From Thermomicrobiales bacterium (lineage in GTDB: Bacteria; Chloroflexota; Chloroflexia; Thermomicrobiales; JALYUS01), in contig JBBRMX010000003.1 in NCBI GenBank assembly GCA_038230615.1, forward strand, positions 1-40,006: a stretch of DNA of 40,006 nucleotides, given 5' to 3'. Under the pieces are notes generated by a model. It was given only the letters and a program-made list of their open reading frames with translations, searched no databases and was not told the origin of the DNA. Each line of letters begins with the position of its first letter. Position 1 is the stretch's first letter. Below are positions 1 through 40,006 of the stretch, piece by piece. Position numbers and translations under genes: made by a program.

Positions 1-256
1 CACAGACCCATAGCCGCTGTGCGGCATCGGACTCGGCGGCGCGGAGTTTCACGAGCGCACCGGCGGGGCTGTCGCCTGCTTCGAGCAGATCAAGCCCAAC
101 GGTTCCCCAGTACGGATTGCCCGCTGCTTGCGTCGAAATCGCACCGACGCCTGCCCGGACATGCGGGCAGCGTGCGCCTACCGCGAGGCGACACGTTGAG
201 ACAGCGACGCCGAATTGCCCCGCCCCGTCGTCACGCGCCACGATGCTCCACGTCAT
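1..256 (-). CDS. DUF1028 family (Ntn-hydrolase-like) protein, partial (runs off window start)
   Basis: Not in ORF track. Manual translation from ATG at 256: MTWSIVARDDGAGQFGVAVSTCRLAVGARCPHVRAGVGAISTQ, matching the DUF1028 N-terminus pattern. Starts 5 nt after the purA stop. Confidence 0.85.
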   Translation of the reverse strand, partial: MTWSIVARDDGAGQFGVAVSTCRLAVGARCPHVRAGVGAISTQAAGNPYWGTVGLDLLEAGDSPAGALVKLRAAESDAAQRLWVC

Positions 257-261
257 TGCCG

Positions 262-1560
262 CTATGCCACTGGCACAGTGGCAAAGGAGCCACGCCGCAT
301 CAGTTGCTTGCGCTGCTGCCCGACACCGACGAGCACCACTTCCGCGCCGATGAGTTCCTCGATGCGAGCGATGTAGGCGCGGGCATTCGCGGGCAGATCG
401 TCCTCGGCACGCACGCCGCTCGTGTCGCTCTCCCAACCGGGCATCTCTTCCCAGATTGGCTCGATACGGGCAAATGTCTCCGCGAGCGTCGGCAGGGCGG
501 TGACGATCTCGCCATTCAGCCGGTAGCCAGTGCAGATTTTGAGTGTTGGAAACGCGCTCAGCACCCCAATGCCGTTGAGGGCGATCTTGGCGATGCCATT
601 GAGCCGCACAACGTATCGTGCCGCGACCGCATCGAACCAACCGGTGCGGCGGGGGCGTCCCGTCGTCGTGCCGTATTCACGCCCCAATTCGCGGATGCGG
701 TCGCCCGTTTCGTCGAACAGTTCCGTCGGGAAAGGGCCGGACCCGACGCGGGAGCAATACGCCTTGAAGACACCGAGCACTGTCGTCACTTGCTGTGGCG
801 CGACACCGACGCCGAGGCACGCCCCTGCCGCCGTCGGCGAGGACGATGTGACGAACGGGTACGTGCCGAAGTCGGGATCAAGCAATGCCGCCTGCGCCCC
901 CTCGATGAGGATATGCTGCCCCGCATCGAGGGCGTCCTGCAACAATATCTCGGTCTGGGTGACATAGGGGCGCATCCGTTCGCCGTAGCCAAGCATCTCC
1001 GCCACCAGCGGCTCCAACTCGAACGGCTCCGCGCCGAAGATATTCACGAACTGGTCGTTGCGGTACGGTAGCATATACGCAAGGCGGCTCCGCAGGGCTT
1101 CCTCATCGAGCAAATCCGCGACGCGAATACCGCTCCGTGCCATCTTATCCATGTACGCGGGGCCGATGCCGCGCCGCGTCGTCCCGATGGCTGCCTCGCC
1201 GCGCCGTTCTTCCTCCAGTGCATCGAGACGCGGGTGATACGGCATCACTACATGCGCCTTGTCGGAGATCCACAGGCGCGAGAGATCAATGCCGTTGGCG
1301 GTAAGACCGTCCATCTCGTTCAGTAGGGTTTGCGGCCCGATTACCATGCCGTTGCCGAGGACGCAAGTGATGCCGGGGGTGAAGATACCGGAAGGGATAA
1401 GATGCACCGCGAATGTGCCGCCGTCATTGATGACCGTATGCCCCGCATTGGAGCCGCCCGTTGCGCGGGCGACGATCTGCACATCTTTCGCCAGCGTATC
1501 GGTAATCTGCCCCTTGCCCTCATCGCCCCACTGCCCACCAAGCACAATCGTCACCGGCAT
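262..1560 (-). CDS. purA: Adenylosuccinate synthetase
   Basis: QWGDEGKG, GSNAGHT, GTTRRGIGPAY, EGAQ, GTYPFVTSS and TTTGRPRRTGWFD motifs. Start at MPVTIV with GAGGG upstream. Confidence 0.97.
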   Translation of the reverse strand: MPVTIVLGGQWGDEGKGQITDTLAKDVQIVARATGGSNAGHTVINDGGTFAVHLIPSGIFTPGITCVLGNGMVIGPQTLLNEMDGLTANGIDLSRLWISDKAHVVMPYHPRLDALEEERRGEAAIGTTRRGIGPAYMDKMARSGIRVADLLDEEALRSRLAYMLPYRNDQFVNIFGAEPFELEPLVAEMLGYGERMRPYVTQTEILLQDALDAGQHILIEGAQAALLDPDFGTYPFVTSSSPTAAGACLGVGVAPQQVTTVLGVFKAYCSRVGSGPFPTELFDETGDRIRELGREYGTTTGRPRRTGWFDAVAARYVVRLNGIAKIALNGIGVLSAFPTLKICTGYRLNGEIVTALPTLAETFARIEPIWEEMPGWESDTSGVRAEDDLPANARAYIARIEELIGAEVVLVGVGQQRKQLMRRGSFATVPVA

Positions 1561-1613
1561 ACGAATATCCCTCATGTGTTGCATATGAATGTCGCGGGGA
1601 TTTCTCCCGAACG

Positions 1614-1642
1614 AGTGTAGCCGAAACCCGCGTGTGCGGCAA
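1614..1642 (-). promoter_or_regulatory. Putative sigma70-type promoter for purA
   Basis: TTGCCG-N17-TACACT on the minus strand. Confidence 0.55.
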
Positions 1643-1681
1643 ATCTGCGGTATGCTCCGGGAGTACGGAAGGGGATTCTCG

Positions 1682-2464
1682 ATGCTACTCGCCGTGAATA
1701 TCAACAATACGCATGTCAAACTGGGGCTCTACGCCGATGACGCGGGCGACGATGCTCGCCCGCTGCAACTCTGGCGGGTCGCTACCGACCGCGCCCGCAC
1801 CGCCGATGAATGGTGGGTGCAACTAGCAACGCTGCTCACGACGGGCGGCTACGCGCCAGACCGCATCACGGCAGCAGTGATCGCTTCGGTCGTGCCACCG
1901 GTGACGGGACAATGGCGGGTGGTATGCGAACGACACCTCCGTATCGCGCCGCAAGTCGCAGACACCGCGAACAGTTCTGTTCGTATCGGCACTGACCGCC
2001 CTTCCGAGAATGGCGCGGACCGCGTGATGAATGTGCTTGGCGGCTATGCGCGCTATGGCGGCCCGCTTATCATCGTGGACCTCGGCACCGCGACGACCTT
2101 CGATTGCGTCAACGCAGCGGGCGACTTGATCGGCGGGGCAATCTCGCCGGGGTTGATGCTCTCGTTTGAGGCACTGGCGAGCCGCGCCGCACTGCTATTC
2201 ACAGTCGAGCTTGCACACCCGCCGCATGCCATCGGCACAAACACGGTAGATCAACTGAACAGCGGTGTCGTGCTCGGCTACACGTCACTCGTGGAGGGAT
2301 TGTGCGCCCGTCTCGCCCGCGAGATGGACGCTGCCGAGGGCGTACCGCGAATCATCGGCACGGGTGGCTTAGCACCGCTCATCGCGGGCGGCACTGACCT
2401 GTTCGCCGCCGTGGACGACGATTTGACGCTCTACGGCATGTATTTGCTGCACCGTCGGGGGTAG
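1682..2464 (+). CDS. coaX: Type III pantothenate kinase
   Basis: GADR, VDLGTATTFD, GGAISPG and GTGG motifs. The N-terminal motif reads VNINNT rather than hDhGNT. Confidence 0.92.
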   Translation: MLLAVNINNTHVKLGLYADDAGDDARPLQLWRVATDRARTADEWWVQLATLLTTGGYAPDRITAAVIASVVPPVTGQWRVVCERHLRIAPQVADTANSSVRIGTDRPSENGADRVMNVLGGYARYGGPLIIVDLGTATTFDCVNAAGDLIGGAISPGLMLSFEALASRAALLFTVELAHPPHAIGTNTVDQLNSGVVLGYTSLVEGLCARLAREMDAAEGVPRIIGTGGLAPLIAGGTDLFAAVDDDLTLYGMYLLHRRG

Positions 2465-2523
2465 GCAATCGCCCCGCCACTCGGTACACTTGTGTTACGT
2501 GGCACACTGAAGGAGCCTGACCG

Positions 2524-3177
2524 ATGGCAACGACGCGCCCCGCACAACCAACACAAGCCTTTCCTCTCCAAGCCGCCTCGCGGCTGGCGGGCGCGGCGTT
2601 GCTTGTCGGGCTGGTGGGGGTGTTGCTCGTCCATTATTTCGGGGCTGATGACGCGAGTTACAGCCCGCCCACAACCCCCGGCGACCGCGCCCCTGTTCGT
2701 GTCGGTGAACGTGCGCCGGATTTCACCCTGACCGACGCGCAAGGCAACCCCGTGACGCTCTCGAAGTATCGCGGGCAACCGGTTGTGCTCATCTTCTACC
2801 GGACATTTGGCTGAGCGCACTGTATGGCGCAGCTCGGTGGGCTGCAAGACGAATTGGGGGCGATCCGCAACATGGGCGGCGATGTCGTCGCCATTAGCGC
2901 GGACGATCAGCAGAGCTTGCGCCCCGGCGTAACAGGTGCGGCGGCGCACGGCATCGCCTTTGTTACCCTCTCCGATCCCAACCGCACCGCGATCCATGCG
3001 TATGGTCTGCTCAACCCGCAGGATGTGCTCGTACCCGTTGAGGGTGGTCTCGCCTACCCGACAACGCTCATTCTCGACCGAGACGGGGTCGTGCGCTGGC
3101 GGTATATCGGGCGCGATGTCGGCGACCGCCCCGAAACCGCAACCGTGCTGCGGGAACTGAAGCGATTGACGGGGTAA
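2524..3177 (+). CDS. Membrane-anchored peroxiredoxin-like (AhpC/TSA/redoxin) selenoprotein; in-frame TGA at 2812-2814 read as Sec (UxxC)
   Basis: ORFs 2524-2814 and 2824-3177 are in the same frame. Joined they read ...VGERAPDFTL...VVLIFYRTFG-U-AHC-MAQL...AISAD...PTTLILDRDGVVRW, a complete thioredoxin-fold Prx-like domain after an N-terminal hydrophobic helix. Confidence 0.85.
2829..2845 (+). promoter_or_regulatory. Candidate bacterial SECIS hairpin
   Basis: GCAGCTC-GGT-GGGCTGC: 7-bp stem, G-initiated apical loop separated from the TGA by 21 nt. Confidence 0.65.
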
Positions 3178-3228
3178 ATCTGCCCGCGCCGCCTTCCCGA
3201 AGCGAGAAAGCGGCGGGAGCGGAAGATG

Positions 3229-4329
3229 CTAATCCCCCAAAAATTCGAGATCGTGCGTCCCAATGCCGCGTGCGATGGCTTCCGCGAGCAGCAGTGCGTG
3301 CGCGGCATCGTTCAGATCGAGCATTTCGACGGGCGAATGCGAGTAACGGCGGGCAAGATTGAGGGTTGCGATTGGAATGCCGCCGCGCACACGATGCATC
3401 GTTGCGGCATCGGTGTTCGCGCCGGGAAGCACGATAGGTTGCAGCGGGATTCCCTCGCGCTCTGCAGTATCAGTGACGAGGCGTACCATTTGCGGCGGCA
3501 TGAGATGCCCACTCCCGCCCCCGCCCGATAGGAGCCGCAACACTGGCCCCGCCCCGATGCGGGCATTGAGATCGAGCAGCAAACTGAGGTCGGGCGTATC
3601 GCCGGAGGGCATCGTGTCAATCACGATGGCATAATCGGGGTTCATACGGTACGCCAGCACTTCCGCACCGCGCAACCCGACTTCCTCCTGCACCGCCACC
3701 GCGCATGTCAGTGTGCCGCCGAGCGCAACGCCCTGTAGCCGTTCCAGCAGATGCACGAGGATGGCGCACGAGATGCGGTTGTCTACCGCTTTGCCGTACA
3801 CGCGGTCGCCGTTTGTCAGTTCGTCGAGCGGGGCATCGTAGGTGATCTGTGTGCCGGTACGAATGCCGAGGGCGGTCACCTCGTCGCGGCTGTCGTAGCC
3901 GGCATCAATATATAAGTCGCGGATGCGCGGCACACGCAATTGCTCATCGGCGGACTGTAAATGCCCCGATTTGATACCGACAATCCCCGGCACACCGCCG
4001 ACGCGCACCTTGCGCCCGACAAGCAGCGTCTCCACTACGCCACCGTTCTTGGCGAAGCGGATTTTTCCGTCCGCATCCACTACCGTAACCAAGCCACCGA
4101 TCTCATCGGAGTGCGCCGCGATGAGCAGATGTGGGCCGCCCGCCGCGCCGTGCTTGGTCGCAAGCACATTGCCCATCCGATCCACCGTCACCTCGTCCAC
4201 GAGCGGCGCGAGACGGTCGCGGAGCCAGCGTACTACCGCCGTTTCCTGCCCCGCGACGCCATCGAGCGCGGTCAGTGCGCGCAAAGTTTCCTTGATCTGT
4301 CCCTTCAGTGCCGCGTCTGCCTGCTTCAT
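3229..4329 (-). CDS. M42 family metallo-aminopeptidase
   Basis: AAHSDEIG, KAVDNR, VQEEVGLRGA and RYSHSPVE motifs. Confidence 0.92.
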   Translation of the reverse strand: MKQADAALKGQIKETLRALTALDGVAGQETAVVRWLRDRLAPLVDEVTVDRMGNVLATKHGAAGGPHLLIAAHSDEIGGLVTVVDADGKIRFAKNGGVVETLLVGRKVRVGGVPGIVGIKSGHLQSADEQLRVPRIRDLYIDAGYDSRDEVTALGIRTGTQITYDAPLDELTNGDRVYGKAVDNRISCAILVHLLERLQGVALGGTLTCAVAVQEEVGLRGAEVLAYRMNPDYAIVIDTMPSGDTPDLSLLLDLNARIGAGPVLRLLSGGGGSGHLMPPQMVRLVTDTAEREGIPLQPIVLPGANTDAATMHRVRGGIPIATLNLARRYSHSPVEMLDLNDAAHALLLAEAIARGIGTHDLEFLGD

Positions 4330-4407
4330 GCATCCCCCCGTTTAATGTCCGGCAATCGTTCGCAGCAAGCATACCGCAACACCGCACGCTTTCGGGAGGC
4401 ATCGCCT

Positions 4408-5691
4408 CTACGACGGGACGATTTCACTGATCTGCTTGCCGAAGACCGCTTGTTGGAGCCACATCGCGACAGGCTGGAGCCGGATCACTCCCCATACTAC
4501 GAAGATCGCTGCCAACTGCACAAACCCCGTTACGAACGACGACGCGGTCGCCTCAGAACCGACGAATGCAGGCGCGATCTTGGTGAGCAATGCGACGATA
4601 AATAGATGCGTCATGTACGAACCGAGCGCGTGCTGACCGAGCGGCAGCACGAACCAGCCAAACAATTTCACCAGCGGGTTCCACAGCACCGTGACGAGCG
4701 AGTATGCGAAGACCATGAAAAGGGCGAAGACCACGAGCCGACCGCCGCGCACACCGTCCTTCTCGAACAGCCAACGATTGACGGTCGCCATGTCGTGCCA
4801 CGGGGTGATACGAGTGAGCAGTGCGAGATCGGTCGCGTAGAGCCAGACCGCAACACCAAGCACCGCCCCCGACGCCGCGAGAATGCGCCAGATTGGCACC
4901 TCGACAAGCCGCTTCTGGATCGCCTTCCGGTGAAAGCCGATCACCAATCCATTGATGAAGAAAATCTGCCATGCCGGAAAATGAAAGACGTTGTTATCCT
5001 GAATTTCCCACGGGAACGATGCCTGCGCGGGTGCGAACTGCCACAATGCCCACAACCCCCACGACGCCGCAAGCACGACTTTTGTCTCGCCGTGCTCCAT
5101 CAACAGGAGCGCGGGACCGGCGGCAAGCACGAGCAATACATAGAGGAGCAGTACGTCGGTGAGGTAATACGCCCGGTGCAACGTAATCAATCCCACAATG
5201 AAATTCGTCTTCCCGCCTGCAGCGTCGAGATCGGGTGCCCACGGCAGATTGAGTAGATACGAAACGAGCGCGAATGCCAGCGAGAGGGCCGTTGTGAAGA
5301 TGTAGAGTGTAAAAACGCGCTTCAAGGCTTTCGTCAGGGCGGCATCCACTCCTGCACGGTTTATCAGCGAGAACTCGACGATGCCGAAGACGAGACCGGA
5401 AATAAAGACGAAGACCTCTGCCGCCGACACGAAAAAACGGTTGCCGCCCGTGAAATAGTACATCCACGATTGCGCCCCGCCGACATGATCCGTCACCATC
5501 GCCATCACCGCGAGACCACGCAGGAAGTCGAACCGCAGATCGCGCTTGCCGCCCTCATACCGCCACGCGCCGACAAGCCCTTGCCACGACGGTAGAGGCG
5601 CGGCAGGGGCGTTGGAATCGTCTGCGAGGTTCCCACCTGCAAAATCTCCGTCGGTCATGTCGCCATCAGGTACACGGATCGTTGTCGTCAT
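4408..5691 (-). CDS. OpgC-domain multi-pass membrane protein (putative glucan acyltransferase)
   Basis: RDLRFDFLRGLA, SAAEVFVFISG, WQIFF and LGQHAL motifs; many hydrophobic helices; GAGGGGG RBS. Confidence 0.82.
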   Translation of the reverse strand: MTTTIRVPDGDMTDGDFAGGNLADDSNAPAAPLPSWQGLVGAWRYEGGKRDLRFDFLRGLAVMAMVTDHVGGAQSWMYYFTGGNRFFVSAAEVFVFISGLVFGIVEFSLINRAGVDAALTKALKRVFTLYIFTTALSLAFALVSYLLNLPWAPDLDAAGGKTNFIVGLITLHRAYYLTDVLLLYVLLVLAAGPALLLMEHGETKVVLAASWGLWALWQFAPAQASFPWEIQDNNVFHFPAWQIFFINGLVIGFHRKAIQKRLVEVPIWRILAASGAVLGVAVWLYATDLALLTRITPWHDMATVNRWLFEKDGVRGGRLVVFALFMVFAYSLVTVLWNPLVKLFGWFVLPLGQHALGSYMTHLFIVALLTKIAPAFVGSEATASSFVTGFVQLAAIFVVWGVIRLQPVAMWLQQAVFGKQISEIVPS

Positions 5692-5797
5692 GGCGATATT
5701 CCCCCTCATCTCCCCGCATGTGCCGCGCACACGCACCGCCCGTTTCCGTCCCGCTGTACGCACGAACGGTGCCGCCCTCGTCATGCGCGATCACCAA

Positions 5798-5826
5798 TTG
5801 ACAATACACCGAATATCCTCCATACT
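5798..5826 (+). promoter_or_regulatory. Putative sigma70-type promoter upstream of the EF-G paralogue
   Basis: TTGACA-N17-CATACT. Confidence 0.55.
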
Positions 5827-6058
5827 GCCAGACACCGATACAAGCCGCCGGACCTACGCGAGTGTTCCGGCAACCATTTCCTACTATTCCGGGTATGCGG
5901 CGCGAACGGCACGCAGTATGTGCATATTGTCCGCGCTCCCGGCGACGTTTCCCCGCACGAACGGGAGTAGTCGCCGTACCCACCGGCCACGGTGCCGGTG
6001 TCCGTTGCCCGGAGCGGCACAGTTCGCTCCGGGTCTGCATCTGTCGGAGGTATCCGCG

Positions 6059-8140
6059 ATGAAACAGTACTCCCCCTCACGGATTCGCAATGTGGTCCTT
6101 CTCGCCCACGGTGGCGCAGGGAAGACATCGCTTGCCGAGGCAATGCTGTTTACCGCGAAGACGATCAACCGCCTCGGTAGGGTAGAAGACGGCACCACGC
6201 TCTCCGACTGGGACGCCGACGAAATCAAGCGGCACATCTCCGTGAGCACGAGCGTCTTGCCGCTGGAATGGCGCGACCACAAAATCAACCTGCTCGACGC
6301 TCCCGGCTACGATGATTTCGTCGGAGAGACTCGCTCGGCGGCGCGTGCGGCGGATGCCGCGCTCATTGTGCTCTGTGCTGCCTCCGGCGTGGAGGTTGGC
6401 ACCGAACGAGCGTGGGCATTGGCGGACGAGGCGAAATTGCCCCGTATCGTCTTCGTGAACAAACTCGAACGCGAAAACGCCAACTTCGAGCGCACCTATG
6501 CCGATAGTCGCGCCGCCTTCGGGAGCAGCGTTGTCGCGCTGCATCTCCCCATCGGCACCGAGGCAACATTCGCGGGGTATGTAGATGTGCTTTCACGCAC
6601 CGCCTTCGCGCCAGACGGTACGCCATCCGCCGCGATCCCCGCTGCTATGACGGATGCCGTCGAGACCGCGCGGCAGGCACTCGTCGAAAAAATTGCCGAG
6701 ACCGACGACGCGCTCCTCGAACGCTTCCTCCTCGATGAGCCGATCAGCGAGGACGGATTGCGAGCGGCATTGCGTGTCGCAGTGGCGGGCGGGCAGATCG
6801 TCCCGCTGCTCGTCGGTGCCGCGACGAAAGCGGCATGCATTTCGGCACTGCTCGATACACTCGTGACGCTGCTCCCCGGCGCGGAGACCGCCCGTATCAC
6901 GGGGCTGGCAAGCGACGCTGCCCTGCATCTCACCGTCTCCCCGACCGAACCCGTTACTGCCCTCGTCTTTAAGACCGTCGCCGACCCATACGTTGGCAAA
7001 CTGACCTACTTTCGCGTCTACACTGGCACGATGCGGACGAACAGCAACCTGCTCGATCCCAACCGCAGCAAAGGCGAACACATCGGGCAACTCTATCTCG
7101 TGCGCGGCAAGGAGCAGATCGCGGTCGGGGAAGTCGGCCCCGGCGACATCGGCGCGGTGGCGAAACTGGCGGAAGCCGCCACCGGCGATACGCTCTGCGT
7201 CCCGGAACACCCCGTGACACTCGACGGCGTTCACTTCCCGCACCCGTCGTACACGGTGGCGGTGCGCCCCCGCAGCAAGGGCGACCTCGACAAACTCGGC
7301 ACCAGCCTGCATCGCCTTCTGGAAGAAGACCCTTCCCTGCAAATCGCCCGCGACCCCGTCACCGGGGACATGCTTGTGAGCGGTATGGGCGATTCGCATG
7401 TGCAGATCGCCACCGAACGGATGGCACGGAAGTTCGGCGTCAATGTCGAACTCGATCTTCCCACCGTGCCGTACCGCGAGACAATTCAAGGCACTGCCAC
7501 CGTCACGAGCCGCCACAAAAAACAAACGGGCGGTCACGGGCAATTTGCGGAGGTCGTGCTGACCATCGAGCCGGACACCGAACACGACTTCGAGTTCCGT
7601 GATGTCGTCGTCGGGGGAAGCGTACCGCGCAACTTCATCCCCGCCGTCGAGAAGGGCATCCGCGAGACACTGCACGAAGGCTCGCTCGCGGGCTTTCCGG
7701 TTGCAAATGTGCGTGTGACACTCTCGGACGGCAAGTATCATCCCGTGGATTCCTCCGAGATGGCGTTCAAAATCGCTGGATCACAGGGGTTCAAGGAGGC
7801 GGCACAGAAAGCCCATCCCGTGCTGATGGAGCCGGTTTATCATCTCGAAATCATCGTACCGGATGCCTTCGCGGGCGATATCATGAGCGACCTGAACGGC
7901 AAACGCGCCCGCGTTCGTGGCATGACGCCAAACCGGGGCTTCACCACCATCGAAGCGGACGCGCCACTCGCGGAGGTGCAGCGGTACGCCACCGATCTGC
8001 GCTCGATCACGCAGGGGCGCGGCTCCTTTGCGATGCGCTTCGACCACTACGAGCAGGTTCCCGCGCATTTGCAGGATGCCGTCATCAAACACGCCCTCTT
8101 GCGCCGCGATGGTCTCGGTCACGCCCACGCCGGACGGTAA
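6059..8140 (+). CDS. fusA: Elongation factor G-like protein (EF-G2-type paralogue)
   Basis: AHGGAGKT, DAPGYDDF, NKLE, KKQTGGHGQF, YHPVDSSEMAFK and DLRSITQGRG motifs. Outside the str operon; PGY instead of PGH indicates the paralogue. GGAGG RBS. Confidence 0.92.
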   Translation: MKQYSPSRIRNVVLLAHGGAGKTSLAEAMLFTAKTINRLGRVEDGTTLSDWDADEIKRHISVSTSVLPLEWRDHKINLLDAPGYDDFVGETRSAARAADAALIVLCAASGVEVGTERAWALADEAKLPRIVFVNKLERENANFERTYADSRAAFGSSVVALHLPIGTEATFAGYVDVLSRTAFAPDGTPSAAIPAAMTDAVETARQALVEKIAETDDALLERFLLDEPISEDGLRAALRVAVAGGQIVPLLVGAATKAACISALLDTLVTLLPGAETARITGLASDAALHLTVSPTEPVTALVFKTVADPYVGKLTYFRVYTGTMRTNSNLLDPNRSKGEHIGQLYLVRGKEQIAVGEVGPGDIGAVAKLAEAATGDTLCVPEHPVTLDGVHFPHPSYTVAVRPRSKGDLDKLGTSLHRLLEEDPSLQIARDPVTGDMLVSGMGDSHVQIATERMARKFGVNVELDLPTVPYRETIQGTATVTSRHKKQTGGHGQFAEVVLTIEPDTEHDFEFRDVVVGGSVPRNFIPAVEKGIRETLHEGSLAGFPVANVRVTLSDGKYHPVDSSEMAFKIAGSQGFKEAAQKAHPVLMEPVYHLEIIVPDAFAGDIMSDLNGKRARVRGMTPNRGFTTIEADAPLAEVQRYATDLRSITQGRGSFAMRFDHYEQVPAHLQDAVIKHALLRRDGLGHAHAGR

Positions 8141-8184
8141 GCAGCGAAGACTGAGAAGACTTAAACAGAGCAACGCATCGTGTT

Positions 8185-8218
8185 CCCCTTCCGCTATTGT
8201 GTGGGAGGGGCTTTTTTT
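8185..8218 (+). terminator. Rho-independent terminator
   Basis: CCCCTTCCGC/GTGGGAGGGG stem followed by C and T7. Confidence 0.8.
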
Positions 8219-8277
8219 GCCGCACAGCCGCTATACTGCGGCACACGGAGCGTTGCAATGAGATGGGGAGAGACGAG

Positions 8278-8709
8278 ATGACACCGGAACAAGAATGCGC
8301 ACTAATCGCCGCCGCCACCGACGCGCGCACCCGCGCCTACGTGCCGTACTCGCATTACGCAGTGGGGGCGGCAATTCTGACGGCAGATGGGCAAGTGCAT
8401 CAGGGATGTAATATCGAAAATGCCTCGTATGGTCTCACCTCGTGCGCTGAGCGCAACGCGATTTTCGGGTTAGTCGGCACGTCGGACGATCCCGCCGCCC
8501 GCCGCATCCGTGCCGTTGTCGTCGTCACGGCGGGGCAGGACCCTGCGACACCGTGTGGGGCATGCCGGCAAGTCATCCGCGAGTTCGGCAAGGACGCTGC
8601 AATCATTATCGCCAACACCGCAGGCGAGGTTTTCCTGCGGACGTCGCTGCCGGAGTTGCTGCCGCATTCGTTTGGACCGGAACAACTCGAATCCTCTAAC
8701 GATAACTGA
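8278..8709 (+). CDS. cdd: Cytidine deaminase (homotetrameric type)
   Basis: AYVPYSHYAVGAA, GCNIENASY, CAERNA and PCGACRQ motifs. Confidence 0.95.
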   Translation: MTPEQECALIAAATDARTRAYVPYSHYAVGAAILTADGQVHQGCNIENASYGLTSCAERNAIFGLVGTSDDPAARRIRAVVVVTAGQDPATPCGACRQVIREFGKDAAIIIANTAGEVFLRTSLPELLPHSFGPEQLESSNDN

Positions 8710-8827
8710 CCATGACCACGACACGCCGCGACGCACGACGGGATGATTCGCGCCCTATCCGGTGTTACGGCACAGCAAGGCACGCGGGCAGTCCGCGCCG
8801 CCGACCGACGGGAAGGACATGCGACCA

Positions 8828-9238
8828 ATGGCAGAGACATTCGCAGGCTTTACGGACAAACAACGGGCATTCCTCAACACGCCGCTCTATGGCACCATCG
8901 GCACGTACCGCAGCGACGGCACGGTGTCGCTTTTTACCGTCTGGTATGATCTCGACGGCGACACTATTTGGTTCATCACACAGCCCGGTGTGGCGAAAAT
9001 TCGCCGCCTCACGCACGATCCGCGCATCGCATTTCATATCGTCGGGCAGAGCGGCTTCCCGTATCTCGCCGTGAACGGGACCGCAACCGTGACGATGGCG
9101 ACGGATATGCAGCCCCGCATCCACATGGCGACGCGCTATCTCGGCGAAGAAGGTGCGAAGGGATGGCTGGCACAAAACCCCGGCAACATCCCCGCTATCA
9201 TCCGCATTACGACCGAGCGCGTCGGCGGGTTGGGGTAA
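8828..9238 (+). CDS. PPOX-class (putative F420-dependent) oxidoreductase
   Basis: GTYRSDG..VWY and KIRRLTHDPRIA split-barrel pattern. Confidence 0.8.
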   Translation: MAETFAGFTDKQRAFLNTPLYGTIGTYRSDGTVSLFTVWYDLDGDTIWFITQPGVAKIRRLTHDPRIAFHIVGQSGFPYLAVNGTATVTMATDMQPRIHMATRYLGEEGAKGWLAQNPGNIPAIIRITTERVGGLG

Positions 9239-9272
9239 TACCCCCCCCGACAGCACCTACTCACGCATACCA

Positions 9273-9315
9273 ATTGAACGTATCCCGCCACACGCGGGAT
9301 ACGTTCGGTCATTTT
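9273..9315 (+). terminator. Strong hairpin, probable terminator
   Basis: Perfect 13-bp inverted repeat GAACGTATCCCGC/GCGGGATACGTTC followed by a short T run. Confidence 0.65.
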
Positions 9316-9428
9316 GCTGTTCCTTCATACTGCTGCTGTGGGATCGCCACCAACCCCGCAATGTCGTGGCACACAGTTTGCATTCCGAAAGGATAGCGAT
9401 GACTGCTTTGTACACGGAGGAACGACGC

Positions 9429-10646
9429 ATGCTACAACCAACTGTCCCCCCCATGACCCTTCTGCTCACTGACGCTCTACAAACCGAAATGCAGATCGGG
9501 CGCGTTTTGCAGGGGCAAATCGCCCAGACGAATGTTCCCGAACTGCGGCAGCAAATGGAGCGACACCTCCAAGAAACCCTCGCGCAGCAAGACCGCCTCG
9601 CGCAGCGGTTGCAAGAGCTCGGCACTGCGCCGCAATCGCAGCCCGCGATGCCTTCGCCCTTTATGGCGTTGTTGCAGGCGGCGGAGCAGGCAACCGCTGT
9701 CCCAATCGCCCCACAGGATGAAGACTTCGCGCTGATGCGAAACTCGTGGACAGCGTTTGCGACCGAAAATTATGAGGTCGCAATGTATCGCACGCTCGAA
9801 GCCCTTGCCAACGAACTTGGCGACGAAATGACTGCGACCCTTGCCCGCCAGAACCGCAAAGAAGAAGAGATGATGGCGCGATTCCTCGAAGGACACGTCA
9901 TTGATGTGGTAAATCTCGTGGAGGCACCGTCGCTGGCATCGGCAGCACACGGGCTGACGCACGAAGCAGCGATGGCAGGTGCGGCGCAGGTGCCGGGTGC
10001 CGTCCATGATACGCAAGTCACGAATGCTCCCGGTGTCGCATCCGACGTAACCCATATCGGACCCGCCACGGGCAACGAATGGAACCTCAATGCGGGCCAG
10101 ATACGGGCGCAGTGGGAACAATCCCGTGACCCAAGCACCGCATATCAGTGGAGCGAGGCGGAGCCGTACCAGCGATTTGGCTACGAATCTGCTGCCAGCG
10201 GGCGATACGTCGGCAAGCGGTGGGAAGATATTGAGCCGGACCTCCGTAGCGCGTACGAGGCGCAATTCGCACGCGGCGACGTAACCCCGACCTATGAAAC
10301 CCCCACCGTTGTAGGCGGTAATGAAGACCATCCTGATGTCTACAAGGGCGATGTCTACAAGGGCGATGTCTATGGCGATGAAGCCGTCGCTGCACCATCG
10401 GGACCTGCGGGCGCGATGCGAACGCCTGCACCACAGAGTACCCCAGTCCCGTCTCCGGGGGTGCAGTACACCGGACACAGCACCGCTGCAACACCGTCTA
10501 ACACCTTGACGCCTGCACCCCAGGGTGGCTGGGAGGCATTCCGTAGCGAGGCACGGCGCGGCTTCGAGAGTTACCGCCCCGCGACTGACCGTGCGACGAT
10601 GCCCGATGTGCCGCAGGATTCGCAATCCCGCACGATAGGGCGATAA
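9429..10646 (+). CDS. DUF892 (YciE/YciF ferritin-like) domain protein with long C-terminal extension
   Basis: ELRQQMERHLQET..Q.DRL and ENYEVAMYRTL motifs; GGAGG RBS at 9416-9420. Confidence 0.8.
   Translation: MLQPTVPPMTLLLTDALQTEMQIGRVLQGQIAQTNVPELRQQMERHLQETLAQQDRLAQRLQELGTAPQSQPAMPSPFMALLQAAEQATAVPIAPQDEDFALMRNSWTAFATENYEVAMYRTLEALANELGDEMTATLARQNRKEEEMMARFLEGHVIDVVNLVEAPSLASAAHGLTHEAAMAGAAQVPGAVHDTQVTNAPGVASDVTHIGPATGNEWNLNAGQIRAQWEQSRDPSTAYQWSEAEPYQRFGYESAASGRYVGKRWEDIEPDLRSAYEAQFARGDVTPTYETPTVVGGNEDHPDVYKGDVYKGDVYGDEAVAAPSGPAGAMRTPAPQSTPVPSPGVQYTGHSTAATPSNTLTPAPQGGWEAFRSEARRGFESYRPATDRATMPDVPQDSQSRTIGR
10335..10379 (+). repeat. 15-bp in-frame tandem repeat (DVYKG x2 plus a partial copy)
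   Basis: GATGTCTACAAGGGC twice, then GATGTCTATGGCGAT. Confidence 0.9.
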
Positions 10647-10666
10647 CTGGCGAGAGAGATCGGAAC

Positions 10667-10700
10667 AAGGAGCGGCGCGGGCATCGCGCCGCTCTTTCCT
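10667..10700 (+). terminator. Probable terminator
   Basis: AAGGAGCGGCGCG/CGCGCCGCTCTTT stem. Confidence 0.65.
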
Positions 10701-10746
10701 GTATGCTTCGCTGATGCCGTATCGTGGGTAATGGAAAGGAACCAAT

Positions 10747-11142
10747 ATGCCCGGTGTGCCGACTGCAAAACTGGAAAAAGAGCAATTCGTCAGCCTCACA
10801 ACCTTTCGTAAGGACGGACGCTCAGTACCAACCGCCGTCTGGTTCGGTATGGATGGCGACCGGCTCTATGTCTACACGCTTGGATCGTCCGGTAAGGTGA
10901 AGCGCATCCGGCGCAATGGGCATGTGACCGTCGCTCCGTGCGACCGCAGTGGCAAAGTGACCGGGGCGGCATTCGACGCCACCGCCCGCGTGCTCTCTGC
11001 CGACGAAGGCAAAGCGGCGGAGAAACTGATTACAAAGAAGTATGGCTTGCAGAAGCGGCTCTTCAGCGCGGTACAGACCTTGATTCGCCTCGTCCAGCGC
11101 CGCAAGCCGGACGGTGTCTACTTGGAGATCAGCCCTGCTTGA
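10747..11142 (+). CDS. PPOX-class F420-dependent oxidoreductase (Rv2061-like)
   Basis: SLTTFRKDGRSVPTAVWF and SGKVKRIRRN..VTVAPCD..G motifs. Confidence 0.88.
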   Translation: MPGVPTAKLEKEQFVSLTTFRKDGRSVPTAVWFGMDGDRLYVYTLGSSGKVKRIRRNGHVTVAPCDRSGKVTGAAFDATARVLSADEGKAAEKLITKKYGLQKRLFSAVQTLIRLVQRRKPDGVYLEISPA

Positions 11143-11944
11143 TCGCGGTCAGGTGCAGCCCCGTCGCCCACGGATTGCGCTTCAGCAGGGTGTCTTCCCA
11201 GTACGACAGCCGCCACGTCGGAAAGAAAACGACACGCTGCACCGCCTTCGTGATCGCCGCATCGCGCCCGGTCGGGGTGTGTCGCAACCGCTCCCGTCCC
11301 CAGTAATCCACGATGTCATGCACCTGCCCGACAAGATGGAACGAGTACGAAAGGTCGGTCGGGGTCATACTATGCTGCCGGAAAATGCGCGTGATGCTGC
11401 GCGTCGTGAGCCGCTGGATGTGCCCGACGTGATCGTGTTTCCATTGGTGAATCGGGATACGACTGCTGCCCGAAAGGGCGCGAAAGAGCGTCATCGGCTG
11501 TGCTTCCAGCGGTACGAAACCGTGGAAGACCCCGCCCGGTTTGAGCATCCGGGCAATTTCCCCCACGCACTGCCCGATATCTGGCACATGCTCTAAGAGA
11601 TCGAACAGCAGCACAATATCGTAGCCGTGTATCGGGGCGGGCATGTGTGCGGCATCGCCGACAAGATACGCACCGCTATCGCCCGCCCGCACTGCTTCGC
11701 GGATCGCGGAGATGCTCAGGTCGCTGCCGACAAGCGAGAGGTCGGGGCGGTAGTGGTGCAGGGCGCGGTTGTGCCGCCCCGCCCCACAGCCAAGCAGCAT
11801 ACACGCCCCCGAATGCTCCGCAATCGCGTCGAGGGCGCGTTGCAAACGCAGACCGCCCATTGTGCGCTCGGTTGCGGTGATGCTTCCCCGCCCCTGAATC
11901 GTTGTCTCATCCTCATAATCGAAATCCACTACCGCCTCTGTCAT
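11129..11944 (-). CDS. Class I SAM-dependent methyltransferase
   Basis: GCGAG, GSDLS, VGDA, LLEHV and LKPGG motifs. Confidence 0.85.
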   Translation of the reverse strand: MTEAVVDFDYEDETTIQGRGSITATERTMGGLRLQRALDAIAEHSGACMLLGCGAGRHNRALHHYRPDLSLVGSDLSISAIREAVRAGDSGAYLVGDAAHMPAPIHGYDIVLLFDLLEHVPDIGQCVGEIARMLKPGGVFHGFVPLEAQPMTLFRALSGSSRIPIHQWKHDHVGHIQRLTTRSITRIFRQHSMTPTDLSYSFHLVGQVHDIVDYWGRERLRHTPTGRDAAITKAVQRVVFFPTWRLSYWEDTLLKRNPWATGLHLTAIKQG

Positions 11945-12004
11945 GCTTTCCCCTTGCGGGAGTAACGAGGGAATGCAAGCATTTCGCTCGTTCCTTCCTC
12001 CGGA

Positions 12005-12817
12005 TTACGCCCGCGCTTCGCGGAGGCGGTCGAGCAATTCGACGAGATCAGCGGTGATGATCGTCGGTTCGATGCCGGTGGTGACAACTTCCTCACGTTG
12101 CGAGACGCCGGTGAGGACCAGCGCGGTGTATGCGCCGGTGCGGTTCGCGCCAAGAATATCGGTATCGAGGCGGTCGCCGATCATCAGCACCTCGGCGGGT
12201 GCCATCGCGAGTTGTTCGCACGCCTGCTCGAACATGTACTTCTCCGGCTTGCCGATCACGGTCGGATGGACATCGGTCGAAGCGACGAGGGCGGCGAGCA
12301 TCGCGCCGCATCCCGGTACCAGTCCTTCTTCGGTCGGCAAGGTTGTGTCCGGGTTCGTGCCGATAAATGCCGCCCCCGCACGGATGGCGAGACACGCTCG
12401 CTTGATGTCCGCGTAACTGAAATTGAGGTCTGTCCCGACGACCTGCACATCCGGGCGGCGATCTTCCCGCGTCAGCCCGCCTTCATCGTACAGCACCTCG
12501 TACAGTGCAGGCATTCCGACCGCGCCGACGGTGACATCCGCAGGGTAATGCGCCTTGATGTAATTGCGTACCGCAATCCCGGAGGTCAGCACCGTCTCTT
12601 TTTCGATATGAATGCCGTACCCCGCAAGGCGTTCGACATACATTTGTGCGGTGCTCATCGAGTTGTTCGTCGCCATCAGGCAAGGGACACCGTTCGCTTC
12701 CGCCCATGCGAAGATTTCCCGCGAGCCGGGGAGGAACTCTTTGCCGCGCCACAAGACGCCGTCCATATCGAACACGAGACCGCGAATATCGCGCAACCAC
12801 GCCAGAGAATCATGCAC
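12005..12817 (-). CDS. HAD-IIA family hydrolase (NagD-like)
   Basis: FDMDGVL, TNNS, TNPD, IGKP and MIGDRLDTDI motifs. GTG start with GGAGG RBS overlaps the hom stop. Confidence 0.92.
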   Translation of the reverse strand: MHDSLAWLRDIRGLVFDMDGVLWRGKEFLPGSREIFAWAEANGVPCLMATNNSMSTAQMYVERLAGYGIHIEKETVLTSGIAVRNYIKAHYPADVTVGAVGMPALYEVLYDEGGLTREDRRPDVQVVGTDLNFSYADIKRACLAIRAGAAFIGTNPDTTLPTEEGLVPGCGAMLAALVASTDVHPTVIGKPEKYMFEQACEQLAMAPAEVLMIGDRLDTDILGANRTGAYTALVLTGVSQREEVVTTGIEPTIITADLVELLDRLREARA

Positions 12818-13811
12818 GGAGTGCCTCCACATGGACGAAAAAGGGTCCGGGGTTCGCGCCGCGCACGACCCGTCCGGCTTCGACAATATCCGCCAGAATC
12901 GCGGCAGCAGTCGGTTGCGGTCCCGCACCCTGCCCGATGAGAAAGACCGGACCGACCGCATCCCCGGTGATCTCAACCGCATTGTAGTTCGCCCGCGTCG
13001 CACCGAGCGGGCTTGCCAGCGGCACGCAGGCGGGTGCAACACGTAGGTGGACACCGTTTGCGTCCATCGTCCCTTGGGCGAGCAATTTGATCGCCTCGCC
13101 CGCCGCTTTCGCCGCCGCAACATCGCCCGCAGAAACCGCTGTGATACCCGTGCGGTCTACCGTCGCGGGATCAATGGAGATACCAAAGCAGACCTGCGCC
13201 AGCACACACGCCTTGTAGGTCGCATCGAATGCTTCTACATCGGCGGTGGGGTCGGGTTCGGCGTAGCCGAGCCGTTGGGCTTCTGCAAGCGCATCGGCGT
13301 ACGCGGTACCGCTCTCCGCCATCGCGCTGAGGATGAAGTTCGTCGTGCCGTTGACGATGCCCCGAAACGCGGTGATGCGGTTCGCAGTCTGCAACTGCCG
13401 CAATGCCGCGAACAGCGGGATACCGCCGCCTACCGCCGCCTCGAACAAGAGCGGGGTATGATGCTGCACGGAGAGCGCGAACAACTCCGCACCGTGCTTC
13501 GCCAGCGTCTCTTTGTTCGCGGTCACGACGGGCTTTCCGGCACGCAGGGCGCGGGCAATGAGCGGATATGCCACATCGTCCCGCCCCGTTACCTCAACGA
13601 CGATCTGCACGGCGGGGTCGTCCACTACCGCTTCGCCGTCGGTATAGATGAGATCGGGCGAAAGTCCGGCGCGTGCGGCGCGTTCCGGTCCGCGCTCCAG
13701 CACTGCCACGAGCCGTACCGTATCCACGCCGCGTGCGTCCATTGCCCGCGCCACGGCGGTTCCGACCGTCCCCAAGCCCAACAACCCAATACCGACCGAT
13801 GCACCGTCCAC
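12810..13811 (-). CDS. hom: Homoserine dehydrogenase (no ACT domain)
   Basis: GLGTVG, VVTANK, FEAAVGGGIP, NGTTNFIL and GYAEPDPTADV motifs. GTG start chosen from GGAGG spacing. Confidence 0.93.
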   Translation of the reverse strand: MDGASVGIGLLGLGTVGTAVARAMDARGVDTVRLVAVLERGPERAARAGLSPDLIYTDGEAVVDDPAVQIVVEVTGRDDVAYPLIARALRAGKPVVTANKETLAKHGAELFALSVQHHTPLLFEAAVGGGIPLFAALRQLQTANRITAFRGIVNGTTNFILSAMAESGTAYADALAEAQRLGYAEPDPTADVEAFDATYKACVLAQVCFGISIDPATVDRTGITAVSAGDVAAAKAAGEAIKLLAQGTMDANGVHLRVAPACVPLASPLGATRANYNAVEITGDAVGPVFLIGQGAGPQPTAAAILADIVEAGRVVRGANPGPFFVHVEALRA

Positions 13812-13886
13812 ATTCGCCTCCATCCACACTGGCAGTTCCATCCTGCCGCGCCGCAGGATACCATAATCACTGCCCATTCACGCAAT

Positions 13887-14711
13887 TCACGCACGGTGGT
13901 CGCCGCTTCCTGCAGCGAACTGCGCGATTGCTTCGATACAGGCGGCATTTTCCCAGAGGAAAAGATGATGGCCGTCCGGGAGAATCCGCAGGGAGACATG
14001 CGGCGATGTTTCCGCCCATGCAACGACCGCCGCGAGGGGCGAGGTATGATCATCCCGCCCGTGGAGGGCAAGCACTGGCGTGGCGATGAGCGCACGCAGT
14101 GCCGGATCAAGATCGTGTTCAAGAACGCATCGCCGGAGGGTGCGCGAGTACGATTCCCATGTATGGAAGACCGCATCTTCCGCTACTTCGGGGGGAAACT
14201 GCGGGGCGATTTTCACCGCAAGCCGTGCAGAGACGGAAGGGGCGAAATGGATAAATCTGCAGATGACATGTGCCGCAGCACCGTTCGCCACGACCAGCCG
14301 CGCAAACCAGTCGCCATGTCCGCCGAGATATGCCCGTGCCTCTGCCGGACTTGCGTAGCGCGGCAACCCGAGCAGCACGATAGCCGCCACTTGCTTCGGG
14401 AAGCGTGCGGCAAACTCCACCGCCAGTATCGCCCCCAATGAGTGACCGACCAGCGTTACTGGCTGATCGAGCACGCCCCGATCAGCCAGCGTCCCGTGCA
14501 GGGCGTCGAGATGATCCGTAATGGTGTAGGCGCAATCGGCAGGTTTGGGCGACGCACCGAAACCGAGCAGATCGGGAAGAACGCAGCGATAGTTCTGCGG
14601 GAGCGTGCCGAGACGGTTCTGAAAGTAGCGGGAGGATGCGCCGATCCCATGCAGGAAAACCAGCGTCTGACCGCGCCCCTCGCTCCGGGTTTCGAGCGTA
14701 TAGAAGACCAT
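13887..14711 (-). CDS. Alpha/beta fold hydrolase
   Basis: FLHG, DLLGFGASPKP, GHSLG nucleophile elbow and HGRDD motifs, C-terminal His. Confidence 0.9.
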   Translation of the reverse strand: MVFYTLETRSEGRGQTLVFLHGIGASSRYFQNRLGTLPQNYRCVLPDLLGFGASPKPADCAYTITDHLDALHGTLADRGVLDQPVTLVGHSLGAILAVEFAARFPKQVAAIVLLGLPRYASPAEARAYLGGHGDWFARLVVANGAAAHVICRFIHFAPSVSARLAVKIAPQFPPEVAEDAVFHTWESYSRTLRRCVLEHDLDPALRALIATPVLALHGRDDHTSPLAAVVAWAETSPHVSLRILPDGHHLFLWENAACIEAIAQFAAGSGDHRA

Positions 14712-14752
14712 GCTGGTGCCTCCCGACGGGATCGTGCGCAGTGGGAAGATGG

Positions 14753-14793
14753 GCGAACACCCCTGCTATCGCCATGATAGCAGGGGTGTTCGC
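14753..14793. terminator. Perfect 18-bp inverted repeat downstream of pnp (terminator or 3' protective stem-loop)
   Basis: GCGAACACCCCTGCTATC-gccat-GATAGCAGGGGTGTTCGC; no U-tract on the minus strand. Confidence 0.6.
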
Positions 14794-14841
14794 GGCTTCG
14801 TATATCCCGCACCTACACGCAGGATACATGAGCAGGAGGGA

Positions 14842-17010
14842 TTAGTTCCGGCGCGGTCCGCGGTCGAAGCCACCGGCGGGGCGCGGTGCCTTCGGGGGCG
14901 GCATTTCGCCCGTCAGTACTGCCTTGCGGGAGAGGCTGACCTTGCCCTGCGGGTCAATATCCGTCACCATCACATTGATCTCGTCGCCCAATTGCACGAC
15001 ATCCTCGACGCGCTCGACACGGTTCGTCTCCAGTTCGGAGATGTGCACAAGACCGTCCTTGCCGGGAAAGAGTTCCACGAACGCCCCGAAGGGCATAATC
15101 CGCACAACCTTACCGAGGTAGATTTCGCCGATCTTCGCCTCGGCGGTCATGCGCTCGATCATCTCTTTAGCGCGGCGTGCGCCTTCCTGATTGACCGAGG
15201 AGATGAAGACGGAGCCGTCGTCTTCAATGTCAATCTTGGTATTGGTCTGCTCGGTCATGGCGCGGATATTCTTGCCGCCGGGACCGATAACCGCGCCGAT
15301 TTTTTCGGGATTGATCTTGATCGAAATGACGCTTGGGGCGTACTTCGACATTTCCTCACGCGGCGCGGCAATCGCTTCGAGCATTTTGCCGAGAATGAAC
15401 ATCCGTCCATCGTATGCCTGCGCGAGTGCCTGCCGCATGATGTCAAAGGTGATACCCTGCACCTTGATGTCCATCTGAATCGCGGTTACGCCCTCGGCAG
15501 TCCCCGCGACTTTGAAATCCATGTCACCAAGATGATCCTCGATGCCCTGAATATCCGTCAGCACCTTGAAATTGCCGCTGTCGTCGGTGATAAGCCCCAT
15601 CGCCACGCCCGCGACGGGTGCCTTGATCGGCACGCCCGCGTCCATGAGCGAGAGCGTGCTACCGCAGACGCTGCCCATCGAGGTGCTGCCATTGGACGAG
15701 ACCGCCTCAGAGACGAGACGCATTGTGTAGGGCCAGACTTCCTTCGAGGGGAGCACCGCAAGCAGGGCGCGGCGGGCAAGTTCGCCGTGACCGATCTCGC
15801 GCCGACCGACGCCACGCATCCGCTTCACTTCGCCCGTGGAATACGGAGGGAAGTTGTAGTGGTGAAGATACCGGCGCGACACTTCGTTGCCGATGCCGTC
15901 TATCATCTGGTCTTCACTGGTGGAGCCGAGCGTCAGCACATTGAGAATCTGCGTCTGCCCACGCGTGAAGATCGCGCTGCCGTGGGCGCGGGGCAGGACG
16001 CCCGCCTCGCACCAAATCGGGCGGATTTCGGTGAGGCTGCGCCCATCGGGGCGTTCGCCGTCTTTGAGGATGGCAGTGCGGACGACTTCCGACTCCAACT
16101 CCTCGAATGCGCCCATCGCCGCGCCGACCGACACCGCAGATTCCTCGCCCGCAGTCGCGGCAAAGTGCGCCTTTACCTCACCCTTCAGGGCGGAGAGGGC
16201 TTCCTGACGCTGCATCTTGTCGCCCTTGTAGATCGCATCCTGCATCCGTGTGCCGAGGAAACCGCGTACGGCATCGAGGGCAACGATGTTCTTCTCCGGC
16301 GGTGTCCACTCCCAGCGGGGCTTCCCGACGAGTGCCATCAGTTCGCGCTGCAAGGCAATGACGGGCTGGAAAGCGGCATGTCCCGCCTGCACCGCTTCCA
16401 GCACGGTCGCTTCCGGCAGAATATCCACGGTACCTTCGACCATCATCACGGCACGCTCGGTGCCTGCAACGACGACATCCATGCGGCTCTGTTCGAGCTG
16501 CGACACAGTCGGGTTGATGACCAATGCGCCATCAATGTAGCCGATGCGCGTCGCCGCGACCGGACCGCTGAACGGAATGCCGGAGAGCATCAATACCGTA
16601 GACGCGCCGATGATGGAGAGAATGTCGGGGTCATTCTCCTGATCCGCGCTCAACACCGTGGTAATGATTTGCACCTCGGCGCGGTAGCCGTCGGGGAACA
16701 AGGGGCGAATCGGTCGGTCGGTCAGGCGGGCAGCGAGTGTCGCCGCTTCGCTGGGACGACCTTCGCGCTTGATAAAGCCGCCGGGGATTTTGCCCGCAGC
16801 ATACATCCGCTCCTCGTATTCGACCGTGAGCGGGAAGAAATCGAGACCTTCACGCGGCTGCCGGTCGCCGCAGACGGTAGTAAGGACGATGGTGTCGCCG
16901 TACCGTACCGTGACGGATGCATCGGCGAGGGCGGCAATTTTGCCGGTTTCGATGGTAAGCGTGCGTCCACCAAACTCAGTAGTGACGGTGTGAATTGTAG
17001 GAAGTGCCAT
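14842..17010 (-). CDS. pnp: Polyribonucleotide nucleotidyltransferase (PNPase)
   Basis: FFPLTVEY, AGKIPGGFIKREGRP, RREIGHG and EDHLGDMDFKVAGT motifs; KH (IGPGGK) and S1 domains. Confidence 0.98.
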   Translation of the reverse strand: MALPTIHTVTTEFGGRTLTIETGKIAALADASVTVRYGDTIVLTTVCGDRQPREGLDFFPLTVEYEERMYAAGKIPGGFIKREGRPSEAATLAARLTDRPIRPLFPDGYRAEVQIITTVLSADQENDPDILSIIGASTVLMLSGIPFSGPVAATRIGYIDGALVINPTVSQLEQSRMDVVVAGTERAVMMVEGTVDILPEATVLEAVQAGHAAFQPVIALQRELMALVGKPRWEWTPPEKNIVALDAVRGFLGTRMQDAIYKGDKMQRQEALSALKGEVKAHFAATAGEESAVSVGAAMGAFEELESEVVRTAILKDGERPDGRSLTEIRPIWCEAGVLPRAHGSAIFTRGQTQILNVLTLGSTSEDQMIDGIGNEVSRRYLHHYNFPPYSTGEVKRMRGVGRREIGHGELARRALLAVLPSKEVWPYTMRLVSEAVSSNGSTSMGSVCGSTLSLMDAGVPIKAPVAGVAMGLITDDSGNFKVLTDIQGIEDHLGDMDFKVAGTAEGVTAIQMDIKVQGITFDIMRQALAQAYDGRMFILGKMLEAIAAPREEMSKYAPSVISIKINPEKIGAVIGPGGKNIRAMTEQTNTKIDIEDDGSVFISSVNQEGARRAKEMIERMTAEAKIGEIYLGKVVRIMPFGAFVELFPGKDGLVHISELETNRVERVEDVVQLGDEINVMVTDIDPQGKVSLSRKAVLTGEMPPPKAPRPAGGFDRGPRRN

Positions 17011-17210
17011 ATACACTGTTCTTCTTTCTCGGCGCATTCTGCGCCCGTAGATGTGTCCGGTCGTTCCGTTGCCGTTGCCATGTGGCTTGCTCAGGAACTG
17101 GAGGGTAGATGCGGCAGCCGTCCCAGCCACCCTCCAATGCCCAAGCCTTGCCGTCCTTCAGTTACGTAGCCGCAATGTGCATCGGCACCCCTTTCTCGCA
17201 CTCGCAGCGC

Positions 17211-17245
17211 AAAAAACCCAGAGAGGCAATTGCCCCCCTGAGTTT
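17211..17245 (-). terminator. Rho-independent terminator after rpsO
   Basis: Minus strand ACTCAGGGGGGC-AATT-GCCTCTCTGGGT then a T run. Confidence 0.75.
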
Positions 17246-17328
17246 CGGGTGTTGTATCGGCGCAATGACGGCGGCGTGATCTCCCGCACAAGGGGAATAT
17301 GTACGCTCCAACCGTCCGGTATCCGTGC

Positions 17329-17598
17329 TCAGCGACGCAAACCGAGGCGGGCAATCGTCGCACGGTATCGCTCGTTGTCTTTCGCGTTGAGATACGCGAG
17401 CAACCGGCGGCGACGACCGACGAGTTTGAGTAGCCCCCGGCGCGAGTGATGATCGTGGTCGTGCAGTTTGAGGTGCTCGATCAACTGGTTGATGCGTTCC
17501 GTCAGGAGCGCGATCTGGACTTCCGGAGAACCCGTGTCGCCTTCGTGTACCGCATAGTCAACGATGATTTCTGTCTTCTTCGGCTTCTGCAACGCCAT
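17329..17598 (-). CDS. rpsO: 30S ribosomal protein S15
   Basis: [33 protein letters not shown] and LGLRR motifs. Confidence 0.98.
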
Positions 17599-17654
17599 CG
17601 GCGTGCGCTCCTCCCGTGTTTGCGCTGGTTTGCGCGTTGAACCTATTATGCGCC

Positions 17655-17684
17655 ATTGTAGCACGACATGGGCAAACCGGGCAA
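17655..17684 (-). promoter_or_regulatory. Putative rpsO promoter
   Basis: TTGCCC-N18-TACAAT with extended -10 TG. Confidence 0.6.
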
Positions 17685-17735
17685 CCCTTGCAGATACTCA
17701 TGTTTCACGCCCCAGTTTGCCCTGTTTCTCACCCA

Positions 17736-18770
17736 TTACGGCGCAGGCGCACGCGGAGGCACCGGGTTCACGTTCGGCATCGGTGTTGCAGCAGGTGTCG
17801 GGGGAGCAAGTGTCGGGTCGCCCACAGCGGGGCGCGTTGGCGGGATCGGGTTGACTGTCGGACCGATTGTGGAGGTTGGGATGGTCGTAGCGGTCGGCAT
17901 CACGGTGACGATCGGCGTTGCGGTGACAGGGACGGGAACGCCCTCATATCGCCACTGATAGTAGTGCCGCCCGATGTTGCCGAACTCCACCTTGAATGCA
18001 TCCGGGTTGGTCGGTGTGTACGTCAGCACGCGCCGCTCGAATGCCTGTACCATCACGAAGCGATCCACGCCGCCTACTTTGACCATCGTGCCGAATGCTG
18101 CCGAAATCGGATACCCCATCGCGGAGAGATAGCCACCGGGGATCGTATTCAGGTAATCCACGAAGGCTTTCGGCACATTCTGTCCGAACCGCCCTGCGGG
18201 GTCGGCGATATATGCGACGAACGCGGTCTGCGGATCAGTTGATGCCGCTACAGGCAGGAAGGTGTTCGTCGCGGGGTCATACCCGAGGCTGAGCGAACCA
18301 TTTACCTGCGCCGCACGCTCCGGCAGTTGACCGAGCGCGGCGTACGTCGGACCGGGTGTACCGGGATCGCCCGCAATGCCGATGGATGCAGGCGCACGCT
18401 GCTGGAAGGAGTTATCGCCTAGTTGGAGGTTGCCGCTCTTGAGTTCCACCGTCAGCAGCCCATTCGTGACGCTGTTGTTGTTGGACGTGAGTTGCTCCAT
18501 GCGTGCTTTATCGAAATACTGCACGAGACGCACGCCGCTCTGCCCGTTGTAACTGCCCTCGACATACGGCTCCTGCTGCCCCTGTCGCGCTGTCTCCAGC
18601 GGTCCCCAGAAGTTGGGAATCGTCCGTTCGATGCCCGACCATTGCGTTTCGAAAAGCGGGCTGGCGAACTGGTTCGCTCCCTGCGTGAGGAGCGGCGCGG
18701 ACGCCAGCACCAGCGCACAGAGCGTCACCATTCCCCCGAAGATCAGATTGCGTCGTGTGTGTTTCGTCAT
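17736..18770 (-). CDS. Exported protein with conserved uncharacterised domain and Pro/Thr-rich tail (paralogue 1)
   Basis: Signal peptide with TRRNLI; RLVQYFDKARME and VQAFERRVLTY..N..FKVEFGNIG.HY..WRY motifs; GGAG RBS. Confidence 0.8.
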   Translation of the reverse strand: MTKHTRRNLIFGGMVTLCALVLASAPLLTQGANQFASPLFETQWSGIERTIPNFWGPLETARQGQQEPYVEGSYNGQSGVRLVQYFDKARMEQLTSNNNSVTNGLLTVELKSGNLQLGDNSFQQRAPASIGIAGDPGTPGPTYAALGQLPERAAQVNGSLSLGYDPATNTFLPVAASTDPQTAFVAYIADPAGRFGQNVPKAFVDYLNTIPGGYLSAMGYPISAAFGTMVKVGGVDRFVMVQAFERRVLTYTPTNPDAFKVEFGNIGRHYYQWRYEGVPVPVTATPIVTVMPTATTIPTSTIGPTVNPIPPTRPAVGDPTLAPPTPAATPMPNVNPVPPRAPAP

Positions 18771-18804
18771 TCCGTTATCTCCTTGTACCTATTCGTCGCT
18801 ACGA

Positions 18805-19899
18805 TTACGGCGTTGAAGTGGGTGCTACTTTTGCGGTCGGCGCACGCGGCGGCAGCGGGTCTGGTGTGTTGACAGATGTTGCGGCACTCACAGTCGTTGG
18901 CGTGGGGTTACTCGGCACCGGGGTTGGCGGCACCGGAGTATTTGTTGGTTGCGGCGTCGCGGTAGCGGGTTCGTCAGTGGCGGTCGGGCGGGGCGTTTTC
19001 GTGACAGTAGGAATCGCGGTCACCGTCACAATTGGTGTGCTGGTTGCGGTGGGGGTAGCGGCGAGGAGGGCATACCGCCACTGGAAGTAGTGCTGCCCGA
19101 TGTTCCCGAACTCTACTTGAAATGCGGCGGGATTGCTGGCGGTGTAGGTCAGGACGCGTCGCTGGAATGCCTGCACAATCACCGCCGTGTTCGCCTTGCC
19201 GCCCACCTGTACCGACGCTTGAAAGGGCGGAGTGATCGGATACCCGAGGGCATTTTCGTACCCACCGGGGACGCGCTGGAGGAAATCGTTGAAGGCTTTC
19301 GGGACATTCTGCCCGAACCGCCCTGCGGGATCGGTGAGATATGCGGCGAACACCGCCTGTGGATCGGTGGATGCGGCACCGCTGGCAAAGGTGTTCGCGG
19401 TGTTGTCGTACCGCAGCGAGACTGCGCCGGTATCACGGAGCGATTTCTCCGGCAACCCGCCGAGCGATGCATAGGTTGGTCCCGGTTGCCCCGGATCGCC
19501 CGCAATGCCGATAGCAGCGGGGCTGAATGGCTGAAATGCATTGTCGCCCGTCTGCAACATGCCGCTCTTGAGTTCCACCGTGAGCAAGCCGTTCGTAACC
19601 GTGCCTGTGGCGGTCTTCGTCTGCTCCATGCGTGCTTTATCGAAATACTGCACGAGGCGCGTCCCGGTTTGCCCGTTGTAGTTGCCTTCGAGATACGGTT
19701 CGATCTGCGCGTCCCGTGCGGTGCTGAGCGGTCCCCAGAAATTCGGGATGACCCCTTCGGTGCTGTTCCATTGCTGTGTAAATGCGGGCGTTGCATACTG
19801 GTTCGCACTTTGCGTCGGGGTGGGAAGAAGCACGACGAGGGCGGCAACTACGCCGAGTGTCGCCATCCCGCTTATGAGCATCCGCTGCCGCCGTATCAC
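18805..19899 (-). CDS. Exported protein with conserved uncharacterised domain and Pro/Thr-rich tail (paralogue 2)
   Basis: GTG start after GGAGG; RR plus hydrophobic signal; colinear with 17736-18770 over about 245 aa. Confidence 0.8.
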   Translation of the reverse strand: MIRRQRMLISGMATLGVVAALVVLLPTPTQSANQYATPAFTQQWNSTEGVIPNFWGPLSTARDAQIEPYLEGNYNGQTGTRLVQYFDKARMEQTKTATGTVTNGLLTVELKSGMLQTGDNAFQPFSPAAIGIAGDPGQPGPTYASLGGLPEKSLRDTGAVSLRYDNTANTFASGAASTDPQAVFAAYLTDPAGRFGQNVPKAFNDFLQRVPGGYENALGYPITPPFQASVQVGGKANTAVIVQAFQRRVLTYTASNPAAFQVEFGNIGQHYFQWRYALLAATPTATSTPIVTVTAIPTVTKTPRPTATDEPATATPQPTNTPVPPTPVPSNPTPTTVSAATSVNTPDPLPPRAPTAKVAPTSTP

Positions 19900-20015
19900 T
19901 GTACTCTTCCTCCCCGTACAACTGCACCTCGCCGTGTACTTACCATAATATCCGTACCAACGCAACCGTACGGGGGAGCGAGGCGAGGAGCCTCGCCCCA
20001 TAGTTCGGGGTGTTA

Positions 20016-20723
20016 CTAGCCGCGCCGCTGCTCGAAGCGGGCGAGTTGCTCTTCGGAAAGGGAGACATGGACAGTGCCGCTCCCTAGCGAAGCGATAAAC
20101 TGCGTGGGGATGCGATATTCTTTGCCGCCGAATAGCCCATGCCGGACGATGATCTCCGTGACTTTATTTGTACGCGGATCCACGACGAGTTCTTGTATGG
20201 GCCCGATGGTTTCACCGTGTGCCTTGACATCGGTACCGGTGTCGAGGAAAAGACGGTCGGGGCGGGATTCCGCCATCATTTCGTCGGTGTTGCCTGCGGC
20301 AATATTGGTGGTTGGTTGCGTGCTACCCGCGCTGGCGGGGCGCATCATGCCCGGTTCGTAATTAGCGGCGGGCCAGAGCATTGTCGCGCCACCGCCGATT
20401 GCCATGTCCGGGATCATGCCTGCGCCTCCAAAGCCGCCGGAGTACATCCCGTCCGGCACGGGGACATACGCGACCTGCTCGAACGCGGGCAATCTCCCCA
20501 CCTGATCGGCGGTCATCCGTAGATGAATCTCGTGTTCATCGTCATTTCCGACGCGATCTTGCACCTCTCCGAGAGAAATAATCACATCGTGCATGACGAA
20601 GAACCCACTGTGAATGACGAACTCCTGCACTTCGTTCGTGCGGGGGTCTATTACGAGACGGTCAATTTTGCCGATTTCCTGCTTATCCGACGTATAGACT
20701 TTCGCACCGAGGTTGAATCGCAT
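20016..20723 (-). CDS. PRC-barrel domain protein (two barrels)
   Basis: GAKVYTSD..EIGKIDRLVIDP and GTDVKA.GETIG.IQELVVDP repeats; AGGAGG RBS. Confidence 0.85.
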   Translation of the reverse strand: MRFNLGAKVYTSDKQEIGKIDRLVIDPRTNEVQEFVIHSGFFVMHDVIISLGEVQDRVGNDDEHEIHLRMTADQVGRLPAFEQVAYVPVPDGMYSGGFGGAGMIPDMAIGGGATMLWPAANYEPGMMRPASAGSTQPTTNIAAGNTDEMMAESRPDRLFLDTGTDVKAHGETIGPIQELVVDPRTNKVTEIIVRHGLFGGKEYRIPTQFIASLGSGTVHVSLSEEQLARFEQRRG

Positions 20724-20801
20724 CGCATTTCCTCCTAGTATCTCGTCCGACGGGATGTTCCTTCCCCATTGTTCGCAAGAATGCCGCCACGCCCGCACAA
20801 T

Positions 20802-20830
20802 TTGACGCGGGGCGAGAGCGGCGGTACACT
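20802..20830 (+). promoter_or_regulatory. Promoter of the SRP RNA
   Basis: TTGACG-N17-TACACT, ending 7 nt before the terminal stem. Confidence 0.75.
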
Positions 20831-20837
20831 TCCGTAT

Positions 20838-21003
20838 GACCCTGTGGGACTGCCGCTGTGGAGCGGTGTTGAGAGAAAAGGTCCCGCGCGTCAGGAGACT
20901 ACGAACCCCGTCAGGGCCGGAAGGCAGCAGCGGTAAGAAGACCCTTCTGAGCGACGCGGGGGTGCCTAGCTTGAGTCGTGAAGCGACGGCAAGCCGCAGG
21001 GTT
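20838..21003 (+). ncRNA. ffs: Signal recognition particle RNA
   Basis: Helix-8 core GTCAGGGCCGGAAGGCAGCAGC at 20910-20931 inside nested stems, closed by GACCCTGTGG/CCGCAGGGTT; flanked by a promoter and a terminator. Confidence 0.93.
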
Positions 21004-21022
21004 TGCTCCCAAAGACCATCAC

Positions 21023-21059
21023 AAAACCCGCCGGGGCGATTGCCTCCGGCGGGTTTTTT
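21023..21059. terminator. Bidirectional rho-independent terminator
   Basis: AAAACCCGCCGG...CCGGCGGGTTTTTT between convergent ffs and the membrane protein gene. Confidence 0.85.
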
Positions 21060-21084
21060 GGTGGGAGCATGTGTGCGGGCGCGG

Positions 21085-21612
21085 CTACTTTTTGGCAGCG
21101 GCGCGGCGATTGGCGCGGTTTGCGGGGTCGGCGCGTTCGAGGCGTTGTTCGCGTTCAGCGCGGGCAGTCGTGCCACTTCGGGTGTTCGAGGTGAGCGCAG
21201 CGGCAGCGGCACTGCCGGGTCGCAGATAGGCGCGACGGCGTTGTTCTTTGCGGTATGCAGCGACCCGTGGCGGGTATTTCACTCGCAGCCACCAGAGGGT
21301 GTAGCCCATCAGGGCGAGCGCGGCGATCATGCTGACATAGAGCCAGAGTTCCCATCCCAAGAAATTCAGCCCCACATAGCGGCAAACAAAAAATGCCAGC
21401 CCTACCATCCAGCCCCACATGGCGCGGTACGTGATCTTATGCAGCGTCGTGCGGTGTAGGCGATGCTCCCCGAAGATGCGGTTGACCGAGTTATTCAGCA
21501 CCACCGTGGCGATCAACCCAACGGTGAAAAACGCGAGAAAGAAGATCGTCCACGGGTTCCATGTTTGTTCGCTCGATGGCACACTCGATAGATAATTCCA
21601 CAGATTGCCCAC
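21085..21612 (-). CDS. Hypothetical membrane protein (about 3 TM helices, basic C-terminal tail)
   Basis: Hydrophobic segments; GGGGGAG RBS; TGCTATACT extended -10 upstream. Confidence 0.75.
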   Translation of the reverse strand: MGNLWNYLSSVPSSEQTWNPWTIFFLAFFTVGLIATVVLNNSVNRIFGEHRLHRTTLHKITYRAMWGWMVGLAFFVCRYVGLNFLGWELWLYVSMIAALALMGYTLWWLRVKYPPRVAAYRKEQRRRAYLRPGSAAAAALTSNTRSGTTARAEREQRLERADPANRANRRAAAKK

Positions 21613-21772
21613 GCTGTTCTCCCCCGCACACGCTCCGTGTCTGGTACATTCCGGCTGATGGCGGGCAGTATAGCATAGGGGGCGGGGCGCATCACGCGCC
21701 GTGGGGATACGCGCATGGGCGGCATCGCAACGACGGCGAACCTACTACAGATTGAGAACGGGGGAAAACGAC

Positions 21773-22546
21773 GTGCCGACTCACGGTCCACAACTGGCGG
21801 AGATGACGGCGGCGGCGGTAGCGGCGGGTGGCTATGACGCGGCAGTAATCGGCGTAGGCGCGACGGAGTATCACGGCGACCATCTCCCGTATGGGTCGGA
21901 CACATTGATCGCGCACGAACTCGCGCTGCGGGTCGCGGCGGCGATACCAGCGATGCTCGTACTCCCGCCTATCGCGCACGGGATGAGTTTGCACCATCTG
22001 ACATTTCCGTGGACGCTCTCGGTGCGCCCGGAGACGCTCACTGCGATGCTCTACGACATCGCTGCTAGCCTGCACCGAGGCGGCATCACGAAGTTGCTCG
22101 TCGTTACCGCGCACGACGGCAATCTTGGCCCCGTCCATGTCGCAGCGCGGCATCTGCACCACGATCTCGGAATGCACCTTGCAGCGATGCTTGGCTGGCA
22201 GGGGCGGGCGCAGGCAGCACTTGCCCGCGAGGGGTTCGCGGTGGACCTCGATCACGCGGGGCAATCCGAAACTGGTGCGGTCGCCGCGATTGCGCCGCAT
22301 CTCGTCCGTCTGGATGCTGCCCGCGACGAACCGAACGAACCAACGGGGTTGCCCGTTGTGGTCTTCGGGGCATACAGGCAACTCGCGGCGGCGGGTTTCG
22401 GCGGCGCGGCGACACAGGGCAACGCGGCGGACGGCGAACGCATCCTCGATGCAGCAGTGCGGGATGTGCTCCCCTTTCTGCACGCGCTGTACGATAATGG
22501 CTGGCAACCGGGAGAATGGATGCGGGAATGGGGAGATCGGTCGTAG
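21773..22546 (+). CDS. Creatininase family amidohydrolase
   Basis: TEYHGDHLPYGSD, SLHH..FP.TL, AHDGN and DHAGQSET motifs. Confidence 0.88.
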   Translation: MPTHGPQLAEMTAAAVAAGGYDAAVIGVGATEYHGDHLPYGSDTLIAHELALRVAAAIPAMLVLPPIAHGMSLHHLTFPWTLSVRPETLTAMLYDIAASLHRGGITKLLVVTAHDGNLGPVHVAARHLHHDLGMHLAAMLGWQGRAQAALAREGFAVDLDHAGQSETGAVAAIAPHLVRLDAARDEPNEPTGLPVVVFGAYRQLAAAGFGGAATQGNAADGERILDAAVRDVLPFLHALYDNGWQPGEWMREWGDRS

Positions 22547-22600
22547 TGTCGTATCTGCGAACGACGCACGCACGACTACTGGCTATTCAAGGAGGTACAT

Positions 22601-22810
22601 ATGGTCGGCACCAGTTTCGTCAAGCCTACCAAGATGCTGACAATTGCAGAGGCAGCGGAACGGGCGGGCGTAGACGCGAAGACGATCAAACGCGCGATCC
22701 GCTCGAAGGAATTGCTGGCGCGGCGGGCGGGAATGCGAACCCTTGTGCCGCTTCCTGCATTATCGCTCTGGCAAGCGCATTATTGGGGAGCAATAGGCGC
22801 GGAGAACTGA
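22601..22810 (+). CDS. Excisionase-like (HTH_17/MerR-type) DNA-binding protein
   Basis: LTIAEAAERAGV..KTIKRAIRSKEL.A pattern; AAGGAGG RBS. Confidence 0.8.
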   Translation: MVGTSFVKPTKMLTIAEAAERAGVDAKTIKRAIRSKELLARRAGMRTLVPLPALSLWQAHYWGAIGAEN

Positions 22811-22947
22811 GCGGCTTGTCTTCTTCCCGTTGCCTGTCGCAGGGCGATAGACTATCGTGACACTGCCGCGACATTGACGCCCCCGCGATCTGTCCGTATC
22901 CTTGCATGTCACGCTGATGCGCGATGCGACGACCATGCAGGAGGGGA

Positions 22948-24114
22948 ATGGCTTTGGCAGTGGATGTAACACAACTCGAATTTACCACCGAAATGGCGAC
23001 CGCGTGCCGCCACGCGGGGCGCAATGATCTATGCCCGCACGGCAGCGAACGCAAGGTAAAGCAATGTCCCTGCCCCGTCTTGCGCTCCACCACGCAGCAG
23101 GCGGTGCCGTGGGAGATCGAGAAGACGGTGGGCGAAGACATGGCAGTCTTCATGCTCGCGCAACGCTTCAGCGACACCCTCCCCAAAGCGTGGGGCGAGT
23201 TCACCGACGGCGATACATGGCCCGGCTCGGTGCAGACGCTCTTTACGACCAAAGACCAACTGACGGTGGCGCGGTATGTGGACTGGTTCCTGCGCGGCTA
23301 CCCAATGGAGCGATACCGCGACCAAACCCCCGCCGAACTCTTCGCCGCCGAGCGTTCCGACCGCATCGGTCCGGCAGGCCGGCGAGCGGCGGCGGCATAC
23401 TCCCAGAGTGTCCCCGCCCTCTTGCGCGTCGAGGAATATACGAAAGACGAATTGTTGCGCGTCCATGATCTTCTGAACGACCGCGATTTCGACGTGATGC
23501 TTACGCCCGACATCGAGATGCCCGCCGAGATGGCGAACGGCTGGCTGCTGTGGAGCTTCGTGTATACACTCGACGGCAAGGCGCGGGTGTCGCCCGCCGG
23601 GGTCGCGGTGCCAGCCGCCGGAGAAACCGAGATGACCGACGCCACCCGCGCCCTCGTCGGTGCGACGCCGGACACTGCCACGCTCCGCAATGCCTTTCCC
23701 GCCCTGATCCGGCGCGGTGTGGAAATCACGAAGGCACTGGAGAAAGCCGATACCGCCCAATGGACGCACGCCGTCTACACTGCCGCAGACCCCGATGCTG
23801 CCATCGAAACGCTGCGTGCGGACGCCGATCTCGCCCCGTACGCGGGCAAAGAGGTGTTACCGCGTGCCGCAACTGCCTTCGCGTGGGCGGTGCCGGAAAG
23901 CGACGCGCATGCCGATGGTGAGCGGTTCGTTGCGGTCGCGGCGGGGCGCGTTGTACTTGCGGCGTCCTCGGCGGCATTGCTTACGGAAAGCCGCGCCGCG
24001 ATGGAAACCAAACTCGGCGACGCCGCGACCTTCGTTATTGAGTCCGACGAGCCGACCGTCGTGCTGCTACGCCGCTCATGGCAACCCAAGGCTACCGACG
24101 CCACTGCGGAATAG
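22948..24114 (+). CDS. SEC-C-like metal-binding motif protein
   Basis: GRNDLCPHGSERKVKQCPC near the N-terminus; AGGAGG RBS; remainder uncharacterised. Confidence 0.75.
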   Translation: MALAVDVTQLEFTTEMATACRHAGRNDLCPHGSERKVKQCPCPVLRSTTQQAVPWEIEKTVGEDMAVFMLAQRFSDTLPKAWGEFTDGDTWPGSVQTLFTTKDQLTVARYVDWFLRGYPMERYRDQTPAELFAAERSDRIGPAGRRAAAAYSQSVPALLRVEEYTKDELLRVHDLLNDRDFDVMLTPDIEMPAEMANGWLLWSFVYTLDGKARVSPAGVAVPAAGETEMTDATRALVGATPDTATLRNAFPALIRRGVEITKALEKADTAQWTHAVYTAADPDAAIETLRADADLAPYAGKEVLPRAATAFAWAVPESDAHADGERFVAVAAGRVVLAASSAALLTESRAAMETKLGDAATFVIESDEPTVVLLRRSWQPKATDATAE

Positions 24115-24199
24115 CAAAACCCAACCGTATCTTCCCCCTCCCGCAGCGACAACTGGAGGGGTTTCGTTTGCCGCCGAAACAATGGACGGCGGCAAGCCA

Positions 24200-24430
24200 C
24201 TACGGCTTCCCGAAGCGGTCGGTATTCTCGTACGGTTCCCATTCGCCGGTCTGGGGGTTCTTTGCATACTGCATCTCGACCGCTGCCCATGCGACGCGGT
24301 GCGCTTGCGATTCGTCGCCGTCGTATCGTTCGTACGCGCTGTTGTAGGCGGCAAGATAAATTTCTTCGGCGTGATGCGGCAGGTGTTCCTGTACCGCTGG
24401 GGGCAATTCGTGCAACTCTTTATAGGGCAT
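24200..24430 (-). CDS. chaB: ChaB family protein
   Basis: MPY...ELP..V..HLP.HA.EIY..AYNSA...AHRVAWAAV..Y pattern. Confidence 0.88.
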   Translation of the reverse strand: MPYKELHELPPAVQEHLPHHAEEIYLAAYNSAYERYDGDESQAHRVAWAAVEMQYAKNPQTGEWEPYENTDRFGKP

Positions 24431-24547
24431 CGTGGTTCCTTCCGGTATCGGTGCGAATCCCATCATTGTTCGCACCTGCAGAAGGCGTGCCAGCAAAAAT
24501 GAAAAGACGGATACCCGCCCGCAGCGTACCCGTCCGTAGCAGGAGAG

Positions 24548-25429
24548 TTACCGTTTCGTGCCGATGCCGAGGATGTCCGCGATATTCGCGCCCTTGTCTA
24601 CCACAGGCGTGATCTGCCCCGTCGCGGAGGCAAGCAGGCAGGTAACACCGGGACCATGCCCCGCAAGGTTGCTGTCTGCGTGCGCGATGATGCCAATCGT
24701 GACCGCCCCGGTGCGGTAGTACCGCCCGAAGGTGCTGTCCGCGTTCTCAATCGCGACGAGATCGCCCAAGCGAATATCACCAAGCCCGTACTGCGCGACC
24801 GTTTCGGGGTCGAACATCGTGATGTCGTAGTCGCCACGAAAGCCGTTGTCGCGTCCCAAACCGCTCCCCATGATGCCCGCCGGGACGATCTTCGCTACCG
24901 GGACGGCGAGTGTCCCGCCCTGCTCAGAGATGCCCCACTTCTCGACGAACTGCGGGTTGAGGCTCATCACGCGCACTGCGGGATAGTCGGTGAATTGCAA
25001 CCCGACACCGAACGCACGGATGAGCATTTTGTCCCCGATAGTCAGTTTGTCCAGCGTCGCATCAGGGAAATCTACCATCACATGCTCGATGCCGCCGTGC
25101 TTGCCTGTCACGATGCCGACGCCGCCTTTCGCATCGCCCGTAATGACCCGTACCTCGTTGCCGATGGTGGCAAAGACATTGAGTGCGCCTGCCTGCCGCT
25201 CGTCCGGGTTCCGCATCGAGACGCACGGCTCCACATGGTCGCCCGCCCACCCGCATGCAGGGTGTCCGACACGCACATTGTAGGTAATGCCGCCGCTACT
25301 GGCGAGCACGCGCGGCACACCATCGTACCCGATGCGATAGGGTGACATCGGCGGCACACCGGGGCTACTCACCTCACCCGTAACGGACAATTCCACCAGT
25401 TGCGCGGCATTCATCGTCGGGATACTCAT
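24548..25429 (-). CDS. DUF4438 domain protein
   Basis: GGITYNV, GDHVEP.VS, TGKHGGIEHV, GDYDI and AGHGPGVT motifs. Confidence 0.8.
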   Translation of the reverse strand: MSIPTMNAAQLVELSVTGEVSSPGVPPMSPYRIGYDGVPRVLASSGGITYNVRVGHPACGWAGDHVEPCVSMRNPDERQAGALNVFATIGNEVRVITGDAKGGVGIVTGKHGGIEHVMVDFPDATLDKLTIGDKMLIRAFGVGLQFTDYPAVRVMSLNPQFVEKWGISEQGGTLAVPVAKIVPAGIMGSGLGRDNGFRGDYDITMFDPETVAQYGLGDIRLGDLVAIENADSTFGRYYRTGAVTIGIIAHADSNLAGHGPGVTCLLASATGQITPVVDKGANIADILGIGTKR

Positions 25430-25893
25430 TGTTTGTCCTCCGATATAGGGAAATACTTGGTGTGCTCCACCCAGAAGTCACACGCACCTTCGTAGATGAC
25501 CCGATACAATCCCCTGAATTGTTCCGGCGTAATGCCGTCACGCAAGAAGTACTGTTGGTCAAGGATAATTTGCCCCGTTACCCCTTGATCGTGTTCTTCG
25601 CGGTAGCGATATGCCTTCGGCCATCGCGTGGATGCATTCCACACGTTGCATCGGCTTATTGCCTCACCCCATTGCGCCTCTGCGATTTTCACATTGGTAT
25701 ATGCATTCAGGCGAAGAATGATTCGTTCCTCGCCATCTATTGCACCGACAAGGGACATTTCACAGGGAATGTATTCGGTTGGGAAAAATCGCACGCGGCA
25801 GTACGGCGGTGTATCGTTGATGTGCACGCCGCCATGTTCGAGCCGTAGACACGTTGCGATCATATCGAGATCCAGCGGTACGAGATCAGACAC
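25426..25893 (-). CDS. YbjN-domain (T3SS-chaperone-like fold) protein
   Basis: CNVWNASTRWPKAY motif; GTG start after GAGGG; ATGA overlap with the downstream gene. Confidence 0.65.
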   Translation of the reverse strand: MSDLVPLDLDMIATCLRLEHGGVHINDTPPYCRVRFFPTEYIPCEMSLVGAIDGEERIILRLNAYTNVKIAEAQWGEAISRCNVWNASTRWPKAYRYREEHDQGVTGQIILDQQYFLRDGITPEQFRGLYRVIYEGACDFWVEHTKYFPISEDKQ

Positions 25894-25913
25894 AGAACCC
25901 TCACTAGTGGTTT

Positions 25914-26099
25914 TCAATAGCAGCACGAGTCTTTGAAACCACAGTTGGTGCAGATCGAGGCGGTGCCGCCGCGCAAGGCGGGCATGGCGTAGCCGCAACG
26001 CGGGCAGGGTTGCGTCAGTTGCGGCTCCGTCCGCAGCGAGAGGGTACGCGGCACAGCGTGCGAGACGGGGAGCGGGCGGGGAATCGGGGTGTCTGCCAT
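25914..26099 (-). CDS. Small zinc-ribbon protein (61 aa)
   Basis: CPRCG...CTNCGFKDSCCY; AGGAGGT RBS. Confidence 0.75.
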   Translation of the reverse strand: MADTPIPRPLPVSHAVPRTLSLRTEPQLTQPCPRCGYAMPALRGGTASICTNCGFKDSCCY

Positions 26100-26133
26100 C
26101 GCGGGATACCTCCTTCGGTCACTTCTCCATTGG

Positions 26134-26162
26134 AGAATAAAGAGCAGGGCAGGGCGCGTCAA
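26134..26162 (-). promoter_or_regulatory. Putative promoter of the zinc-ribbon/YbjN/DUF4438 operon
   Basis: TTGACG-N17-TATTCT. Confidence 0.65.
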
Positions 26163-26230
26163 GCGGCGGACGGCTGTGGTACTATGCTTTCACTGTGTTC
26201 GTGCAAATATGACCAAGGAACGGCAACAGC

Positions 26231-27277
26231 ATGGCGGAATTTCACTACGGCGGGCAGGCGGTGATGGAGGGCGTCATGATGCGCGGCAGAAGCGACATGG
26301 CGGTCGCCGTGCGTGCCGAAGATGGGCGCATCCTTTACTATCAAGAGCCGCTTACATCGTGGGTTTATACCTCGCGCATTATGAAACTGCCCTTTCTGCG
26401 CGGCATCGTCCTTCTGTGGGATGCACTGCTGCTCGGCACCCGCGCCCTCGTCTTCTCCGCGAATGTCGGCTTGCAAGAGGAAGGCGACGCGCCCGGAACG
26501 ACTGTCACCGCCGATGTCGTGCCGACGATCATCCCCAACCCCGACAAAAAGGGCGAAGGCCCGCAGGAGTTGAGCGGCATCGCCCTCTGGGGAACGGTGG
26601 CGTTTTCGCTGCTGTTCGGTATCGCGCTCTTTTTCGTACTGCCGCTCATCCTTGTGCGCTTCCTCGATCAGCACATCGCCTCGTCGTTCGTAGCGAACCT
26701 GATCGAGGGGGCATTCCGGCTCGGTATCCTCGTGCTTTATCTCGGTCTGATCGGGCGCGTGCCGGATATTCAGCGTGTCTTTCGGTATCACGGCGCGGAA
26801 CACAAGACGATTCACGCCTACGAGCGCGGCTTGCCGCTCGATGCCGAGCATATCCGCCCGATGCCGATTGAGCATCCGCGCTGCGGCACGGGATTTCTGC
26901 TCGTCGTGCTGCTCTTTTCTATCGTCGTCTTCTCGCTACTTGGTCGCCCGCCGTTCCTCATTCGCATCTTGTCTCGTATCCTGCTTGTGCCGTTTATTGC
27001 GGGGGTAGCATACGAATTCCTCAAGTTGGGCGCGAAGTATTACCATGTCCGGCTCGTACGGCTGCTCCTTGCACCGAGTATGGCACTGCAGAAATTGACG
27101 ACGCGCACACCGGACGACGGGATGTTGGAAGTCGCGGCAGTCGCGCTGCGCCGGGTGCTGGTCGCTGACGACATGCTCGCTGCCCGCACGCTCGCCGATG
27201 ACGGCATTCGCGCCGATCAAAAAGGCATCCCTGTTGCCCGCCCCGCCCTGCTCGCCACCCCCGCCGCCGATGGCTGA
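26231..27277 (+). CDS. DUF1385 (YqhQ-like) membrane protein
   Basis: YGGQAVMEGVMM, YHGAEHKTI, HPRCGT and LQKLTT motifs. Confidence 0.92.
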   Translation: MAEFHYGGQAVMEGVMMRGRSDMAVAVRAEDGRILYYQEPLTSWVYTSRIMKLPFLRGIVLLWDALLLGTRALVFSANVGLQEEGDAPGTTVTADVVPTIIPNPDKKGEGPQELSGIALWGTVAFSLLFGIALFFVLPLILVRFLDQHIASSFVANLIEGAFRLGILVLYLGLIGRVPDIQRVFRYHGAEHKTIHAYERGLPLDAEHIRPMPIEHPRCGTGFLLVVLLFSIVVFSLLGRPPFLIRILSRILLVPFIAGVAYEFLKLGAKYYHVRLVRLLLAPSMALQKLTTRTPDDGMLEVAAVALRRVLVADDMLAARTLADDGIRADQKGIPVARPALLATPAADG

Positions 27278-27746
27278 GCCGGAGAACGCGCCGCAGATCG
27301 AGGTGCGCCGCGCCGATAGCCCGCAAGACCGGCAGGCATGTTACGCCATCCGTGCCGCCGTCTTCGCGCAGGAGCAGGGCGTACGCGGGGCAGAGCGCGG
27401 CGACCGCGACGATGCGACCGCAATTCATGCCCTCGCCCTTGTGGACGGCGTCCCCGCCGGTACGGGTAGGCTGCATCTCGTCCGCACAAAAGACGGCCCG
27501 GAAGGGCAGATCGCATGGGTGAGCGTGCTGTCACAGTTCCGGCGTGGCGGCGTGGCGACAGCGGTGATGCAGCACCTGATGACCTCCGCAGTCGAACTGA
27601 AACTACCATACGTCGTCCTGAACGCGCAGACCTACGCCGTGGGGTTGTACGAGTTTTTCGGCTTCGTGCCGGTCGGCCCGCCATACACAATGGCGAATAT
27701 CTCACATCAGATGATGGTTTCGTACCTCGTGCCGCACCCCGAATAG
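27270..27746 (+). CDS. GNAT N-acetyltransferase (ElaA/YjcF-like)
   Basis: IRAAVFAQEQGV, GTGRL, FRRGGVA and LNAQ..A..LY..FGF motifs. Confidence 0.88.
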   Translation: MAEPENAPQIEVRRADSPQDRQACYAIRAAVFAQEQGVRGAERGDRDDATAIHALALVDGVPAGTGRLHLVRTKDGPEGQIAWVSVLSQFRRGGVATAVMQHLMTSAVELKLPYVVLNAQTYAVGLYEFFGFVPVGPPYTMANISHQMMVSYLVPHPE

Positions 27747-27799
27747 CCCGACCATTTCCCCCGGTGAGCACGGCACCCACATCGCGCAGGAAGAGTTCT

Positions 27800-29686
27800 A
27801 TGCCCGACGCTGATACTTCCGACAACCAATCGCTCATCTCCCCTCCCGCCGGAGCGCAGACGAGCGACGATGCCGATGTAGCGGTCGCCCGTCTGCGGGT
27901 CGTGCTCGATGTGCTCCCCGTCGCTATCGCCATCGCGGGCGTGGACGGCACCGTCACGCAGATCAATGCCGCCTTCCGCGCACTCTGGGGGGAAGATGCC
28001 CCATTGCCGGAAAGCGTGGCAGGATATCGCGCCTATCGCGGGTGGTGGGAGGAGACTGGCAAACCCCTCGCCCCCGAAGAATGGACGATGGCGCGGGTGC
28101 TGATGCGGGGCGAAACCGTTATCGGCGATAAAGTGCTGATCGAGAGTTTCGACGGGCAGTACAAACACGCCGTCAACAATGGCGCACCGATCCGCGACGC
28201 ACAGGGCGCGATCATCGGCGGGGTCATTGCGATGTACGATGTCACCGACCGTGTCCGTGCCGAAGAAACGGTAGAGGCGAGCGAGCGGCGATTCCGCTCC
28301 CTCATCGAACACAGCGCGGATGTGATCGTGCTCGTCAACCCGGACGGTTCGATGACCTACGCGAGCGAATCGGTCTCGCGTGTGCTTGGGTACAGTGCCG
28401 CAGAATACATCGCACAAAACGGGTTCTCCTACGTTCACCCGGACGATAAAGAAACGGCGGGACAGTTGTTTGCAACGGTTCTCGCCTCGCCCGGTTCGCC
28501 CGTGACGGCGGAGATTCGCATCCGGCATCAAGATGGGTCGTGGCGATGGGCGGAGGTAACCGGGACCAATCTGCTCGATGTTCCCGGTATCGAGGCAATT
28601 GTCGGCAATTTTCGCGACACTACTGCGCGACGGGCGGCAGAACAGCGTTACCGCAACCTGTTCGAGGAAACCGCAGACGCGATCCTCATCACCGACGAGC
28701 GCGGACAGTACATTGACGCGAATCCTGCGACAGTCGCGCTCGTCGGCTACAGCGTAGACGAGTTGCGTCAGTTGCGCGTGGGCGATCTCACCGCCAACCG
28801 TCACACACCCTTCGCGCTGCGAGCGCACTCCCTTCCTTCCGGCGCGTGGCGGGGCGAGTTGGAATTGCGCCGCAAAGACGGGACCGTCGTTCCTGTCGAA
28901 GGATGGATCACCACCGTTGATTCTCCGACCGGCACCCTGCACATCGGCACATGGCGCGATATTTCCGAGCGGCGCGAACAGGAACGTCAGCAGCAGGAAT
29001 TCATCGCCATGATGACGCACGAACTTCGAAACCCGCTCACCTCGCTCAAGGGCTATGCCCAGTTGATGCGTCGTCGCGGGCAATATAGCGCGAGCGCAAT
29101 GGACGCCATTGTGCAGCAAGTGGACCGAATGGAACGCCTCACGCGAGACCTACGCGATGTCGCGCATTTCACCGACCGGGATATTCCCCTTCAGTACGGC
29201 ACGGTAGACCCTCGTGACATCGCCGTTGCCGCCGTGGAGCAAGCACAAGCGACGACAACTACCCACGCCCTGCGTCTGGATGCGCCCGCACATCTCCCAC
29301 CCGCATGGTGGGACGGCGACCGCATCGCGCAGGTACTAGCAAACTTGCTCTCCAACGCGATCAAATATTCGCCTGCGGGCGGAGAGATCGTCGTGCAGGC
29401 GGAGGATCGGGGCGATACAGTGCGGTTTGCAGTCACGGATCACGGCATCGGCATTCCTGCCGCAGGGATGGAGCAGCTGTTCAGGCGGTTTTATCGCGCC
29501 GAGAATGCGCGGGAGAGCAGTCAGTGGGGAATGGGTGTCGGGCTGCACATCAGCAGGGCACTTGTAGAAGCACACGGTGGCGAGATTTCGGTAGAATCCG
29601 TGCAGGGTGTAGGAAGCACCTTCATCGTCACGCTTCCCTACGCACTCCCCGCCGAAGAGCAGACGGACGAACACCTGCCGCAATAA
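27800..29686 (+). CDS. Cytoplasmic multi-PAS sensor histidine kinase
   Basis: Three PAS-like domains, H-box THELRNPLT, N-box NLLSNAIKYS, G1 DHGIGI, FRRFYR, G2 GMGVGL; no TM helix. Confidence 0.93.
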   Translation: MPDADTSDNQSLISPPAGAQTSDDADVAVARLRVVLDVLPVAIAIAGVDGTVTQINAAFRALWGEDAPLPESVAGYRAYRGWWEETGKPLAPEEWTMARVLMRGETVIGDKVLIESFDGQYKHAVNNGAPIRDAQGAIIGGVIAMYDVTDRVRAEETVEASERRFRSLIEHSADVIVLVNPDGSMTYASESVSRVLGYSAAEYIAQNGFSYVHPDDKETAGQLFATVLASPGSPVTAEIRIRHQDGSWRWAEVTGTNLLDVPGIEAIVGNFRDTTARRAAEQRYRNLFEETADAILITDERGQYIDANPATVALVGYSVDELRQLRVGDLTANRHTPFALRAHSLPSGAWRGELELRRKDGTVVPVEGWITTVDSPTGTLHIGTWRDISERREQERQQQEFIAMMTHELRNPLTSLKGYAQLMRRRGQYSASAMDAIVQQVDRMERLTRDLRDVAHFTDRDIPLQYGTVDPRDIAVAAVEQAQATTTTHALRLDAPAHLPPAWWDGDRIAQVLANLLSNAIKYSPAGGEIVVQAEDRGDTVRFAVTDHGIGIPAAGMEQLFRRFYRAENARESSQWGMGVGLHISRALVEAHGGEISVESVQGVGSTFIVTLPYALPAEEQTDEHLPQ

Positions 29687-29775
29687 CGGAATAGATCGGT
29701 GCGCCGCTGTGGTATTGTTCACGCGCACTGCGCGGACGGGCGCAGCGAGCCGGGTGCGAAGGAGAAAGAGGGCGG

Positions 29776-30339
29776 ATGGAAAGCCGGATTATCGAGACGA
29801 ACTTACCGGGTGTCGTCATCATCGAGACCGATTTTTTCCGTGACGAGCGCGGCTTGTTTATCGAGAGTTATCACCGTGAGCGGTTTGCCGCGCACGGCAT
29901 CCCCGCCGAATTCGTACAGGACAATCACTCGCGCTCGGCGCAGGGCGTCTTGCGCGGGTTGCATTATCAGGATGATCGCCAGCCGCAGGGGAAATTGCTG
30001 CGTTGCATCCGGGGTGTGGTGTGGGATGTGGCGGTAGATATCCGGCTCGGTTCCCCTACCTTCGGGCAGTGGGCGGGCGTCGAGTTGTCCGAAGACAACA
30101 TGCGCCAGTTCTGGGTGCCGGAGGGCTTCGCGCACGGCTTCACCGCCCTCTCGGCATCTGCCGACCTCTTCTACAAATGCACGAGCTACTACAACCCCGC
30201 CGTCGAGGGTGCGATTGCGTGGAATGACCCCGATCTTGCGATCGCGTGGCCCGTGACGAATCCAACGCTCTCCGGGCGCGACCAGCAGGCGATGAGCCTC
30301 GCGGAGTACCGCGCCGACCCCGCCTTCCGGTACCCATAA
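29776..30339 (+). CDS. rfbC: dTDP-4-dehydrorhamnose 3,5-epimerase
   Basis: DERG.F.E, QDNHSRS..GVLRGLHYQ, DVAVDIR..SPTFG and GFAHGF motifs. Confidence 0.96.
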   Translation: MESRIIETNLPGVVIIETDFFRDERGLFIESYHRERFAAHGIPAEFVQDNHSRSAQGVLRGLHYQDDRQPQGKLLRCIRGVVWDVAVDIRLGSPTFGQWAGVELSEDNMRQFWVPEGFAHGFTALSASADLFYKCTSYYNPAVEGAIAWNDPDLAIAWPVTNPTLSGRDQQAMSLAEYRADPAFRYP

Positions 30340-30836
30340 TGCCGCCCGCGCCTACCCCCCATGCAGTCATCATCCGCGCCGCCACGCCGGACGACACGCC
30401 CGCACTCGCCTTGTTGCGCTACCGTTTTCGTGCGGGGCGTGAGATGGCGAATGAGCCGGAAGCCGATTTCGTCCGGCGAGCGGGGGCATGGATGCACACG
30501 CGGCTGGCGCAGACGAACTGGCGGGCGTGGGTGGCATGTGACGGCGGCGCGGGCGGGGAGATCATCGGGCATCTCTGGGCGCAGGTAATCGAGAAAATCC
30601 CCAATCCCGTGCCGGAACCGGAGCAGATTATTTATCTCACGAATGCGTATGTGCTACCGGAGTGGCGTAATGCGGGCATCGGCGGGCGGCTGATGGCGGC
30701 AGCACTCGCGGAGTTCAATACGCCCGATGTTTACAGCGTCATCCTCTGGGCGTCGGGCGAGAGCGAACGGCTCTACCGCCGTCACGGTTTCAACACGCCC
30801 CGCCGCATTCTGGAACGCCCCGCGCCGTCACTGTAA
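30339..30836 (+). CDS. GNAT N-acetyltransferase
   Basis: IRAAT.DD, YVLPEWRNAGIG and LYRRHGF motifs; TAATG overlap with rfbC. Confidence 0.85.
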   Translation: MPPAPTPHAVIIRAATPDDTPALALLRYRFRAGREMANEPEADFVRRAGAWMHTRLAQTNWRAWVACDGGAGGEIIGHLWAQVIEKIPNPVPEPEQIIYLTNAYVLPEWRNAGIGGRLMAAALAEFNTPDVYSVILWASGESERLYRRHGFNTPRRILERPAPSL

Positions 30837-31238
30837 CCGCCAGTCTATCCCGACGACGAGCGGCACGAGCAGCAACAAGCCCGCGAGATGGCTGATGAGG
30901 ACATCGGGCGTTCGGTACTGCGTTGCCGCCGGGATGAGCGAGACAAGCAGCACTGCGACACCGCAACCGCCTACCGCCCGCACCGCACCGACCGCGAACG
31001 GCGCAACAACCCGCCGTGCCTGCGCGGGCAACAACGCCGCAACCACGAACGGCACTGCCAGCACACTCAATGCAAACCCCGCCAATGGGAAGAAAATGTA
31101 CGCATTGTCGCTCCCATTCCGCACGAGCACGATCATGAAAAGCACGGCGACCGCGAGGATAAGCGCGGCACGCAGCACCAACGCAATGCGCGATGGGGCA
31201 GGATACATCTGTTCCTCCGCACCGCGCTGCTGCACCAT
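30828..31238 (-). CDS. Hypothetical membrane protein (about 4 TM helices)
   Basis: Hydrophobic ORF directly downstream of tsaD. Confidence 0.6.
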   Translation of the reverse strand: MVQQRGAEEQMYPAPSRIALVLRAALILAVAVLFMIVLVRNGSDNAYIFFPLAGFALSVLAVPFVVAALLPAQARRVVAPFAVGAVRAVGGCGVAVLLVSLIPAATQYRTPDVLISHLAGLLLLVPLVVGIDWRLQ

Positions 31239-31252
31239 GCAACCTGCCCCGA

Positions 31253-32332
31253 TCAGACCAGCCGCAACGACGGGTAGACATCCAGCCCGACGCCCGCAAA
31301 CTCACCTGCCCGCATCCGGTAGAATGCTGCCGCGCCGATCATCGCGGCATTATCGGTGCAGTAGACTGGCGGCGGGCAAAAGAGCGGCACATCTACCGCC
31401 GTCGCGAGCGATTCGCGCAGCCGCATGTTCGCTGCGACCCCACCCGCAAGCAACACCGACACCGCACGATGCTCCCGCACCGCCTGTGCGACGGGCGCGA
31501 CGAGCATTCGCACAATCGCATCTTCGTACGCCGCCGCGAGGTCATGCACCGGGGCGTCGTCGCGCAGATGGGCGGGGCGATGGAGCACGAACGATCCGCC
31601 GTCCGGTCCGGTCGTCGCGGCGTCGGTCTGGGGAAGGCGGTACGGCTGTACGGCTCGGAGCATCGCCGTCTTGATGCCGCTGAATGAGAAATCGAGGGCG
31701 TTTTCGGTGCGCGACCGCACGAACGGATAGCGCGTGGGGTCGCCGTCCTGCGCGGCGCGGCTGATTGCGGGGCCGCCGGGGTAGCCGAGACCGAGCAACC
31801 GCGCCCCCTTGTCGAATGCTTCGCCCGCCGCATCATCGAGGGTGCCACCGAGCAGCCGGTATGTGCCATGCCCCGTCATCAGCACAAGCGAGGTATGCCC
31901 GCCGGACACGATCAGCCCCACGGCGGGGAATTGCGGCTCCGGTGCGTCGCTCGCGCCCTGCGGCAGCAACCAGTTCGCATATAGATGCCCTTCGAGATGG
32001 TTGACGCCGATGAGGGGCAAGGCGCGGGCGCACGCGAGGCTTTTCGCCACATTCACCCCCACCAAAAGCGACCCCGCCAGCCCCGGCCCCATCGTGACGG
32101 CGATAGCGTCCACATCATCGAGCGTGCGGTTGTCGGCGTCGAGAGCCGCACGGACGACCGGCACGATCTCCGTGATATGGCGGCGCGAGGCGAGTTCCGG
32201 CACGACGCCACCGTACCGGGCGTGGAGATCATTCTGTGAGGCGATGATGCTGGCACGCACACGCCGCCCATCGGTGATGATCGCGGCGGCGGTCTCGTCG
32301 CACGAGGATTCGATGGCGAGGATGTCTACCAT
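31253..32332 (-). CDS. tsaD: tRNA N6-adenosine threonylcarbamoyltransferase
   Basis: IESSCDET, GGVVPELASR.H, HLEGH, VSGGHT, DDAAGEAFDK and CTDNAAMI motifs. Confidence 0.97.
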   Translation of the reverse strand: MVDILAIESSCDETAAAIITDGRRVRASIIASQNDLHARYGGVVPELASRRHITEIVPVVRAALDADNRTLDDVDAIAVTMGPGLAGSLLVGVNVAKSLACARALPLIGVNHLEGHLYANWLLPQGASDAPEPQFPAVGLIVSGGHTSLVLMTGHGTYRLLGGTLDDAAGEAFDKGARLLGLGYPGGPAISRAAQDGDPTRYPFVRSRTENALDFSFSGIKTAMLRAVQPYRLPQTDAATTGPDGGSFVLHRPAHLRDDAPVHDLAAAYEDAIVRMLVAPVAQAVREHRAVSVLLAGGVAANMRLRESLATAVDVPLFCPPPVYCTDNAAMIGAAAFYRMRAGEFAGVGLDVYPSLRLV

Positions 32333-32339
32333 GCTGCCG

Positions 32340-33014
32340 TCAGCCTGTCTGATACGAGCGGGGGTCCGCCGTACCCGCCAGCGAATGGTGATAATACGCC
32401 ACCCGCGCATGGTTCGCGGCGCGGAGGGCGGCGTACTGTTCACGGTACTGGGCGGTGTTGACGGTCGGGGAACTCATCACGTAGGCATCTTCACCGTCGT
32501 CGCTGTAATAGCGGCGGCGTGTCGCTTGTACCGAGAAACCGTACTTCGCGTAGAGGCTCTGGGCACGGGTGTTCGAGACGCGCACTTCCAACGTCACCCA
32601 TGTGACATTGCGGCGCAATGCCTCGTCAATCAGCGTGGTGAAGATGTACTCGCCGATGCCCCGACCCCGATGCGACGGCGCAACGCCGATAATCGTTACA
32701 TGCGCCTCGTCTACCAGTGTCCACATCCCCGCAAACCCGACAATCGCCGCACGCGGCTGTGGCGCGATCTGCTCTTGCGGGCGGCGAAAGAGCGGAAACA
32801 GCCCGCGTTCGGCGCGGTTTTCTCGTGCCTGCTGTTGAATAATGGCAAGGTCTTCCGGCGACCGCCACCGGCAGACGACATAATGATTGTTCTGCGGGTT
32901 CGTCAACTCGCGGCGGTACGCGCTGAGCGGCCACGGTGTGGGGACAGATTGCATCTCCACATGATGCACCTCAGTGAGGTCATCGAGCGTCATCGGATCA
33001 ATGACATACGGCAC
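32340..33014 (-). CDS. rimI: Ribosomal protein S18-alanine N-acetyltransferase (with internal insertion)
   Basis: PW, DEAHVT, LEVRVSN..AQ.LY.KYGF and YYSD.GEDA motifs; position in the tsa operon. Confidence 0.9.
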   Translation of the reverse strand: MPYVIDPMTLDDLTEVHHVEMQSVPTPWPLSAYRRELTNPQNNHYVVCRWRSPEDLAIIQQQARENRAERGLFPLFRRPQEQIAPQPRAAIVGFAGMWTLVDEAHVTIIGVAPSHRGRGIGEYIFTTLIDEALRRNVTWVTLEVRVSNTRAQSLYAKYGFSVQATRRRYYSDDGEDAYVMSSPTVNTAQYREQYAALRAANHARVAYYHHSLAGTADPRSYQTG

Positions 33015-33020
33015 GGCCGC

Positions 33021-33728
33021 TCATCCTTTCCCCTGTGTGTGGAGGTAGACCGGCTCCAGCCCCACCAGATCATCGGCGTCTCCATGTAGTATGCGCCGCC
33101 ATGCAAGGTCTGCCAACGCCCCCGGTCTGCGACCCCACAATCCGGGAGGCGGCACGACCGCATGCGGTGCGGCGGCGCGGATGCCATCAACCGCGCCGGC
33201 AAGATCGCCGCACAGCACCACATCGGTGTAGGCTTTCAGCGCGGCACCAATCTCCGCCGGCGTGCCGTGCTTCACGGGTTGCAACACCGCGAACGGGGCA
33301 TTTTGTTCCGCGTCCCTCCCGGCGGGCGCGTAGATGGCATATGCCCAGCGGTTGCGTCCTGCCGCCACCATCGCGCAGATCGCGTGCGGGCAGAGGCGGA
33401 ACGGCGCAGCGGTCGCATCCAGCGTCGGGATGCCCGCAATCGGGATGCCGAGACCCAACGCCAGCCCTTTGGCGATGCCCATGCCGACACGCAAGCCGCT
33501 GAATGACCCCGGCCCCGTCGCCACCGCAACCGCCGCGAGCGCGTCCTGCGTCAGACCGAGCATTTCGAGGGCGCGGACGACCTCTGCCAAGAGCGTCGCA
33601 GTTCCTTGCCGTTGCCCCTGCCACATCGCCTCGGCGCGGACTTGTTCGCCGTCGTACAAGGCGTAGCCGATAGAATACGACGATGTGTCGAGCGCAAGCA
33701 GCAGTCCGGCGTGCGTTTCGTCGCGCAT
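33021..33728 (-). CDS. tsaB: t6A synthesis protein TsaB
   Basis: LLALDTS, GPGSFSGLRVG and LEPVYL motifs. Confidence 0.93.
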   Translation of the reverse strand: MRDETHAGLLLALDTSSYSIGYALYDGEQVRAEAMWQGQRQGTATLLAEVVRALEMLGLTQDALAAVAVATGPGSFSGLRVGMGIAKGLALGLGIPIAGIPTLDATAAPFRLCPHAICAMVAAGRNRWAYAIYAPAGRDAEQNAPFAVLQPVKHGTPAEIGAALKAYTDVVLCGDLAGAVDGIRAAAPHAVVPPPGLWGRRPGALADLAWRRILHGDADDLVGLEPVYLHTQGKG

Positions 33729-34249
33729 CACGCCGCCCCGCCGAGCGCGACAAGCAACCGCGCCGCGCCGCCATGCACGACCGCGAGGAGTTGCCGTTCC
33801 TCTTCGCCCGCATCGGTCAGTGTGATTTCGAGATACGACGGCGGCACGAAACCACCTGCCATCGCCCGCTCCGGCCACTCGACCACCGCCGCCCACTCGC
33901 CGCCGAAGTAATCGTCTAGTCCTAGCGAGTTCACATCGCCGCCCTCGCCGAGGCGGTAGAGGTCAATATGCACGAGCGATACGCGCTCCCCCGCGCCATT
34001 CATGCCCGCGTATTCGTTGGCGAGCGTGAAAGTCGGGGAAGGGATCGGGCCACGGATGCCAAGTCCCGCCGCTACACCGCGTGCAAAATGCGATTTCCCC
34101 GCGCCGAGATCGCCCCGTATCAGCACGACATCGCCTGCTCGCAGCACGCGCCCGACTGCCCCGCCGAGCGCGACGGTTTCCGCAGGGGCGAGCGTCCGCA
34201 AGGCGACGGTTGCGGCGTTGGGATGGGATGCGGCGGCAGTTCGTTCCAT
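33728..34249 (-). CDS. tsaE: t6A synthesis ATPase TsaE
   Basis: GDLGAGKS, SPTFTL, HIDLYRL and VEW motifs. Confidence 0.95.
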   Translation of the reverse strand: MERTAAASHPNAATVALRTLAPAETVALGGAVGRVLRAGDVVLIRGDLGAGKSHFARGVAAGLGIRGPIPSPTFTLANEYAGMNGAGERVSLVHIDLYRLGEGGDVNSLGLDDYFGGEWAAVVEWPERAMAGGFVPPSYLEITLTDAGEEERQLLAVVHGGAARLLVALGGAA

Positions 34250-34310
34250 AGAAGGGATGATACCATGTATACGGTATACCAACGACCGACGCCGCACGAA
34301 CGGGGTTATT

Positions 34311-35657
34311 GTGGACGCATCACCCGATCTCGACGCACTCTGGCACCGGCTGCTACCGGAACAACAGGACGTGCTGCGCCAAATCACGACATACACCGCG
34401 CAGCACGGCGGCGCTGCCTACCTTGTCGGCGGTCCCGTCCGCGATTTGTTGCTAGGCGCGGTGAAGATCAACGACATTGATGTGATGACCACGGTGGATG
34501 CCCGCACGGTAGCAAAGATGTTCCCGAAGACGGCATTCAAGCAGGAGACCGTTTTCGGCACCGCAACGATTCTCATAGATGTGGATACCACTGCACGCGC
34601 ACGCGGGTCTGTTGATCTTGCAACCGCACGCACCGAGACCTACGCGCACCCCGGCGCACTGCCCGTCGCATACTTCCCCGTCGCGGCGGAAGATGATCTG
34701 CGGCGGCGCGATTTCACGATCAATGCGATGGCACTGTCGCTCGTGCCGGACGGCTTCGGCGCATTGCTCGACCCGTATGGCGGGTTGCACGATCTGCAAA
34801 CCGGCATTGTGCGCGTCTTGCACGAACAGAGTTTTGCAGACGACCCGACGCGGCTTTTCCGAGCGATCCGGTACGCAACGCGCTATGGCTTCGCGCTCCC
34901 TTTAGAGACGGAACAACTGTTTGCGGACGCCATGAAAGCAAATGCGATACAAACGATCTCACTGAAGCGGCGGGCGCACGAAATCGAACTCGCACTGACG
35001 GAACCGAACCCTACGGAACCGAACCCTGTTGCATGTCTCGCTGCATTCGACGAACGTGGTTTGCTTTCCGCAGTCTCCCCTGTACTCACGTGGGATTACT
35101 GGATTGCGTCACGTATCGTTGCGTTGGTGGGTAGCGATGTCTCTTTGTTTGGTGACGTGATGTATGCGCTGTTCGTTTGCCGTCAGGACGAGACGGCAAT
35201 GTCACGGCTATTCGCAGACATACCGCTCTCCAACCCGCAGCACGATCGGATCAAAGCCCTCGTTGCGCTGTATCACGCACAGGCGGCAATCACGCCGGAG
35301 ACGCCGCTCTCCGCACTTGCGCCCTTGCTACAGCATGGGAAGGTAGCAGAACGTACGGTCTCCGCGTTCGTGGACGAACCTGCACGCTGGCGTATCGCGG
35401 ACTATTTTGCGCGAAAGAACGAACTGGGTATTCGCAAAGCATTGGGCGACTGGATCGGCGGGGCATACCTGCAAGCAATCGGTCTGGCACCGGGGAAAAT
35501 CTTCCGCGAGATTCTCGGCGCACTGGACGATGCACGGCTCAATGGGTTCGTGAATAGTGCGAAAGAAGAAAAACTTTGGGTACAGCAGTATCTCCGTGAG
35601 CATGGCATTTCCCCCGGCAGTGCGGGCGAAACGGTTGGTGTCAGCAATGGACTGTAG
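34311..35657 (+). CDS. cca: Class II tRNA nucleotidyltransferase (CCA- or A-adding)
   Basis: VGGPVRDLLLG, DIDV, RTETY.HPGALP, DLRRRDFTINAMA and DDPTRLFRAIRY motifs; start uncertain. Confidence 0.88.
   Translation: MDASPDLDALWHRLLPEQQDVLRQITTYTAQHGGAAYLVGGPVRDLLLGAVKINDIDVMTTVDARTVAKMFPKTAFKQETVFGTATILIDVDTTARARGSVDLATARTETYAHPGALPVAYFPVAAEDDLRRRDFTINAMALSLVPDGFGALLDPYGGLHDLQTGIVRVLHEQSFADDPTRLFRAIRYATRYGFALPLETEQLFADAMKANAIQTISLKRRAHEIELALTEPNPTEPNPVACLAAFDERGLLSAVSPVLTWDYWIASRIVALVGSDVSLFGDVMYALFVCRQDETAMSRLFADIPLSNPQHDRIKALVALYHAQAAITPETPLSALAPLLQHGKVAERTVSAFVDEPARWRIADYFARKNELGIRKALGDWIGGAYLQAIGLAPGKIFREILGALDDARLNGFVNSAKEEKLWVQQYLREHGISPGSAGETVGVSNGL
34998..35027 (+). repeat. Perfect 15-bp tandem duplication (TEPNP x2)
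   Basis: ACGGAACCGAACCCT twice, in frame. Confidence 0.9.
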
Positions 35658-35692
35658 GCGTACGTACACTACATAATAGTATACCAAAAGGG

Positions 35693-35721
35693 TTGACAGG
35701 GGGGGGTTGGCAGTGTACGTT
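35693..35721 (+). promoter_or_regulatory. Putative sigma70-type promoter with G8 tract in the spacer
   Basis: TTGACA-GGGGGGGGTTGGCAGTG(17)-TACGTT. Confidence 0.65.
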
Positions 35722-35932
35722 ACATACACGACCGGGGAGTCTTCTCATTTCTCTCTCACCCCGGACGGTAGACACGGGTTCTATGGATCGTTGTTCGGGG
35801 GTGTTCCAGTAGCCGGGGAAGCTACGGAGCCAACGACCTGTACTGCTCGTTTGTGCCGCCCACGGGGATGCACAGCAAGCACCAACGAAGTGCGTGCAAT
35901 AGGGATGCGCGGCTTCTCGGGGAGGGTACTCG

Positions 35933-37258
35933 GTGTCTCTACGGCTCTCGCGCCGCCGCTTTATCCAGCACGCATCGCTCACATCAGCGGCGATCTGTGC
36001 GTCCGCATTTCTGCCGCGCATCGCGCATGCAGTGATTTTTCCCGGCGGTCAGACCGCCGTTATCTCCAACACCGATGGCGACAGTGTGCGCCTGCGTACT
36101 GCTCCTTCCCGCAATGGCGATATCAAGGCCATGGTCGGCGAGGGCGCAGTTGTCCTTATTACCGACGGGCCGAAAGACGTGGACGGCATCACATGGTACC
36201 AAGTGCAATATTCGGGCCAAAGCGGTTGGATTGACGCCGATTTTATCGGCGCACGCAAACTGACCGATTATGCCGCCGTGACATTTACCGACGGACAAGG
36301 CGTACGCCTACGCGATAACACCGATACCGGCGCGAATGTCGTCGGGATGGTGCCGGAGGGGGCAATTGTCCTGATCGTCGAAGGTCCGAAACTGTCGAAA
36401 GACGGCACGCCGTGGTATCACGTCAATCACGCGGGCAAGCATGGCTACTTGATGGGTACGTATCTCGTCCCCTCGACTGCGGCACAAAACGCGGCTGTTC
36501 CCGCCGCCGCCGCGAAGACCGAAACGGTCACTGCCCCGAAAGCCCCGGATGTGGTCAAGGGCGACCGTGTAAAGATCGTCAATACGGACGGCGCGGGCGT
36601 GCGACTCCGGGATGACATCGGGTACACCTCGGATGTCATCGCCATCCTCGAAGAAGGCACCGTCGTTACCGCCGGTGGTCCCGCGAAGACCGATGTGAAG
36701 GGCAATGCGTGGATCGCGGTTTCGTATGACGGCACAGACGGCTATATTGTCGGTCCGTATCTCGCCAAGACCGATGATTCCGCAACGAAGCGCAAGGCTC
36801 TCGCCGCTCCCCTTCCCCCGATCACGAAACCGGGCGATGCCGCGCCCGCCCCGCTGCCCGACTCCGCGCCGAACCTTGCGACGCCGCTCGGCGGGCGCAT
36901 CGTGGCGGAAGCGATGAAATACGTTGGCTCCCCATACGTCTGGGCGGGCGCGTCGCCAAGCGGGTTCGATTGCTCCGGCTTCTTGATGTACGTCTCGCAG
37001 AAAGCGGCGGGCAAGAACCTGACGCACTCCATTGGCACACAGGCGAGTAGCGGGCAGTATGTCGCCAAAGATAACCTCCAACCGGGCGACCTCGTCTTCT
37101 TTGCCAACACCTACACGGCGGGGCTGTCGCACGCCGGCATCTACATCGGTGGTGGGCGATTCGTCCATGCCGAGAACGAAGGCACCGGCGTCGTCGTGAG
37201 CAGCATCAACAGCGCGTATTGGGGCAGCAAGTACTACACCGCCCGCCGCCTCTCGTAA
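35933..37258 (+). CDS. SH3b-repeat NlpC/P60 (C40) peptidoglycan endopeptidase with Tat-type signal
   Basis: SRRRFI signal; three TDG..VRLR...WY SH3b-like repeats; PYVWAG..PSGFDCSG, PGDLVFF and HAGIYIG..FVHA motifs. Confidence 0.93.
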   Translation: MSLRLSRRRFIQHASLTSAAICASAFLPRIAHAVIFPGGQTAVISNTDGDSVRLRTAPSRNGDIKAMVGEGAVVLITDGPKDVDGITWYQVQYSGQSGWIDADFIGARKLTDYAAVTFTDGQGVRLRDNTDTGANVVGMVPEGAIVLIVEGPKLSKDGTPWYHVNHAGKHGYLMGTYLVPSTAAQNAAVPAAAAKTETVTAPKAPDVVKGDRVKIVNTDGAGVRLRDDIGYTSDVIAILEEGTVVTAGGPAKTDVKGNAWIAVSYDGTDGYIVGPYLAKTDDSATKRKALAAPLPPITKPGDAAPAPLPDSAPNLATPLGGRIVAEAMKYVGSPYVWAGASPSGFDCSGFLMYVSQKAAGKNLTHSIGTQASSGQYVAKDNLQPGDLVFFANTYTAGLSHAGIYIGGGRFVHAENEGTGVVVSSINSAYWGSKYYTARRLS

Positions 37259-37272
37259 CTTTTCACACGAAG

Positions 37273-37305
37273 AACGCGGGCTGCCAATGTGTAGCCCGCG
37301 TTTTT
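37273..37305 (+). terminator. Rho-independent terminator
   Basis: AACGCGGGCTGC/GTAGCCCGCGTT stem then a T run. Confidence 0.8.
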
Positions 37306-37361
37306 GTTTCCCGTGGGTGTGGCACGCCCCATATGTTGTCGCGTATCGCGGGCGCGAACGA

Positions 37362-38414
37362 TCAGGTGTTGTCGCCCATGAGCCAGTCTTCGCGGGGATG
37401 GGGCAGGGCAGAATGTGCGTATACTTCGGGCTTGAGGGCGCACAAGAAGGGCAGGTTGCGGTACTGTTCACGGTAATCCAGCCCGTAGCCGATCATGAAT
37501 TCGTTCGGACACGCAAACCCGACGTACTCCAGCGGCACATCTACCAGTCGCTTCTCATGCTTATCGAGCAGCGTCACGACGGCGATGCTGGCGGGACGGC
37601 GGGCGCAGAGATGCTGGAGGATGTATGCCAGCGACATGCCCGTATTGACGACATCTTCCACGAGCAGCACATGTTTGCCGGTGATGTTGTCGTCGAGGTC
37701 CTTGAGGATTTGCACCGCACCCGGTTGACGCCCCTGCCCGCGCACCGGCACGCCATACCCCGCGACCGCGAGGTAATCAATTGCCAGCGGGCGCGTAATC
37801 GCCCGTGCGAGGTCCGCGAGGAAGAAGGTAACGCCCTTCAGTACCCCGACGAGCAGAATCGAGCGATCCGCGTAATCCGCTGAGATGCGGCCGCCGAGTT
37901 CGATGACGCGCTCTTGCAGTTCGGCGGGGCTGGCGAAGATATGCGCGATATCTTCCTGCCGCAATTCGGTGATTTCTAATGCACCGTAGCCATATTGCGC
38001 CAGCAATTGCTGGTAGTCTTTGCGGTAGAGCAACCGTACGGCGATTTCGGGATATATCTCACGCAGGAGACGCAGTTTGCGATTTTTCTTCGTCACGAGG
38101 CTCTGCTTCATCGTCGTCAGTTCGACATACACATCCTGATCGGGCAAGTAGAAGTCGGGCGTGAACATTTCTGCGACTTCGTTGCCATCGTTCCACGCGA
38201 TGGCGAACGAAGTTGGCTCATAGAGCCACGGGATACGGTAGAAATCGAGTAGCGCGGCGAACTCCGCCTCCGACGGGTGTGCGAAGGGCGCGGGCGTCTG
38301 CCACCCCGTCAGGACAGTATCGGCGGCGTCTGTTGCGGAGAGCGGTGCGCCGGGCGGCACATCGTCCGGTTCCCTATCGTCTGCCTGCACCGGATATACG
38401 CGCCGTTGCACCAC
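37362..38414 (-). CDS. hpt: Hypoxanthine phosphoribosyltransferase-like domain fused to an N-terminal PD-(D/E)xK-like domain
   Basis: C-terminal: VGVLKG..FLADL.R, VLLVEDVVNTG, LLDK, F.IGYGLDY..YRNLP. N-terminal: SEAEF..WLYEP..FTPDFYLP..YVELTT. Confidence 0.88.
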   Translation of the reverse strand: MVQRRVYPVQADDREPDDVPPGAPLSATDAADTVLTGWQTPAPFAHPSEAEFAALLDFYRIPWLYEPTSFAIAWNDGNEVAEMFTPDFYLPDQDVYVELTTMKQSLVTKKNRKLRLLREIYPEIAVRLLYRKDYQQLLAQYGYGALEITELRQEDIAHIFASPAELQERVIELGGRISADYADRSILLVGVLKGVTFFLADLARAITRPLAIDYLAVAGYGVPVRGQGRQPGAVQILKDLDDNITGKHVLLVEDVVNTGMSLAYILQHLCARRPASIAVVTLLDKHEKRLVDVPLEYVGFACPNEFMIGYGLDYREQYRNLPFLCALKPEVYAHSALPHPREDWLMGDNT

Positions 38415-38457
38415 GCCCGCCCCCTGTCTGTCCCGCGATGAGGTCGCGTTGCCCCGG

Positions 38458-40006
38458 TTAGATCGTCGGCGGGGCAGGCAAGGTCGCCGCGACCACGCCG
38501 TCCGCTGTGACGCAGAGCATCACGCCCCGCGCCTCGTCCACGCTGATGCCCTGTATCGCCACGAATTGTGGCATTCCCTCCTGTGGTCGCAGAATTTGCA
38601 CGACTTTGCCGTCGCTCTTGCGAACACGTAGGATGCGCCCCTGCCCATTCTCCGCCCCATACAGATACGGGCTGCCTGCAGGTGCGGCGAGCGCGGCAGG
38701 CGATGCGAGTTGCGGTACGAGCGCGGGGGTGACGAGCGGCGTCGGTAATCCACCGGCCGTAAAGCCACGCACCCGCCCGTCACCGAGCAGAATATAGATC
38801 GCCTGCCCGTCCGAGCCGATATCTACAGCCGTGCGGAGTTCGGCGGTGAGGGCTTCGGAGGTCCATGGCTTCGCACCCGCCGCATCCTTGAGCGGCACAC
38901 GGATGATCTGCCCGACACTCGCATCGAGCAGATAGAGGGCGTCGCCGAGGATCGTAAGCGCGGTGGGGCGTTTCTCACCCCCCGCCGTCGGTGCCTCGAT
39001 CCATGCGCCGGTAGGGGGGCGGGCGAAAATGCGCGTGCGGTCGGTTGTGATCGCCCCACCGATGTAGAGCAAGCCGCGCAAATCGCCCGCAGGCACCTTG
39101 CTTGCGACGCTGCCGACGGCGAACAACGGCGACCGCTTACCGCTCGAATCGAGGGCATAGACCGTCCACTCGCCCTTCTCGTTGCGGTCGTACAGATAGA
39201 CTTGCCCGTCGTCACCCGCCACAACGAGGCGGCGATTTGCAGGCGTGGCGTCGTAGTGCGCGAGGGTCGTTACCCCACGGGTCGTTACCCGCGTCACGCC
39301 GCCCACGGCATCGAGGGCCTGCGTTTGCAGCCGCCGTTCCTCCGCGAGCCGTTGCGGTTGCCGCCCGGTCGTCTCGACTTGCACTAACCGACTATTCAGT
39401 GCGAGGAGTGCCGCGTAGGTAGCAGGCGATGCACCGGACGCCAGCACGCGCTGTCGCTCGGCAGCGACCGCATCGAGGTCGTGCTTGGCGATTTCGTCCG
39501 CCTGATGCCCGTTGATTGCATTTGCCAGCCCCAGAAACGCCGCCAGCACGAGCGTGAACGCCACCGCGCCGATGAGCATCCAGAGCCGTGTTGGCAACTG
39601 CGGCATTTGCAACGACCGCCTCCCCCGAACCGCTGACATCCCGAACCGGCGCGGCGCGGGCGTACCGAGATACTCCCATACGGGTTCTTCGTCGGGATCG
39701 CCATCGGGATCGTCGCGGGTTTCCCATTCATCGTGCGGGTATGCGATAGACGGGCGGCGGGCGGGTGGAGGTTCGTGTTCCCACGGCGGAGCGGGTTCGT
39801 TAGTATCGTCACCATCGCCGTCATCGTCGTTGTATCCATAATAGCGGTCGTATGCACGGGTGGGTTCGGCAGCGGCATAATGCGGGTCTGACTGCATCTC
39901 GCCTGTCGTCAGGACGACTCCATACGATTGGGGCAACCGGTATCGCCGCCCTAACATAAGCAGATACTCTGCCGCTGCGGTCGGGTCGAGCGCACGCAGC
40001 GGCGCA
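38458..40006 (-). CDS. Single-pass membrane protein with probable C-terminal beta-propeller, partial (start beyond window end)
   Basis: Frame stays open to the window edge; acidic/Pro linker, one TM helix, repeated blade-like motifs (LYLLD..GQI, IYILL.DG.V, LYGAE..GRI). Confidence 0.75.
   Translation of the reverse strand, partial: APLRALDPTAAAEYLLMLGRRYRLPQSYGVVLTTGEMQSDPHYAAAEPTRAYDRYYGYNDDDGDGDDTNEPAPPWEHEPPPARRPSIAYPHDEWETRDDPDGDPDEEPVWEYLGTPAPRRFGMSAVRGRRSLQMPQLPTRLWMLIGAVAFTLVLAAFLGLANAINGHQADEIAKHDLDAVAAERQRVLASGASPATYAALLALNSRLVQVETTGRQPQRLAEERRLQTQALDAVGGVTRVTTRGVTTLAHYDATPANRRLVVAGDDGQVYLYDRNEKGEWTVYALDSSGKRSPLFAVGSVASKVPAGDLRGLLYIGGAITTDRTRIFARPPTGAWIEAPTAGGEKRPTALTILGDALYLLDASVGQIIRVPLKDAAGAKPWTSEALTAELRTAVDIGSDGQAIYILLGDGRVRGFTAGGLPTPLVTPALVPQLASPAALAAPAGSPYLYGAENGQGRILRVRKSDGKVVQILRPQEGMPQFVAIQGISVDEARGVMLCVTADGVVAATLPAPPTI

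What the first reader, a model, noticed from the sequence alone, without database searches (positions are those of the whole stretch)
2524..3177. Hidden selenoprotein: membrane-anchored Prx-like protein with UxxC and a SECIS-like hairpin
Seen: two adjacent same-frame ORFs are separated by a single TGA (2812-2814) at the first redox-Cys position (FYRTFG-TGA-AHC). A GCAGCTC-GGT-GGGCTGC hairpin follows, with a G-initiated loop after a 21-nt spacer. Known: Prx-like/AhpC-TSA proteins use CxxC here, Sec forms exist, and bacterial SECIS elements lie just 3' of the UGA. Inference: one 217-aa Sec protein whose N-terminal helix may anchor or export it, implying Sec machinery elsewhere in the genome. Standard gene callers would split it or call it a pseudogene.
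Basis: partly seen in the sequence, partly recalled or inferred. Interest (0 to 1): 0.8.

Follow-up and report, generated by a model that had tools for sequence, protein, structure and literature searches.

The report
Membrane-anchored selenocysteine Prx-like redox protein
The in-frame TGA is very probably read as selenocysteine, so the two small ORFs are one 217-residue membrane-anchored redox protein of an already described selenoprotein family that gene callers cut in two.

Summary
TGA 2812-2814 lies in frame inside one AhpC/TSA domain that spans it, at the first position of a U-A-H-C motif. A 7-bp hairpin (2829-2845) with a GGU loop follows 21 nt after the codon.

The selenoprotein reading is strongly supported:
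- The genome (a 94% complete Thermomicrobiales/Chloroflexota-like MAG) has selB, a Sec-containing selD, tRNA-Sec (anticodon tca) and a contig-cut selA.
- Two syntenic orthologues (about 61% identity) keep the TGA and a base-for-base identical hairpin.
- dN/dS downstream of the TGA is 0.17-0.27.
- A 68%-identical orthologue carries Cys at this position.
- Across 107 homologous loci, 36 of 50 TGA forms pass my hairpin rule, against 3 of 57 Cys/Ser/Thr forms.

The protein lacks the peroxiredoxin Thr and Arg. It is therefore a thioredoxin-like UxxC oxidoreductase with a Prx fold, behind an N-terminal transmembrane helix.

This is the published "Prx-like thiol:disulfide oxidoreductase" selenoprotein family (PF00578, UxxC). 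It is a new member of a known kind, mis-annotated as two ORFs. Its substrate, its topology and actual selenium incorporation remain inferred.

The parts
2510..2515 (+). Shine-Dalgarno-like AAGGAG, 8 nt before the start codon
   Evidence: Read directly from the sequence. No comparable site precedes ATG 2824.
2524..3177 (+). Single coding sequence of 217 codons plus the TAA stop, with Sec at codon 97
   Evidence: Pfam AhpC-TSA scores 2.6e-29 over residues 60-192, across the TGA. dN/dS is 0.11-0.24 upstream and 0.17-0.27 downstream of the TGA.
2569..2643 (+). N-terminal hydrophobic helix (residues 16-40), a predicted membrane anchor or signal sequence. A low-confidence linker at residues 42-52 follows it.
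   Evidence: The AlphaFold model has a helix at 16-40 and pLDDT below 50 at 42-52. The Kyte-Doolittle 19-residue maximum is 2.22 at residues 21-39. Arg/Lys residues lie before the helix and Asp residues after it in the orthologues.
2701..3099 (+). AhpC/TSA (Prx/thioredoxin-fold) domain
   Evidence: The best structural matches are Bcp4 (3hjp) and AhpE, with target-normalised TM-scores of 0.88-0.90.
2812..2814 (+). UGA read as selenocysteine (U97), the first residue of the U-A-H-C redox motif
   Evidence: The TGA sits at the same codon in both syntenic orthologues, and Cys sits there in the 68%-identical orthologue P0006. This column and C100 are invariant (U or C) in 35 aligned homologues.
2821..2823 (+). 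Cys100, the resolving cysteine of UxxC. It aligns with the peroxidatic Cys of true peroxiredoxins.
2829..2845 (+). bSECIS-like hairpin with a 7-bp stem and a GGU loop at 2836-2838
   Evidence: It is identical in the 3 orthologues. In 9 homologues 96.8% of cells are paired, against 17-52% when the partner is slid, and one G-C to A-U compensatory pair is seen. 36 of 50 Sec forms against 3 of 57 non-Sec forms pass the hairpin rule.
3058..3060 (+). Pro179, at the position of the peroxiredoxin catalytic Arg. It is probably the cis-Pro of thioredoxin-fold oxidoreductases.
   Evidence: The HMMER alignment to BCP 2cx3 places the Prx Arg opposite this Pro. Pro is present here in most of the 35 aligned homologues. 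The cis conformation is inferred, not measured.

Best explanation
Bases 2524-3177 are one gene for a 217-residue selenoprotein. During translation, SelB carrying Sec-tRNA(Sec) binds the hairpin at 2829-2845, just 3' of UGA 2812-2814, and inserts selenocysteine instead of terminating. This step is inferred from the standard bacterial mechanism. The product has three parts: an N-terminal transmembrane helix (about residues 16-40), a short flexible Pro/Thr-rich linker, and a Prx-fold thioredoxin-like domain with the active site U97-A-H-C100. The positive charges before the helix predict that the N-terminus stays inside and the catalytic domain faces outward. The nucleophilic selenolate would attack a substrate disulfide (or an oxidant), forming a selenenylsulfide with Cys100 that is then recycled. 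The protein would thus act as a membrane-tethered thiol/selenol-disulfide oxidoreductase, comparable in layout to ResA or TlpA. It belongs to the described 'Prx-like thiol:disulfide oxidoreductase' selenoprotein family. Shown here: the gene is one unit under selection, the UGA and hairpin are conserved, and the Sec machinery is present. Inferred: actual Se insertion, the topology, and the substrate.
For: One domain spans the TGA.

Sec machinery is present in the same genome:
- selA reaches 233 bits for the half left at a contig edge.
- selB reaches 334 bits, over its cut-off.
- selD reaches 353 bits and has one in-frame TGA, in the context GCAG-U-ASK.
- tRNA-Sec reaches 62.9 bits with anticodon tca.

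TGA is otherwise an ordinary stop: it ends 561 of 1511 long open frames.

Orthologues:
- G008 and G011 (about 61% identity, coaX upstream in both) keep TGA at the same codon.
- dN/dS downstream of the TGA is 0.17-0.27 at dS 0.9-1.3.
- All 5 fully stem/loop codons are identical in the three genes, against 29 of 86 conserved-residue codons elsewhere. Fisher p = 0.025 when 5 of 6 codons are counted.
- The Cys orthologue P0006 reads ...FG-C-GHC-MTQLSELQ, whereas all 5 Sec forms seen read QLGGLQ. So the Gly-Gly follows the RNA rather than the protein.

Wider homologues:
- Of 29 aligned loci in relatives, 15 have TGA, 9 Cys and 5 Ser/Thr.
- Of 80 loci from other phyla, 37 have TGA, 17 Cys, 25 Ser/Thr and 1 is misaligned.
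- 36 of 50 Sec forms against 3 of 57 non-Sec forms pass the hairpin rule.
- Mean fold energy is -13.1 kcal/mol for Sec forms against -8.1 for the rest.

Fold and anchor. A CcdA/DsbD-type membrane electron carrier exists in the genome.

The family is in print: PMC1088965, PMC1794560, PMC9312934, PMC13188914 (passages read).
Against: - There is no direct evidence of selenium in the protein or of expression.
- selA is seen only as a C-terminal half at a contig edge, below the full-length cut-off.
- The hairpin in this one sequence is not statistically unusual.
- The covariation is thin: one compensatory pair, carried by three related rows, two of them from unpublished genomes.
- Homologues are kin, so the p-values overstate the case.
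- 14 of 50 Sec forms fall short of my -7.5 kcal/mol rule.
- The independent run X2 does not cover 2781-2817, so the TGA is confirmed only in the probable source run.
- Topology rests on hydropathy, charge distribution and an AlphaFold helix, with no dedicated predictor.
- No redox partner gene is adjacent.
- No NCBIfam model reaches its cut-off.
Confidence: 0.85

Rival explanations
1. The same Sec protein acts mainly as a peroxidase rather than a disulfide oxidoreductase. U97 would be oxidised by peroxide to a selenenic acid and resolved by Cys100, as in glutathione peroxidases, whose Sec occupies the equivalent position of the thioredoxin fold.
For: The fold and the best sequence and structure matches are peroxiredoxins: BCP, Bcp4 and AhpE. 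Public sources name the nearest named relatives 'peroxiredoxin'. That the GPx Sec is structurally equivalent to the first Cys of CxxC is recalled knowledge, not tested here.
Against: The peroxiredoxin Thr/Ser (replaced by U97) and Arg (replaced by Pro179) are missing. The UxxC motif plus Pro layout is that of thioredoxin-like oxidoreductases. PMC1088965 separates this UxxC family from the TxxU peroxiredoxins.
Confidence: 0.25
2. The TGA is a real stop: the gene is a pseudogene, carries a recent nonsense mutation, or contains a sequencing or assembly error, and only a 96-residue fragment or nothing is made.
For: Gene callers treated it this way, and both halves are filed as separate proteins. 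The independent run X2 does not cover the codon. TGA is the commonest stop of long frames in this genome.
Against: TGA sits at the same codon in two other genomes from other assemblies at about 61% identity. Further split Sec forms, P0007 and P0008, exist. Purifying selection continues downstream. The hairpin is conserved base for base. The position is the catalytic Cys of homologues. The source contig shows no variant.
Confidence: 0.04
3. TGA is recoded, but not to Sec: either a genome-wide reassignment (Trp or Gly) or near-cognate read-through.
For: None was found beyond the open frame itself.
Against: TGA ends 561 of 1511 long frames in the genome. Homologues have Cys, not Trp or Gly, at this column. 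A tRNA-Sec with anticodon tca, selB and selD are present. The hairpin is tied to the TGA forms.
Confidence: 0.01
4. The N-terminal hydrophobic segment is a cleaved signal peptide, giving a soluble secreted enzyme, rather than a permanent anchor.
For: Sec-form homologues in Acidobacteriota MAGs have typical short signal peptides ending in ...AQA or ...AQ.
Against: In this protein and its orthologues the hydrophobic stretch is long: about 19-25 residues. By eye I saw no small-x-small cleavage motif after it, and no predictor was run. Either way the domain would be extracytoplasmic.
Confidence: 0.25

Closest known systems
Prx-like thiol:disulfide oxidoreductase selenoprotein family (PF00578, UxxC/UxxU). 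It appears in the tables of PMC9312934 and PMC13188914, as 22 Sargasso Sea sequences in PMC1088965, and as 32 genes in 28 organisms in PMC5029168.
   Same: It has a PF00578 domain, a UxxC motif in place of the peroxiredoxin TxxU or TxxC, Cys-containing homologues, and a bSECIS-like hairpin with a G in a small apical loop immediately 3' of the UGA.
   Different: This is a narrow Thermomicrobiales/Chloroflexia sublineage. It is only about 30-42% identical to the Acidobacteriota and Methylomirabilota Sec forms found here. The dipeptide is A-H (x-His-Cys) rather than the common P-F/Y/W, and there is a long N-terminal membrane helix. I could not see the papers' supplementary lists, which may already include such members.
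SelL-related redox protein (NCBIfam NF040769)
   Same: It is the best NCBIfam match, with E = 1.8e-17 over residues 63-163.
   Different: The score of 63.5 bits is far below the curated 120-bit cut-off, so this is not a member by NCBI's rule.
Membrane-anchored extracytoplasmic thiol-disulfide oxidoreductases ResA, TlpA and CcmG
   Same: The layout is the same: an N-terminal anchor followed by a thioredoxin-fold CxxC domain with a Pro loop. There are weak sequence matches to ResA structures (E 1e-8 to 1e-6) and to NCBIfam ResA and TlpA. A CcdA/DsbD-type partner is in the genome.
   Different: Scores are far below the cut-offs: ResA 49 against 170 bits, TlpA 26.8 against 230. Sec replaces the first Cys. 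No cytochrome c maturation genes are adjacent. The closest folds are peroxiredoxins rather than ResA.
Peroxiredoxins of the BCP/PrxQ and AhpE types
   Same: They share the fold (target-normalised TM-score 0.88-0.90 to 3hjp and AhpE) and are the best solved sequence relatives (2cx3, E = 6e-13). Cys100 aligns with the peroxidatic Cys.
   Different: The catalytic Thr/Ser is replaced by Sec and the catalytic Arg by Pro, so the peroxiredoxin active-site triad is absent.
Bacterial SECIS elements (E. coli fdhF type; the bSECISearch consensus, recalled and not read here)
   Same: A stem-loop starts within the coding sequence a few nucleotides after the UGA, with a small apical loop beginning with G about 20-25 nt downstream. 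[quoted passage not shown]
   Different: The stem is short (7 bp) with a 3-nt loop and no bulged U. SelB binding is untested. Rfam has no model that matches.

Membership tests
Bacterial selenoprotein gene (SelB/SECIS-dependent UGA recoding) | In-frame UGA at a position where homologues carry Cys | tested here: met
   The Cys orthologue P0006 is 68% identical. 9 of 29 loci and 17 of 80 loci have Cys at this column. The column is invariant U/C in 35 sequences.
Bacterial selenoprotein gene (SelB/SECIS-dependent UGA recoding) | Stem-loop immediately 3' of the UGA with a small G-containing apical loop, conserved among Sec forms | tested here: met
   The thresholds used are my own, modelled on recalled bSECISearch criteria.
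Bacterial selenoprotein gene (SelB/SECIS-dependent UGA recoding) | selA, selB, selC and selD present in the genome | tested here: met
   selA is only a contig-cut half (233 bits, below the 268-bit cut-off for the full length).
Bacterial selenoprotein gene (SelB/SECIS-dependent UGA recoding) | Coding constraint continues downstream of the UGA | tested here: met
   dN/dS is 0.17-0.27 over 84-120 codons in three pairwise comparisons.
Bacterial selenoprotein gene (SelB/SECIS-dependent UGA recoding) | Selenium actually incorporated (75Se labelling or mass spectrometry) | not testable with these tools
   No RNA run was listed, and the reads available were contigs only.
Prx-like thiol:disulfide oxidoreductase selenoprotein (PF00578, UxxC) | PF00578 domain above the gathering score | tested here: met
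   102.1 bits against a 26-bit cut-off.
Prx-like thiol:disulfide oxidoreductase selenoprotein (PF00578, UxxC) | UxxC motif whose Cys aligns with the peroxidatic Cys, instead of TxxC or TxxU | tested here: met
   U97-A-H-C100. Ser/Thr of true Prx aligns with U97. The family definition comes from PMC1088965 and PMC9312934.
Peroxiredoxin (catalytically defined) | The PxxxT/SxxC motif and the conserved catalytic Arg | tested here: not met
   The sequence reads FYRTFG-U-AHC: Arg replaces the Pro and Sec replaces the Thr/Ser. The Prx Arg aligns with Pro179.
SelL-related redox protein NF040769 | Score at or above the curated cut-off (120 bits) | tested here: not met
   63.5 bits.
ResA/TlpA-type extracytoplasmic oxidoreductase | NCBIfam model score over its cut-off | tested here: not met
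   ResA scores 49 against 170 bits, and TlpA 26.8 against 230.
ResA/TlpA-type extracytoplasmic oxidoreductase | N-terminal membrane anchor with the catalytic domain outside | tested here: inconclusive
   The helix at 16-40 and the hydropathy maximum of 2.22 support a membrane segment. The orientation is inferred from the charge distribution only.

The most novel reading that the evidence does not exclude
In monoderm Thermomicrobiales this is a surface-exposed, membrane-tethered selenoenzyme. Its U-x-His-Cys motif resembles the PDI (CGHC) and DsbA (CPHC) motifs, a resemblance I recall rather than tested. This would make it an oxidising or isomerising catalyst, or an extracellular peroxide or electrophile scavenger, rather than a reductant. 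The lineage switches between Sec and Cys forms by gaining or losing a SECIS that is written into the QLGGLQ codons of helix alpha-1. Together with the three other UxxC TGA paralogues in the same genome, this would point to an unusually selenium-dependent extracytoplasmic redox system in a soil or sediment Chloroflexota lineage.
Probability: 0.2. Interest if true: 0.45.

Novelty: new member of a known kind. Interest (0 to 1): 0.3.

Why it matters
In practice this is an annotation error. The public protein collection holds the gene as two fragments of 96 and 117 residues, and the same split affects its orthologues (P0007 and P0008). It also affects dozens of related genes in Chloroflexota, Acidobacteriota and Methylomirabilota MAGs. 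Correcting these would restore a redox enzyme and mark these soil and sediment lineages as selenium users.

Biologically the find adds a membrane-anchored UxHC sublineage with a Sec/Cys orthologue pair. That pair is convenient material for testing what Sec buys over Cys outside the cytoplasm. It does not change what is known about Sec decoding.

Tried and rejected
- **Whole-region fold:** I therefore moved to comparative tests.
- **Rfam:** no match at E <= 1 in 2400-3300. Rfam has no general bacterial SECIS model that hit.
- **Promoter and terminator scan:** nothing useful. There were 0 promoter-like sites, and the 2 terminator-like sites lie inside the coding sequence at about the chance level.
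- **Reads:** no RNA holder was listed. X1, the probable source, matches with 0 differences. The pieces of X2 leave 2781-2817 uncovered, so the codon gets no independent read-level check.
- **Other genome searches:** the formate dehydrogenase alpha family (TIGR01553) gave only sub-threshold matches without stops, so it served no purpose as a second marker selenoprotein. VKOR was not found in the 94% complete genome.
- **Earlier findings of this scan:** none for this genome.
- **Literature search:** one search was rejected for a colon in a term and not repeated. The papers found sufficed.
- **L038:** it gave no tblastn hit in my script and is left out of the counts.
- **L055 and L056:** they are the same records as L023 and L024, and were dropped before the count.
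- **Pseudogene, two-gene and code-reassignment readings:** rejected for the reasons given under the rival explanations.

Full report
**1. What is in the sequence**

The frame opened by ATG 2524 runs to TGA 2812-2814, and the same frame continues without a stop to TAA 3175-3177. The start is preceded by AAGGAG at 2510-2515, 8 nt upstream. Read through, the frame gives 217 residues with the context FYRTFG-U97-A-H-C100. ATG 2824, the start of the listed second ORF, has no ribosome-binding motif before it. A perfect 7-bp hairpin GCAGCUC-GGU-GGGCUGC occupies 2829-2845, and its loop begins 21 nt after the A of the UGA.

The hairpin alone is not remarkable in this 62% G+C genome:
- The 64-nt fold has z = 0.43.
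- 61 of 5711 random 30-nt windows of the window have an equally good hairpin with a G-initiated loop.
- About 16 of 868 TGA triplets are followed by one.

**2. One gene, not two**

Pfam AhpC-TSA (E = 2.6e-29) and Redoxin match residues 60-192 and 60-209, straight across the TGA. Both halves are on file in the public protein collection as separate 96-aa and 117-aa proteins without names. Gene callers did split the gene.

**3. Sec machinery**

The window's genome has 439 contigs and is 94.4% complete. It holds the following:
- selB at 334 bits, over its cut-off.
- selD at 353 bits, over its cut-off, with one in-frame TGA. Translation gives GCAG-U-ASK, so SelD is itself a selenoprotein.
- A tRNA-Sec at 62.9 bits, which ARAGORN calls tRNA-SeC with anticodon tca.
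- The C-terminal half of selA at the edge of contig C200, at 233 bits for profile positions 215-453.

TGA is otherwise a normal stop, ending 561 of 1511 stop-to-stop frames of at least 400 codons.

**4. Orthologues**

I searched 61 genomes: the window's own genome and 60 relatives. Two relatives, G008 and G011, hold a 61-63% identical gene with exactly one TGA. The TGA sits at the same codon (FRTFG-U-xHC), and the gene lies downstream of the same type III pantothenate kinase gene as in the window. Their public records are MAGs titled Chloroflexia and Thermomicrobiales.

- Pairwise dN/dS is 0.11-0.24 for the 53 codons before the TGA. It is 0.17-0.27 for the 84-120 codons after it, at dS 0.9-1.6. 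The part after the TGA is therefore translated in this frame.
- The 17 hairpin bases are identical in all three genes, although flanking codons differ.
- Of the conserved-residue degenerate codons, 5 of 6 in the hairpin region are identical in all three, against 29 of 86 elsewhere (Fisher p = 0.025).
- The large protein search found a full-length 215-aa orthologue (P0006, 68% identity) with Cys at the position (FG-C-GHC) and TQLSELQ where the Sec forms read AQLGGLQ.
- It also found two more C-terminal fragments that begin MAQLGGLQ (P0007, P0008). These are further split Sec forms.

**5. Wider family**

| Set of loci | TGA | Cys | Ser/Thr | Other |
|---|---|---|---|---|
| 30 from relatives (29 aligned) | 15 | 9 | 5 | L038 gave no hit |
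| 80 from the species-representative genomes | 37 | 17 | 25 | 1 misaligned |

In the first set, the BLAST alignment placed 2 of the 15 TGA forms one residue off, and the 5 Ser/Thr forms are true Prx T/SxxC. In the second set, the TGA forms come from Acidobacteriota, Methylomirabilota/Rokubacteria, Binatia, Verrucomicrobiota and others.

All 15 Sec forms of the first set fold into a hairpin at the same offset. There are two classes: a triloop at +25-27 and an AGUU tetraloop at +29-32. Their mean energy is -13.1 kcal/mol, against -8.1 for the 14 non-Sec forms.

In a 9-sequence alignment of the triloop class, 96.8% of cells pair, against 17-52% when the 3' partner is slid by 1-3 columns. One pair changes G-C to A-U in three rows, and one changes U-A to U-G.

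I then applied a rule of my own, modelled on recalled bSECISearch criteria:
- a perfect stem of at least 5 bp;
- a loop of 3-8 nt with G among its first two bases;
- the loop beginning 17 to 38 nt from the U of UGA, counting that U as 1;
- an energy of -7.5 kcal/mol or lower.

By this rule 36 of 50 Sec forms pass, against 3 of 57 others. Every one of the 50 has at least a 5-bp hairpin whose loop starts at +20 to +29 on the same count. The sequences are kin, so these statistics overstate independence.

Two of the relatives used (G002 and G006, loci L042 and L034) are unpublished genomes. They contribute two of the three rows with the compensatory A-U pair (the third, G010, is public). They also contribute two units to the counts, and L034 is one row of alignment A3. 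No conclusion depends on them alone.

**6. What kind of protein**

- The model (pLDDT 85.7, 35-sequence alignment) has a helix at 16-40, a low-confidence linker at 42-52 and a compact Prx/thioredoxin fold from 58 to 217.
- Its best PDB matches are Bcp4 (3hjp) and AhpE, with target-normalised TM-scores of 0.88-0.90.
- By sequence the best solved relative is the BCP of Aeropyrum pernix, E = 6e-13.
- The peroxiredoxin triad is nevertheless absent. The Thr/Ser of T/SxxC aligns with U97, and the catalytic Arg aligns with Pro179.
- U/C97, C100, L104 and D151 are invariant in 35 homologues, and R93 and R202 nearly so.
- The protein is thus a thioredoxin-type UxxC oxidoreductase on a Prx scaffold.
- The best NCBIfam model is the SelL-related redox protein, at 63.5 bits against a cut-off of 120. 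All other models are also below their cut-offs.

**7. Location**

Residues 21-39 have a 19-residue Kyte-Doolittle mean of 2.22. The segment before the helix carries 2-4 Arg/Lys residues in the four orthologues, and the segment after it carries Asp residues. I read this as N-in/C-out; it is an inference.

Related Sec forms elsewhere carry classical signal peptides or multi-span N-terminal domains, while others have none. Extracytoplasmic location therefore recurs in the family.

A CcdA/DsbD-type membrane protein that could supply electrons is in the genome, and VKOR was not found. The neighbours are coaX upstream and a convergent aminopeptidase-like gene downstream, which say nothing about the substrate.

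**8. Comparison with what is known**

I read the following passages:
[quoted passage not shown] - PMC1794560 lists 'Prx-like thiol:disulfide oxidoreductase' in Geobacter, Syntrophus and Desulfotalea, and counts 3 selenoproteins in Chloroflexi.
- PMC5029168 counts 32 genes in 28 organisms.
- The tables of PMC9312934 and PMC13188914 give PF00578, UxxC/UxxU, 'predicted with high confidence'.

The gene meets both defining features of that family. I did not find Thermomicrobiales or Chloroflexi named for this family in the passages searched. The supplements, which may list such members, were not available to me.

**9. Verdict**

This is a real, correctly spotted selenoprotein gene of a known family that the automatic annotation split in two. 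The mechanism of Sec insertion is the standard one and is well supported by comparative evidence. Selenium incorporation, membrane topology and substrate are inferred. It is a new member of a known kind, of modest interest.

Noticed in passing
G000 contig C242:132-1052 (-), locus L010: The genome's selenophosphate synthetase SelD itself has an in-frame TGA, in the context GCAG-U-ASK. It is therefore a selenoprotein too.
   Followed up: partly
G000 contigs C56:579-968 (+), C222:1759-1956 (-), C67:5852-6214 (-): Three further thioredoxin/Prx-like paralogues in the same genome carry TGA at the first position of a UxxC motif (SASW-U-PFC, HLQ-U-LPC, WSDI-U-GDC). The C56 copy has a GCAACUC-GUG-GAGUUGC hairpin at the same offset. 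The organism seems rich in redox selenoproteins.
   Followed up: partly
Loci L092, L106, L114, L121, L127 and L133 (Terriglobia, Acidoferrum, Verrucomicrobiia, Anaerolineales and Pyrinomonadaceae MAGs): True peroxiredoxin homologues have TGA at the peroxidatic position (T-x-x-U-T-K-E-L), the known Sec-peroxiredoxin type. They appeared among the non-UxxC rows.
   Followed up: no
Loci L066, L102, L112 and L128: Sec-form homologues are preceded in frame by a multi-span hydrophobic N-terminal region (KRSWN...). This suggests a fused membrane domain in some Acidobacteriota and Verrucomicrobiota members.
   Followed up: no
window 1589-2464 (+) and loci L023, L024: The type III pantothenate kinase-like gene lies directly upstream in all three genomes. 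This is conserved synteny without an obvious functional link.
   Followed up: no
window 3093-3126: A 34-base stretch also matches, with 2 gaps, a much deeper (85x) 31.7-kb contig of run X1 that runs on unlike the window on both sides. It is probably a short conserved piece from another organism in the sample.
   Followed up: no

Follow-up and report, generated by a model that had tools for sequence, protein, structure and literature searches.

A lysine-less T7 endonuclease I-like domain fused to an HPRT paralogue in Chloroflexota: a candidate component of purine homeostasis

Hpt is a textbook purine salvage enzyme and a known target of (p)ppGpp. A conserved, unstudied nuclease-fold partner of this enzyme would bring another level of purine control to a large phylum that has received little study. 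Such a partner is encoded by a gene of a Thermomicrobiales bacterium (Chloroflexota), located at 37362..38414 on the minus strand of the 40,006-nucleotide stretch of DNA analysed here (hereafter the window), in which a nuclease-like domain is fused to an HPRT domain with altered catalytic residues. The question raised by this locus is whether its product is a salvage enzyme with an accessory domain, a nuclease, or a protein in which a phosphoribosyltransferase has become a ligand sensor.

Architecture of the fused protein

The open reading frame is confirmed as real. It comprises 350 codons and a stop codon at 37362-37364, and initiates with a GTG codon at 38414 that is immediately preceded by a G-rich Shine-Dalgarno-like run. 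The strings quoted from the protein in the first-pass annotation (HPSEAEF, FTPDFYLP, YVELTT followed by MKQSLVTKKNRK, LLVEDVVNTG and AVAGYG) are all present in the translation. The product is predicted to be a cytoplasmic protein with two domains, whose coordinates, like all those given below, refer to the minus strand. Profile, fold and alignment evidence assign residues 44-140 (37995..38285) to a T7-endonuclease-I-like PD-(D/E)xK domain, while family and structure matches assign residues 156-333 (37416..37949) to an HPRT-type phosphoribosyltransferase domain. The two are joined by a linker (residues 141-155, YGYGALEITELRQED; 37950..37994) that coincides with a dip in pLDDT, the mean falling to 58 in the block 141-150. 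The N-terminal leader (residues 1-40; 38295..38414) is unconserved and predicted to be disordered, with a pLDDT below 50 and a variable, gap-filled profile in alignment A1. The C-terminal tail (residues 334-350; 37365..37415) is similarly unconserved and variable in A1, with a pLDDT below 50 at residues 337-350. A complex prediction pairing the N-domain (alignment A2) with residues 151-340 of A1, the HPRT part, gave scores of 0.01 and 0.00 and speaks neither for nor against a contact between the two domains.

The N-terminal half alone matched the Pfam family Phage_endo_I (PF05367) weakly, with a score of 16.1 bits that lies below the gathering score of 29.1. A profile built from 18 relatives, when compared with the PDB, matched T7 endonuclease I chains exclusively (4 of 4 matches, best E 9.7e-5), and the PHROGs families matched were one of endonucleases (E 1.3e-7) and one of Holliday junction resolvases (E 1.3e-6). 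The top four Foldseek matches to the N-domain were T7 endonuclease I, with probabilities of 0.89-0.98. VIA-align returned middling values, its top six rows by Z (maximum 7.8) including Bax1, VRR-NUC and the homing endonuclease I-Bth0305I, with Vsr (Z 6.1) and Hjc (Z 4.9) at lower ranks. The ESM Atlas yielded only unannotated clusters of ∼110 residues, together with one Phage_endo_I cluster at 0.91, and for one stand-alone relative (P0129) a precomputed match to PF05367 exists. Proteins of Dehalococcoides and Thermomicrobium were assigned to the T7 endonuclease I family earlier, in row 54 of a table in PMC3424549. In the HMMER alignment E49 (38268-38270), D87 (38154-38156), E98 (38121-38123) and T100 (38115-38117) correspond to E20, D55, E65 and K67, respectively, of the T7 enzyme. 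The three acidic residues and Thr100 are invariant in alignments A1 and A2, and Thr occupies the Lys67 position in all 76 genome loci; the family as a whole thus lacks the catalytic lysine. A basic helix common to T7 endonuclease I (K110, K113 and R115) is also conserved. The invariant acidic triad suggests that the N-domain performs catalysis rather than mere binding.

The C-terminal half scored 168.6 bits (170.7 in the genome search) against the HGPRTase model TIGR01203 (EC 2.4.2.8), above the cut-off of 150, and matched PF00156 with an E of 1e-18. The best match to a solved HPRT was 1r3u (E 2e-51), which covered residues 153-332. Two catalytic features deviate from this family. Within the loop III motif EDVVNTG the general-base Asp (human Asp137) is replaced by Asn257 (37644-37646), and loop II begins with AGYG (within AVAGYG; 37752-37763) instead of SSYG, such that Tyr220 of the Ser-Tyr dyad is kept while Ser is replaced by Gly. 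By alignment, all residues involved in holding PRPP, Mg-pyrophosphate and the 6-oxopurine nucleotide are retained in the domain. The acidic pair of the PRPP-binding loop III and the 5'-phosphate loop are represented by E253, D254, T258, G259 and S261, and the 6-oxopurine recognition residues (human Lys165, the Val187 backbone and Asp193) by K285, M307, which provides a backbone contact, and D313. Among the human GMP contacts in Table 2 of PMC2228302 is that of Asp137 OD2 with the purine N7. The contacts made with ppGpp by Bacillus anthracis Hpt-1, as listed in PMC6783271, involve the side chains of Glu99 and Asp100, the backbone only of Asp103-Thr107, and Lys131, Arg165 and Ile101/Phe152/Leu158. 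All of these listed residues are retained in the window protein as aligned, and the position of the Asp-to-Asn replacement provides only a backbone contact with ppGpp in Hpt-1. The matches of the protein greatly exceed what chance would give, and these analyses support the first-pass annotation. The N-domain adopts a PD-(D/E)xK fold whose nearest known representative is T7 endonuclease I, as indicated by the profile, PHROGs and Foldseek matches; the proposed Thr at the Lys position is correct because the HMMER alignment puts T100 on K67; and the HPRT domain lacks both the general-base Asp and the loop Ser.

The nuclease-like domain and hpt across Chloroflexota

In a set of 76 genomes sampled from Chloroflexota, one copy of the nuclease-like domain is encoded per genome; it is fused to hpt in 30 and encoded directly upstream of hpt in 34 (together 64 of 76). 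The nuclease-fold partner is fused, adjacent to or co-occurring with hpt in a quarter of the Chloroflexota genomes sampled. In 28 of the 34 adjacent-type genomes the neighbouring gene, which is canonical in both SSYG and Asp, is the sole hpt, and in two genomes with fusions of the Asp type (G204 and G114) the fused gene is the only hpt. The domain is also fused or adjacent to cytidylate-kinase-like (Cytidylate_kin2) genes, lies beside or near PRPP synthetase in two genomes (G291 and G077) and near a purine-nucleoside-phosphorylase-family gene in another (G020), and has ribonucleotide reductase among its neighbours at one locus. The family is present in 15/15, 15/15 and 7/9 genomes of three families, tree groups follow lineages, and the 25 fused HPRT rows all fall into a single clade (support 96/94). 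The nuclease-like domain has long been associated with hpt throughout the phylum. As it already partnered a sole canonical hpt in most adjacent-type genomes, its job does not require a dead enzyme; whatever its nature, this role began beside an active one. The window gene, initially put forward as a candidate for an undescribed system, is therefore no isolated novelty, having a neighbour-type counterpart beside the sole hpt of 28 genomes, and is instead a lineage-specific twist on a little-studied nuclease-like/HPRT pairing of one bacterial phylum. Literature searches for the nuclease-like/HPRT fusion found no paper describing it, and the main text of PMC3424549 does not contain ‘phosphoribosyl', although the supplements of that paper may list domain architectures.

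The surroundings of the gene are less constant. Neighbourhoods of 20 loci differ between lineages and contain no conserved operon partner; the neighbourhoods examined around the Asn-type genes (see below) revealed no conserved target, operator or operon partner. The window gene is flanked by genes encoding a 499-residue protein without a Pfam match and an NlpC/P60-SH3 protein, which recur in none but the closest relatives, the former at two loci (L132 and L133) and the latter only at L132. A search for public sequencing runs listed two DNA data sets, both from one study, and none of RNA.

The Asn-type clade and competing explanations

It had been proposed that the changes at the two catalytic positions track with the fusion. 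This is true for the loop II Ser only; the Asp-to-Asn replacement does not track with fusion because 20 of the 30 fused genes in the sampled genomes retain Asp. The Asn-type rows form a single clade (10 of 10 rows, support 98/95) whose named members are Thermomicrobiales, Dormibacteria-type and Limnocylindrales records. Residue 257 is Asn in all 46 distinct sequences of this type, whereas Asp occupies the position in 51/51 other fused, 16/16 adjacent and 41/41 free hpt sequences. The equivalent of the loop Ser is Arg in 39 of the 46, followed by Tyr or Phe in 35. Loop II is very variable in relatives, being largely deleted in family f2, which could also mean a changed oligomer instead of sensing. 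Elsewhere in the pocket K193, G194, D254, T258, G259, D313 and R319 are kept in 46/46 sequences and E253 in 45/46, while T/S at 261, K/R at 285 and F/Y at 306 are found in all 46; as judged by alignment, all 46 distinct sequences keep the PRPP and 6-oxopurine contacts. The Asn-type HPRT domain displays a mean identity of 60.2% between lineages (21 pairs), compared with 44.8% for the free hpt of the same genomes, a difference that we count as probable purifying selection. A separate, canonical hpt, the presence of which the first-pass annotation suggested checking, was found in the genome; the gene encodes AVSSYG and EDIVDSG motifs, scores 201 bits and is located in a tilS-hpt-ftsH row. At least one further hpt above the cut-off is present in 10 of 10 Asn-type genomes.

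The loss of the general base and the loop Ser, in combination with the retained ligand contacts and a canonical hpt elsewhere in the genome, makes it reasonable to view the HPRT half as a sensor rather than an enzyme. Set against this view, Asn is a mild change, and catalysis depends on the retained residues (D313, R319 and the E-D pair) no less than binding does. Our preferred reading, at a probability of about 0.4, is that the protein couples an HPRT module that binds ligands but is impaired in catalysis to a domain that binds or cuts nucleic acid, and acts in purine homeostasis.

The explanation that competes best with this reading is that the protein remains an active purine phosphoribosyltransferase with a lower rate or a different substrate preference. 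The N-domain would then serve the oligomerisation, localisation or regulation of the enzyme, a role that it presumably has in relatives whose partner hpt is the sole copy. A score above the HGPRTase cut-off, the conservation of all substrate and metal contacts, and the nuclease-like domain's association with genes that are the only hpt of their genome, whether adjacent and canonical or fused and of the Asp type, favour such an enzyme. Human HGPRT mutants with Asp-to-Asn replacements such as D137N likewise retain part of their activity. The invariance of Asn at the general-base position throughout the clade, the loss of the loop Ser within a loop that is shortened or rewritten in most members, and the retention of another hpt in every Asn-type genome argue in the opposite direction, and we view a working enzyme as possible, if somewhat doubtful.

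The remaining explanations turn on the N-domain. The combination of an invariant acidic triad with the family-wide absence of Lys (at 76/76 genome loci and in every row of both A1 and A2) might indicate a metal-dependent phosphodiesterase, or another enzyme of small-molecule nucleotide salvage, rather than a nucleic-acid module. The fusion would then be a metabolic two-enzyme protein, its N-domain working next to Hpt, the cytidylate-kinase-like protein and PRPP synthetase, in keeping with the repeated linkage to HPRT, Cytidylate_kin2, Prs, the PNP-family gene and, at one locus, ribonucleotide reductase. Every structural and sequence relative of the domain, however, is a nuclease that acts on DNA or RNA, and the basic helix shared with T7 endonuclease I is conserved. 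To our knowledge small-molecule activity of this kind is unrecorded for the T7-endonuclease-I-like PD-(D/E)xK fold family, which we also count against this unlikely explanation. A nuclease of DNA recombination or repair, resolving Holliday junctions or other branched DNA with the HPRT domain as a mere scaffold, would account for the homology to T7 endonuclease I and phage resolvase families, and for the convergent Fpg/Nei glycosylase gene that adjoins the fused gene in both f2 genomes. Thr is nevertheless found at the Lys67 position in every member seen, and the junction-bound T7 structure 2pfj has Ala at that position, a mutation that inactivates the enzyme. As the gene contexts are also those of nucleotide metabolism or housekeeping rather than recombination, and the HPRT ligand site is strongly constrained, a resolvase is highly improbable. 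Finally, the ‘effector' of the first-pass annotation, taken as an anti-phage or toxin-type nuclease released by shifts in purine nucleotides or PRPP in the course of infection, has a layout of nuclease fold and nucleotide sensor resembling many defence effectors and weak PADLOC matches to PD-(D/E)xK candidate models, but is hardly credible given a single-copy, taxonomy-following gene, tree groups that follow lineages, housekeeping neighbours (thrS-infC-rplT, rsmG and ABC transporters) and the absence of any pointer to defence in gene neighbourhoods or of any known defence family at a meaningful score in PADLOC-DB 2.0, where the sole match was to PDC-S69 (E 1.6e-4, 19.5 bits) over the PD-(D/E)xK core and a GAF-fused relative had none.

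A possible role in purine homeostasis and relation to known systems

Under the preferred reading the window protein belongs to a Chloroflexota-wide family in which a Lys-less T7-endonuclease-I-like domain is paired with a dedicated HPRT paralogue, salvage being left to the separate canonical hpt. The HPRT half would now mainly bind PRPP, IMP/GMP or (p)ppGpp instead of turning substrates over, and would relay this information to the N-domain. The acidic triad of the latter probably still holds a metal, and the N-domain would bind, or slowly cut, structured DNA or RNA. A protein with these properties would therefore tune purine or nucleotide homeostasis, as Bacillus PurR or PyrR do, through a different nucleic-acid module. 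Extending this idea to the phylum, the Lys-less protein may be the nucleic-acid partner of a dedicated Hpt paralogue acting as a ‘trigger enzyme', of which the Asn-type Hpt half has become a pure PRPP/GMP/(p)ppGpp sensor, and the whole would be a hitherto undescribed, independently invented purine-homeostasis device, either a regulator resembling PurR or a structure-specific nuclease under ligand control, built from different parts; this broader proposal is tentative and may well be wrong. The Asn-type clade is in effect a natural experiment, in which the enzyme half appears to have dropped catalysis while the ligand pocket was kept and the N-domain is unchanged. It is for this reason the cleanest entry point to the role of the partnership, and it also offers a new example of a change from enzyme to sensor. 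Names of Thermomicrobium and Nitrolancea among the relatives show that cultured relatives exist, and the clade is therefore testable.

Comparison with known systems places the protein between several of them. T7 endonuclease I (PF05367; PDB 1m0d, 2pfj and 3cae), the sole PDB family matched by the N-domain profile, shares the aligned E, PD and E active-site residues and the basic helix that follows them, but has Lys67 where all members of the Chloroflexota family have Thr, and is a phage protein, whereas the Chloroflexota gene is chromosomal, single-copy and linked to hpt. Against the domain-swapped dimer of the T7 enzyme, the compact predicted monomer of the window protein gives a Foldseek rmsd of 21-27 Å and a TM of 0.40. 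With bacterial Hpt (TIGR01203; PDB 1r3u, 2geb and 6d9q-6d9s) the HPRT domain shares its fold and family, the K-G of loop I, the loop III E-D pair, the T-G of the phosphate loop, Lys285, Phe306, Asp313 and Arg319. It differs in the replacement of the general-base Asp by Asn, in an AGYG loop II that is four residues longer than that of 1r3u, in a 155-residue N-terminal extension containing the nuclease-like domain, and in being the product of a second copy alongside a canonical hpt. Human PRTFDC1 is likewise an HPRT paralogue that exists beside a canonical HPRT; it is devoid of the catalytic Asp and shows very little activity. Its structure (2jbh) is among the sequence matches (E 5e-18), although PRTFDC1 is eukaryotic, has a single domain and represents an independent event. 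Closer to home, Dehalococcoidia encode proteins that combine a GAF domain with the same endonuclease-like domain and an Hpt of the same fused-HPRT clade; these retain the catalytic Asp and an SYYG-type loop, in contrast to the window protein, which has no GAF domain, carries Asn and has a rewritten loop.

The nearest functional parallel may lie with Bacillus PurR and PyrR, which are PRT-fold sensors of PRPP, (p)ppGpp or nucleotides that bind DNA or RNA. The likeness resides in the re-use of the PRT fold for ligand sensing, presumed in the case of the window protein, and its coupling to nucleic-acid binding. Membership by sequence is not indicated, as PyrR models match the window protein with E values of 8.4e-6 to 0.018 that fall far short of their cut-offs. 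In addition to PRPP, PurR binds (p)ppGpp (PMC8789054). Unlike these regulators, the window protein has a PD-(D/E)xK domain rather than a winged helix as its nucleic-acid module, and its PRT domain is a true member of the HPRT clade.

Domain composition of the fused protein

The fused ORF (37362-38414, minus strand) comprises 350 codons and opens with a GTG start, shortly before which comes a Shine-Dalgarno-like G-rich run. The strings quoted in the first-pass annotation were all found in the translation and their coordinates verified. In the N-terminal part E49, D87, E98 and T100 lie at the checked coordinates, while in the HPRT domain loop II reads AGYG (residues 218-221) and loop III, which includes Asn257, reads EDVVNTG. 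The C-terminal half matches Pfam PF00156 (E 1e-18), scores 168.6 bits against TIGR01203 HGPRTase (cut-off 150) and matches PDB 1r3u over residues 153-332 (E 2e-51); by every measure used it is an HPRT.

The single N-domain sequence scored 16.1 bits against Pfam Phage_endo_I, below the cut-off of 29.1, and matched the T7 endonuclease I chain 3cae with an E value of 0.0022. A profile of 18 relatives (alignment A2) returned four PDB matches, all T7 endonuclease I (best E 9.7e-5), and PHROGs families of endonucleases (E 1.3e-7) and Holliday-junction resolvases (E 1.3e-6) were also matched. When an AlphaFold model of residues 40-150 (mean pLDDT 86.6) was submitted to Foldseek, T7 endonuclease I occupied the top four positions (probability 0.89-0.98), followed by further PD-(D/E)xK nucleases. 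Proteins of this nuclease fold also made up most of the best rows of a Foldseek-independent structure search (Bax1, VRR-NUC, I-Bth0305I, Vsr and Hjc), with middling Z values of up to 7.8. Profile, PHROGs and Foldseek matches thus agree with the initial reading of the domain as a PD-(D/E)xK fold of the T7 endonuclease I type.

The HMMER alignment pairs E20, D55 and E65 of the T7 enzyme with E49, D87 and E98 of the window protein, and Lys67 with Thr100. That output also shows Ala at the Lys67 position of 2pfj, the T7 structure with a bound junction, and we take this to be the inactive K67A mutant. Thr occupies this position in all 76 genome loci examined and in every row of A1 and A2, the two alignments of relatives; across these sequences, Thr at the catalytic-Lys position is not peculiar to the window gene. 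Row 54 of a table in PMC3424549 places Dehalococcoides and Thermomicrobium proteins in the T7 endonuclease I family; the word 'phosphoribosyl' is absent from that paper's main text, to which this check was confined. No description of the N-domain-HPRT fusion was found in the literature searched, and databases name the fused relatives plainly hypoxanthine phosphoribosyltransferase.

Distribution, gene arrangements and genomic context

Of 8000 candidates scored in a database search with the window protein, 5799 had E <= 0.001, with Thermomicrobiales, Thermomicrobium, Nitrolancea and Chloroflexia among the source names; the best 120 of the 5799 are 268-411 aa long, with query coverage of 75-100%. 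Against 50%-identity cluster representatives the N-domain profile matched 3486 proteins at E <= 0.001, 463 of them at E <= 1e-30, and the domain also occurs as a stand-alone protein on long contigs. It was matched in 84 of 301 sampled genomes of the phylum, 76 of them with E below 1e-35 (the strong set). A single match was present in 75 of these 76, and G211 adds a partial second match ~1 kb away. Five genomes flagged as unpublished (G145, G038, G227, G173 and G272) contribute to tally denominators only.

Among the 76 extracted loci the N-domain is fused to an HPRT with Asn at the general-base position (Asn-type) in 10 genomes and to one with Asp (Asp-type) in 20, is a separate gene directly upstream of hpt in 34 and stands alone in 12. 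In two of these last (G070 and G079) it lies at a contig end, and hpt ends another contig. About 170-240 in-frame residues precede the N-domain in 16 of the 20 Asp-type fusions, the extension being a GAF domain in all four scanned against Pfam. A cytidylate-kinase-like domain is fused to the N-domain in five of twelve proteins scanned, and in G234 such a gene is the upstream member of a three-gene row (locus L038, 5107-7335 of G234:C26, minus strand: cytidylate-kinase-like, N-domain, hpt). A divergent second hpt lies right beside this row, and G234 has three hpt copies above the cut-off. The 441-aa metagenome protein P0379 carries the N-domain and a partial HPRT domain followed by a C-terminal DUF1697 (PF08002, E 3.8e-34); this marks either an additional fusion partner or two genes called as one. 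Weak matches (E 2.9e-10 to 5e-4) to the first half of the domain profile also occur within open frames of 913-2180 aa (G112:C19:57264-57542, and in G060, G246, G286, G161, G206, G047 and G179), which may be distant relatives in large proteins.

In the neighbourhoods examined no operon partner common to different lineages was found. Dehalococcoidia-type loci follow thrS-infC-rplT, or nrdR and ribonucleotide reductase; those of genome family f2 face an Fpg/Nei gene; and divergent rsmG (GidB) adjoins the N-domain-hpt pair at one locus in each of two families (L025 of G022, f16; L028 of G178, f39). PRPP synthetase lies beside or near the lone N-domain genes of G291 and G077, and that of G020 has formate-THF ligase and a PNP-family gene nearby. 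In the window, the gene 44 bases upstream of the fused gene on the same strand (38458-39957, minus) encodes a 499-aa protein whose N-terminal part is rich in Asp and which matches no Pfam family; it is kept only in the two closest relatives, L132 and L133 (51-52% identity), and the neighbouring NlpC/P60-SH3 gene recurs in L132 only. Elsewhere in the window, a 551-aa ORF (34002-35657, plus strand) has a PolyA_pol head domain (CCA-adding/poly(A) polymerase type) from residue 139, and its long Pro/Ala/Arg-rich N-terminus suggests that translation begins downstream of the listed start. Overall, the fused gene is vertically inherited, of housekeeping type and recurrently linked to nucleotide metabolism. 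A PADLOC search of the fused protein gave a weak generic match and nothing more, and with contexts of this kind a mobile or defence element was rejected.

Divergence, constraint and redundancy of the fused HPRT

Of the two residue changes that the first-pass annotation had raised as possible correlates of fusion, the loss of the loop II Ser held and Asp to Asn did not. Loop II reads SSYG in most free Hpt rows, SSYG with a few SSYS or ASYS in adjacent ones, mostly S-Y-Y-G/S in GAF-fused domains and T-K-Y in the fusions of family f34, all of which keep the base Asp; in Asn-type domains it is rewritten or shortened (RRYA, QRFA, SR--, and AGYG in the window protein) and the base is Asn. This graded pattern indicates that loss of the Ser accompanies fusion and that Asn marks only a subset.

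When 82 HPRT domains were placed in a maximum-likelihood tree, all 25 fused rows fell into one clade (support 96/94); the 10 Asn-type rows likewise make up a clade (98/95), whose sister is the f34 Asp-type fusions (98/85). Fused and adjacent rows group, less well supported (93/80), with five 'free' copies from G007, G077, G185, G020 and G211, precisely genomes with a lone N-domain. The N-domain thus appears tied to one specific hpt lineage, be the two fused, adjacent or unlinked. In the top 80 of 590 relatives from named genomes, Asn-type sequences account for 39, labelled Thermomicrobiales, Chloroflexia, Thermomicrobium, Limnocylindrales, Dormibacteria-type names and a few oddly labelled bins, and Asp-type sequences for another 39, mainly Dehalococcoidia and SAR202. 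What the window adds is a monophyletic Asn-type clade that is redundant with canonical hpt, and a fused lineage in which catalytic features are lost by degrees.

Judged from its sequences, the Asn-type domain is not decaying. In a census of 46 distinct Asn-type sequences the loop I K-G, D254, T258, G259, D313 and R319 were each present in 46/46 and E253 in 45/46, and all 46 have T or S at 261, K or R at 285 and F or Y at 306. PMC6783271 names the census residues as holders of ppGpp and PRPP in Bacillus anthracis Hpt-1, where the Asp equivalent to N257 makes a backbone-only contact. The GMP contacts of human HPRT likewise match the census residues, with Asp137 OD2 near purine N7 (PMC2228302 Table 2). 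In comparisons of the window's order with family f26, mean identity is 60.2% for the Asn-type HPRT domain (21 pairs), 59.5% for the N-domain and 44.8% for free hpt of the same genomes, the f26 free copies being a separate clade and maybe not strict orthologues.

The window genome does encode a second, canonical hpt, as had been thought worth checking. It lies on another contig between tilS and ftsH, encodes 184 aa with motifs AVSSYG and EDIVDSG, and at 201 bits outscores the fused gene, which is therefore a divergent paralogue rather than the housekeeping enzyme. When hpt matches above the cut-off were counted in the 76 N-domain genomes, another hpt was present in all 10 Asn-type genomes and in 18/20 with Asp-type fusions, the fused copy being the sole hpt in G204 and G114. 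The adjacent gene is the sole hpt in 28/34 adjacent-type genomes (14 each in f16 and f39), indicating that the partnership began with a working, essential-type Hpt. On this tally, the Asn-type emerged in genomes where salvage could pass to a second copy.

Two further observations concern hpt itself. In the two f2 genomes the open frames that contain canonical hpt (G171:C1:298812-299303 and G239:C5:145665-146156) are 704 and 675 aa long, a size suggestive of TilS and Hpt being fused in both relatives; tilS and hpt are separate genes in the window genome. One f26 genome has a fourth hpt-like copy (L097, G065:C46:12300-13020; 151 bits, barely above the cut-off) with T-D for E-D in loop III and a loop without S-Y, which by these motifs is another degenerate paralogue.

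Proposed coupling of purine status to nucleic acid

Established features of this protein are its two folds, the absence of the Lys and the Asp, the kept ligand contacts, paralogy, redundancy and the old hpt partnership. We propose, with a probability of about 0.4, that a ligand-binding HPRT half and a nucleic-acid-handling N-domain link purine status to a nucleic-acid event. The HPRT half would bind PRPP, a 6-oxopurine nucleotide or (p)ppGpp, turning its ligand over little or not at all; the N-domain would use its metal site and basic helix to bind or cut nucleic acid. That the transferase is still active and the N-domain its accessory, a view on which both the kept contacts and the substituted Asp bear, is rather unlikely. 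An N-domain acting as a small-molecule phosphodiesterase, to be set beside its nuclease matches and recurrent nucleotide-metabolism neighbours, is distinctly improbable. A recombination or repair nuclease, given the resolvase match on one side and the ubiquitous Thr on the other, is very doubtful, and a defence effector is scarcely credible. The proposed coupling of purine status to a nucleic-acid event by the whole protein would resemble that of PurR or PyrR.
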